The notes beneath the pieces were generated by a model, which was not told the DNA's origin, made no database searches, and saw only the letters and a list, made by a program, of their open reading frames with translations. DNA of 63,969 nt, the filler included, from Guillardia theta CCMP2712 (Eukaryota; Protista; Cryptophyta): NCBI RefSeq assembly GCF_000315625.1. It is 6 parts of 6 records of this genome, joined end to end, with 100 filler letters (N's around TTAATTAATTAA, not from the genome) between each part and the next. Parts side by side here need not be neighbours in the genome. Positions count along the whole stretch, not along the records: positions 32,526 to 46,419 come from NW_005434627.1; 5 more parts are not named here. One strand, given 5' to 3'. The translations under genes and the position numbers were made by a program. How positions within the stretch are numbered: the stretch's first letter is position 1; each line of letters starts with the position of its first letter. Positions 1-63,969 of this stretch are shown in pieces.

Positions 1-7
1 TGCAGGT

Positions 8-8
8 A

Positions 9-69
<61 letters not shown>

Positions 70-115
70 CTCTGCTCCTGCTCCTGCTCAAGCTCCTGCT
101 CCTGCTCCTGCTCCT
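8..115. repeat. (CTCCTG)n microsatellite
   Basis: Direct hexamer array. Confidence 0.9.
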
Positions 116-919
116 CCTTCTCGTCACAGTTGTCTGCAGTCGTTTCTTTCATCTTGGGATCCTCTCAACGACCCTCAAGCTCCTGTCACAGCCATGCGAG
201 CATGGCGCAAGCTCCTGCGCTCAGACTTTGAGAGGTTCTCCTGCTGCTGCTCCCGCTCCTGCTCTACATCTGCTGAACACTCCTAGTCGACTGCCAATGA
301 GCTCCTGTCCTGTCCTGTCCTGTCCTGTCCTGTGCTATCCTCTCACTTTCTCCCTTCAGTGACTCCGGCGGAGGCCCCACCGCTCTCTTCGCGATGCAGC
401 ACGGGGAGGAAGACGCTGAGCTCGACGCTGAAGCATTTTTACAGCTTGTGGAGGAGGTGAGGCTCAAGGAGGGAGGGAGAGGAGGAGGGAGGCAGTGAAC
501 TTGTGGACCTATCCCTTCCTCCCTCGTTCTCCTCCTCCCTCCTCCCTCCTCCCTCCTCCCTCCTCCCTCCTCCCTCCTCCCTCCTCCCTCCTCCCTCCTC
601 CCTCCTCCCTCCTCCCTCCTCTCTCCTCTCTCCTCTCTCCTCCCTCCTCCCTCCTCCCTCCTTAATCCTCAATCCCTCCTTCCGCCGGGCCTCCTCTCGA
701 CGCTTACAATGCCACAGGTTGTGCCATGCCACCCGCCTTAAGATCTGAGCTGAATACTCAAAGCATCTCCACTGGATCACGTAAAGATGTAGTACTTTGA
801 AGCTCCTTGCACGAGACCCTGTGGCTCTGCTGCATTTCATAGTCAAAACAAACTTCGACCAGGTTCAGTCTTAGTCGAACCGATATGATCCCGTTCCTGA
901 ACGGAGCCTCTGACCCCTT

Positions 920-3365
920 TCCCGTACTCCTCTCCTCCTCCGCCTCTGCCACCCGCTTCTTCCCCCGTCCGCACGCGTTCGCTTGCGACTCCCGCGCGAG
1001 CTGGACCTTGACCCTGGCCGCCAGGATGTTGTCCAGGCAGCTCCTCCTCGCCGAAGACACGCTGGGCAGGAGGGCAGGCGAGAGCTGGGGCTTGACAGGG
1101 GAGGAGGGAGGAAGGGAGGAGCAAGAGCTACAGGAGGGAAGGGGGGAGGGTCTTGAGGATCGGAGAAAGAGAGGTCGGGCAAGGAGGGTAGAGGAGAGGG
1201 AGACGCGGGACCAGGAGACGGGGGAGATAGAGCACATTCACTTGGTACTGATAGCACGAACATGCTTGTTGCGTAGTCCACAGGCGCGTGACGAGAGTGG
1301 AGAAGGAAGGAGAGTGGAATGGCCAGACATGAACCAAAGGAAGCAGGGGAGGGACTCCTTGAGGTCGTTGGCAACGTCGAGTCAGGCTGTACATCATCTC
1401 ATATGCTGGATGTGCCACCTTTCTTTTCTCCACGTTGTCCATCTCAGGTGTGGGTCAGGGCGATCTTAGCTGATGAATCATCTCAGCACTTCACTGCTTG
1501 ATGACTTGCAGGTCATGGACGACTCTTGTGACGACTGTGAGGGTGTCAGTGTGAACGTTGGGTGAGCTACAAGATTGATACTGGAATGCACAAAAATGCT
1601 GGGTCCCTCCCGGCTCCTCCTCGTCGCTTCCTTTATGGATCTTTATTCTATTATCTACATCATATACACTCCTTCTCTCGAACTCCATTCCTCGCGCTCC
1701 TTGATCACTCCTCTACTCCTCCTCCTCTGCCACCCGCTTCTTCCCCCGTCCGCACGCGTTCGCACGCGTCTCTCGCGCGAGCTGGACCTTGACCCTGGCC
1801 GCCAGGATGTTGTCCAGGCAGCTCCTCCTCGCCGAGGACACGCTAGGCAGGAGGGCAGGCGAGAGCTGGGGCTTGACAGGGGAGGAGGGAGGAAGGGAGG
1901 AGCAGGTGCCACAGGATGGAGGTGGGGAGGGTCGGGAGGAACGGAGAGGGCGGGCAGGGAGGGTAGAGGAGAGGGAGACGCGGGACCAGGAGACGGGGGA
2001 GATAGAGCACATGGGAGGGAGGGAGGGAGGGAGGGAGGGAGGAAGATGGAGGGTAGAAGGTAATGAAGCAAGCAGCTGCGTTGAAAGCAGGAGCAGGAGC
2101 GAGAAAAAGGGGGCGAAAAGACTCCCCTGTGGTAAAGAGTCACGAGGGAGCAAAAAAGAATGCGGCCTCCTAGTGGAGATTTTCTGTTCCTCGAGGAACT
2201 GCTAGTATCTCAGATACCTTGAGCCTGCCGAGTCCGTGAATAGAGAACGGACTAGTCGAAACAGTCGGATGCTCTTCTTGTCAGTTGTTCATAGCAAACA
2301 GCGTCTGACTCTACTTGCCTGAAGAACGCGCTGGCTCAGCTTCCAACATGCCCCATCTCTTCTGTCCCCATGCTCCCTCCTCCTGACTCGTCCCTCCCCT
2401 GATCGCCCTCACCTCTCCCGCTCTTCGCTGTCTGCCTTCACGTGTTTGCTATGACCTCGAAGCCTCAAAGCTGCCTTCTGGCATCGGAACTGTTTTCAGC
2501 TCCGGTTAGTAGGTGCTGCTCCAAGTGCTGATACAGGTGGATGAGAAGCCGATCAAACGGCAGCAAACCAGGGTTGTTACAGATCTATGAGAGCACAGAG
2601 TGAAGAACAGCCCAAGACTCAATCGGAGAGATCTTCATGTCCTAGCGAGCAGCTGTAGCCTGCCCTGAATGTTGTGATCTAGGAGACGCAGTTCTGCATT
2701 GTTCTCGTGAACTACTTGTTCTCGGACGGTGAATTTACAGAACTGATCGATGGTCACCGACATCGCTCACACGTCACACCCTGACTGCTTCCCCTTTCGT
2801 CCGTGTCTGCCCCCTCCCCTGCCTTCCCTGACCCTGCTTCCTCGTCACGATAGCACCTCTCGCGATGCATCAGCTGCTGATCCCAGTAGCAGCAGCAGTA
2901 TCACTGATGTAGGCGCGCTACACAACAAGCGTGTCATGTTGCTCCCCTCCCGGCTCCTCCTCGTCTCTTCCTGTACGGATCTTTATTCTATTATCTACAC
3001 CATATACACTCCTCGATCGTCATTATTCCAGCCCCCTCCTCTCCTCCTCCGCCTCCGCCTCCGCCATCTTCCGCTTCTTCCCCCGTCCGCACGCGTTCGC
3101 TTGCGACTCCCGCGCGAGCTGGACCTTGACCCTGGCCGCCAGGATGTTGTCCAGGCAGCTCCTCCTCGCCGAAGACACGCTGGGCAGGAGGGCAGGCGAG
3201 AGCTGGTGCTTGACAGGGGAGGAGGGAGGAAGGGAGGAGCAGGTGCCACAGGATGGAGGTGGGGAGGGTCGGGAGGAACGGAGGAGAGGTCGGGAAGGGA
3301 GGGTAGAGGATAGGGAGACGCGGGACCAGGAGACGGGGGAGATAGAGCACATGGGAGGGAGGGAG
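920..3365. repeat. Three dispersed copies of a ~320-430 bp module (~920-1237, ~1604-2030, ~2944-3365)
   Basis: Shared core TCCCCCGTCCGCACGCGTTCGC...GAGCTGGACCTTGACCCTGGCCGCCAGGATGTTGTCCAGGCAG...GAGACGGGGGAGATAGAGCAC; copies 2 and 3 share an extra left segment (GGATCTTTATTCTATTATCTACA). Confidence 0.9.
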
Positions 3366-3794
3366 GTAGGTTAGCAGAAGCTGGGAGGAGGAGCAAGAGT
3401 TTCGTGCCAGGGACGAGGGCTTGCACTGCGGCAGTCTGGGATCACTGCAAGGCGCTGGGCAGATTTTCAACTACTCCTGTGCTTTTAAGAGGTGGGGAGA
3501 GGAAAATCCCCTTTTAGCAACGAGCGGAGACGAAGTCCGAAGGAGCTGTTATCGAACTCGGAGGCTCCTGAAAACAGATCTATTCGGCCCTGGAGGCTGC
3601 CTTTGGTAGTAAAGAGTCACGGGGTAGCAGCAGTCAGAAGGACTGAACTGGCTACCGACCCCTTCATGATCTCAAGATCGTTGCCGGTCACGGATTGATT
3701 TACAACGGTTTTAAAATGGCCCCAGTGCTCCCATGCCGGTACTGAGGAGTGACTGACCCGGCCCTTCCCGGCATTTCAGAGCCTCCGAGCCTTT

Positions 3795-4206
3795 GGGCCG
3801 TTTCACGCCGAGCCCAAAGCTCGAGTTTTTTCAGAAGTTTTAAATTCATTTGAAATTTACATGTTTTTAAAGCTGAAATTATCATGTGTAGCCCATGCTA
3901 AGGGTTCGATATTTCATAACAAACATCCCGGTATTTAAAGGCTATCATACAACCTAGGCTCCCTTTCAATCTGATTTCAAACGATTAGTTTGACCAACTG
4001 TAGCCTCCACCCACCCCTTCTTTTGTTGAATTAAATTAAGGGTACTCATTTTGCTGACAAACTCGACCGCAACGGTTCACCATCTCGACCTTTGGAATTA
4101 AATTGTACTTTTATGTCATTGGGCCAGATGATTTCAATTTGTTTGAGTAAAAATAGTACCACGCTTGCTGACAAACTCGACCATTGGGCTCGGCGTGAAA
4201 CGGCCC
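3795..4206. mobile_element. Non-autonomous MITE, PIF/Harbinger (Tourist)-like
   Basis: Perfect 23-bp TIR GGGCCGTTTCACGCCGAGCCCAA (3795-3817 / 4184-4206), imperfect to ~40 bp; 3-bp TTT duplication on both sides; AT-rich non-coding interior. Confidence 0.75.
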
Positions 4207-4295
4207 TTTCAGTAGGAACATTGACGGTACTCCCGGGCCCGAGGTCTCATGCCGTTGTAAACTTACCAGTAATTGACGGAAATAACTACCAAATC

Positions 4296-4329
4296 TTTAC
4301 TCAAAGTTAAGTTAAAATCAGTACGAGGA
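4296..4329 (+). repeat. Dispersed ~33-bp intergenic motif, copy 1 (others at 19005, 51903, 55690, 56333, 56390)
   Basis: TTTACTCAAAGTTAAGTTAAAATCAGTACGAGGA. Confidence 0.85.
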
Positions 4330-4836
4330 CAATCAGGAGAGTCGAGGAGGCTTGACCATGACACTGTCGCACAGGCCAACCCTGAAAGTTGAGGCTGCCA
4401 CGGACAACAGTCCGACGGTCGCAACAAGGACCTCGCGGGCCGGCAAACGGGAGGCTTAAGTGTACACCCCCAGCCCGGGCAGGGCGGCACCGTGACGGTG
4501 ACCCGGCGTACTGGGCCCGGCGGGGCGGGTGAGTCGGCGCCGGGGCCTGACACAGAACTTCGAAAGTTACTGAGGTTCCCACAGGCCGGACGTGAACCTC
4601 TGCTCAGCATTCAGTCGCTATGGCAGGTGTGGAGAGCTGAGCTGCGCGATAGGCAGAGAAGCTGAGGAGGAGAAAGAGCTGAGGAGGAGGAGTATGAGGG
4701 ATCATCGAGGTCCTCAAGGTAGATGAGATAGACGTCAAGGTGCAGGAGGTAGAGGCCGCAGGAGAGAGTGGAGAGAGAAAGTGGAGCTTCAGCGAAGGTC
4801 AGATCTATAGGGGACAGCTTATCGTACGGGGTTGGA

Positions 4837-5492
4837 ATGTCTGTCGAATTCAAAACTATCCTGAAGCCGAAGTTCTGCTACATGCGAGTTCAACTGAGCA
4901 TTGCGAATGTTCCATCGACATTTCTTGATCTTCGGATGTACAAGAGCGTAGTTATCTCTTCCATCCACGACATGTACGGCGATGTTGGGCTGCCAGGAAC
5001 GATCGACGTGATTGAGATGATGGAAGACAAATCCGCGATCATCCGCGCTCCATTCGAGTGGGTGCTCCTTCTCCCATCAACTTATCCTCCGCCTTAATCT
5101 CCTCCTCACCTCGACCGCTAGAACCTTCTCCTCCTCCTCTTCCTCCTCCCCTTCTACCACATCTACCTCCTCCACTCCTCTTCACCAGTCTTCCTTTCGT
5201 TTGTCTTGCTATGCACCTGCACCTGCACCTGCACCTGCACCTGCACCTGCACCTGCACCTGCCCCGGTGTTTCCCTCACCAGTCCAGCAGGAAAGCGACA
5301 GAGCTCAGAAACGCTCTGTCCTTCAAGTCAAAGTTTGACGGCAACGAGTGCGTTCTGCGAGTGCTCAAGGTACATCGGAAGAGCTGAGAAGTCTTCCTCG
5401 CTCTGATCCCATGACAGGTCGCTGGTACTCTGATCTCGGTGCAGAACACTGGGACTTTCCAGCATCAGTCGCTACCAGAACCGTGTGCGTGA
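4837..5492 (+). CDS. RNase P/MRP subunit, Rpp14/Pop5 family (3 exons)
   Basis: Exons 4837-5057, 5291-5369 and 5418-5492 splice in frame through GT-AG introns: MSVEFKT...YMRVQL...SIHDMYGDVG...SAIIRAPFEKATELRNALSF...LRVLKVAGTL, a pattern typical of Rpp14/Pop5. Confidence 0.7.
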
Positions 5493-5639
5493 TGGTTGTG
5501 CTGAGGAGGAGGAGAGGGGGGGTTGGAGAGTGGAGATGCTCTCTCAGGGAGGAACGTGCTGTTCTGATTGTGAGGAATGTTTTGCTGAGGATTCTTTCCG
5601 CGCAAGTTAGGTGCTTGATGATTATGTTCAGAACTTTTA

Positions 5640-6120
5640 CCAGGCACTATCACGTGAAACCCTCCATCTACAAGTATCGCTACGGGTGCGCATCAAAGGG
5701 AGTTTGCTAGTTAGATGCAAACATACACATAGGTCAAAGAGATTTTCTTTCCTTGGCTCTTTTTCTTCCTCCTCGTCCCCGTCCTTTCTCCCCGCTAAAA
5801 GCTTCAGTCCTTCCTGCTCGATCGCTTCTTTGGCTGTAGGGATAGTCAGCCAATACTCCTCGGATATCATGACTAAAACGGCGGCGGCGGAGCAGGAGCA
5901 GGAGCAGGAGGCAGGAAGGAGGAGAAAGGAGGAAGAGAGGAGGCAGGATGGTAGAGCAGGGGTACCTTGCTTGATGCAGCAGCTCCTGGAGTGCTGATCT
6001 CCTCGATCTCTGCGCAGGAATGAGTTTAGCTGATTCGATTTTGTCGTGGCTAATTCTTTTACCTTCATCCTCAGCATCTTCGGCCTTGTCTACATCGCCA
6101 ACATCAGGATTCTTCCTTCC
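5640..6120 (-). CDS. 3' exons of a hypothetical protein
   Basis: Non-low-complexity peptide blocks (VLVMISEEYWLTIPTAKEAIEQEGLK...) separated by pyrimidine-rich introns; no recognisable family. Confidence 0.3.
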
Positions 6121-6978
6121 CAGCTCCTGGGGGAGGGAGGGAGGGAGGGAGGGAGGGAGGGAGGGAGGGAGGGAGGGTGGTAGTTGTAGGAGGCGTCTGA
6201 GGAACTCTGAGGAGTGTCATCGAGATTCGAGATACACGACGACCAAACTCACTAGGACGTGAGGGTATCCCAAAGATGGCGGCAGACGCTTCTAGCCAGC
6301 TAGCATATCCGTAGGCAGTCCTGCTAAGAAGACAAGCACCNNNNNNNNNNNNNNNNNNNNNNNNNNNNNNNNNNNNNNNNNNNNNNNNNNNNNNNNNNNN
6401 NNNNNNNNNNNNNNNNNNNNNNNNNNNNNNNNNNNNNNNNGCAGTCTGTGATTTGAGGAGTTTCCGTCTTCTGCAGTCGAATTGCGCGCGTTGAGAGCGA
6501 TCGGTCGATTTAAGGAACTGAGGATGCTGGTACAGCTCCTTATCGGCTGTATACCCATAGCTTGCAAATGTCTTAGAGGAGATCTCGTTCATAATCTGTC
6601 ACATTTGGTATCTTGCGGATTCAGTTATGGGGAGGCATCTCCCGAGGGCATTGGTACGACATCGATACAGGGCTTGCGGATCCCAACGAGCCCAACATAT
6701 GCAGCAACGGCTTGGGAAGGAGGAGGAGGAGGAGGAGTAAACTAGATAATGTCGCAGTTTCGAGGGAGGGAGGGAGGGAGGAAGGGAGATAGAGGGCAGA
6801 AGGCAAGGGAGCAAACAGCTGCGTTGAAAGCAAGAGCAGGAGCGAGAGGGATGTGGCGGGGTCGGAGTCAGATGTTCATAGCAAACAGTAGGTGTCAAAC
6901 CGTACACCCACTGATGCCACCGGAACATCCGAGGCACAGCTTGCAACGTGTGCTGCACATGCTGAGGCACAAGTGAAT

Positions 6979-7227
6979 ATGTCTGGTCATATGAGCTTCA
7001 AAGGTCAACCTGGTCAGGATGGCTTTAGACGTCGTGTAATGATTGTCACTGCGATGATGGGCATTCCAGCAAAGAAGCTTTTTGGAAACTGCAGGGACAA
7101 AAAGCACTTGTATTGTGATGCTACTGAAGCTTTGAATCAAGATCCATTGTTTGCAGGTGGTTTGAAAGACAAAACGACCAGAGACAAATGGCATGACAGC
7201 ATGCTCGTAGTGGATACCATTACACAA
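6979..7227 (+). pseudogene. Myb/SANT-like (Harbinger accessory) DNA-binding ORF, 5' half, interrupted by the LTR element
   Basis: KKHLYCDATEALNQDPLFAGGLKDKTTRDKW resembles trihelix/MADF helices; joins in frame to 13163-13393 when the retroelement is removed. Confidence 0.55.
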
Positions 7228-7438
7228 CACAGAGGTTCAGAACGAGGCTAAGTAGAAGTTAGGAGATAACTTGAGAGCAAGAGAACAAAGGTAGACTACG
7301 TTTACTTAAGGTAAACTGCACACTCGCACTGCGCACGGTAGCGCATGCGCGTCAAAGGGAGGCCGTATTTAGATGTCAGGGCGGATACTAAGTACCCGTA
7401 CGAGTATCCGAGACGTCCGGATCCTCACGGATACAACA
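7221..7438 (-). repeat. 3' LTR (outer 7 nt missing)
   Basis: Identical by eye to 12944-13161. Confidence 0.93.
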
Positions 7439-7510
7439 TCGCTCCCATCTGCGCTTGACAACATAGTTCCATCTTGTCCTTCGCTGTCACATGAGGATCG
7501 ACGACGAGGA

Positions 7511-10500
7511 TCAATTGTCTGAATCAGAAGAGTCCGACGGCGGAAGCGCGGAGGTGGGGAGAGCTTGAAAGTCCTGACGGGCTTCGAATTGACGAATCAA
7601 TTCACGCAATCCTGTCTTGCGTTGCAGAAGATGCGCAGGCAACCAAGTGCTTTCGCTAGCTTGATTGTAACCAGTCCATTTGACGAGATATTGAGTGCCA
7701 CGGCCACGACGACGTTTGCTGAGAATGCTCTCGATTTCATATTCGAGGCCGTCGCGAGTGACGAGCGGGTCAGGCGGTAGGTCTGGCGACATGTAAGCAG
7801 GATCTCTGTCGACGTGAGGTCGAAGCCACTTGATGTTGATCACGGTGTTCCTGATGGAAGCAAAGCGCGATGAGACTTCGAGACGCACAGTGTTGTCCGA
7901 GACAAACTCCAGGATGCGAAAAGGGCCGACGAAGCGAGGGTTGAGCTTGGCAGAAGCGTCGGGAAGGTTGAGGTTGGCAGTGGAGAGCCAGACCATGTCA
8001 CCAACTTGGTAACTGCAGGGTCGACGAGCAAGAGCTAGGCGATCCTCGGTGGCACGAGCAGCTTGTTCCAGGGCGTCACGAGCGGCTTGAGCGCTGACTT
8101 CAGAGGCTTCGATGATGGAATCTAACGTTTCCTCCTGATGATCAGCGGCAGCTGGAAGAGTGAGCTGAGTGCGGATCTGCTTGCCAAACATCACTTCGAA
8201 GGGGCTGAGTCCAGTAGGACGTCGCACGGCGGCGTTAAGATGGGTCTCCAGGATGGGAAGATACTTGTCCCAGTCGGCACGAGGGTACTGATTGCAGTAG
8301 ATGCGAAGAGCTTCGAGCACAACTGAGTTCATACGCTCGGGTCGGCCGTTGCTTTGAGGCATGAAGGGCGACGAATGCTTGACGTGAACGTTGAGCATCT
8401 TGAAAAGCGCATTCCAGAACTTGGAGGTAAAGATGGCAGCGTTGTCGCTGATGAGAACCTTGGGAAGGCCTTGCGAACGAAACACTGTCTCGATGAACTT
8501 CTGAGCGGCTTGCTCAGAGGTAATGGTTTTACGACAAGGTGTCAGGTACACCCGTCCTGTGAACTCATCAATGAAGAGTAAAATAGAATCATTCTTATCT
8601 GAGGTCCGAGGTAGGCCAGTGAGGAGGTCGAGAGACACGACTTCGAATCGGTTGGCCGGCACTGCGTGGGAGTGCGGGTTGCCCATCTGCTTTGGGCGAT
8701 AGGACTTGCCTTGAAGACAGTGAGTACACGAGAGGATGTACAGCTCGGTGTCCTTGCGGAGTTGAGGCCAGTAGACGGTCGCGGCGAGTTGTAAGTAGGT
8801 CCGCGAGAATCCAAGGTGAGACTGCAGATCGTGAGCACGTTGCAAGACTTCGCGCCGAAGAGCTTGAGGAATGCAGAGGCGCACGCGACGTAACGAATCT
8901 GTGTAGAAGAGTAGGCCGTCGTCGAGATGATACCGGGAAACAACTGTCTTGGATTGCAGACGTCGAATGATGTCCTGACTGAACGAGCAGGCAGGGTAAG
9001 CGGCTCGAATAGCTTCGGTAAGCGGTTCGAGGGTGCTCACGGTGAACGCAAGCAAGTATCCGTCTTCAGGACGGATGAGCTGCTCATGATGCGGAGCATC
9101 AGTGGAAAGGGCAGGGAGAGGAACTTCGTCCTGGCGGCTGAGAGCATCAGGCACGATGTTTTCGGAGCCTTTCACATAGCGAAACTCGGTGATAGCAAAC
9201 TCGCTGAGGGTCTGGAGCCAGCGGATGAGACGACTGCTGAGCTCTTTCTGAGTTTGGAAGTAGGTCAAAGCCTGATGATCAGTAAAGACTTTGAACGCGA
9301 TGCCAAGAAGATAAAAGCGAAAAAACAAGAGAGTATCCTTGATTGCAAGAAGTTCGCGCTCAGTGGCATGATAGCGCTGTTCGGTTGGCGTGAGCTTGCG
9401 ACTGTAGAAACCGACTACGCGAGCGGATCCTTGAGCGGGCTGTTGTAAGAGAACACCTCCGATACCGACATTGGATGCGTCGCAATGTACTTCCGTGGGC
9501 AGAGTTGGATCAAAGTGATGAAGAATCGGCTGGGAGGTCAAGGCGGCTTTGAGAGAATCAAAGGCCTGTTGACACTCAATGGTCCAAGAAAAAGCGACGC
9601 CTTTACGAAGGAGATCAGTGAGCGGGGCAGCAATCATCGAAAAGTTTCGGATAAATTTGCGATAATATGACGCCAGTCCGAGGAACATTTTGACATGCTT
9701 GGCTGTAGTAGGCGTCGGCCAAGCGGAAATAGCAGCGGTCTTGGCGGTCTGCGTGGTCACACCTTCAGCAGACACATGATGACCGAGGAAATCGACACTG
9801 GTGCGAAAGAATTGAGCCTTAGATTTCTTGAGAAAAAGTTGATTTTGACGACAACGGTCCAAGACGGCTCGAACATGATCAGCATGTTCTTCCCATGTCG
9901 AATAGGTGCCGATCACGATGTCATCGATGTATGCGAATGCAGCCGGAAGATCATGAAGGACTTGTTGAATAAATTCTTGAAAGATGCTGGTGGCTGTAAC
10001 AAAGCCGAATGGCAGGCGCTTGTATTGAAAGCGACCTATGGGGGTGACGAACGCAACGTACTTGCGGTCGGAAGCGCGCACTAGCAGTTGCCAGAAGCTT
10101 TTGATACAATCCAAGGTAGTGACGCAGAGCTGCGTGTTAGGACGTCTAGCAGCCTGACCTTGGCGAACGATGTCCGCGAGACGTTCGAGCATCTCGTCGA
10201 CCGTGGGAGTAGAGACTTTCGGTTGATTCAAGACGACCTGGTTCAAGCGGCGCAGATCACAGCAAAAGCGATAACTCTTGGGATCAAGTGGGGAGCGAGG
10301 GTCGTTTGGGCGTCGAGAGAAGAGTACGGGAAAGCCAAACTCACTGGATGACGGCTCAATGATGTCATGCTCAAGCATATATTCGATGGTGGCTTTCAAT
10401 TCGCCTTCCAGGTGAAGCGGCACGCGATATGGGCGGCTGTTAATAGGCAATGTCCCGGGCTTGAGATGAATCTCGGCTTCGAACGAGCGATTAAGCTTGA

Positions 10501-11359
10501 GGTTGGTCGGAAGGTCGTCGACCAAGATGTCTGCATATTCAGTGCAGAGGTCGGCAGCTAGGCGAGCTGGGGTACCCGTGAGGGGGTCGGTAGTGGATGC
10601 TGAGGACGAGTCCGGAGCGATAGCCATACATTGCACAAGGAACCACTCGTCCTCCGGATGGGCAGCGCGAAGGGCATGCGCATCCGTCAGCGAGAGTGTT
10701 GTGACGGCCAGCACAGAGTTGTCGTAAGGAATCTGGTGCAGACTTGGCAGACAGACGGGCTTGGCTGATGACTTGCTGTCCACGTAGACTTCGCGTGTCT
10801 TGGGATGATAGACAGCGTTGTGAGCGTGTATCCACTGGAGGGAGAAGATCAGTGGCTGGGAACAATTCGGTAAGATATGAAACGTATCTGTAAAAGAAAG
10901 ACGTCCAATGCGATAGGTCAGCGAGATGGAGCCGAGAGTTTCCACGCGCCGATTGTCGGCGACTTGAACCACAAATCGATGTTCGCGAGAAATGCGAGTG
11001 TCAGCGATTTTCAGCTGGCGAAGAAGTTGCTGGGAGACGATGTTGAGTGTAGCACCATGGTCCAGCAGAGCAACGGTTTCTGTTGCAGACGCATTCGAGG
11101 ATGAACCGAAACAAACAGGTAAGCGAATGAGTTCGGGTAAGATGAGCTCGAGAGTAGCCGAATTGCAACTCTGACTCGGGGCCAAGCAGGGGCAGATGTT
11201 GATCTGACCCGTGGAAGAAGACGTGAGGGTGGTACACGTCGCAGGAGGCAGCACAAAAGAGCTTGGCAAAGACGTACGGGTGCTGGAACCTGGTAAGGGA
11301 GGGGCATTAAGCGAATTGCCGGCAGGAAGGTCTGTGGACCCCCTCTTTCCTGCCGTCAC
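7511..11359 (-). CDS. pol: Pol polyprotein: aspartic protease, RT, RNase H, integrase, chromodomain
   Basis: ALLDHGAT (PR); LPFG and YIDD (RT); DAS, ELLA, TDH (RNase H); HHCC zinc finger; SLD/ISD/PER (integrase DDE); GPF motif; YEIESIL...YLVKWTGY...STW chromodomain. Confidence 0.97.
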   Translation of the reverse strand: MTAGKRGSTDLPAGNSLNAPPLPGSSTRTSLPSSFVLPPATCTTLTSSSTGQINICPCLAPSQSCNSATLELILPELIRLPVCFGSSSNASATETVALLDHGATLNIVSQQLLRQLKIADTRISREHRFVVQVADNRRVETLGSISLTYRIGRLSFTDTFHILPNCSQPLIFSLQWIHAHNAVYHPKTREVYVDSKSSAKPVCLPSLHQIPYDNSVLAVTTLSLTDAHALRAAHPEDEWFLVQCMAIAPDSSSASTTDPLTGTPARLAADLCTEYADILVDDLPTNLKLNRSFEAEIHLKPGTLPINSRPYRVPLHLEGELKATIEYMLEHDIIEPSSSEFGFPVLFSRRPNDPRSPLDPKSYRFCCDLRRLNQVVLNQPKVSTPTVDEMLERLADIVRQGQAARRPNTQLCVTTLDCIKSFWQLLVRASDRKYVAFVTPIGRFQYKRLPFGFVTATSIFQEFIQQVLHDLPAAFAYIDDIVIGTYSTWEEHADHVRAVLDRCRQNQLFLKKSKAQFFRTSVDFLGHHVSAEGVTTQTAKTAAISAWPTPTTAKHVKMFLGLASYYRKFIRNFSMIAAPLTDLLRKGVAFSWTIECQQAFDSLKAALTSQPILHHFDPTLPTEVHCDASNVGIGGVLLQQPAQGSARVVGFYSRKLTPTEQRYHATERELLAIKDTLLFFRFYLLGIAFKVFTDHQALTYFQTQKELSSRLIRWLQTLSEFAITEFRYVKGSENIVPDALSRQDEVPLPALSTDAPHHEQLIRPEDGYLLAFTVSTLEPLTEAIRAAYPACSFSQDIIRRLQSKTVVSRYHLDDGLLFYTDSLRRVRLCIPQALRREVLQRAHDLQSHLGFSRTYLQLAATVYWPQLRKDTELYILSCTHCLQGKSYRPKQMGNPHSHAVPANRFEVVSLDLLTGLPRTSDKNDSILLFIDEFTGRVYLTPCRKTITSEQAAQKFIETVFRSQGLPKVLISDNAAIFTSKFWNALFKMLNVHVKHSSPFMPQSNGRPERMNSVVLEALRIYCNQYPRADWDKYLPILETHLNAAVRRPTGLSPFEVMFGKQIRTQLTLPAAADHQEETLDSIIEASEVSAQAARDALEQAARATEDRLALARRPCSYQVGDMVWLSTANLNLPDASAKLNPRFVGPFRILEFVSDNTVRLEVSSRFASIRNTVINIKWLRPHVDRDPAYMSPDLPPDPLVTRDGLEYEIESILSKRRRGRGTQYLVKWTGYNQASESTWLPAHLLQRKTGLRELIRQFEARQDFQALPTSALPPSDSSDSDN

Positions 11360-11368
11360 TCGTTTCCC
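11297..11368 (-). promoter_or_regulatory. -1 programmed ribosomal frameshift signal (G GGA AAC plus downstream pseudoknot)
   Basis: Slippery heptamer at 11368-11362 in the gag tail frame (TCG GGA AAC GAG TGA); pol lies in the -1 frame; stem CGGCAGGAA/TTCCTGCCG starts 6 nt downstream. Confidence 0.8.
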
Positions 11369-12911
11369 GAGGATCGGGCCGAGATGGTTTGGAGGGCAGC
11401 CAACAGCTGAGTGTGGCGCTCCTCTTCACGAGAATACCTGTCTTGAGTAGCCTTTCCAAGCTGGACAGTCGGGCTTGACATGTCCTTTCTCCTGGCAGTA
11501 GTAGCAGCGAACTTCGCGTGGTTTCTTAGAACCGCGTGCAGAATTACCTTTCCCTTGGGCAGAACCAGCGCCTTTTCCGCGAAGTTAACCAGACGAAGAG
11601 GAGGAGGCTTGAGCAGCAGCAGCAGAAGCAGAAGGTGTCGACATCGAGCGATTGGACGGCTCAAGTAACTTCTGTGTGTAGGCGACAAGTTGAGACGGTG
11701 CCGCTATGTTTTGAAAACATAGCGGCACCTATTCCGTAGTGGTCGCGATAAATGGCGAACCAGGTATGCAGCGAGCCACGCGTCTGAGCGTGAGAGAACC
11801 CATTGATGAAGAGACGTAAGGTCGTGTCATTGACGTAAAGAACTGCTGGGCTGACTTGCTTCTCAAGTGTCTTGAGCAAGGTCGTAGCACGCGCCAAATA
11901 AGCCCAAGCATTCTCCGAAGAGGACTGCTTCAGCTCGGCGAGTTGAGCCTGATAATCCTTGGAACGCATGGCGGGCGCCATGCAGTTGCGGAGCTGATTG
12001 CCAAACTCGGTCCAGGAAAGACGATGGATGTCCATCTGCGAGGGATAGATACAATCGAGCATCACCATTACCTCTTCCGTAATCAACGGGCATATGGATT
12101 GCACCCATTTGGCTTCGGGGATCTCTTGCGAGGCCAGAGCTCGTGAACACTGCCGAAGAAAGTCATCGATCGAACGTGTATCGGTCATACCCTTGTAGGT
12201 GGGGATGCGGCTCCCGTTAAATTTGGGCGCCACGGTGGGAGTAGGCAGAACTTGGAAAGTGTCCGTCGAAGGCGCGGATGGCGGAGTGAGCTGAGCTGGC
12301 ACGATGCTGTCCGATGGGACCTTCAGGGGGACGGAATTCATAGATGGAGCTGGCATCGGCGTGAGGACAGCATCCGACAGGGGCGCCTGGCCGGTCAGCA
12401 TGGAGAGCTGAGGCGCCAGCACGGCAAGACGTGGGTCATTGTCGGCTAAGATGGCACAAATGTGGCCGAGCAGTTGGAGGCATTTGTCTGTTTTAGCATC
12501 CAACGCTGCGAGGTGATCAGAAGAAAAATTTTCTGACCTGGGCAGACATGCAGGATTTGCAGAAGAGGCTGCTCGTGGTTGAGCTGTCTCGACTGATCTT
12601 GGAACATTTGGTTGGGAAGCGTCCTCCCCGATTCGGGCCCGTTGCTCCACGCCTGCTGGCATGATGCTTTGCATGTCTCCGCTCATAATAAGTTGTGTCG
12701 GGATAATCTCGGCGTCCGTTCCATGAGCACTAAGAATTTCCGTTTCCCGAGCAGGGGAGATCGATTCTTGAATCTCCATTCCCTCTTGTTCGCTACCAGA
12801 GTCTTCTTCTTGAATGAATCTTAACTCTGATTGTCTGCTTCTTGACGATGGGCTTCTCCCTGAAGCAGCTTGCTTTCTGTATCCTGTTCCTCTACCGTAC
12901 TTCGATGGCAT
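11356..12911 (-). pseudogene. gag: gag (capsid plus CCHC zinc knuckle), disrupted
   Basis: Retrotrans_gag-like IPTYKG...DDFLRQC...W...SWTEF...LKQ; CYYCQEKGHVKPDC knuckle at ~11505-11465 lies in another frame; in-frame TAA at ~11585 and two frameshifts. Confidence 0.85.
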
Positions 12912-12936
12912 GAATGAACCAACTTCGCTTCCAGAA

Positions 12937-13161
12937 TGTTGTATACACAACACAGAGGTTCAGAACGAGGCTAAGTAGAAGTTAGGAGATAACTTGAGAG
13001 CAAGAGAACAAAGGTAGACTACGTTTACTTAAGGTAAACTGCACACTCGCACTGCGCACGGTAGCGCATGCGCGTCAAAGGGAGGCCGTATTTAGATGTC
13101 AGGGCGGATACTAAGTACCCGTACGAGTATCCGAGACGTCCGGATCCTCACGGATACAACA
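12937..13161 (-). repeat. 5' LTR, 225 bp, TG...CA ends with TGTTGTAT/ATACAACA terminal inverted repeat
   Basis: Seen directly. Confidence 0.95.
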
Positions 13162-13162
13162 A

Positions 13163-13393
13163 GATGAACGGTTCGTTAAACAAGTCGAGAACGGTGGAAC
13201 TCCAATGAATGAACTAGACCACCTGCACCTTGAACTTTCTCGCATCAAGCGCCCATTTGTACAGCAAGCTGCACAAGCCAAGGCCTTGAAAATTGCAGAT
13301 GAAATAAGGCCAGTGGAAGGGTGTTCTACACGTCTAGTTCCTCTTCAGCCGCACAAGAAGAAAAGCCGTCAGATGACAAATGTTCCTTTCTAA
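13163..13393 (+). pseudogene. 3' half of the interrupted Myb/SANT-like ORF
   Basis: In-frame continuation DERFVKQVENGGTPMNELDHLHLELSRIK... Confidence 0.5.
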
Positions 13394-13680
13394 AACGAAA
13401 CTGCTCCAGAAACTCTGCGTCCGTGAAATGTTCTGCAGATTTGAAACTCCCTCGTGAATAAGACCTCATGTACGGTAGAGAAATCCAAATGAGGTGACGA
13501 TGAAGTAATGCACACAAAGCATTTAACCTGCAGACAATCAACTTGGAAACAAACGATCCAAATCGAGAGCGGTGGAACCAATCAACATGCACACAAAGGA
13601 TGTTGAGGAGCCATTTCACACGTCGTTTCGCAATGTATTGCTCCATATGAGATAGGTGTGTGCGCCTGATGGATAGCATG
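13326..13680 (-). pseudogene. PIF/Harbinger transposase N-terminal fragment
   Basis: FTDAEFLEQFRFRKEHL matches the DxEFxxxFRxxK/R motif preceding the HTH of HARBI1/DDE_Tnp_4 transposases; catalytic domain absent. Confidence 0.6.
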
Positions 13681-13709
13681 TAACTCCTTGTACCATTTAC
13701 TACACCCCT

Positions 13710-13891
13710 TACCAAAAAATGAATTTAGGGGAGCTCCGAGAGCTCCGAGGGGATCTGGTACCAACAAACGAGGGATCTGGTACCAAAAAATGAATTTAGG
13801 GGAGCTCCGAGAGCTCCGAGGGGATCTGGTACCAACAAACGAGGGATCTGGTACCAAAAAATGAATTTAGGGGAGCTCCGAGGGGATCTGG
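13710..13891. repeat. 71-bp tandem repeat, ~2.5 copies
   Basis: Units start at 13710, 13781 and 13852 (TACCAAAAAATGAATTTAGGGGAGCTCCGAG...GGATCTGG). Confidence 0.95.
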
Positions 13892-14300
13892 AGATTAGAG
13901 GCTAAACCATACACCACCACCCACACCACCACGGAACCCTACCCCATCACACTCCACACAGTGACCTCTCACTCCAAGAGATTTAGCAATTCCTCATACA
14001 AGCTTCTTCCAGCCGTAGTAGAATCAAGAACAGGGGGTTAACCAACAATATTTGGCGCTGGGATAGGATGTAGATGAGATACGACTGCTCAGTGTAGTAC
14101 TACAAGACCAGTGGGTCAAGAAGCTTCCAAGGGGGTAAGGGAGTACAGTGGGAGGGGGATGGGGTAGAGAGAGTGAAATGGGGGGGTGGAAGGAGGGAAG
14201 GGTTGTCACTTTGAGTAAAGGAGAAGGTTGTACGGGTGTCAACATGCACCATGCGAGAGCGACCAATGCTGTCACCCCTGCCAACGTTTGGACAGGAACA

Positions 14301-14446
14301 ATGCTGAGATTGTACGTGCTCTGTATGCTGCTAGGGGGTTGGATGTGCCCGCAGGCCTGGGGAGCAACCACTGTGAGCTGTGGAAGCTGCACGTTTCATG
14401 TCTCGGATGAGGGATTATTGACGAGGGAGGGGAGCTGTGTGGGTGA
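14301..14446 (+). CDS. 5' end of a secreted protein running into an assembly gap
   Basis: Signal peptide MLRLYVLCMLLGGWMCPQAWGA followed by a CGSC..C motif. Confidence 0.45.
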
Positions 14447-14581
14447 NNNNNNNNNNNNNNNNNNNNNNNNNNNNNNNNNNNNNNNNNNNNTTAATTAATT
14501 AANNNNNNNNNNNNNNNNNNNNNNNNNNNNNNNNNNNNNNNNNNNNATCATCTCCATCATCATCATCTCCATCATCATCAT

Positions 14582-14643
<62 letters not shown>

Positions 14644-14849
14644 CCATCATCATCATCATCGTCACCTTTGTAATACTGATATTTGACTTGTGTCATTCGT
14701 TGAGATGTCATTCGGGATCTCAAAGTCGCTGACGACTCGTTTGACATCGTCAGCCCTGAAGGCCCTTTGACAACTCCTTGTCAAACTTTCTCCTCCACCA
14801 CCACCTCCTTCACCTCGCCGCCTTGACACGGTAGGTAGCGAGCAGGTGT

Positions 14850-15566
14850 CCCTGCTGAAGCAGAGCAGAGCTGCGAAGTAGAAGAGAAGGAGAGGACGAG
14901 GACGAGCAGGACGAGGACGAGAAGGACGAATAGAGGGAGGGAGAGGAAGAGGGGACGAAGACAGGGAGGACGAGGAGGAGGGGGAGTTATCCAGCCAAAC
15001 AGCAGAGCCGAAGCAATCTCTCGTGGTAACCGTGAAGGTGTAAACTTGTCCAGCAGTGGCAGTGGTGACCTCCCTGTCCACCTGAGACCCAGCTGTCAAC
15101 CACCGCAAACTGCCCGCAACCTGAGGTACCAGGGAGCAGCCTGAGCTCACTCTCTGCTCCTTCACCGCAGCCGCCAGCCCCTCAGTCGAGCGCAGAGGGA
15201 GGAGGCAGTAGAGGAGGCTGACGTTGTACCCTCCCGCTATGAAGCTCGTGTACCCTACCGTCCTGACGTTGTCCTCCTGCTCCTCCTCGCCCCCCAGTCC
15301 GGCATTGTCTTGAAGGACATTAGCGTCGTCCCTTCCATCCTCCTCCTCCTCATCTCCCTTCCCTCCTCCCCCTCCGCCTCCTCTTCATCTCCCTTCCCTC
15401 CTCGTCCTCTCACCGAGTGGTAGCTCCACCAACACGTCAGGTGAAAGGCGAAACCTAAGGAAGCATGCCTCAGGTGCAGAAGAGGAGAAGGAGAAAGGCC
15501 TATGAAGCAGCTGCGACCAGGGGGAGGAGCAGGAGGAGGAGGAGGAGGAGCAGGAGGAGGAGGAGG

Positions 15567-15604
<38 letters not shown>

Positions 15605-18145
15605 CACCAGCACCAGCAGGCTCTCTGTGGCTTCACTCACGTTAGGCTGCTGCAATTCTCTGTTGGAGTGTAGGCGACGTTGCCAAACTGATCGCGCAGA
15701 TGGACCGCAAAGTTCGCCTCGAGCCCAGCTGGGGGAGAGTGAGGGGCAGAGAAGGGAGGAGGACGATTCTCCCTACCGGTAGCGAGAGTGAGCCCGGTCC
15801 CTTGAGCAAAGCTCGAGGACGAACAGACGGACGAGGGGCTGGGAGCAAGTCAAGATGGGGGAGAAGGAAGGAGAGTGGAGAGGAGGAGGAGGGCGGAAGA
15901 GGAGGAGGAGGGCGGAGGAGGAGGAGGAGGAGGAGGTAGGAGGAGGAAGGGAGGAGGAGGAAGGGAGGAGGAGGAAGGGAGGAGGAGGAGGAGGAGGAAG
16001 GGAGGAGGAGGAAGGGAGGAGGAGGAGGAGGAGGAGGAGGAGGAGGAGGAGGGCGGAGGAGGAGGAGGAGGAGGAGGGCGGAAGAGGAGGAGGAGGAGTA
16101 CAGGATCCGGACGAGAAATTCCTTCTGCTGGATGAGGAGGAAGCCGCCGAGCTTGACGGCGAGCAGGTAGGAACCCGAGCATGTGACGTTGAAGCTGCCC
16201 ACGTGCTCCCCTCCCCTGCTGGAGAAGAGCACGTCCGCGCTGCTCCTGCCTGCAAGGACGGCAGAGAAGGAGTCCTACAGGATGAGTCAGGGAGGAGCTG
16301 GGTTGCTGCTGGGCTTGCCTCCTCCTGCCGTAGGTTGCCGAACATGTCGCGCGGATAGACGGAGAACACGCTGACGGCACCGCAGGTAGCGAGCGATAGC
16401 GCTGCTCCTGTTATGCTGGTGGCAAGCGCGTTGGGTAGTCCGGGCCTGACCTGGGAGGGGAGGGTGAGGTGCGGTAGAGGTCGAGGAGGGAAAGGATGAA
16501 TGGTGAGGAGAGAAGAGGTGGGGAGAGCAGAGGAGGTGAGAGGGTGAGGAAAAAGGGCAGTGAGAAGATGGGACAAAAGAGAAATGAAGGAGAGGAGAGG
16601 AGAGGAGAGGAGAGGAGAGGAGAATAGGGGGAGGAGAGGAGAATAGGGGGAGGATGGGTAGAGATGAGGGGAAACGAGAAAGAAGGAGAGAAGAAGACGA
16701 AAGAGGAGATCAAGGTTTTGGGGTCACTGAGAACCTGCAGGGTAAGAGAGTTCTTGATCGCTTCCTGCCGTCCATCAGGAAAGGAAAGAACGGCTGATAT
16801 GTTGACATCCCCGACTCGATCGCAGGAGCACGAGAAGAGGCATCCGCCTCCTGCAGGGCCCTGGTAGCCGCAGAGCCGCAGGGCAGCGGAGTCCTGTGAA
16901 GGAACGACGAAGGTCTGGCAGGAGGAGGAAGACGAGGAGGAGTCAGACGAGGAAGGGGAGGGCAAGAGAGCTGCGGGTGGCGACAAGACAAGGTAGAGGC
17001 GGAAGCTATCACTTTCACAGGAGGAGGAGGAGGAGGAGGAGGAGGAGGAGGAGAAGTGGGATCGTGGAGCAGAGGAGAGCAAGACAGCGCAGGGAAGGAG
17101 GAGCAGCTCACCTGCACGTGTTGACAACCTGCCGGTCAGACACAGGGTTCTCAAACGTGTCCAACATCTGCAAGGCCACCTCCAGTTCTCGCCCAGCTGT
17201 CATGTAGGCTTGCTGGACGCTCAGCAGGCTTATTTGCAGAAGCACGTCACAACCACCAGCAGCGAGAGCGATCGCGGTACCTCGTCTCCGAGTCAACCTC
17301 CCCTGGGACGACCTCCACCGTGAACGGGCTCCCAGCAACATGCTGGGACAGGAGGAGGACGCTGACAGTCAGGTTCCCGCTCTGCTGGACATTGAGGTGA
17401 ACGCGGGAGACACTGATGTTCGGCCCCTCCTGCAAGCTCAGGGCTTCGTTCCCCAGCAGTCGCTCGAAGCCGTTGGCAAGCAGGACGAGTCCCTCGACCG
17501 TCACCTCGCTCCTCATGGCCGGGTTGCCGTACGGGTCCGCGAAGGATACGAGCACGGGAACGCTTCCCGCTGTCACTTGATACCCGGTGCCCTGGCACAA
17601 GCTCGCTTCAATGCAGGGCAGGCATCGCTCGCTGACAAGGTAGAAGCCCTTGGGGCATCTGCACGCACAGCCTCAGCTCGGCTTCACCGCACAAACTCTC
17701 CTCACCTCGTCCCGGTCGTTTGCGAGCTCAGCATCAACTTCGTCGTATGCCAAACTGCCTGTTGCGGCAGGACTTGGAGGGTCATGAGGACCTCGCTCTC
17801 AGTCGATGAGAGGTCCGTCCTGTTCTGCACCCTCACCAGCACGACAAGCGTGTACATACCGCTCCTCGTCGGCGCCATGTACTCGATACTCGCCTCTCCC
17901 TCACCAACATCAGACAAGACATGCGGCAGGGACCAGGGGGTGCAGGTCTCAAGACACCAAGACCCTGATGCCCTCACTGCAGCGCTGGCGATTTCGCCGT
18001 CAGAGCTAGTCGCCTTGAGCACGAACATGGCAACGCTCCCAGCACTCGCCACTGAGAGCCCGTCACCGAAGCTTGTGACATCCTCCGCACAGTGTGCTCC
18101 GAGGAAGCACAGCAGAACAAGGAGGAGGACGCGAACCGTGCGCAT
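14850..18145 (-). CDS. Secreted filamin/ABP280 (Ig-like) repeat protein, multi-exon, 3' end in gap
   Basis: Signal peptide MRTVRVLLLVLLCFLGAHCA; GDGLSVASAGSVAMF, HVAGSPFTVEVVPG, ATCGAVSVFSVYPRDMFGN, ATAGQVYTFTVTTRDCFG. Confidence 0.8.
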
Positions 18146-18499
18146 CACTGAGAGAGACCTAGAAATCCTCGCGCTCTTGTCATTATCTCGGCATTTTCCA
18201 CCAGGAGCTCAGAATCACGACACCTGTGGGATCGTCAACGTGACCGTCCCCCTTCGAGACCCTGCTAGCCACCTCTCATCCAGCTACACAGCGCTTCCTC
18301 TCTTATGCCCCTCATGATGCCGCCAGCATCTTCATCTCGTCTTGTGTTCATCGTCTCCCTCCTCCCTACTCCTTCCATGGCTCTTCCCTCCCGTCGCATT
18401 AGGATTGGCAAACATCCGGTTTGATAGATATTTGACTACCCCGGCCTACCCCACCCCTGTATTCCAGCGTCTTAATTACTATCTTAGTACCGTAAAGTA

Positions 18500-19040
18500 G
18501 TACCACCCCACCCACGACCGTGACCGGGCCTGCCGCGGGCCGCCCGGGCCGGCCGGGCGGCCGCGCACCCGGTCACCGTCACTGCGCGGCGGCACCGGCA
18601 CCGGGCCGGTGAAAGTTGCAAACTGACTCACACCGTGGCACACCGTTTGAGAAACTGAGACTCAATCGGAGATGAACTCGGAACGGTTATCATGACTGAG
18701 CTCCGAAGAAAAATTCTTCGTTGAAAGGCAAGTCCAGACCTCGGACCGGGACTCGCCGACCCCGCCGATCAACTTAGAGCCCGGGCCCGCGGCGGCGCGC
18801 ACAGTCGGGGGAGCGACCGTACGGTGCGCTGTCACGGTTTCACTATTCAACTGCCACGGGGTCCGATCGGAGCCTCCGGCTTACTCGGATCGGACAGTGG
18901 CCGAGGCTTGCCCGGTACGCCGGGTAGTAGTACTCAGCCCGGTCACTCAACTGATCATGATGAGCCTCCGCCGCCGGTTTCACTTAACTTCGAGAAACTA
19001 TTGATTTACTCAAAGTTAAGTTAAAAATCAGTATGAGGAT
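18500..19040. promoter_or_regulatory. GC/CpG-rich intergenic island between divergent genes
   Basis: CCGG/ACGGT/GTCAC-rich and non-coding; ends in the dispersed motif at 19005-19039. Confidence 0.5.
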
Positions 19041-20128
19041 CTACTAGTGTGACAGCGGCACGTGACTGAGAGAGCCGTTTAAAAATCACAAAAGTCCATG
19101 AAATCATTCTCTCCATCTTCAACTTTTGAGCCAAGAAATTCAAAAGATTCCCTTCAAATTCAAATCAGGGAACTCGCTGCAGGCAAACTCAACTTGTACG
19201 AAGTTAAAAATCTCCCGAGGGGATTTGGGGGACTGATGTATAACCCCCACCCCCCCTAACCAGTCAAATCATGGTTAAGTGGGGGTGGTACTCCACTCTC
19301 CGGGCATTTAAAAAGTCGACTACAGGTGCTGTGCAAGCTATCACTGAAGTAGGTGGGGTAGGTGACCAGGGTGCCAGGTAGGGGTACATAGATATGTTTT
19401 CAGGGGGTAGGGATGTACACCCTCCGAGAGCTCCATGTGGATGGGGGTGGGTACCCCTGATCAAAACTGTTTAGATGACATCGAGCTGTAGTACCCCCAC
19501 TTCTCCCCCCTCGTGTACCCCCTCGAATCGCTGAGTCCAGAGGTTAATTCTCAGGGGGGTGGTGATCTCGGGCGGTTGGTGTCCCGTGCTGAAATTTCAA
19601 ATCATGCGGGGTGGTCACATCCAAGGGGTAGGGGTAGTGAAGTTAAATTCAAGGTGTCATACCGGTCTGTTCATAGAGGTATAAGAGGGTGGGTAGTGTG
19701 ATGTGAAGGGGTCCCTGAATCATGAGGCAACTTCTTTTAGGTGGGTGGGGTGGGCTAGGAGGTTGAAAGCAACTGACAACGACGGCGACAAGGGCAGGAA
19801 TGAGCGGGAAGGAAAGGGAGGGAGGGAGGGAAGGAGGGAGGTAGGGAGATGGGAAGAGAGATGAAGAAGATGATTATGAAAGGAAGAGAGTAAGTGAGCA
19901 GGAAGAGGTCAAACAGAATGTGTGGAGAGGTAGTGAGAGAAGGATAAGGAACGCATAAGAGGGCAGGTGGAGAAAGGGAAAGCAGAAAGGAAGAGAAGAA
20001 GGGGTAGAAAGAGGGAGGATACGACGTAGCAGACAAAAAGGCGATATGGTACAATATCGTGCAGATGAGGGAGGGAAGGGTGCAAGGTTCGAAGTTGTTC
20101 CCGATAGCATGCTGATCTCTCCCTGCAG

Positions 20129-23090
20129 ATGACTTGGGCAAGTTTCGTGGGGCTGACTCTGGTCTGTTCGCTCCAACTTGTCAGGGGAGCAAGGCAAGTG
20201 TCATGGTTGCTGTGCATCTCGTTCGCTCACACCCGTGTGCTGCAGCGTCATCCCATCTGGGTCAGAAGCTTTCAAGATCCTTCAAAACACCTACGGCGTG
20301 AAGAATGCCATCGTCAGCAATGCATGCGACCGTTGCGACTGGAGCTGTAACACGGGCTACTTCTTGAACAGCAGCAATGCTCCTTACAACTGGACTTGCG
20401 AAAAATGTCCCTCCAACTCTTACTCGGATGTGCGAGGAGCAACCAACGTGTCTTTCTGCAAGTGCAATGCTGGCTACGCTGGGACCAATGGAGTTTGTAC
20501 TGCATGCAACGGAGGCACATTCTCTCCTGTCCGCGGGTTGACGGCCTGCCTCTCGTGCACATCTGGCACCAACTTCTCTTCAACCGTTGGAGCGACAACA
20601 TGCACAGCATGCAACACAACCTGCCCAGCAGGAAGTTACAAGAGTGGTAATTGCACTGCCTCACAGGACCTGCAATGCGCGACATGCTCGAGCTATCGCA
20701 CTAATTCTACTTCAGTCAGCGCAAACTCGGGCGCAGCGAGCAGCGTGTGCGTGTGCGATGCCGGGTACTACTACAACTCTACGAGCTCCAGTTGCATCGC
20801 CTGCGAGGCAGGGAAGTACAAGAAGGACAAGGCGAACAATGAGACATGCACGTCTTGCAACACCTCGATGGGTCACTACTCCTCGATGGGACAGTCGACG
20901 TGCTACACATGCCCCGCACCATCTTCTTGCGCAGATGGGTATTACTTCGATCCGAGCACGTGCGACAACAACCACTATCAATGCGTCCAATGCCCTGGAA
21001 CTGGTGGGCAGAAAACTGATAGCCCTCGTAACTCCTCCAGCGCCTGCTATTGTGACAAGGGTTATTACATGGATGGCAACAATGGATGTAAACCATGTGG
21101 TACAGGCACGTTTGGGAATGCGACTGGACTGACGAAGTGTTATGATTGCACGCAAGGTGTGAACTACGCGAACAATATTGGTTCGACTGAATGCAAGTCC
21201 TGCAGCACGACACCGTGCCCCACAAACAATGTCAAGAACGCTAATTGCCAGGTTAATGCGGACAGGACGTGCAAGTCCTGCCCAACTTTCTCGTACGTTG
21301 CATCAGACAACTGTGTTTGTAATGATGGATACGGTGGAGATGCCAACACTGGTCAATGTACGATATGTGATGCGGGGAAGTTCTCAAACTCGACTTACAC
21401 CACCTGTGAAGCTTGCCCCACCGACGCATACAGCGCTCAGGGAAGCGGTTCTTGCTCGCCTTGCAGAAGCACACAAGCCTGCAACTCGAATGAGATCTCA
21501 TCCAACACGTGCGACCAAACAACTGGAAGGTACTGCACCACCTGCCGCATAGACAAGACTGCGCTCAACAATGTTTGTGTCTGCAAGCCTGGCTACTACT
21601 ACAACTCATCATCATCACTTGAATGCATCGCCTGCCCTGCAGGACAGTACCAGGATGTCGCCAACATGACAACCTGCAAGGCCTGCCCTGATGGAAGCTT
21701 CAGCATGGAATCCGGTAGGTCGACTTGCACCACCTGTACGAAGTGTGCTGCTGGTACATACTTCAAGGCCAACTGCACCAGCACGGCAGACGTCCAGTGT
21801 GACAACTGCGCAGCTGGAAATTCATCGCACTATGGTGCGATGAAGCAGTCAGATTGCTTCATGTGCCCTCCCGGCACCATCTCCACCTCCGCAGGCCAAA
21901 CGTGCAGCCCATGCGCCACAGGGACATACAACCCCTTCTACGGGCAGACTGCCTGCCTTCCTTGTCAGTCTGAATCCACCTCTCCTGCTGGAAGCATTGC
22001 GAGGGAGGCCTGCAAGAATCAGATCAGCTTACAGTGCGACAATGTTCCGGCCAACGGCGCCATCAACTCCGACGCCTTCTTCTCCCACGTGCTCACTGGC
22101 TCCACCTGTGCCTCCTGCTCCTGCCCCTCGGACACAATCATCACCGGCACTTGCGGAGGAGCGGGATCGATCACCTGCTACACCTGCAAGGGGAGCTGCA
22201 CGTGGACAATGAGCTTCACTGCGGCTGTGCAAGGATACTCCTCCAGCGACTACACTGCAGCCCTCGGGTCCCTCGGGTCGGCCACGGTCACGAGCACGCA
22301 AGTGGTGTATCAGTTGAATCCCACTGGGAACATGAGCTACACGCTGGTGTCAACTTCAATCGCTGTGACAGCCATCGATGGGAAGGGGACGACCCCACTG
22401 AGCTACTCGGCGGTGGAGAGCAATCTCAAGACCAAGAGCATCACGTTGATTGCGTTCCAAGACAGCGTCAAATACGAAAAGCAAGAGATGCCCCTGGCCT
22501 CTCCTACCGTGTTTGTCTTCCTGAAGGGATCTGCCTCCGTCTCATTGGCTGACTTCAAGGCAAATTTGGGCACCTTCAAGCAGGTGATCGCCACAGCTGC
22601 TGGAGTGAACGTGGACAACGTGCTCGACGTCAACGCAGTCGAGAACAGCAGAAGGGCCACGAGTGTCTCGTACACGGGCAAGATCGGAGTGGCCAGTGTG
22701 GTAAGGAGAGATGACTGGGAGGAGGAGACAGTCTGACGTGCTTCGATAGGCTGCTGGAAACGCGGTCAAGTCCAGCCTTGACGCGAACTTTGCAACAGCA
22801 CTTGCTGGGGTACGACCTCCTTCCCCTCATTCTCGCTTCACTTCCTCTCTGCCCCTCTCCATCTCCCTCGCTACTCGTTGCTCGTTCTGATGCTTGCTGC
22901 ACAGGCATCGCTCACGGGATACACCATCAGTTCCTCAAGCCCCTCCTCCACCGCTCCCTCCGGTTTCGAGCCGATCGTTGCCACCACCACTCCTGCCCCC
23001 GCTCTCAGCAGCGGAGCCAATCGCGGCACCCTCCCTCTCCTATGGCTGGCCCTGGCGTTTGCAGCCCTTCCTCTGCTTGCAGCGAAGTGA
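20129..23090 (+). CDS. Cys-rich (TNFR/GCC2-GCC3-like repeat) surface glycoprotein with a predicted GPI-anchor signal
   Basis: Exons 20129-20193, 20246-22700, 22750-22809, 22905-23090; signal peptide; many CxxCxxGxY repeats and NxS/T sites; S/T/P-rich spacer and hydrophobic C-terminal tail. Confidence 0.85.
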
Positions 23091-23457
23091 GGCATGCAGT
23101 GATGGTACGCGAGAACTGGCGATACAGCGCTGGTTCTTTCCTGCTGACCCAGGTTGATGCTTCTACATGCTTGTAGGAAGAGGGCGTCTGAGTCGCCTTG
23201 TTCCTTTTAACCACCTAACTAGATTAGCTCTGTGCACTTTCTTGGTAATTAAATTAGCTCCGTGCGCTTTCCAGCCACTCGTTCTCCCGAGTCCGATTCG
23301 TCAATCTTTGACTACCTGTAAGGCCCAGGGGGGGTGGGGTAGTCTCAGATTCCATTTGGTAAATTTGTGGGTAGTTCAATAGAAAACTTGGGGTAGGGGT
23401 TCTCCAAGGTGGGGGTACGTTGTTTGGAGGTCCGTTGGCCTGGCAATGTCAGTGAGC

Positions 23458-25503
23458 ATGGCGGAGGAGGCGGGGAAGCAGCAGATGAGGCTGAGGGAGA
23501 TGCGAGAGAAGATCGAGAAGAGCAGGAGCGAGCCCAAGAGGACGAGGAAGGGAAGCAGCAGGGAGGGAGGAGGGGAGGAAGAACAGGGGTTGAGTGAGGG
23601 GCGAGCAGGGGATGGGAGGGTGGAAGGGAGGTCGTTGAAGGAAGTCCGAGAGTCGATCGAAGGCTACAGAGCGGAGGAGCGCAGGGTCCTCCAGGAGGGA
23701 CTGAAGACCAGAGGGACGAGAGCGTGCGAGGGCAACCTGGAAGGAGAGCTTCTGACATACAGGATGGTGCTCGAGATGGAGATGAATGGGTTGAACAAGA
23801 GTAGGTTGAAGATGCTGGCCAAGGATCGCATCAGAGGTCGACATGACAACGAGGATGGCAAGGAGATCGAAGACGATAGGATAGAGTTCGGGAGGAGCCG
23901 ATCAACCTACGGGCGCTTCCTGTCGCGCAAGCTGCTCGTTCAAGGCTTGACGACAGAATTTGTCGCTCCCTGCTCACCTGAATGGCAGGCGGCAGCGCAA
24001 GGGCACGAGAGGGGAGGAGCAGGGCTCAGCTTCAGATGCTGCTGGGGCGGCAGCCAACCAACGAGGTCCCTGCATGCACAGCTGCTGCTCGCTCGCTCAC
24101 TCCGCAGGTCGATGAAGGAGGTGAAGCAAGTGCTGAAGAAAGGCGGTTACCTTCCTCCCCCCTTGTTGTCGTGATGCTTGACTCCCTCCACAGCAAAGCA
24201 GCACGTCGACTTCTCCTCGAGTGATGAAGGACCACGAGAACGATCGACGTTGCTACCTGAGGAGGAGGGAGTCGGCGGTCAGGTGATGTGGGAGGCTCCC
24301 CTACTCCCCATGACTTGAGTGGGTCCAGGAAAGAACGAGGAAGAGCCAGAGGCACACGAGAGCTCACTCACCCAACGACCTGACGTCGACGTCCTCCGGG
24401 GAGAGATCCGAGGGTCAGCATGGTGAGCGGCAGCCAGGGACGAGCAGTGGCTGACTGTGGGTGCGGGCGGTGCAGGGACGACGAGGAGGCGGGTGAATCC
24501 GGAGATGAACAAGTTCAGGAAGTTCAAGCAAGGCAAAGCTTGCCTCTCTCCTCCTTGTGTTGGGCTGAGGGTCATCGTGACATCAGACTTCGACAAGAGG
24601 ATGCTCGACCTAAGGAAGAAGCTGGCAGTCAATGTCCGTCCTCCGCTGCGCCCCGTCCCTGTACTGAACGGAGCTGCAGGCAGAGAAGGAGAGGAAGAAC
24701 CTAGAGAGGGAGTCGAAGTTCTCAGACCTCCTGGCCAAAATTCAGATGTGAGCACACCGTCCCTCCGTTGCACTGTCCCATGCTGACCTCTCGCCGTCAG
24801 TCACTCCAGCGCCACCCGTGAATCAAGGAGGAGCTCGTCTCCCTCCGTGATCGAGGCATCTCCTTGTTCCCCCTGCCGCTCGCCCGTCCCCTTACAGAGC
24901 AGCAGGTCAAGAGCTCCTCTCCTCGACGACCCGCAACCAGCCTGGAGGCCCTTCTTGACAACGAGTTGAGGCGTGCTGAGGTGATGCTGCTCTGACTCTG
25001 CTATCTCCTCCCTCACAGTTGGAACTTCCACTAGAGGAGGAGCTCCTTTCCAGAGGAACCAGTCTCCTCCGGGGCAAACAGCCCTGCCCCCCAGGACAAC
25101 AGCAGCAGGCGGGGGAGCATGAGGATGTGAGCTTGTTGCGTGCATGTTCCTTGACGCCCAGTCACCTTGTGGGGTCAGGGACAGCAGGAGGAGCAGCTTG
25201 CGACGCTCCTCCATCATGAGCTTCATGCGAGGGCCCTCCAAGGCTAGGCAGGAGCTAGAAGACGCGAAGGAGGAGGATAAGGAGACTCCTTCGGAGGATG
25301 CGGAAGCTGACGAGGCCGAGAGCCAATCGACGGATCCCTCGGACTCGCCCACGTTCGAGGAGATGCTCAAGATGAAGAGAGAAATCTTGGGAGAAAAGGG
25401 CTCTCCGAGGGAAGCCCAGAAGGTCAGGTCAAAGAGCGCCACCACCACTCGCGCATTCAAAGTGGCAACTGCTGCGAGGATGAAGCCACCTGGTCGGTTT
25501 TGA
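23458..25503 (+). CDS. Hypothetical multi-exon protein
   Basis: Chain of same-strand ORFs (23446, 24457, 25144) with plausible short introns; no recognisable domain. Confidence 0.35.
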
Positions 25504-25615
25504 TGGGGAAGAAATTCCATGACGATCCTTCATGTATCATGATTGTAAATATGATGATCTAAGCTAATAATAAGCAGTCTCAATTCAATCTTGCAGCAGA
25601 AGCTCTTCTCGTGAA

Positions 25616-26398
25616 TCAATGCTCTTTTGCAGGGGTCGATTGCTTGCTTAAAGCATCGTGAGCGTCTTTCTTGGTGAATTCCTGATAAGAATCTGATTCG
25701 CTTTCCGTCCTATACAATCTATCTTTGCATTCTGTTTCCCAGCGTTTCAGGTCTCGCAGAATGTTCAAGCATTGTTTGACGCGCTCAATACTAAGGATCT
25801 CTGTTGTTTGATCGGATTCCCAAATCTTCAAGGCAGATTGTTGAAATTTTTCGGATTTTCTTATCCAGTTTAGACGTCGTTCGTCATCTTGCGCATCCAT
25901 AGCCAACTTGTAGCAAACAAATGACATTGAAGAATAACAAGACGCTCTCATCTCAGTATTTTGTTGCTCTCTGCTGAGTATTGTGAGCCCCTGCTCGTAG
26001 GTTTTCAAAGCCTTTTCAAAGTGGTTCGTCTATTGGTAGAATGAGTCAGGAGAAACATCGCCATGAACGATGAAACTCTACCTCCACAAAAACATCTGCC
26101 ACTCTCATACTTGTTACAGCTAAGAGTGACTTCAGTTGATTTTCACGACTTGATTTCATCCTGTAGCAAGCAATTTCTTCTTGCATTGTCTTCTTGTACT
26201 CATCAAGTGCCTCTTTATATTTTCCAGCGGCATGTAGAAGCAAGGCGCTTGAGAGGCGACAGCTTGAGGTGCCATCGGTAGAAAAAACGTTCTTGCGGCT
26301 CTTACGAATCTCCCTATACTTTTGCAAGGCCGCGCTGATGTCGCCCTGACTTTCAAGAATCCAAGTAAGCGCCAAAGTAACCTGTCCTTATGATTCAA
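25616..26398 (-). CDS. TPR-repeat protein (3' exons)
   Basis: ILESQGDISAALQKYRE, AAGKYKEALDEYKK, FEKALKTYEQGL TPR-like helices. Confidence 0.65.
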
Positions 26399-27751
26399 GG
26401 GGAGTGCACACGTTTCATGCGAACAATTACAAATTCGTAATAGTACTGATCTTCACCTTCGATCTCGAGCATTTCTTCAAGGCACTCTTTTATTTGCATG
26501 GATCTGTCAAAGTGTTGTTACCCCGCTGGAAGATGCTGAAACTCGAGTTTGTTCTCACTGGTCAAGCTCATCATCAGCTGCACATGCACGGCCTCAGTGA
26601 AAGTCAGTTACAGAGAACATGCAAAGATGAGAATGAAAGCATACTCATTCCTGAATCAGACAGCTCTGAAGTGCCCCAGATACGCGACAATGCATCTTCC
26701 AGGTCTTTCCAAGCCGCTGCCATGTCACTCCTTTGCTGCGATGGATGAATGAAAGTTGAACGAAGAAAGTAATACATGGGAAGAAGAAAAGCAAGAAATG
26801 GAAACGCAAGACACAATCAAACAAACAAGCCAAAGGCAATGAACACAACAAAGAGAGATTGCAGGGATGAAATGAAGATGAAATGAAAGACAGAAGACTC
26901 TCAGCGTGAAGACCTTTGAAGCAGTTGTGAGTGTCATGGACACAGGGAGTGGATGGGCGAATTCGTTGAAACATGTAAAAGATTCTTTCAAAAATGAAGA
27001 TATGCATGGACAGAATCTTATTGAAAGAATCTATATGAATCAACACAACAACGAGTTCTCGATGATCTGCTATCAAGAGAAAGAATGCACATCTTTCAAA
27101 GAAGCACAGATCATGGTCTCTAACGAATCTCCTCCCATCATCGATGCTCTCAACATGTTAACAATGCATAACACTGCTTTGTCAGCATGATCCCTCTACC
27201 CGCCCTCCCCTTTCCACCTCCGCCATTCATCGCATCATCCCATTCATTGCCTGCCATTTTTGGATTCGCCTTCACCAAAAAGTTTGTGGGTTGCCGGCTG
27301 CGCGGGAAATTCACCCCCACCCCCTGGTTTTCACTACCCCACCATGGAATTTCCACAAAAAAATATCACATTGACCGGTTCTCTACAAATTCAAAGGACC
27401 ACCCCCTTCGCTTCGCTAGCAACCAGGATGGCGGAGAGATGAGCAGCATTGAATCGTCGTTGCTGAGTCATGCAGACGGAGCGACAGTTGCGGACCGGGC
27501 GAGTGAAGCTGCTGGGCAGACGGCTAGGGCAACATCTTGATGATCGACGATTTCCATGTACTAGAGGTTACGATGCAAGCTCAAGAATTGCTATGTGGTG
27601 TGAAGTGCTCACAGCAAAGATGGTGCATACTGAGAGTAGTGCAAATGCCTTGATTGTTGTTCTCATGATCAATCGCTCGCGGAAACATTACACCAGTCAC
27701 AACAAAATCGATGACCAGCCTCATTGCGATGAAACCAAAACCATCATCAGG

Positions 27752-28902
27752 TCAAGTCTTGATCCCGAGGAAAAGAAACTGCAGCTGTGACCAGGTCGCA
27801 GATCGGTCGACAATGACCGGATACTGATCGTGAAGCTGCAAAGTATAGATGCCTTTGACATGGTCTGGGACGCCGAACACAAACATCTTTGTCAGCCTCC
27901 AGAGGCCAGTCCCCTCCTCCTCGTCGAAACCAAAGAGGATCCGTTTGAGCCACGTCCAGGACAGCACAGAGCACTGGGTCTCGATGACGAAATCCGCGAA
28001 GTAGCGAACAGCGTTGCCCCAGCCCTCCTGCGGGGGCGCAGCAGCCTCCGGCTCGTGCTCTCCCTCCTTCACCACACTGACCCCTATCGACAGCAGCTGG
28101 CAATCCAGGTCACTGTCAATCCCCAAGAGATTCCTCCTCAGAGTCCTCCATGGCCAGATCACGGCATCCTCCTCTACCCCCAAAGTGATGGATCGTAGGA
28201 ACGCCCATAGCCCGCTCTCTTCCTCATCGACCCCAAGGACAGCTCGTTTGAACCACGGCCATCCTCCAAACTCGTTCCACGGCATCGGGATGAGCTCGAT
28301 GGAAAAGTCGGCGAGGTTTCTCATCACGGCATCTGCAGACACGTCGCCGAAGATTCTGAGGATGAGCCTCTTCACGACGAACAAGAACTTCCTCGTCAGC
28401 AGACCAGACGCAGATACGACGAGGAGAGACCGGAGCACGTCCTCGACGTAGGTCTGAGCGTCGGGGGTGAGGGGAGAACTTGTCCCCTGGTGCTTGAAGA
28501 TGAAGGTCTTCCTCAGTTGAAGGCTCCGCGAGTCCAGGCGAGCAACGCACAACACCTGTCCTCCACGCAGCAAGGGACTCTCGGGGATTTTCGATCCGCG
28601 AAGTGCGAGGCTTCCCCACCTAGACTGGATCACAGAGCACGTTCAGCGCTGCCCGGAAACGTGCAAGGGGCTTTTCTCACCTGGCGCTGGAGGGAGCAGC
28701 ACTTCACGTTGGGGTCCTTGGGACCAGGACAGAAGGCTGACGGCCGAGCGCGGACCTTTAAGGTTTGTAAGAGGGAGGCCGATGGAGGAAGATGATCGTC
28801 GTCCTTGCTTCCCCCATCCCGACCGTCGTCGACATGGTCATTGGAAGAGGTAGCAGAGCTCAGTATGAAAGCAGCGGCCAACAGGAGTAGAATCTTAGTC
28901 AT
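27752..28902 (-). CDS. Secreted/membrane-associated hypothetical protein with Trp-rich internal repeats
   Basis: Signal peptide MTKILLLLAAAFILSSA; repeated WxWxKRxxxGxDEEExGLW units. Confidence 0.55.
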
Positions 28903-29290
28903 GGTGGGGAAGCTCTGCGATGTATCATGAAGTCATCTCTCCCTTCGATCCTGATCGTGCGTGTTGGTCAAATCTGCACGAGGAGACGAGGGGAGGAGAA
29001 CGATGCGGGGGCGGGGAGGAAAGGTACGAGAGCTCGAATGAAAGGAGGAGGAGGAGGAGGAGGAGGAGGAGGAGGAGGAGGAGGAGGAGGAGGAAGAGGA
29101 GGAGGAGGAGGAGGAAGAGGAGGAGGAGGAGGAGGAGGCGAAAGGATGGGAGGAGGGGCTGCGTATCTCACTTGTACAACACTTCTTCCTCCTCGCTCGT
29201 GTTGTCACCTCTTCATCGTTCGCCTCCTCCGCCGGATCCCTGCATGGCACCATTTCCATGCATGGCGGCCACTCGTCCTGCCCCTCCTGC

Positions 29291-30400
29291 CCCTGCTTCT
29301 CCCGGTGTTTCTCTTTTGCTGTCCTCCATCCTCCAATATTTGATTCTGAGGGGGACATGCTTTGTGCTGGTACAGGCGCAATGCTGGGTTCCCACTTGCT
29401 ATGGAAGGGGGCAAGGATAGTTGGCATGGCGGGCAGGGGCAGTGCCATGGCGGCGAGAAGGACGCACATACCTGTTCCTCTACATCCACGACGTCCCTCT
29501 GCTCCTCGCGCGCATTCTCTCTCCAGCTCGGCGCAAGGCTCGCCTGCTCCGTGGCTTCTGAGGGGGTCGGCGGGGGGCTGGAAGAGCGTGGAGGAGTTGG
29601 ATGCGAAGCTTGCGGAGCTTGTCTGTACCAGGCACGCCATGGACATGAACCTTCGGATCAACGACATGCTGTCTAGGGGCGACATTTCGTTCCTGGGGAC
29701 GGAATCCTCGGTCGAGTTTCGCCGACTGTCTGGCATGGTGGAGGTCCTGCAGTTCGAGTGAGTGCGCATGCCATATGGAGAGGGGTGACCTCTGACGGGC
29801 ATGCCGCTAGGCACAAGTTCGTTGAGACGCTGGACGTCATGGTGGAGAACATCGGTAGTGTAGGAGGCGTCAGAGTGGGGAGAGCGATGACTCGAATGCC
29901 AGACAAGGTTCTCTTGTTGCAGCCTCCTGGTGACGCCGAGCGCGTTCAAGTGACGTTCTCATGGTCCGTCACAAGAGGCAAGGTGGGGACGAGAGAGGTG
30001 GATGGAGGAAGGAGAGGGAGGGAGGGGAGGGGGAGGACTGGAGGAGGGGTTGGGATGATGTGTTCGTGTATGTGTGGTGGTTGGGGGTGATGGGAGGGAG
30101 GGATGGACAGGAGCTGGGTCGGTTGTGACAGGGTGTGTTGAAGGTGCAGGGCATGAGGAACGAAGAGTTCTCTGCCAGAATCCATGTGAATGGAGAGAAA
30201 GTTGTAGAGGTCAACGAGCTCGACACCTCTGTAGCGGAGCAAGTGCGCAAACTGGCTGTATCGCCTCCTGCCCTGACTGTTCTGCCAGCATCTCAGAGCT
30301 CTTCGTCAAGAGCTCCAGGTTCCTGACTCGATCCCCGATAGCAAGTTTGCCTGGATCATCAGGTGAGAGGAGTGCTGGGGTTGGAAAGCTCCTGATGCTC
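29291..30400 (+). CDS. Hypothetical multi-exon protein
   Basis: Successive + ORFs 29258, 29758 and 30135 linked by GT-AG introns. Confidence 0.35.
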
Positions 30401-30989
30401 ATCCAGCTTCTTCTGCACGTTCCCGTCAGACTATGCCTTCGACATCGTAAGGTGAGACCTGGTCGGTGTGGGTGTGTGCGGCATGAAGATCGGTTGCAGT
30501 GAACAGCTCAACACGTAGAGCGGGAGAAGCAAAATGGACTGATGAGAGTTTCAACCGACTTTATTCTTCCCACGTGTCACATCTGCTTTGACTTGAGGAT
30601 CTCAAGACGCCGCCTTCGCCTGTAAGTTTAGAGTCAGGCCAGTAGCTGCCAGCACTAGTTGTTAGCCAGGTGCCTGTTGCTCGAGAGCTTGCGAAGGTCT
30701 TCCAAGATAGCCATGTCCTTGCGATACAAACAAACCCCGAGATAGAAAATGAAGAGGATGATGGCAAACAGAACCTGGGCAGATTCTTCAGCTCACGAGC
30801 GCTGAACTGGTCAACACAAGGACCCCAAAGACGATCGCAAGCTTCCGCCATGGCGAGTGCTTGGTTTTCTTCATGTGATACTCGCTCCTCGCCTTGGATT
30901 GGCTGGGTCCAGGTCAGCATGGCGGAATCTCTCATTGGGTTGACCTCAGCAGCGTGTGAGGACGACGGGCGACGTCCCCGAGTCCGTCA

Positions 30990-31975
30990 GGGCTTGCCTC
31001 GCAGGAGAGATGTTCGCAGTAAAGCTTCTCGAACCTGAAGCTTCACGTCAGGTCGACGAGGCCAAGGGGGAGGGAGCAGGGGGGGCGCACTCGTGATGCA
31101 GTCGGTTCGCAGCGTCGCTGGTGTGGGGAGGGAAGCACTTGTCGAGGACTGAGTGGCATCGATGCCTCCGCTTCTGCATCCTCTTGGCATCGCACCTGTA
31201 GGAGGAGGTCTTGAACATGCCCTCCGACCCGATGACGTTCTCCTGCATGTCACACTCCAGCACGTCGCAGTAGTCTGCAAGGCAGAACCCATCCTCCTTG
31301 ATGGTCTCAGGGTGACGGTTGACATAGTGGTGCTCGAGGTAGGACTCGCTCTTGAACACCTTGTTGCAATACAGACACTTCCAGTTGTTGAACCTCACTT
31401 CCTTCTTGTGCTGAGGAGGGGATTGATCAGGAAAGAGCACACCAAGACTGACCATGGGCAGCAGAGCAAGCATCTCAGCGAGGCATCGCAAGCTTGCAAG
31501 TCAGGCATCACTCCTGCAAGACCTCACCTTTTCGTTGTCAAGGAACATATCTCTCTCTTCCGAGAATGGGCACCCGGGCTGAGGAAAGTTTCAGAAGGCC
31601 GGCGGGTCTGAAAGGTGAAGTACGACCGGCAGTTGGAACCCTAGCTTGCGGACATGCGGGTAAAACTCTTCCCTTAGAATGTTCCGAGCCAGCCTCGATC
31701 GCCCCCGGTTACAACTGCGGTCCAGCTCAGCTGAGAACGAGCAGGAGCGAAGGTCTTCACTTGGCATGCCGGCTGTCAGAGTCTTCAGCGCCATGCAGAA
31801 ACCCTTGGATGGAGTTAGTCCCAGGCCGCACTCCAAGTACACTTTGGACCCATCAAGGAAAGAAAAGCAAGGAGACCCAACAGGAATCGCTGATTCCTGC
31901 TGCCGTGCTCCATAATCTGAACACAGGAATTCGTCAAGTTCTCGACAGGAGAACAATTTTCCCTCTCCTGTTGTG
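30990..31975 (-). CDS. Cys-rich C2H2 zinc-finger protein (plant/protist C2H2-like family)
   Basis: CNRGRSRLARNILREEFYP; WKCLYCNKVFKSESYLEHH..NRH; CLADYCDVLEC; RHRCHSVLDKCFP...ANRLH; ends approximate. Confidence 0.7.
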
Positions 31976-32525
31976 ATCTCCCTCCTGTGCTGCTGCACCT
32001 CCTCCTTCTGCTGCTGATCCTGTTCTTCTCGTCCTCCCGCCTCCCTGCTGCTCCTGCTCCTGCACTTCCTCCTTATCCTGCTCCTTGTCCTGCTCCTTGT
32101 CCTACTCCTGCTCCTTCTCATCCTCCTTCTATTTTTTCTCCTCCTACTGCTCCTGCTCCTGATCCTCCTGCCTCGTTCTCATCTTTCTCATCCTCCTGTT
32201 GCTCTTCCTCCTCCAACTGCTCCTGCTTCTCCTGCTTCTCATTTTTCTCCTCCTTCTCATCCTCATCGTTCTACTGCTCCTTCTCATCCTCATAAATCTA
32301 CTGCCGGCTGCTGCTGCTGCTCTCCTCCTCCTCCTGCTCCTGCTGCTCCTGCTCCTCCTGCTCTCCTGCTCCTGCTGCTGCTCCTCCTCCTCCTGCTGCT
32401 GCTCCTGCTCCTGCTCCTGCTCCTGNNNNNNNNNNNNNNNNNNNNNNNNNNNNNNNNNNNNNNNNNNNNTTAATTAATTAANNNNNNNNNNNNNNNNNNN
32501 NNNNNNNNNNNNNNNNNNNNNNNNN

Positions 32526-34727
32526 GCCCCTCCATCTCCTTCCGCAGCTCTCTCGATGTCGCCTCTCGCCTCCCGCAGCCCCTTCTCCGCCTCCTCCGCC
32601 TCCTCCCGCGCTCGCCCGCCCTCCTTCCTCAGCTCCTCTATCCTTCTCCTGCTCTCCCGAGCTTCTTCCTCCAGCTCCTCTACTCGCCTCTCCAGCTCCC
32701 TGGCCTCCTCCTGCCTCCCTGCCGCCTCCCGCGCCTGCATCGTCATTCCCCCTCCCTATCTCCGCCGCCTCCTGCCCGCCCCGCGTTAGTCCCCAGCCTC
32801 CCAATACCCTGCCCCTCTCTCCCTCCCTCTCCCTCCCGCCCTCCCCCTCTGCCCCTCCCCCTCTCTCCGCCCAAGCCTCCTACCTCCTCCAGCTCGTCCG
32901 CCTGTCGCTTCACCTCCTGCAGCCCCTGCACCACCCGCGCTCGCAGGCTCTCCCTCGCTGCCTCCGCACATCGCAGCTGTCTGCTTCCTCGCTCCATCGC
33001 CTCCTCCGTTGTCGCCGTCGCCCGCCTGACCTCTCCCGCACACCCCGCCAGCTCTCGCCGTAGCTCCTCGACCTGGTCTTCCGCCCTTGCCTGTCCCAAG
33101 CCCTCAGCCACCCTACCTCCTCCTCCTATCCTCCTCCTCCTCCTATCCTCCTGCTTCCGCCCTCTATCCTACCCTCCCGCTGCCCTTCTCTCCCCCTTCC
33201 GTGCCGGCTCCCTTCTCCTCCTCTGCGTCTCTCTTCCCCTCGATCGGCTTACCCGCCTCTCCTCCTGCTCTCTCCTCCGACGCTCAAGCTCCTCCTCCGA
33301 CGCCTCAAGCCTGCATCCCCGACACCGCACTCTCGTCAGCCCTCCCCTCCCCTCCCCTCCCCTCCCCTCCCTCCTTACCTCCTTCCTAGCTGCCTCCCGG
33401 CTTCCTCCGCCTCCTCAAGCCTCCTCCGCAGCCCCGCTGCCTCCCGCTCCCCGTCCTCCCGCTCCCTCCTCCTCCTCTCCTCCGCCGCCTCCGCCGCCCC
33501 CGCAGCGCCTCCCCGTCTCTCCTCAAGCCCTCCACCGCTGATCTCCACCCCCTCGCGTCCTCCTCTATCCCCAGCCTCGTCTCCCCTGCCTCTCTCATCG
33601 CCCTCACGCACTCTGCCCTCATCTCCTCCGCCGCTGCCCGTACCCTCCTCGCCTCCCCCGCCGCCTCCCTCCGCCGCCTCTCTGACCTCTCCGCCTCCTC
33701 CTGCATCCGCATCACCTCCTCCCGTAGCCCCTCTGAGCTTCGCCCGGCCTCCTCCAGAGCTCTTTCAAGCCCCTCCATCTCCTTCCGCAGCTCTCTCGAT
33801 GTCGCCTCTGCCTCCCGCAGCCCCTTCTCCGCCTCCTCCGCCCTTTTCCAAGCTTGCTTGCATTCTTCTTTGCTGCTTTGCAGGTCTTGGCTAGTTTGTT
33901 GGAACAAAGCACTGAGAGTTAAGATGTTGCTTTCGTGCTTGTGGCGGTTGATGATATCAAATTTGATGTTTTTTGTGTGTTCCTCAATCAAACTACTTGT
34001 CAACTCTGCAAGTTCCTGTTGCAAGATAAGTGGAAGGGGAGGAGGGAATCTAGTATACCTTGTTGAACATGCTTGAAATGTTTGAGAGGTCCCGTATGAT
34101 GGCCATGCATTCAGTCCGTTGAGCTTGCTTCTTGTCTGCTGATCTCCTCTCTCCCGCTGCTTTCTCAGATTTTGGGGGTTTGGTGGTCAACCCCTTGACC
34201 AATGTTGTCTCTTCCTTTGCAGGCTCTACCTGGCACGAGACGACCGCAGTCTGTCTGTCCCATCCAGGGCTTGACAATCTAAGGGACCGCAGATAAGAAA
34301 AGTGTCAATCCCCATCAACCAACACCTTTCGTGCTTGTCTGTTCCAGACTTTGATTCCAGGCCCTTGCTCATTGCCCAATCGATCTGTCTGGCTCCCCTG
34401 TTGAAGCACAGTCATTTCTTTCGCGTGCAAGACAAGTGGGAGCACTTGTTCTTCGATCTTCCTGAAGCTTCAGAGTTTAACTTCCGACAAACCAGCGCGT
34501 TCTTGTTCAGTCGATCCAACTTGCTGCAAAGAGACCCCTGCAGCATCACATCAAACAGCCGCATCACCAGCCCTCTCTCTGCCCACCTGCAAGCTCCATC
34601 CTCGGCGCAGCTCAGCGGCAGCTCCATCATCGAGGAGCTCTCTCCACCTGTCGCTTCCTTCCTCCCTTCCCTGCTGTCTTCTCGTTCCCGCCATCGCAAG
34701 TTTGAAAGAAGAGCCCCTCGGTCACCC
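32526..34727 (-). CDS. Long coiled-coil E/R/A-rich protein, multi-exon
   Basis: Heptad-rich ORFs at 33386-34024, 32743-33111 and 32474-32746; ~60-bp internal duplication (32541 vs 33783). Confidence 0.55.
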
Positions 34728-35182
34728 ATCACTTGAGTCAAGTCACGGTCCGACGGTCACCCGGCCCTCCGGGCCCGGCCCGGCGGCCGGGCGCTGCCGC
34801 CGAGCGACCATCGGACCGCGCCGCGGCTGTCCGCGGGCGCCGGGACTCGGGAGTCACTGCCAGGTCCCCTGGCACTGCCGCCGCCGGCCTGCCACCGCCA
34901 CCGGCCGCCACCGTCCCAGTGACGGTTCCCCGGCCCCCCCCCCCCACGGACCGTACTCGGTCGAGCTGTCTATTCGGACTCGAGGTGGTTGCGCGAGTTA
35001 GTCAATGGTTAGTTTATTTAACTAGTCAGTTTAACTCTAAGGTTGTCAGTTGGGCCGGGCCGGTGCCCGGCCGCGCCCCCGCCCCCCGGCGCCGCGCCGG
35101 ACCGTCGAAGGCTGCCGCGGGGGCCACCCGGCATTTAGTTCAATGTGTATTAGTCACCGTAGTCCCATTGACCATCGGAGTG

Positions 35183-35863
35183 TCAGAGCCCGGTTGAATA
35201 CCATCCGACGATGATCCTGAGGACTTCAATGGCGACCATCTCCTGATCGTGCTGCTCCTCGGCAGTGCCCGTGCGGTTCATATTCAGCACCAGGCACAGG
35301 AGCAGAAGCTCCTTCACTTGCCAGGCCCATCCCTTCATGATGTTCTCGTAGTGGATAAACTCCTCTGAGGCGTACACGTAGTCCTGCCCGTCACGGTCGT
35401 CTTGTATGTCGACCACCCCAGCTATCATCGCTAGGATGTCTTCCCCAACCTCGGCTATGAGCTCCTGCTGCCATGGGAAGGTCTTGCCCACCCACCTCTC
35501 CACCTCCGCTCTGATCTTCTCGTCCTCGCTCTCCAGCAGCTTCGCCGCCACCCCCTCGTACTGGTCGAGCACCACAAATCGCTCGAAGTAGCGGCAGACG
35601 TTCACGTGCTGAATCCGGTGGCTGTCCTTGAAGACGCTAAGCCCATAGCAGATGCCCCTTGCCGACAGTTCGCCGTAGGTGAGGAGGAGCTGGACGAGGG
35701 AGGAGAACGTCTGCTCGTAGAGGGCATCGCTGAGGCGGGCGCAGATGGGCTCCAGCAGCACGTGCGTCATCGTCTCAAGGAACAAGTTGATGGGTTGGTG
35801 TTCTACGCCCCGGGTGGCCGTTTCAAAGATAACCGTTGTAACCGCTGATCGAACAGTTGCCAT
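35183..35863 (-). CDS. Intronless hypothetical protein (~226 aa)
   Basis: Uninterrupted ORF with GC3-rich codons and globular composition; no recognised motif. Confidence 0.6.
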   Translation of the reverse strand: MATVRSAVTTVIFETATRGVEHQPINLFLETMTHVLLEPICARLSDALYEQTFSSLVQLLLTYGELSARGICYGLSVFKDSHRIQHVNVCRYFERFVVLDQYEGVAAKLLESEDEKIRAEVERWVGKTFPWQQELIAEVGEDILAMIAGVVDIQDDRDGQDYVYASEEFIHYENIMKGWAWQVKELLLLCLVLNMNRTGTAEEQHDQEMVAIEVLRIIVGWYSTGL

Positions 35864-36519
35864 TCTGATGAAAGAAGTTGATAGTGATTGATTGTTGATT
35901 GAATCCGTTGAATCTGCTTGAAAAGTCAACAAGCTAAAGGAGTTTCATTTTGTTCCCCTCATTGAGTTTGACAAGCTAAAGGAGTTTCAAGTCATCGTGA
36001 AAGCTTCAGGAGTCTAACTGACGGATACTAACACTCTCAGCTAATAACGATAACCCTCTCTTTCTAGGCACTAGGTCTCGATCTGGTGGGGTTATGGAAG
36101 GAATGCATGGGTTCGCCCAGCAGGCTGAGGCATGTGGCTTTCTCTAATACACTAATACATGTGCCTCTAGGAGATGATATACCAGTGCTAGTCGCTAGGT
36201 CCCATACATATAAAGATGAGCCCTGTCCGCCTCAGACAGAAGAAGGTGAAAGATCAGGGGCAGCAGATGCCCCGCGAACTTCCGGTAATACTGAGAAGTG
36301 CTGACTTGTGAAGCTTTCATAGGCAGGAGTATATCGAGCTAGGAAAGAGCTCTTTTCTTGGGGGGGGTGGGGGGTGGGGAAATGGTACTGACAGAAAGGA
36401 AGAGGGTAGGGGGGGTGGACTCCTGGGTGGACCAGGAACTTTGTTGGATCACTTGTAGGTGGGATGCATGGCAAGAACGCAGCAACGGGAAAGGAATGTG
36501 ATGGTAGAGGTAAGAATAG

Positions 36520-37500
36520 ACATGTGTAGGATGAAGAGAAAGATGAAGAGAGATCTCAGATGAGAAGAAAGAATGAAGAAAACTACCAGATGAGAAGAAA
36601 GAATGAAGAAAACTACCAGATGAGAAGAAAGAGGACAGATATCTTGGATTGAAGCAGAGGTGGTTGGATGAGAAGAAACAAGGATAGACCTATCGGATCA
36701 GGAGAAGGAAGAAGACATCTATGAGATAAGTAGACAGATAAAGAAATAAGGAGAAATGTATCATCTCTCACAAGATGAAAGAAAAGGACATCTATGAGAT
36801 ATCTCAAAACAGATATCTTGGATTGAAGGATGACAGAGCTGCATCCATCAGATAAGAAAAAAGAAACAGACACGAGGGAGGTATCTATAAGAATTGACAG
36901 AAGAGATCTATAAAGTGGGAACAAAATTGCAAAGATCTATCAGATAAGAAGAAAGATGAGGTCATGCGAGAAGAAAGGAAGAAGAAATCTTGCAAGGTCT
37001 TTCGGATAAGAAAAACTGTAAATCGATAGAGACTGGGATTTGTGATGAGAGATCGAAAGAGACTGGGATTTATCAGTCAGGAACCAAGACAGAGAAAAGT
37101 GTCAGAAAAGAAGAAAGAAGCCAAGGTCTGTCATGTAAGATGGGAGCAAAGACGGAGGGATCTACACAATAAATACATGCAGTAGATGTGTCAGACCACG
37201 AGAAACGAGAAGAGCTCCATCAGGTGATAGCAAATATGACATGATCATGCGTCAGAAAAGGAGAAAGAGAGAGATATATGCAAGGAATTCAAGAGTTCAG
37301 CAAAGAATCATTTAGGAGAGATGTATAATAGAGCAAGCAACATGATTCAGACGTATGACATGATTGACATGATACACGAAGAAGAGTTGAGAGACGTATG
37401 CCGAAGAAAGTAGGTAGAGAGACGCGTCAGATAGGAAGGATAGAAAGATGGACGTTGGGCCAAGGATCTTGTGAACCCTTTTTCTAGATGATACGAGAAG
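36520..37500. repeat. Purine-rich degenerate repeat tract (AGATGAGAAGAAA units, 31-bp tandem duplication at ~36558-36630)
   Basis: Seen directly. Confidence 0.6.
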
Positions 37501-38125
37501 TATGATAAAGGTCCTATGCTGATATGGCCTTGGCTAAGTCCTTTGTTAGTTTCTTGCTGCCTCAGGGGACAGCTTGCTTTAGCACTGAAGGCTACCTGCG
37601 ATTTCCTTACGTTGTACATCTCCATTAGCCCCAGCTTGTGCTTCTCTTGCTCCCTTTCGTTGGATGATCTCAGTCGTTTATATGCATTACTCCACATGAT
37701 TTCATGATCTGATTCCAATGATACACACAACCATGACAACCCTCGGGAAGCATGTTGCCACATACTTGCACTGCTCCCTCCTACATTCATGATCGCCCCT
37801 TATCATGTTTCCGTCTCCTGACCTCAAGAATTCTACCCTGCAAGTCCCCAGAAGCAGACAGCGGCAGTCAGGCTTCAGGGACAGTCACAGAGGGCATACC
37901 GTCCAGCCTCCTACCAAACATCAAAGTCGTTCATTGGAGGGTGAGTGCCAGCAACTTCACGATCTCCCTCGCTCCAAGTCCTTCTGCTTTGATACCCGTT
38001 GCGATCATGGAGTTAGACTATGTCTTGCCCGTGCTATCACAAGCATACATGTTGTAAGGCATGCAACAACGAGACTGTTGCAATGACAAAGAGGTTGCGT
38101 GATTCTCTCGCAATCGTTCACATAT

Positions 38126-41100
38126 CTAATTTCCCACAACAACTTCAACTTCCTCACAACTCCTCAATCTGTCTTCGCCTTCAAACAGCAGGCACACCAT
38201 GATGTCTCGGTACCCGTCGGGCGCCTCCTCGAGGCTCAGCTTGTTCTTCACCCGGCACACGCGCATGCCGGTCTTGCCTTGCGACGTCAGCCAGCGATAC
38301 ACTTGCGCCATGTGGCTCGGGCGGTTGCAGATGACGCTTGCTCGCACCTGCACGCACTTGAGGGACTGCAATCGAGACCTGTCGTCCTCCTACCGGGTCA
38401 AGAACGCGACGGCTGTAAGGCCAGCCAGCATCCTCCTCCTCCGCCGCCGCGTACTCCATCACCTTCTCAGCCATCCTCGGCTTCTTCTTCACCGCAGCCG
38501 GTACGAACTCGATCGGATGCACTCCGTCATCGAAATGGCAGGCGATCCTGACCCCCTTCGCCCCCTGGCCTGCGGCTCTTCCAGCGGGTCTCTCGACTTC
38601 ACACTCGGCCGCATGCGCCTTGAGGACGTCGACTAGCTTGCTATGGAACGAGTCGTTGAGCAGCACCGCACGGCTGTGGAGTTGCGATATGAAGACATCC
38701 TCTCGTAGCATCAGGCTCCCCGTGCTCAGCCGCCTCCACGTCTCTAGTTTCTTGTGCAGGCTGGACTCCTTCCTGTCTTCCTCCTCCACTCTGATCGCTC
38801 GCACCTGTCATACGGTCATGCCTGTCGGCTACAACCCATCGCCCTGGCAGTACCTGATGGTCATCCTGGTAGAACAAGGCGTCGGCGAAGCCTTGCCCGA
38901 CCTCCTTGAGCTCAGCTCCTCCTGCTTCCTTCATCATGGACTCATATCTTCTGTCGTTGATGCGGGCGAGCTTGTCCATGAGCCGCTGGATGTGCTTCTT
39001 CAAGCGAGGCAGGAGCTGCGGGTTGTCTCGCCAAGCGTTGAGTCGCAGCACACGCCCGGTGAAGTATTCATATGCTCGCTCGAAGTCTCCGCTCAGGTAC
39101 TGGGTGAAAGCTTCATCCTCGTACAAGCTGTGCGTTGTCTCTGCCATCAACACATCTCCAAGGCTCTCTCGAGACTGCAGCATGCGAGCCTTCCACCCCA
39201 CCGACAGCATGTCGCTGCCTTCCTCTTCGCTCCTCGAGCTCGAGGGGCTCAGGATCCGAAGACACACCATGAGGATGAGGCTGTGCAGTCGCTGCATCAT
39301 CTCGGTCATCTCCCCCCCCCCCCTGCTGCGCCTCGAGGTCTAGCGCGTCCGTCTCCGCCTTCATGGACTCCTCGTCTGCTATCATTCCGAACGACCTGCC
39401 CGCAACGACATCTGCTCTGTACTTGACAAAGTCGTAGAAGCGCTCGAAGTCGTTCTTGGCAAAGTCATCGCCCAGCGCAAGCTTGGCCACGGCCTCTACG
39501 CTTCGCTTGTCCATGACGATGACCCTCGACCTCCTGTAGCAGCTGAAGATGGAAGACGACTTCTCGCTCGGCAAGATGTACCCTGCGCTCACGGTGACTC
39601 CCAAGGCTTCTCGGACTCGACTCATCATGTTTGACAAGTCTGTCTCCTCTGCCGTTCTGTTTCTGAGCGACGCCTTGTAAAGCCGGTAGAACGCCGCCGA
39701 GATCGCCAGCAGAAGTACCAGGAAGCCTCCGCTGACTGCCAGCACGATCGTCAGCAGCTTGTCACGACCTTGACCCGACCCGTCACTGGGCGGATTCCAG
39801 CCGCTTCTTCCGCCAGGCCACAGCGGAGTCAGTCCGCTAACGTCGGCGAAGGCCTGGGCGGCCTCCCACGTACCGATGACGACGGACTCTATCACGGACG
39901 CGTTCGCTGAGGACGGCTGGATGTTCTCGATAGTCACGACGATCCCGTTGGGCTCTCGATCTCCCGACGCGTCGAAGGACACCAGTCCCGAGGCCCCGGG
40001 GAACGAGGAGTTTCTGATCGCATGAGCAAGCGCCGCCCCCGTGCCGTTGGTCTTGGCCAGCCCCAGCGCAGTGGCCCACGCGGCATCGTAAGCGAAGGAG
40101 GCATAGTCGGGCAAGGGCATGGAGTACTCCGCGGGCTTCATGCCGATGATGGAGTTGTTCACCTTGGACTGGTCGACCGTCCTGAAAGCGGTCTCAAGGA
40201 GGTCTCGCTTCTTCCCGTACAAAGGAGCGACGCGAATCTGTATCCAGCCCTTGAGAAGCGCCGCCAGCTGCTTGTGCTGCATGGATGCCACCACCGCACT
40301 CGGCACTCCTATCTCCCCCGCCACCCACGCGTGTCCGTCCTGCAAGAGCCCCTCCTTGTTGGAATAGGTCAGCACCAGCTCCAGGTTGGGTACGCCGATG
40401 CCGAGGTAGAGGAAGATCTTGGCGCGGCTCTTCTGCAGGGAGCTCATGGCTGCAGCAATGGACTTGGAGCCTTCTGGCACAAACTTCTGTACTTGAACCA
40501 AGTCGACGCCCTTGGACGAGGCTTGTTCCTGCACATTTGACAGGAAGCCGTTGCCGTAGGTTGTGTCCTCACACAGGACCGCGATCTGCTTCCACTTGAA
40601 CCGGAGGCATACCTCGATGAGCGCCATGGCATTCAGCATGATGAGAGGGTTGGTTCGCGAGAAGAGCGGGTACGTCTGCTTGTCCGAGAGAAGCGTGGAA
40701 GAGGCCCCGAAGCTCGTCACCGGCGTCCCCTGCAGAGCAGACACAAGGCTCACGACCTGCGACCCGTCCGAGGTCATCGGGCCCACTATCGCATCGATGC
40801 TCGACGACTCTCTCCACGCCAAGACTTCCTTGAGCGCCTCTGCTGCGTCGAACTGCGAGTCTTTGAACTTCACGTCGATGCGGAAGCCCTGCCAGCTCAC
40901 GTCACGCCCAGCACCAAGGCCAGCTCGTCGCAGACCTGGGGCAGGCGGTCGACGACGGCTTGGCCGACGATCTGAGGGTCTCGAGTGTTGACGTGATAGA
41001 GCGCGATGAGGCAGGCCATGGAGACCTGCTTGAACGCCAGGAGAGGCACAGACCCGTACGTCTTGACCAGCACCGGCGACAGCACTCCCACTGTGCTGTT

Positions 41101-41175
41101 GAGCGACTGACCAGCGGCCGATGAGGAGGAGAGGATGCAGGCAACGAGGAGGAGGGGTGGGAGCCTGCTGGTCAT
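38126..41175 (-). CDS. Single-pass receptor: signal peptide, Venus-flytrap (ANF receptor/PBP1) domain, TM helix, helical linker, RelA/SpoT-like nucleotidyltransferase domain
   Basis: AIVGPMTS, SFGASSTLLSDKQTYPLFSRT, FKWKQIAVL, YDAAWA, FPGASGLVSFDASGDR; TM LLTIVLAVSGGFLVLLLAISAAF; KKKPRMAEK...DPVRASVIC...RVKNK...GYRDIMV; introns 40935-40889, ~38853-38806 and 38393-38348; frame break at the poly-G tract 39312-39323. Confidence 0.8.
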
Positions 41176-42003
41176 TGCTGGTGGTGCTTCGGTCCTGGCG
41201 GAGCCTGGAGGAGACAAAGGAAGTGATCTTGAAGGTAAGTTGGGATCAATAACAACCTGTGATCAATGCATCATAGCAGTCAGATCCTTTCCTCAACACT
41301 TGAAGAACTCGTTCATGCGCCTTTCCCTCGCTTCTTATCCATTTTCATGAAATCTCTGCAACTCAGCTTGCCTGCCAAGTTTTTCCTTTGTTCGTCTTTT
41401 CTTCTAATCATCAGATGCACTCATACCATGCTTGTTTTGCAACCCCCTCCCTGCTTCCCCCCTCCCCCCTCCCCCGCCCGCTTCCTGATCCCTCCCATCT
41501 TCCCATCCTTCTCTCATTCCTTTCCCCCTCTCCTCTCTCCCTCCTCATCTCTATCTTCCTCTCCCTCCGGCTTGCTTCCTTTGGGGCCTCTCTTGCCTCC
41601 CAGATCTCCCTGCCTCCCATTCTCTTCCTCCCTCCTACTTTTCTCTCTCTCCCTCGAGTCTCAGGACGTGTAGAGATCGTTCTAACTTGCTCCGAAGTGT
41701 CAAACTAAGTTTCGGTCTTCTCTCACTAAGAATACAACTTGTCATGAGGAAGAAGAGGCTGCGGGTGCCATAAGTAATTAGGATGCCGCGTTATTTAACA
41801 AAAGACGCACGAGCCGGTCACAACAGCATGCCCAGCCTGCAGGACTCCCTGCGCCCGGGGGGTCTGCTGGCCTCTCGCAACGTCTACGTCTCCGCCTCCG
41901 GACTCTTCCTCCTCTCCCTCTACGTCGCCGCCCTCCGCCACGTCAACCCCGGCGCCCACACGTAGGCTATAGCAAAGATTCATTCATAAACCCACCAATT
42001 CCC

Positions 42004-42811
42004 TCACGCGGCCACGAAGGTGAGAGCGGGCTGGATCGCGGAGTACACGAGGGTGAAGTTGGAGGACTGGATGGGGAGGAGGTCGAAGTAGCCCGCGCTG
42101 TTGAGGTTGTTCATGCCGGCGTTTCCGCACTGCATTAGTTCCTGCTGGAGGCCTTGAGCGTGCAGTAGGACGTGTTGTAGGGCTGGGTGACGAGGTAGAG
42201 GATCACCACGCTGAGGATGAAGATGTTCACGAGCAGCAGGGCCACGTTGTAGTAGATGACGAACTTGTGCTCGGTCCTCATCACGTAGTTGCCCAGTGCG
42301 AGGAGCGGGATGCTGAGGATGAAGCAGAGGAAGGCAGACCAGGCCGGCGTGCTGCTGATCGGGTTGCTCCACAGCGAGCTCAGCAGCTGCGTGTCGTAGA
42401 CGAGGATGTTCGCGTAGAGGATGAGCACGGCGGAGAGCATTAGGATGGTGTCGTTCCCGGACATCAGGCCGAAGCGCCGGGCTCTTCAGGCCCGTCTGGA
42501 ACCCGGGCCCTCCTCGTCCCACCTCGCCGCCCGTCCTGCCCGAAGCGGCCACTGGCCATGACCAAGTCGGCCCGGACCTGCGCCTGCTGCATGACTCCTG
42601 CGTAGTGGAAGCTGATTGGGTTGATCTTGCGGTAGTTGAGGAGCCGCATGATGATGCCCATCACTGAGCCGGCCAGCACCGTGCCGCAGCGCACCCAGGA
42701 GGCCTGGAAGGTAGTGACTCCACCGCATGGTTCCGAGTTCAGCGCGATGGCGTAGAGGCTGATCACGAGGGTAGGCAGCAGGAAGACCTGCGAGGACAGC
42801 AGCACGGTCAC
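42004..42811 (-). pseudogene. Frameshifted, 5'-truncated multi-TM membrane protein gene
   Basis: Hydrophobic helices in ORFs 42464-42811 and 42135-42464; the coding-like tail continues in a third frame (LQQELMQCGNAG...AA*); strong GC3 bias. Confidence 0.5.
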
Positions 42812-43657
42812 CGGGTAGTGGTGGCGACAAGGGAGGCTACGGTCAGTACTACTGTAGTCCTCGTCAAGCAGGGGAACAAGGCCCGGGCTGCAACTTCAAG
42901 ATGCCGTACTGAGGTCGGCACGCCGGAAAGACAGCCTACCGGGTGAGCCTGATGAGGCTGGGGTGGGGTGGGGTCCTTGAGTTGAACTGCTACGGTAGTA
43001 GTACCAGCTTTGAATTTCGTGCCACCCCTGGTTGTCTCTCGGGCCCCATGGTCGCCTGGGAAAGTACTGGGTGGGTGGTGTTCCATCCGCTGTTCATTTT
43101 GGCACAACATACCAAATTTACCTACAATATTTCAAAGTTTAATTCACATTTTTCAAAAATTTGAATTCGGTGGTTCGGAAGGGCACTACCTTTCCGGCGG
43201 GAGTGTGAGGTGCTATGGCAGCCGCTGCAGCATGACGAAAGCCTGGCATGGCGATGATTGATGACGATGACGAAGATGATGATAACGATAATGACAAGTG
43301 AAAATCATAGTGGATGTGGGCAGTATAGAGAGAGGGTAGATGATGCTGGCAAGGGTGAAGGAGGAGACAGAATTAATATGATGGAAAAGAAGACCATGTA
43401 AGATTCTTTTGATCAGATAGCAAGTTGGCAGAATTCAGAACATCTGGCGCCTCTACAGTTTACGAAGAGCGAATTGTAAATGCCTTTTTTAGGTTGTATC
43501 TTCCATCAACATAAAATGCACAAGAGCTATTTTTCAAACTGAGTTCAAGAGTGATTTTGACCTCTCTTGTTGCTTAGATTGCAGATCATGCCAATAGGAA
43601 GAGACTTCATCAAGCCGCGAGGGGCCTCGGAGGGTGCCGTGAACAAGGTAAGGTCGG

Positions 43658-44861
43658 GTGAAATACTCCCCACCATGGGTTTGGTTGTATCTCATTCGTG
43701 TTGGTAAGGTCTTCCTGTTTGGTTTAATTGACTTCATCATATGCGCCATCGCAACCGGTTTCGGGATGACGAGCTTCATATTTGCTCTTCAAGCAAATGT
43801 ATGTAATAGCCCAGGACCGACAAATCCCAGCACGACAAAGTATCCAGCGGATTCCATCCTTTTGCCACACAACCACATATTGGATACTATCCTTCACCAT
43901 ATTTGAACGACAACCCGTACAATTGTATCGAGGAATGCAAATTTCAGTGCACCAACTATGCGAATCAATTGTATTTGCTGTCAGTCTGCAAGGACTGCCT
44001 TTCAAACTGCACTCATCCATGGGGCGATAACATCGACAAATGTGATACGCTGCCTCAGTGCACGGCTACTATTGCGGGAACAGCAAATCAATGCCTTGAT
44101 GTGGCAAAGTGCTTCAAAACCTGTGCCGGCACCACTGCTTCAGGTGTCGGATTCAAAGGATGTTTGTTTGCATGCCGCGACACCGGCAAGATTGCGATGT
44201 GGTCCGGGCTTACTTCTTTCATCTTGTTTTTCCTTGCACCGTTCATTGTTGTCATACCTCTGGTATTCGCCAAAGTGACAGGACAAAATGAAGTCAAGAA
44301 CATGTTTTTCCTTTTCATGTGCTTTTTTATGTGGTGCGGAAGTGCAGTTATTGGAATCGACATTTTCATTCTCCAATTCTCTGGTAGCCACATTTGAATG
44401 GACTGCCTTACGATCCTGACTTGATCTCCAGGTTACAATAAACAGATTGGGATGCACTTCATGTACGTCAAAGATCAAGTTGACAGGGTATAATTTCCAA
44501 ACGTAAGATATTTGGTTGATTTCAACATGATTTAAACAGGCGTTTGGTCTTTATCAAGCCAATTTGACACCCAACTTTCTCATTGGAGTTTTGCTATGCA
44601 CCGAAGTCCTCGCGAATCTCTTCTTGGTTTTGTCATTCTATGATTTTTGGGTAGGAGTTGTCCAGATATCGTTACAGCACCTCTGATCCGAGATCTTTTG
44701 CGGTACAGGAAGTCTGGTACAGGACCCACGACCCGAGAACCTCACACTTGCCCAAGAATCCTGAGCCGGCGCCAAGCCCTCCGCCCGTTGAACAGCCAAA
44801 GGTGATTCCACGCAAAGGCGAGCGGTTGGATGAGGCTGAGACTGTGCTTGCAGCCAGTTAA
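43658..44861 (+). CDS. Multi-pass membrane protein with a large Cys-rich extracellular loop (claudin-like topology)
   Basis: TM1 VFLFGLIDFIICAIATGF; CxxxC repeats; TM2 and TM3 in 44190-44380; a further TM near 44580-44650; exon joins uncertain. Confidence 0.5.
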
Positions 44862-46655
44862 AATGCCAGAGCAACCCAAAGGACCTCCTACAAAGGTCGA
44901 GCAAGCGATCTAAAGGATGCCTGTGGTTTCATTGACTGAGGAATGCAGCATCCAGAAGTGACTGTCGGGCTGCAGTTCGAGATGAAAGTGAACAGGTTCA
45001 AAAACTCAGACGGTCAAGAACAGATCGTACAAGAGGTGCAAGTGAATACTATTGTCCCAGGGGGTGCTGCCGACAAGGTCAGTGTGACTTAGCACTTGAA
45101 ATCTGTAGAGAGCTCCTGACAATCTTGTGATCGACTTCAGGCAGTGCAAGCGAATGGGAGAAGAGTTGCCAAGGGAGATGTAGTTCTCAAGGTCGGAGAT
45201 ATCAAAGAGGATGGAACGGCTGACTTGCAAGGTAGGCATTTTCGCAGTTGCTGAACTCAACCAATCATTTTATTTCAGATGTTTATGGGAAACCGATAGT
45301 CGGGTCAGACGGTTGGGTGCACATTGTCCAAGGGAAACCAGTAAGCTAGAATCATGATCGTTCTCTCGTGCAGGGGCAGGTTAACTCCATTCACTCTTGT
45401 GCTTCAGGCTGGAACGAGGATCCGATTCCTGTTTGCAAGGCATGAAGAAAAGTTGCAGGTGACGAAAATCTTCAATTTCTACATGATGTTAAGATTTGCT
45501 GTGTTGGGTTCAGTTTCAATACGACATTGTTCGTGAGCTTGTGCCAAATTTCATGAAGCAATATGGCGTGGACGGTCCCCCTCCATTGCCTCCTGATTAT
45601 GAATAGACTGAGTACCTGTCTTGTCATTTGAATAGAAATTAGAGGATCAAACGTAGGATTGCGTTCATTTGTACAATGCATTTCGCAACGAAAATCAGTA
45701 TTACTACAAGAGGCTATATGAAAAGGTGAGGAAGAGCAGCAACCTACCACTGTTGGTTTGCTATGAAAAACAGTCATGCTTGCTAGACGTCAACAACGAT
45801 GCATAACACAGGTCTCATCTGTACGATCCTCAAGAGCCCAAGGAAGACCCGGACATGCAAGTCTTTACAAGAACAGAGAGTCGCTGTTTCCTCTACAAGA
45901 GCAAAGACACATCTCGTTTCGTCTCCGTTCTCATTGTCATCGTCGTCATTTTAAGCGGGCGCAGGGACCAGGTTCATTTTTAGTAAATTCACTCTCGATG
46001 TCCACGCATCACTCATGACCCTACCCACCCTGTGGCCATACTTGACCCCCGAAAATCCTGTCTACCACCCACCCCAAACCTCCTTAACATTCCCCGTGAA
46101 TCTGAAATACCCCACCTGACTCTCCATCAGCGCTGATGCGCAGATGCGATGAGTCGTAGAAGTCCTAGAGGAAGGAGGAAGGCGGGGAGGTGCCAAGGCA
46201 GCAGAGGACAAGAGAGAGAGAAGAAGAGGAAAGAAGAAGAAAACAAAGAGGAATGAACAGGGAGAGATGAAACGGGGGGCGAAGGGGCGAAGGAGGGAGG
46301 GGAAGGACACAGGGTTGGCAGTTATGAATGGGAGGGGATGGGTGGGCAGGGAAGATAGGGGCAAGTACAAGTCAAGCATATTGAGAGAGAGAAGGGGGGG
46401 GAGGGGAGAGAGAGATGGANNNNNNNNNNNNNNNNNNNNNNNNNNNNNNNNNNNNNNNNNNNNTTAATTAATTAANNNNNNNNNNNNNNNNNNNNNNNNN
46501 NNNNNNNNNNNNNNNNNNNCAGCACCAGCACCAGCACCAGCACCAGCTCCAGCTCCAGCTCCAGCACCAGCACCAGCACCAGCACCAGCACCAGCACCAG
46601 CACCAGCACCAGCACCAGGGAAGAGCAGCAGGGGAGGAGGCAGGAGCAGGAGCAA

Positions 46656-46688
<33 letters not shown>

Positions 46689-46689
46689 T

Positions 46690-46756
<67 letters not shown>

Positions 46757-46771
46757 AGTGCAGGTCATTCA

Positions 46772-51712
<4,941 letters not shown>

Positions 51713-52265
51713 GAACAGCGACAAGGACCCCACAACTTTGAAACTTTTCGGATTCTCAACTTTCACTCAAAGTTCCACCCGGCCCTCGATAGAGTCACGG
51801 GGCCGGGCCCGGGCCCGGGCCCGGCCTCACCGTGGCACTGCTCACTGCCGGGGCCTCAGACTCGGAGGAGGCTGGATCCGAGTAACAGTAGTAACTGTCT
51901 TCTTTACTCAAAGTTAAGTTGAAAAAGAGACTTTTCTCTTATCGCCCTACCGTGGCAGTCACCCGAGACCCACTGGGCGGCCACCGTCACTGCGGCCCGT
52001 AGGCTCAGTCCGGGTTCTTTCTTAGATCCGTGGTACGTACTTTACTTGAACTAAAACACTTAATGGCAACTTAGGCAAAACTGGTCAACGTCTAGTACTT
52101 CAACCGTCAAAGTCGGTAGTAGTCGACCACACGCACTCTTTGAACGCAGAACATGATCACAACTGCTGCTCCTACTAGTCCTCAGCAAATCTCTTTATTG
52201 TGGGATACCAAGAGCGGCCTGATAGCCCCAAGGGACGAACTTTTTCCTGCTCATGCGACAGCTCA

Positions 52266-54896
52266 TGTCAGGCAGAGGTGTGATGTACACTCGTCACGAC
52301 GTACCACGACTCGTCGAAGACGTAGCAGAAAGCATCTTGAGCCTGCAGAAGAGAGGGAGAAGGAGTGGGAGAAGGGGGGGGGGGGGGGGGGGGAGAAAAA
52401 AAACTCAAAAACCCCCCCCCCATCCCGTCAGGGGGGGGTACCGGGGCCAACCCAGTAGGTCCCCCAACAATCTCACACATCCAAACTTGGTTTTGGTGGG
52501 TCATTTTGGCTCCAAAACCCCCTGGGACAAAAAGACCCATCACCCCTACGGACCGAGGCAGCTCGCTCCTGTTCTCACTGACCTGTGAAGAAGCTCCCCG
52601 GAGCTTGCATGGCAAGGTCCTTCCAAGTTGTGGTGATGGCACACTGCGAGATGGCATAGGGCGTCACCGTTGAAGACAGGACAGGACAGAAGCTAAGCAG
52701 AGGGCAGGGGAAGTGAGAAGTAGGAAGAATACGAGGAGAGGAGAGGAGAGATTAGGAAAGAGGACAGGACAGGACAGGACAGGACAGGACAGGACAGGAC
52801 AGGAGAATTTCATCCCTTTCCGCCAGTTTCACTTACGTCATGGCGGTAGCTTGCAGGTAGCAAGTAAACCAAGAGAGGACGGTAGGGGTCAATCTTGAGT
52901 CCCCAATCCATTGCCCATCCTCGATGGCTGCCTCCCTGCTCGCAAGCGTTCAATACACCAGCCCTCTCCTCTCCCTCCTCCTCCTCCTCCTCCTCCTACC
53001 TGAATGATGGCAAACTCATTAAAGACATTACCCTTGGTAAGCTCTGCCATCAGAAGATTGTGCTGAAAGATTGTCAGAACGGAGAGAGGAAGAGAAAAAT
53101 TGAATGAAACTCACATGTTGCTGGGAAAGCACATCCAGTGCAATCTCTCCAAAGAGAAAAGGGCTAAACTGCCCAATAGGCGAAACATGCATCTAATACA
53201 GGCACAACAGCATCAGCCACGACTTGGAGATTCATCGAAATGGTACATGCTGGAATGTAGCTGGAAAGCTTGTGACAAAGTCCCACTTCGCCTTCAAACA
53301 AGAGTCAAAGGACGATCAAACTATTGAGCAACAACTGAGTTTTGGCATACCATGTCCATGGATGAGTCCATCATATTGAACTTAGCAGGATCAGCATTCT
53401 CCAACATCAACTTGAGATGGAAATGCTCGAAAGGTTGACCTACGAGTCAGATATTATCCCTACTACCTCGTCCTCAACTCAAGTTTTGCTCACATTTTGG
53501 GAGTCCCTGGAGGCTGGGCAGACCGCAGCTCAACGATCTGTTCTCCATCATGAGACGTAGTCCAGGGGGAAGAATGTCTGCCATGAAGCCAACGCAGCAG
53601 CCGCTGCTCGTCATCATGCTCAATGCCGTCTTGCATATTCAAAGTCAGATTAAAACTCCTAGGTTGTAGACAAACCTTGCATTCATTGGTGCAATTTCCA
53701 CCATCCATGTAATCCATGTAGTTGTAAGAGGAGGTGTCAAATGGATCTGGAGGAAACCCGCAAGCTGCCGCTATGTCTGAAACCATGTGCCCTCCATTCA
53801 AAAAGGTCTCAATGCAATATTTGGAGTTCTCATCTGCAGATAATACGAATCAACACGATGTGCTATGAGATTGAGTGAGGATTGTTACCCATGAAGCAAC
53901 CATCGTTTGCGACCATCTTCATGAGCGGGCTCGAAGATTCTTGCGGGTCATATGTAATGAATTGCATCATCTGGCATGGCATCAGTAAAAAAGTAAAGCA
54001 CGCGAACAAGTTTCAAGGTATTTGAAGGAGCAAGACTCAAATAACATCTGACTGACCTTCATGCCACAGGACGAGCAAAGCAGCTGAGTCCTAGAATACA
54101 TCGTCTCTGTCGAGTCCTCTGACAATGCGGAGCCAATCTGATGGAGAGTGCAGGTGTGGCACAGATCGAACATGTTTGAGAGAACTTGTCCCTCCGCAGA
54201 TCCAGACATGAAGTCAATCTCGTGATACAGGTTGTGATACACTCTTGAAAAGCAGGAATCACAAACGTCCTGCACACGTTCTTGTCAGACACCAGCCCAT
54301 CAAAGTTGTCTTGAGTAGCACCTGTGTACTTGTATTCGACATTGGAGCCGACACGTTGCCGAACACTTGGTCCAGACATCCATTGAAGGTCGTGTCGGTG
54401 CACATGGAGTTTACAAACCTGAGTTTGTTACAGTCCATAAGTTTCAAGTTTGTCATCTGATCCTGAGAGAGTCCCTGGATCTCGCTGATGAGCGGCTGCA
54501 TGCAAGCGCACAACGCATTCCGCTGAGCAGGGTTCGCCGGATCGAGCTCCATCAGGCTGCAGTTTGCAAAGAGGCTGTCAGCCATCATCATGTAGCTGTT
54601 TTGTGCCGGATTGCATGGATCATTGTATATGTTTCGCAGCTTTGCATTGCTGTTTCCCTGAGGCTTCAATGCACGAATCTCATTCTTGGAACTGCTTCCA
54701 AGCAGCTGCTTTATTCCCTTCTCCAACAAGTCGACGACACGGGCATATTGTCTCTGAGTGTTCAGAGGTTGCAAAGTGAAGGATGAGGACACCTTTTTTG
54801 CTCTTCCGGTTGCTTTGAAGCCGTGGAAGCTAGAGCTTCAACGGCGAGCAGAGTCAGGAGCAGGAGACCAGAAAGCCTAAAGCTGCTTGCGTACAT
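52266..54896 (-). CDS. Secreted Cys-rich hypothetical protein, multi-exon
   Basis: Signal peptide MYASSFRLSGLLLLTLLAVEALA (needs +1 A in the A6 run at 54794-54799 to join ORF 54259-54792); Cys-rich exons down to ~52270. Confidence 0.5.
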
Positions 54897-55619
54897 CGGT
54901 ACGGTAGGGATTCCCCTGCGTTCTCGGACAGTATAGAAGTGTGTAGATATTCAGGACAGAGGATCTCGTCTGGTTCTGGAAAGGAGGAGGACGGAGGGGC
55001 CCGGGGAAGGAGGAAGGGATGTGGAGTTGGGAGGGGGGGGGGGGAGCGGCGGAGGGAAGGGGCGCGAGGGACACGGAAGCGGGGGAGAGATCTGGACAAA
55101 GGGTGCAGTATGTGTACCCTACCCCATACATGTAGCTTACTGTACCCTACCCTGCTGAACATTGCTCTTGAGCAGAGGGACAGCCCGGTACTTTAAGTAC
55201 TTTTGAGAACCCCTACCCCTCATATATCTGTTTTCAATGGAATCGCACCCACCCCTGGTAAAAAAAATGGTAATTTGAACCCACGTAAATGACTAGAACT
55301 GTACCGGTAGATTCAACAAAAAAATGACCCCCACCCCATCTTGAGTACATGATGAGACCACCAATCTGATTCCCTTCGTGGCTGCCAGGCGCGGTTGGGA
55401 GATAGACCTATCTAAAAAAAGTCAATCAAAACATTTATAAAGACTAGTACAAGTAAAGGGGGAAATTTTGGTACCGCTGACCAGATACGCAGTACCAGGA
55501 AACTCTATGGTACAACTTAGTACTGAGATTCTTCGTACAAGGGGTCGCTTCTACTACGATGATGACAGAGCTTTACCAATTAAAAATAGTTTTTGACATC
55601 GGTTGGATGAGGAGAGTTT

Positions 55620-56480
55620 GCCCCATCGCTCCCTCGAAAGTCCCAGGGCCCCGCCCGTGACCGGCCGGACTGATCGGACCCGGTCCTACTACTCAAAGTT
55701 AAGTTAAAAATCAGTACGTCAATGACCACCACCGTCAGCCCGACTCAGCCGCCGTCCGACGGTCATGCCAGGCCCGGGGGGGGCGCTTGACGGACGGTCC
55801 GGCGGGAGCCGGAGTCCACTAACGGTAGTACCGTACGGGCCAGCCTGTTAGCCGCTGAGCCCTTTTACTTCCGCCGGGAGGAGCCTCCAGCCTCCATTGA
55901 CACGGCGTGATCGGACCGTCTGACGGTTGGTTCAACCTGCCAATGAGGGCCTAACTTTACTGCCCGCCGGGGGCCCGGGGGGCGGGGAGGGGCACTGCCG
56001 GTGGCTAGGCTCCACCGAGCGGCGGGGAGGGCCGGGCCGGGCAGCCGCCCCCACTGGGCCACAGTGACTCCGAGGCTGTGAGTCCGATCCCGGCGGCCCG
56101 GCGGGCGGCCCCGGCCCCGGGGCCCCCGGCGCGCCCGGGGCTCCCGGCCGGCCGCCGACGGTGCCGCCGGCCGGGCCGGGCCGGAGCCTGTGCCGGCCGG
56201 GCCCCCCCCGGGGCGTCCGACTGTACGGTCACTGAGGCTCAGAACGGTACGGTAACGGTAAAGCGGCTCCGTGCTGTCACAGTGACTTTAAAAAGACCGT
56301 GTGACTCGCCGACTCGAACTCAGCCTACGGTTTTTACTCAAAGTTAAGTGAGTTTTATTCTACTACTAGCCTAGTAAGAGGACTCTAGCTTTACTCAAAC
56401 TTTAGTTAAAGATCAGTACGAGCTAGTAACAGCCCAGTACGGTACTTCACTTGGAAAGACTAAAACTAGTAAAGACCGGC
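55620..56480. promoter_or_regulatory. GC/CpG-rich intergenic island between divergent genes with three copies of the dispersed motif
   Basis: CCGG-rich; motif at 55690, 56333 and 56390. Confidence 0.5.
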
Positions 56481-56970
56481 CCACCGTGACTGAACTCGCC
56501 TCACTTGGATAATAGTCCAAAATCAGAGGACAGAAAGTTTTGCATTTCACAGATCTCTAAATAGCCTTTCTGCCTTTCCTGGCTGCTTTGCCGGGATGCG
56601 CACCTGCTATCGTGGCAATTTTTCTCCTCCTGCTCCTCCTCCTGCTGCTGCTGCTGCTCCTCCTCCTGCTCCTCCTGCTCCTCCTGCTCCTCCTCCTCAT
56701 TCTTCTTCTTCTCTCACTCAATCTTGTGAGCTGCCTAGTACATCTCTGCTCTCCGATCTCTTTCATTTCCTCCGTCCTCTGTCTTTCCGACGCTGTCCTC
56801 TCTCCTCGTTTCCATATCTCCACCTGCTCCTCTGCCTCCTCTCCTGTTCTCCTCATCCAGCATCTGCTTTCCATCCTCTAGTCCCTTCACCGCATCCCGC
56901 CCGTCTCCCCGTTCTCATCGGAGCAAGACATCAGTACAGGGCTAGCGTGACGAGAAGGACAGCTTGCAAC

Positions 56971-58711
56971 ATGGCATTTCGATCTCAACAGCTCAGAACG
57001 AACACGATCTCTAAGGTTGTAGACACCTTGCCATCGCTCGTGTTACTCTCCTGCACTCTCCTGTGTGGGCAGTGGGTATGGCGGATTGTGTTTGCAACCC
57101 TCTTCGTCTTCTCTGCTCCAAGGATCTTTCGCGCTCCTCCACCAGATCCCGAATACATCCTGAAGCATGCGCCTCCTACCTCTTGCACGGAGAGCAGCGC
57201 GGCAAAGACGAGGGCTGGCGTGTCCAGGAGGCAGCTGGAGAATGCGATCAAGGAGGTGATGGAGCGACAGATCAGGAGGGGATCGCAGATCGGCCTGTCT
57301 GTGTCCGTCTATCTGCATGGGGAGGAGGTAGCCTCTGTGTGTGGAGGGATGTGCAGGACTCTGCGAGGGGGAGAGCGATGGAAGCCGGTTACCAAAGACA
57401 CGATCTTCATGTCTTACAGTGTGTGCAAGGGTGTATCAGCGACAGCGCTCCTGACGTGTGTAGACAGAGGAGAGTGCGAGTTCGATCAGCATGTGACGGA
57501 CATCTGGCCAGAGTTTGGGCAGGGAGGGAAGGAGGAGGTGTCTATCTCCGATGCTGTCTCCCACAGGGCTGGGATGACGGGGATCGGGCTGGGTGTAGTG
57601 ATGACGCACCTTGCTGCTCCTATCACGGGGTGGAGGAGAGCGTGGGAGGCAGGGCTGGCGTACATAGAGAGGTACAGGCCTGAATGGGAGCCTGGGAGCC
57701 TAGCAAGTTACCACTACGTCTCTTTCTCGTGGATTATTGGAGGGATCGTGGAACGAGCAGCGAAGTTACACATCCATGACGTTGTGCTGTCGAGGATTGC
57801 GAAAGTTCTCAAGGTGGAAGGGGAGATGTATCTTGGTCTGCTGCCTGTGGATAAGGAGAGCAGGACTGCGATGTTGGAATATCCTCCGCGTCCTTTCTTT
57901 CAGAACCGTCCTGTTGCTTCGTTCAGGGATCTTGTGCGATGGTTTGTTGCAGTGTTTGAGACCAAGGTGTTTGCCGGGATTGGGAATTCCTACATCTGGA
58001 GAAACCTTTGCCTGCCAAGCTCAAATGGATTCTTCACGTCTTACTCTGTCGGTGAGATGACTTGAGTTGTGAAGTTTACAGTGTTATGGGAAACCAGAAG
58101 GTAGAAGAGAGTTTCATGGAATTGAAGGAGGAAGACAACGAGTTGTAGCTATTGCACGCATGAACATAGACAAGAGTCCTATAGATTGTGCATACCGTAC
58201 ATCTTACAGGATGTGTTGCAGCAAAGATGTATGGAGCGCTTGCAAATAAGGGAAGCTTGTCGGACGGAACGACCCTTGCAAGATCTGAGACAGTCGACAA
58301 GCTTGTGAGACATTTTGTGTGATGTCTTTTCTCTGTTGACAAGTTTCACAGGTCAAAGATTGCAGCAACACCTGCCCGAATGTGAGCGAGAAGTCAAAGA
58401 AAGGACCCGCAATGAGAAGGTATGTGTCGTGCGCCTCACAACCTTGTAGTCAGATCGCAACTGATGATGTTGATTCGTAGCAATGGTTTCAATCCCTGGA
58501 GGAATGAAGCGATAGCAGGGCCAGATGATGGTCTCTTGTTGGTTCACAGCGGGATGGGGGGATGTCTAGGTGATGATGATGAGAATGATGATGATGATGG
58601 AGGAGGAGGAGGAGGAGGAGGAGGAGGAGGAGGAGGAGGAGGAGGAGGAGGAGGAGAGCAGAAGAAGCAGAAGCAGAAGCAGAAGCAGAAGCAGAAGCAG
58701 AAGCAGAAGCA

Positions 58712-58766
<55 letters not shown>

Positions 58767-58833
58767 GAGGAGATATTGATGACGATAATGATGATAGAGG
58801 TGGTGGTGGTGATGGTGGTGGTGGTGATGATAA

Positions 58834-58864
<31 letters not shown>

Positions 58865-59175
58865 AAGGATGGAGACGGGAGAAATAAAGGTGACGAGGAC
58901 ATGGAAAGGAAGAAGACTCTTGTGGAGCAGAATCAGCTTTCATTAGAGCAGTTATCGCGAATGGAAAGCTGACAACTCCACAGGTTTCGGTGAACCGTCA
59001 TCAGGATTGTCGGTGGCGATCTTGAAGAACAGCTACGAGTCTTATCTGTTTGTGAGTTTCTTCTCCTTGCACTTAAAATCAAATTTTGAAATCTCCCGCC
59101 ATCCAGCATCAGGAGTCGGTAACCCCGGACACGGTAGAGCTGGTGCAGGCTATCAGGCGGGAACTTCGGCAGTGA
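56971..59175 (+). CDS. Beta-lactamase-family (class C/EstB-like) serine hydrolase with N-terminal hydrophobic segments
   Basis: YSVCKG (SxxK), IWPEFGQGGK, SHRAG, WEPG...YHY, PSSNG, HSGMGG; last exon ...RRELRQ* at 59175. Confidence 0.9.
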
Positions 59176-59334
59176 GCGAAGTTGAAGGGAGCATGAAGCG
59201 TGGAGTGGAACATGAAACGTGTTCGAAATGTGTTCTTGAGTTCATGATTGCTCGGAGAAGATTTCAAACTCTAGCGACGATGATTTCAAACTCTAGTGAT
59301 GATTGCTCGAAAGAAGCCTCCTGCCCCCACCTGC

Positions 59335-60410
59335 TCAGCCCTCAGCGTCAACATGAGTAGAGGATGGGAAAAGGCGGCAGACCGGGCGGGAGGAAACGAC
59401 CTGAAGCCCCGCCTGAGAAGCGAGGTCGACGGGATCCTGCCAGATGGTAAGAGAATGGGGCCAGACGGGAGGATGGAAGGGGAATATGACTAGGAAGGGA
59501 GGGAGGGAGGGAGAGAGGGAGGGAGGGAGGAGGAGGAGGACAAGGAGGAGGAGGACAAGGAGGAGGAGGACAAGGAGGAGGAGGAGGAAGGTGTATGAGA
59601 AGCAACAACACACATAATCAATGGATAGCAACTACATAAATCAAGAAACAAGAACAAGACTGAGGAGGAGGCGGTGTTGACATGGCAGGTAACAGATGTG
59701 AATGCGTGTAAGCGAAAATTTTAGGGACGAACGTCAGTGACTTCCGCTTTTCTTCACCTGATCGTAAAACAACCCTTGCCACCCATCTTTGCTACCATGG
59801 GAGAAGTGAGCTTCTGATAGGATGCAAACACCTTGTTGTCTGATAACAAGATGTCAAGAACACCTCACACAAGACATGTTGCATCACCGCTGATTGAGTT
59901 TTCCAAGAGAAGGATAGTTCCTCCCGGTTTGCAAACTCTCTTCATTTCTCTCAGCTGTGTTGGACAATCACCAGAATAACAAGTGAATACAAGAAACACA
60001 CAGAACTCGATCCCAACAATCTTCCTCTCAAATTGCAAAGACAACATCACATCAAAGAGCATGACAATGAGAATTTTGAATTTCGACAACACAACAAGTG
60101 AATATACAGACAGTGACTATCTTATCTTCATCACCGCTTGTACAGGATCGGAGAAGACACAGAGTCCAAATGTGTCGATGACCGTGTCGAACTTTGCGTC
60201 AGGGAAATCAAGTTTCTGGACCTGTGAACTCTGTCAAGAAGAATCGATAGAGACAGGACATGAAAAAGCTCCTCTCCAAGCACTCTTGCATGAAACTGTT
60301 TGATTCTAACACGTTCGACTTATCAAAGAGCAAATCTCAACATACATTCATCTCGTAGAGCGTGAAACGATCTTTGAATGGTAGTGCTTGACGTTTGCTG
60401 CGAGCCTGGA
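59335..60410 (-). CDS. SAM-dependent methyltransferase (Methyltransf_11-like), 3' exons
   Basis: KLDFPDAKFDTVIDTFGLCVFSDPVQA, LREMKRVCKPGGTILLLE, GGKGCFYDQ. Confidence 0.85.
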
Positions 60411-62450
60411 GTATCGAAAATAAGTTGAGATCACAAGCAGGGGAGGGAGGGAGGAGGTCGGTAAAGAGCGAAACCGAAGGACAGGACAGGGGAGTGGAGG
60501 AAAAGAGGAAGAAGGGAGGAGAGGAGGAGGAGAAAGGACAGGGGAAATCTGGCGGACGGATGAGGAAAGGGAAAGAGAGGAGAGGAGGAGGAGAGGAGGG
60601 GAGAGGAGAGGAGGGAGAGGAGGAGGGAGGAGGAGGAGGAGGAGAGGAGGAAGGTGAGGAGAGGAGAGCGAGGTGAGGAGAGGAGAGGAGAGGAGAGGAA
60701 GGGAGGAGAGGAGAGGAGAGGAGAGAGTGAGAGNNNNNNNNNNNNNNNNNNNNNNNNNNNNNNNNNNNNNNNNNNNNTTAATTAATTAANNNNNNNNNNN
60801 NNNNNNNNNNNNNNNNNNNNNNNNNNNNNNNNNCCTCTCCTCTCCTCTCCTCTCCTCTCCTCCTACCTCTCCTCCTCCTCCTCTTCTTCTCTCTTCCTCT
60901 CCTCTCCTCCTCTTCCAGTCTGCTCCTCTCCTCTCCTCTCCTCTCCTCTCCTCTCCTCTCCTCTCCTTTCCTCTCCTCAACTTTTGCTTTCAGACATTCC
61001 TGCTCTGTCTCCTCCCCGGGGAGTCCCAGAGACGCTTGAGATGCTTCATAGCGCTGGGCTTCTGTCGTCTTCTGCAAGGGGGAGGAAGTTCAGCAAGAAG
61101 ACTGTCAACATGTTGTCGATTGTCTCACATCTACTGACATGATCATAGCAGTCGGACAACCTTGACGACGATCATTCAGGTGGAAAAAGATGTTTTGTTT
61201 CATGTCACACTGAAATGACATACTCTCAGATCAGTCCCATGTCGAGACGCCGAAGTCGAGCAGATCGTAATTGCAGGATGTTTCTTGTTGTTTCACTCAC
61301 AGACATTGTTTCTCAGATTGCAGACAAGGGAAGCAGGAAAGACGGTGAAGCTCTCAGTTGTTGTACCTTATTCTTGTGACGACTCTACTTGTAGCTCGAG
61401 GCGAGCAGGCATGAATGGAACAAGAACGATGAAGATGCGGATGATGCAAGACATGTTGCCGTTAACGATGATTATGATCATGACAATGAACGCCATCAAA
61501 GGGGAGGAGAAAACCAGAAGCCGAGCTCTGTTTTGGTATGATTTCTGACTTGGCTCTGCGCGTTGATGACGTTTGTGCCATTCAGGCAAAGGGTCGTAGA
61601 CATGAACTAGCTGCTCCTGCTATTTCATCGTCATCTTCAACCAGCACAACGCATGCTACCTTGACAACAACAAAGTTGTGTCGTAGTTGCTGCTGTTTCA
61701 TCGCTCATCATAAGTGTTCACAGGGAAAGAGAGCGAGCAAGCGTCGAAGATAAGAAAATGATTGTACAGCAGATGGCAGAAGGGTACAGAAACGTGTTTT
61801 GTCGTGCAATCATGTTATGATTTCATCTCGTTTGCAGAAGTATCCTGTCAATCTTTGACGTTGCTGAGCGAATTCGGAACGAGAAGAAGAAAGATGCAAT
61901 GAATATCGACACACAGCAAGCAGCAAAGTCCTCAAGAAACCACAATACAAGCACTGCTGACCTGTTCGATTCTATTAGTGTTGTTGTGTTCCCTTTGCCT
62001 TTTGACACCTACGGCAGACAACAACATGCCCACAACAAGCAAGAAACTCCCCCAACAAACAAGACAAGATCGTCAAAATCTCTTGCGCATGTAAGTTGTT
62101 TGTAATTCTTCCCTTGAAAACTCTGACTTCATCTCTGTTCGCAGATCTTGCTACCTCCACAACTTATCCCGTCAGGCGGGAGATGATGGAGATGAAAAAG
62201 GTTGTAGAAGTCAGACGGATATTATATCTGGTGCGTTGAGAAAATTCAGACGATGGAGAGGAGCAGAACAGATGCTGGCTTTTGTCTGTACAGACAGTTT
62301 TACTCACGGTTTGTGTTAACATCTATACATGAAAACATTACAAAGAAACAGATCTAGTCACCTTGTTAATAAACACAGAGCTTGAAAACAATAAGACTTG
62401 CAAAGATTCCATTCCTGAAAGACAATCCTCCACGCAACGACAACTCGTCA

Positions 62451-62645
62451 TCACACAACAATCGGCGGTGGCCTTGTCTTTGTAGATACATCATGATCGG
62501 GGACATCTATGTGCTCATTTCTCGCAATCGTCGTTGGTGTTTGTTTGAGTAGATACGTTTGCATCATCCCCTTTCCTTTGATTTGCATCCCAGTCCCTCT
62601 TGCTGAAAGCTCGCACCTCCATCTCGCTCGTATCCTCACCAACAT
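62451..62645 (-). CDS. C-terminal exon of a class III adenylate/guanylate cyclase
   Basis: RGTGMQIKGKGMMQTYLL matches the RGxxxVKGKGxMxTYxL motif; upstream part lost in a gap. Confidence 0.65.
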   Translation of the reverse strand: MLVRIRARWRCELSARGTGMQIKGKGMMQTYLLKQTPTTIARNEHIDVPDHDVSTKTRPPPIVV

Positions 62646-62673
62646 TTCTGTTTGTATAGATCAGTGACGTCAG

Positions 62674-62737
<64 letters not shown>

Positions 62738-62760
62738 TCCATCATCATCTCCATCATCAT

Positions 62761-62824
<64 letters not shown>

Positions 62825-62932
62825 TCCATCATNNNNNNNNNNNNNNNNNNNNNNNNNNNNNNNNNNNNNNNNNNNNTTAATTAATTAANNNNNNNNNNNN
62901 NNNNNNNNNNNNNNNNNNNNNNNNNNNNNNNN

Positions 62933-63900
62933 CCGTCGCTCACGCTCGTCGCATACGCGAAGCAATGTACCTGCTGTCTGTTGTGATGCGAGAAGATTCC
63001 CGCGACGTTGACGCCTGCGACATACCAAAATCACCCTCCTCCTCCTTATCCTCCTGCTCCTCCTGCTCCTCCTGCTCCTCCTGCTCCTCCTGCTCCTCCT
63101 GCTGCTGCTCCTCCTCCTTATCTTCCTGCTCCTGCTCCTGCTCCTCCTCACACCTGTCGTATGATCGCCAAAGTCGGACGAGAGGTAAGCTACTCTCAAC
63201 CTCCCGCCGACGTTGTCGACTCGAGCAAGAGAACCTGAGGCGAGCGGCAAAGGAGATCAGACTAGAGGAGATGCAGGAGAACAGAGCAGAAAGTAGGAGG
63301 AGGAGGAGGAGGAGGAGGAGGAGGAGACACTGACCAACAGGAGGAGGAGGAGCGAAGGAGAGTAGCGGAGAGATCTTCTCTGCCTTGTCAAGTATGTTTC
63401 TTGCGTATACACTGATTGACATACAGGTCTGCGAACCGTCAATGGCGGATAGAAATGTAGCGCAGAAGGAGAAGAGGAAGAGTAAGGAAGAAGAATGAGC
63501 AGGAAGAAATCCAGGAGGAGGAGGAGGAGGAGGAGGAGGAGGAGGAGCTGGAGGTGAGCAGAAGCAGAGGTAGAGGTCAGCAAGAACTTGTCAAGGATAA
63601 TAGGAAGGTGCTGATGGGAGGAGGAAGAGAGGGGCCGAGAAGGAGGCGAGGAGGAGGAGAAACTGGTGGTGGTGACGAGAACCAGCGGCATGGGGGAAGG
63701 AGGGAGAGGAGCGACGAGGGAGGGGAGGAAAGAGGTTCACCTCCTCTATGGAGAAAGGGAACGTGACAGCCTGCCGTCAAGCATTAAAACAGCAGCAGCA
63801 GGGCGGTACCGGAGGGATGTGAAGACTTTCCTGGTAGGGGGAGATGATAGGAACCGATTCCTCCGTCCCATCACTAACTGTTTTGGAGTTTGCTCTGGAG
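62933..63900 (-). CDS. O-GlcNAc transferase (OGT/SPINDLY, GT41) catalytic-domain exons, partial
   Basis: RLRVAYLSSDFGDHTTG spliced to VNVAGIFSHHNRQQVHCFAYATSVSDG. Confidence 0.85.
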
Positions 63901-63969
63901 AGAACAAGAAATCTTAGTCCTGTTTCTCTCCCCTTCTTTCCCTTCCTCCTCCTCCTCTCTCTCTCTCTC

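Follow-up and report, generated by a model that had tools for sequence, protein, structure and literature searches.

Does a locus of the cryptophyte Guillardia theta CCMP2712 encode a receptor in which a Venus-flytrap sensor is joined, across the membrane, to an enzyme domain of the RelA/SpoT homologue (RSH) type? This reading was proposed in a first-pass annotation for a minus-strand gene in the 63,969-nucleotide stretch of DNA analysed here (the window). The piece of the window concerned is nuclear DNA, the gene is GUITHDRAFT_110643, and its start codon is the ATG at 41175-41173 (minus strand). The annotated protein (P0001), which is 98% identical to the window ORF, is located on scaffold JH993011.1; the window piece extends to the end of this scaffold, 5.6 kb downstream. 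The gene is not hidden by being split over five ORFs, as had been claimed, being already annotated as the hypothetical protein P0001; its C-terminal domain, however, is annotated by no source. Our working interpretation, which as a whole we consider probable, is that the window piece contains most of GUITHDRAFT_110643 and that the mRNA product is a 996-aa type I membrane protein with a strongly diverged RSH-type domain at its C-terminus (Table 1).

Table 1. Features of GUITHDRAFT_110643 and of its 3' side, in window coordinates
Feature	Position	Strand	Evidence
Exon 1 (aa 1-80)	40936..41175	-	tblastn of P0001; RNA contig reaches 41206
Intron 1 (47 nt, GT..AG)	40889..40935	-	joint in X1 and X4 RNA contigs; absent from DNA-like run X5
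Venus-flytrap domain (ANF_receptor, aa 79-394), spans intron 1	39947..40941	-	Pfam PF01094
Exon 2 (mRNA product aa 81-758): larger part of the flytrap, TM helix, bulk of the helical region	38854..40888	-	tblastn, RNA contigs
Single TM helix (aa 458-480)	39689..39757	-	hydropathy scan
G11 run, assembled genome out of frame	39312..39322	-	RNA contigs, P0003, frame test
Cytoplasmic helical region (aa 481-786, ~300 aa), spans intron 2	38721..39688	-	conserved in paralogs
Intron 2 (49 nt, GT..AG)	38805..38853	-	RNA contigs; splice dinucleotides checked
Exon 3 (aa 759-895): long N-terminal helix of the RSH-like domain, K-x3-R-M-x-E-K, I-L-D-P	38394..38804	-	tblastn, RNA contigs
Window-encoded part of the RSH-like domain (aa 787-953 of 787-996)	38173..38720	-	fold searches, hhalign, conservation
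Intron 3 (46 nt, GT..AG)	38348..38393	-	RNA contigs
Exon 4 (aa 896-953 and one base): V-R-A-S-V-I-C, K-N-K-L, G-Y-R-D	38173..38347	-	tblastn, RNA contigs
Start of intron 4, holds the false stop 38128-38126	37030..38172	-	without RNA contig coverage below 38173; homology to L005 intron
Pyrimidine-rich low-complexity stretch, expected site of the absent terminal exons	36300..37029	-	no X5 contig over 36395-36792

One spliced RNA for sensor and C-terminal domain

A 3152-nt RNA contig assembled from run X1 spans positions 41206 to 38173 with all three introns spliced out, and overlapping RNA contigs from run X4, which belongs to a separate study, agree with it. A 100% identical MMETSP protein (P0003) also supports one mRNA across the sensor and the C-terminal domain. 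Raw RNA-seq run X12 yielded only 2 reads at the sampled depth. With the G-run corrected, the spliced frame is open over 953 codons in the window; including the tail, the product has 996 aa. One open frame on a single spliced RNA thus encodes the sensor, the TM helix and the RSH-like domain, as had been proposed, and the RNA contig together with the continuous frame rules out that sensor and enzyme are separate genes. Three of the short introns proposed earlier are real, and paralog P0007 has introns at the same positions as introns 2 and 3; the fourth "intron" is a 1-nt discrepancy in the G-run. All peptides quoted in the first-pass annotation are present, with V-L-D-P joined to V-R-A-S-V-I-C indeed by splicing; K864 of K-x3-R-M-x-E-K lies at 38489-38487, D894 of I-L-D-P at 38399-38397, and G-Y-R-D at 38215-38204.

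In the mRNA, the G-run has one base fewer (39315) and a G>A substitution (39314) and reads Q-Q-G-G-E-E-M-T, while the spliced frame of the window as assembled runs into a stop at codon 672. Contigs of the DNA-like run X5 end exactly at the G-run. An intron at this position is ruled out by the RNA contigs, which also give no support to the bridging intron near 39140-39160 in the JGI model.

The 3' end of the gene also departs from the earlier reading. The stop at 38126-38128, claimed in the first-pass annotation and present in the JGI model, results from read-through in an intron: the mRNA matches the window as far as 38173, beyond which it has 43 further codons, carrying E-V-Q-I-H-D, that are absent from the window piece and the scaffold. 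A contig of a close relative (L005) has an intron at the position equivalent to 38173 and, past this homologous intron, the missing exon ~700 nt downstream; by blastn, it matches the window at 89% over 38024-37941 and at 84% over 37593-37168, with short matches extending to 37029. Beyond lies the low-complexity stretch, with a 30-nt tandem repeat at 36557-36632 and no X5 contig over 36395-36792. The intron at 38173 is not common to paralogs P0007 and P0032, and the window bases after 38173 are AC rather than GT or GC. Searches for the terminal exon were negative: the piece, translated in all six frames, contains none of its peptide 4- or 5-mers, the 30-mer gave no match at up to 3 mismatches, and metagenome contigs hold no exact match (0 hits); no contig is on record for P0003.

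The frameshift and the absent exons may reflect assembly errors at the scaffold end or, alternatively, the window copy may be a non-functional allele or duplicate, with the mRNA derived from another allele or an unassembled copy. Consistent with a second copy, RNA and window disagree at 8 sites, where X5 has the window sequence, and X5 likewise confirms the window across 38173. The P0003-covered part contains 8 substitutions, 7 of them synonymous, as expected for two copies that were functional until recently; the early end of the assembled frame and the failure to find the terminal exon anywhere before the scaffold end point in the same direction. However, X5 is possibly the source data of the genome assembly, its contigs break precisely at the G-run and in the low-complexity stretch, homopolymers and repeats are classic assembly trouble, and the L005 contig does have its exon beyond the homologous intron. 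We regard a non-functional window copy as a serious possibility, at somewhat less than an even chance. Because the window copy is frameshifted and the terminal exons are missing from it, the intact GUITHDRAFT_110643 protein is known from RNA and not from the window DNA; as assembled, this copy cannot encode the full C-terminal domain.

Receptor architecture and fold of the C-terminal domain

The sensor half agrees with what had been described from the sequence: a signal peptide, a complete ANF-receptor domain and one TM helix, encoded on the minus strand. Specifically, a signal-peptide-like N-terminus was read by eye at ~aa 1-22 (41175-41110, minus strand), and PF01094 matches with 129 bits against a cut-off of 25.4 (E 2.7e-37, also 3.4e-37), covering positions 22-344 of the 353 in the HMM; the domain was likewise found in P0001, P0002, P0007 and the Hanusia protein P0069. 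The nearest solved sequence to the flytrap is GABA-B R1 (E 2e-16), followed by T1R, CaSR and mGluR. The TM helix is followed by the basic segment R-L-Y-K-A-S-L-R-N-R and, based on the positive-inside rule, the C-terminal part would lie in the cytoplasm; the membrane involved would be the plasma membrane or the ER/chloroplast-ER.

The helical region that follows is predicted as helices in AlphaFold model md8e8bdb8da8e (pLDDT 82.7, pTM 0.81) and has no Pfam family and no clear separate fold match. A degenerate HD hydrolase or other known domain was considered for it and rejected, as the region, modelled within a larger construct, gave neither a Pfam match nor a convincing fold match. No Guanylate_cyc or kinase-like Pfam domain was found in P0001, P0003, P0007, P0032 or P0069. 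The same cytoplasmic module is re-used behind different ectodomains, i.e. a single flytrap in P0007, a tandem flytrap in Hanusia P0069 and a non-flytrap Cys-rich ectodomain in P0032, and it is also present in Cryptomonas (P0093). The named family members are cryptophytes only, and the gene family is expanded in one genome.

Of the C-terminal domain (~210 aa), the window does not encode the strand bearing the catalytic E-x-Q, nor the C-terminal helix. Modelled by AlphaFold without templates from 27 family members, the whole domain reached a pLDDT of 87.6 and a pTM of 0.83. When this fold was compared with the PDB using Foldseek, the best 50 matches were all RSH synthetases (best E 5e-6). In a wide VIA-align search, which runs all against representatives and is independent of Foldseek, the best 11 matches were again RSH proteins (Z 12.9-8.2), headed by 6ewz_A (Z 12.9, 162 aa aligned), 6fgk_A (Z 12.6) and 5dec_A (Z 12.5), while the non-RSH matches (MenT, TdT, TENT, CD-NTases and RsfS) had Z <=7.6. 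A second model, of the whole cytoplasmic part, retrieved RSH proteins once more (Z 12.0-11.2, rmsd 3.0-3.8), and in the ESM Atlas RelA_SpoT was the sole named family found, both by shape and by language-model features, beside an unnamed bacterial cluster. The domain thus has the RSH synthetase fold, which the first-pass annotation had deduced from short motifs, and this fold is set apart from other Pol-beta-type nucleotidyltransferases; identity as a classical Pol-beta nucleotidyltransferase, a CD-NTase or a MenT was rejected on scores well below those of the RSH matches. Both checks set in the first-pass annotation, on the fold and on a single gene, came out in favour of its reading.

The likeness to RelA_SpoT holds at the level of the fold but not at that of the Pfam sequence model. 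Even at E up to 10, PF04607 matched neither P0001 and P0003 nor any of 63 full-length members and 27 isolated domains; it also gave no match in P0002 or the five window ORF pieces, and a family profile run against PDB sequences retrieved no RSH, only chance matches to an HCN channel C-linker (E 0.2-0.3). It is not a long RSH: HD, TGS and ACT Pfam domains were not found, long alignments to the Rel N-terminal region have an rmsd of 17-20 Å, and the protein ends ~30 aa past the synthetase-like core. A homodimer prediction with two copies of the RSH-like domain scored 0.00, which is evidence neither way. We conclude with high confidence that the C-terminal domain is an RSH-fold homologue, probably a highly diverged one that has the small alarmone synthetases as its nearest kin.

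Conserved residues and possible activity

Profile-profile comparison (hhalign) with E. coli RelA, at a probability of 18-37%, gave a colinear alignment in which the Asp of I-L-D-P, G-Y, E-I-Q and H-x2-Y-K correspond to D-V-R, G-Y-Q-S, E-I-Q-I-R-T and H-W-K-Y-K. Specifically, D894 is aligned with the Asp of RelA D-V-R-A-V-R, and E961 and Q963 with RelA E-I-Q; given the low alignment probability, this placement of the catalytic Asp and E-x-Q rests on sequence and fold together. These positions are strongly conserved: the putative Mg/catalytic Asp in 120/120 sequences and the Glu of E-x-Q in 81/81, followed by its Gln (80/81), the base-stacking Tyr (80/83), the Arg of D-P-V-R (118/119), K-N (107/107), and the Arg and Lys of R-M-x-E-K (118/118 and 120/120), with the first Lys of K-x3-R-M-x-E-K invariant. 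The motifs picked out by eye in the first-pass annotation are therefore not chance, being near-invariant columns in a family of more than 100 sequences.

Against this background, several canonical positions have changed. In the ATP-phosphate motif R-x-K-x3-S-x3-K, the leading Arg, two residues before the first Lys, is absent and Ser is replaced by Arg; hhalign has a 4-residue gap here and near-zero confidence. D-P-V-R stands in place of D-x2-G-x-R, G-Y-R-D in place of G-Y-x-S-x-H, and H-D in place of R-T after E-x-Q. Because the Arg is missing and the second and fourth motifs are altered, binding of ATP and the acceptor may differ from that in canonical RSH enzymes.

Could the domain then be a catalytically dead RSH-fold pseudoenzyme that binds nucleotides or docks proteins, with the receptor signalling via partners? 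The loss of one canonical ATP-site Arg, the altered second motif and a divergence too great for Pfam would fit such a protein. However, in 80-120 sequences that share ~35-45% identity, little or no variation is seen at the putative metal/catalytic Asp, at the Glu and Gln of E-x-Q, at the Tyr or at three basic residues; such invariance is typical of an active site, and pseudoenzymes usually lose exactly these residues. We consider a pseudoenzyme improbable. The domain is more probably an active pyrophosphokinase, whereas a product that is specifically (p)ppGpp appears doubtful. No cytoplasmic receptor or hydrolase for such a nucleotide was identified here.

An active domain might instead pyrophosphorylate another acceptor: adenine nucleotides, with (pp)pApp as the product, or the 3' end of a tRNA or other RNA. 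In that case the receptor would signal through a different messenger or block translation directly. Tas1 and FaRel make (pp)pApp, and CapRel and FaRel2 modify the tRNA 3' end. Tas1 (6ox6, Z 9.9) and CapRel (7ztb, Z 9.7) rank high in the fold search, a short way behind the small alarmone synthetases, and FaRel2 also matches the domain by fold. The positions that depart from canonical (p)ppGpp synthetases (G-Y-R-D for G-Y-x-S-x-H, H-D for R-T) lie at the acceptor site of known RSH enzymes. On the other hand, the best fold matches are the (p)ppGpp-making RelP and RelQ (Z 12.5-12.9), and a translation-blocking toxin would be an unusual receptor output for a gene family expanded in one genome. The data do not discriminate between acceptors, and we rate such a non-canonical acceptor as rather unlikely.

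Taking the domain to be an active pyrophosphokinase, we propose the following mechanism. A small ligand would close the flytrap on the extracytoplasmic side, closure would rearrange a receptor dimer, as in other flytrap receptors, and TM helix and helical region would pass this change on to the RSH-like domain. This domain would move the beta-gamma pyrophosphate of ATP onto the 3'-OH of a purine nucleotide, and the resulting (p)ppGpp or (pp)pApp would serve as a cytoplasmic messenger. More broadly, we tentatively suggest that the family could comprise ligand-gated receptor alarmone synthases of cryptophytes, in which a small molecule on the extracellular or lumenal side, bound by a flytrap or other ectodomain, would directly induce the cytoplasmic production of (p)ppGpp, (pp)pApp or a novel nucleotide with a 3'-pyrophosphate. 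If so, this would be a second-messenger pathway known in no eukaryote, arising from an RSH lineage that is invisible to standard domain models.

Comparison with known receptors and RSH enzymes

To our knowledge, the known eukaryotic (p)ppGpp synthetases work inside plastids. A GABA-B-like flytrap combined with an RSH-type domain is a receptor design not described before; our literature searches turned up neither a flytrap-RSH receptor nor RSH-like receptors of cryptophytes. The closest enzymes in structure are RelP/SAS2, RelQ/SAS1 (6ewz, 6ex0, 6fgk, 5dec, 5ded) and the synthetase domain of long RSHs, which share with the Guillardia domain the fold and the order of elements (Z 12-13 over 150-165 residues) as well as colinear motifs, namely the Lys-rich helix, the Asp before the central strand, G-Y, E-x-Q and H-x2-Y-K. 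The Guillardia domain differs from them in its 14-18% identity and lack of a PF04607 match, in the four motif departures described above, and in its context: it belongs to a eukaryote, its nuclear gene has spliceosomal introns, and it forms part of a membrane receptor, whereas these enzymes are soluble or ribosome-bound.

Plastid RSH1-4/CRSH and the divRel[S] small alarmone synthetases (PMC3153485) are likewise nuclear-encoded eukaryotic members of the RSH superfamily. The plastid RSHs, described in PMC6881373 and PMC10107265 as plastid-targeted and acting in chloroplasts, are Pfam-recognised, whereas the Guillardia protein combines a signal peptide with a flytrap and a TM helix, and its RSH-like part is expected on the cytoplasmic side. 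Because Atkinson et al. 2011 (PMC3153485), who distinguish 30 RSH subgroups, already reported divergent eukaryotic small alarmone synthetases from fungi, Dictyostelium and diatoms, the earlier statement that eukaryotic RSHs are soluble plastid proteins is limited to characterised enzymes; neither a transmembrane nor a cryptophyte form is mentioned in that study. In animals, the hydrolase MESH1 is present but no recognisable synthetase (PMC9166373). RSH-fold enzymes can escape Pfam, here in ~60 relatives at E up to 10, and yet surface by structure prediction, which bears on whether other eukaryotes hide such synthetases.

In Tas1, CapRel and FaRel2 (8pu4; Z 5.8 for the FaRel/ATfaRel2 complex, 8pu1), the RSH fold serves a non-canonical acceptor chemistry; these bacterial toxins or defence proteins are under the control of an antitoxin, an immunity partner or a phage protein, not of an extracellular sensor. 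Fungal NLR proteins with an N-terminal effector annotated as RelA_SpoT (bioRxiv 10.1101/2022.03.16.484565), compared here by description only, also have an RSH-type receptor output in a eukaryote, but these receptors are intracellular and their domain is Pfam-recognised, in contrast to the membrane flytrap receptor and Pfam-invisible domain of Guillardia.

In overall layout, the closest parallel is found in the receptor guanylyl cyclases of the natriuretic peptide receptor type, which similarly consist of an ANF_receptor flytrap, one TM helix, a regulatory region and a C-terminal messenger synthase. The Guillardia receptor differs from them in having no detected kinase-homology or guanylate cyclase domain and in a flytrap whose nearest sequences are GABA-B R1 and class C GPCRs; the RSH-type domain occupies the place where receptor guanylyl cyclases carry the cyclase. 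If this domain is active, a eukaryote would be using alarmone-type nucleotides as second messengers under receptor control, and Venus-flytrap receptors would have a new class of output.

Gene structure and sensor

The longest ORF of the locus, at 39116-40900 on the minus strand, shares 98% identity with GUITHDRAFT_110643 of the cryptophyte alga Guillardia theta CCMP2712, whose annotated protein (P0001, 948 aa) is a "hypothetical protein". The same ORF matches an MMETSP transcript ORF (P0003) at 100% identity and a Hanusia phi protein at 74%. A Pfam search identified a full-length ANF_receptor domain (E 2.7e-37), and the closest solved sequences of this Venus flytrap were GABA-B R1 (2e-16) followed by T1R, CaSR, mGluR and plant GLR3.4. 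Residues 458-480, C-terminal to the flytrap, form a single strongly hydrophobic helix. Because this flytrap and helix were found together with all of the quoted cytoplasmic peptides, the first-pass annotation had described the parts of the protein correctly.

To define the transcript, we aligned Logan contigs from two RNA-type runs of different studies (X1 and X4) to window positions 35400-41350. A single RNA contig of 3152 nt covers 41206 to 38173 and skips exactly the three introns listed below, all of which are retained in the DNA-like run X5. These introns therefore stand, while a further "intron" of the first-pass annotation does not: the frame change there is a run of eleven G (G11, 39312-39322), in which the RNA of both studies is one base shorter and carries a G>A change, reading Q-Q-G-G-E-E-M-T as in P0003, and at which the X5 contigs break exactly. 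The spliced frame of the assembly runs into a stop at codon 672, whereas the RNA version of the G-run leaves 953 codons open, placing sensor and nucleotidyltransferase parts on one transcript as had been proposed. An intron in the JGI model near 39140-39160, which bridges the frameshift, is not supported by any RNA; because it offsets the G11 frameshift, P0001 has ~35 residues in the wrong frame and leaves out ~55 real residues.

Features of the locus in window coordinates
Feature	Position	Strand	Description
Intron 1	40935-40889	minus	47 nt, GT..AG, skipped exactly by the 3152-nt RNA contig
Intron 2	38853-38805	minus	49 nt, GT..AG, skipped exactly by the 3152-nt RNA contig
Intron 3	38393-38348	minus	46 nt, GT..AG, skipped exactly by the 3152-nt RNA contig
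Tandem repeat	36557-36632		perfect, 30-nt unit, 2.5 copies
249-aa ORF	35183-35932	minus	RNA contigs over 35400-35800; no Pfam family; JGI model 226 aa

At eight sites (38451, 38454, 38499, 38885, 38947, 39491, 39535 and 39314) the RNA of X1 and X4 differs from the window while X5 agrees with it, and 39377, 40604 and 40614 are sites where the window disagrees with RNA and X5 alike. Within the P0003-covered part, 7 of 8 substitutions are synonymous, and only that at 38885 alters the protein (A748V). These differences suggest that a second allele or copy exists, or that the reference is a mosaic.

Scaffold JH993011.1 ends 5.6 kb away from the gene, and its position 1 is window position 32526, the lower edge of the piece. 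The scaffold end itself (32526-33525) has a GC content of 0.70 and an extreme skew (GC skew about -0.6), and its minus-strand ORFs (e.g. 33386-34024) are Glu/Arg-rich and coiled-coil-like, with sub-threshold Pfam coiled-coil matches only. The 249-aa ORF is a separate gene downstream of the receptor gene in the same orientation. On the same scaffold, ~9 kb upstream of the receptor gene, outside the piece and on the opposite strand, a called gene (L001:1-979) encodes a 996-aa product that matches both ANF_receptor and Peripla_BP_6, so the genes for flytrap receptors may be clustered.

The 3' end of the gene

The RNA departs from the window at 38173, and its following 243 nt encode G-G-L-N-I-I-G-E-V-Q-I-H-D-R-K... 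up to a stop. This tail adds 43 codons in all, giving a total protein of 996 aa; a search for these codons throughout the piece found none. In L005, a metagenome contig in ENA that comes from a close relative (~95% nucleotide identity in exons 3-4), the exon with N-I-I-G-E-V-Q-I-H-D sits ~700 nt downstream of exon 4. Because the intervening L005 sequence is homologous to window 38024-37029, the window from 38172 downwards is intron, and the stop at 38126, taken as the gene end by both the first-pass annotation and JGI, is therefore a read-through into it. After 38173 the genome continues with AC, not GT or GC, leaving the mRNA without a canonical donor, and at the equivalent position L005 likewise shows none that is obvious; either the donor at 38172-38173 is non-canonical or the sequence is locally different. 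Beyond ~37030 the window holds only a low-complexity stretch (36300-37030; pyrimidine-rich on the minus strand, GC 0.37-0.41) with the tandem repeat at 36557-36632; the terminal exons would be expected there, and X5 has no contig over 36395-36792. Either the assembly dropped the terminal exons in this repeat, or the allele or copy in the window is really truncated.

Fold and conservation of the C-terminal domain

A template-free AlphaFold model of P0003 residues 505-714, with 27 family sequences as input, was confident (pLDDT 87.6, pTM 0.83). The best 50 Foldseek matches in the PDB were all RelA/SpoT-homologue (RSH) synthetase domains (top E 5e-6), including RelP, RelQ, an exported small alarmone synthetase, Rel, RelA, FaRel2, Tas1 and CapRel. 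In an independent fold search with VIA-align against 48,161 representatives, the first 11 chains were all RSH (6ewz_A, Z 12.9 over 162 aa at rmsd 4.4; 6fgk_A, Z 12.6; 5dec_A, Z 12.5), and MenT, TdT, TENT2, RsfS and CD-NTases ranked after them at Z 7.6 or less. A second model, of the whole cytoplasmic part (515 aa, pLDDT 82.7, pTM 0.81), again recovered RSH at lower rmsd (3.0-3.8 A), and in the ESM Atlas RelA_SpoT was the sole named family among shape matches and language-model neighbours.

The sequence is far more divergent. Even with E values allowed up to 10, PF04607 matched none of the window pieces, P0001, P0003, 63 homologues or 27 isolated domains, and the family profile recovered no RSH among PDB sequences. 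Compared by hhalign with residues 190-400 of E. coli RelA, used both as a single sequence and as a profile of 60 sequences, the family profile matched weakly (E 1.3e-3 and 3.5e-4, probability 18-37%). The alignment is exactly colinear at the K of R-P-K, the D of D-V-R-A-V-R, G-Y, E-I-Q and H-x2-Y-K of RelA, with a 4-residue gap and near-zero confidence around the first of these motifs. The family consensus reads Q-L-x2-R-A ... C-x-F ... K-x3-R-M-x-E-K ... W-P ... I-L-D-P-V-R-A-S-V-V-C, continuing K-N-K-F ... G-Y-R-D ... I-I-G-E-I-Q-I-H-D ... M-H-K-L-Y-K, and its conservation is active-site-like: the R (118/118) and K (120/120) of R-M-x-E-K, the D of I-L-D-P (120/120), K-N of K-N-K-F (107/107), the Y of G-Y (80/83), and the E (81/81) and Q (80/81) of E-x-Q. 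Unlike canonical RSH enzymes, the domain lacks the Arg before the first Lys and has D-P-V-R instead of D-x2-G-x-R, G-Y-R-D instead of G-Y-x-S-x-H and H-D instead of R-T. The proposed RelA/SpoT identity holds for the fold but not for membership in PF04607. Homology to the RSH fold is very probable, and because PF04607 gave no match we keep the domain out of Pfam RelA_SpoT, as a divergent RSH-fold homologue.

An exhaustive phmmer search of 1.84 billion representatives with exon 3 found 66 relatives, and a profile search found 57; all named members are cryptophytes (Guillardia, Hanusia, Cryptomonas), the remainder being metagenome contigs. The top ESM Atlas shape match (TM 0.82) is an unnamed cluster of eukaryotic proteins, the few labelled ones being from ciliates; matches were also seen to an unnamed 570-aa cluster from Pseudomonadota (TM 0.72) and to one of TPR-repeat proteins (TM 0.61). 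Judging from predicted shapes, the domain may have unrecognised relatives beyond cryptophytes.

A receptor module and its proposed output

A cytoplasmic module (juxtamembrane motif, helical region, V-x-A-I-R-V-x-E and RSH-like domain) recurs behind varied ectodomains. It follows a single flytrap in the paralog P0007, which shares introns 2 and 3, and two tandem flytraps in the Hanusia protein P0069; in the paralog P0032 (GUITHDRAFT_133234, L004:3001-6584) it lies behind a non-flytrap Cys-rich ectodomain of ~500 aa without a Pfam family (only a weak Ephrin_rec_like match, E 0.009), and it is also present in the Cryptomonas transcript P0093. For the helical region, Pfam returned no family, and fold searches with the model of the whole cytoplasmic part gave no convincing match.

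The idea of a ligand-gated nucleotide-messenger synthase could have failed on the fold or on the transcript; instead, the fold matched and sensor and nucleotidyltransferase-like part share one mRNA. By analogy with known flytrap receptors, a ligand would close the flytrap on the outside and rearrange a receptor dimer, which would activate the cytoplasmic RSH-like domain; as in RSH enzymes, this would pyrophosphorylate a purine nucleotide at its 3'-OH with ATP as the donor. Signal peptides of cryptophytes direct proteins into the ER, which surrounds the plastid too, so the membrane could be the plasma membrane or the ER/chloroplast-ER; in either, the positive-inside rule predicts that the RSH-like domain lies on the cytoplasmic side. 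We lean towards an active pyrophosphokinase under receptor control, and consider (p)ppGpp a rather doubtful candidate for its product. Other RSH-fold enzymes are reported to make (pp)pApp or pyrophosphorylate tRNA (bioRxiv 10.1101/2021.04.30.441581, PMC11245113).

Characterised plant and algal RSH enzymes are described as acting in plastids (PMC6881373, PMC10107265), and metazoan genomes have MESH1 and no synthetase homologue (PMC9166373). In fungi, Dictyostelium and diatoms, Atkinson et al. noted divergent small alarmone synthetases without an assignment, and mention neither a transmembrane nor a cryptophyte form (PMC3153485); in fungal NLRs, RelA_SpoT occurs as effector domains (bioRxiv 10.1101/2022.03.16.484565). 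Our literature search turned up no account of an RSH-type output on a membrane receptor, flytrap or otherwise. In our classification the protein is a single-pass flytrap receptor whose predicted output is a nucleotide-messenger synthase, a design parallel to that of receptor guanylyl cyclases, with the RSH-like domain in place of their cyclase.
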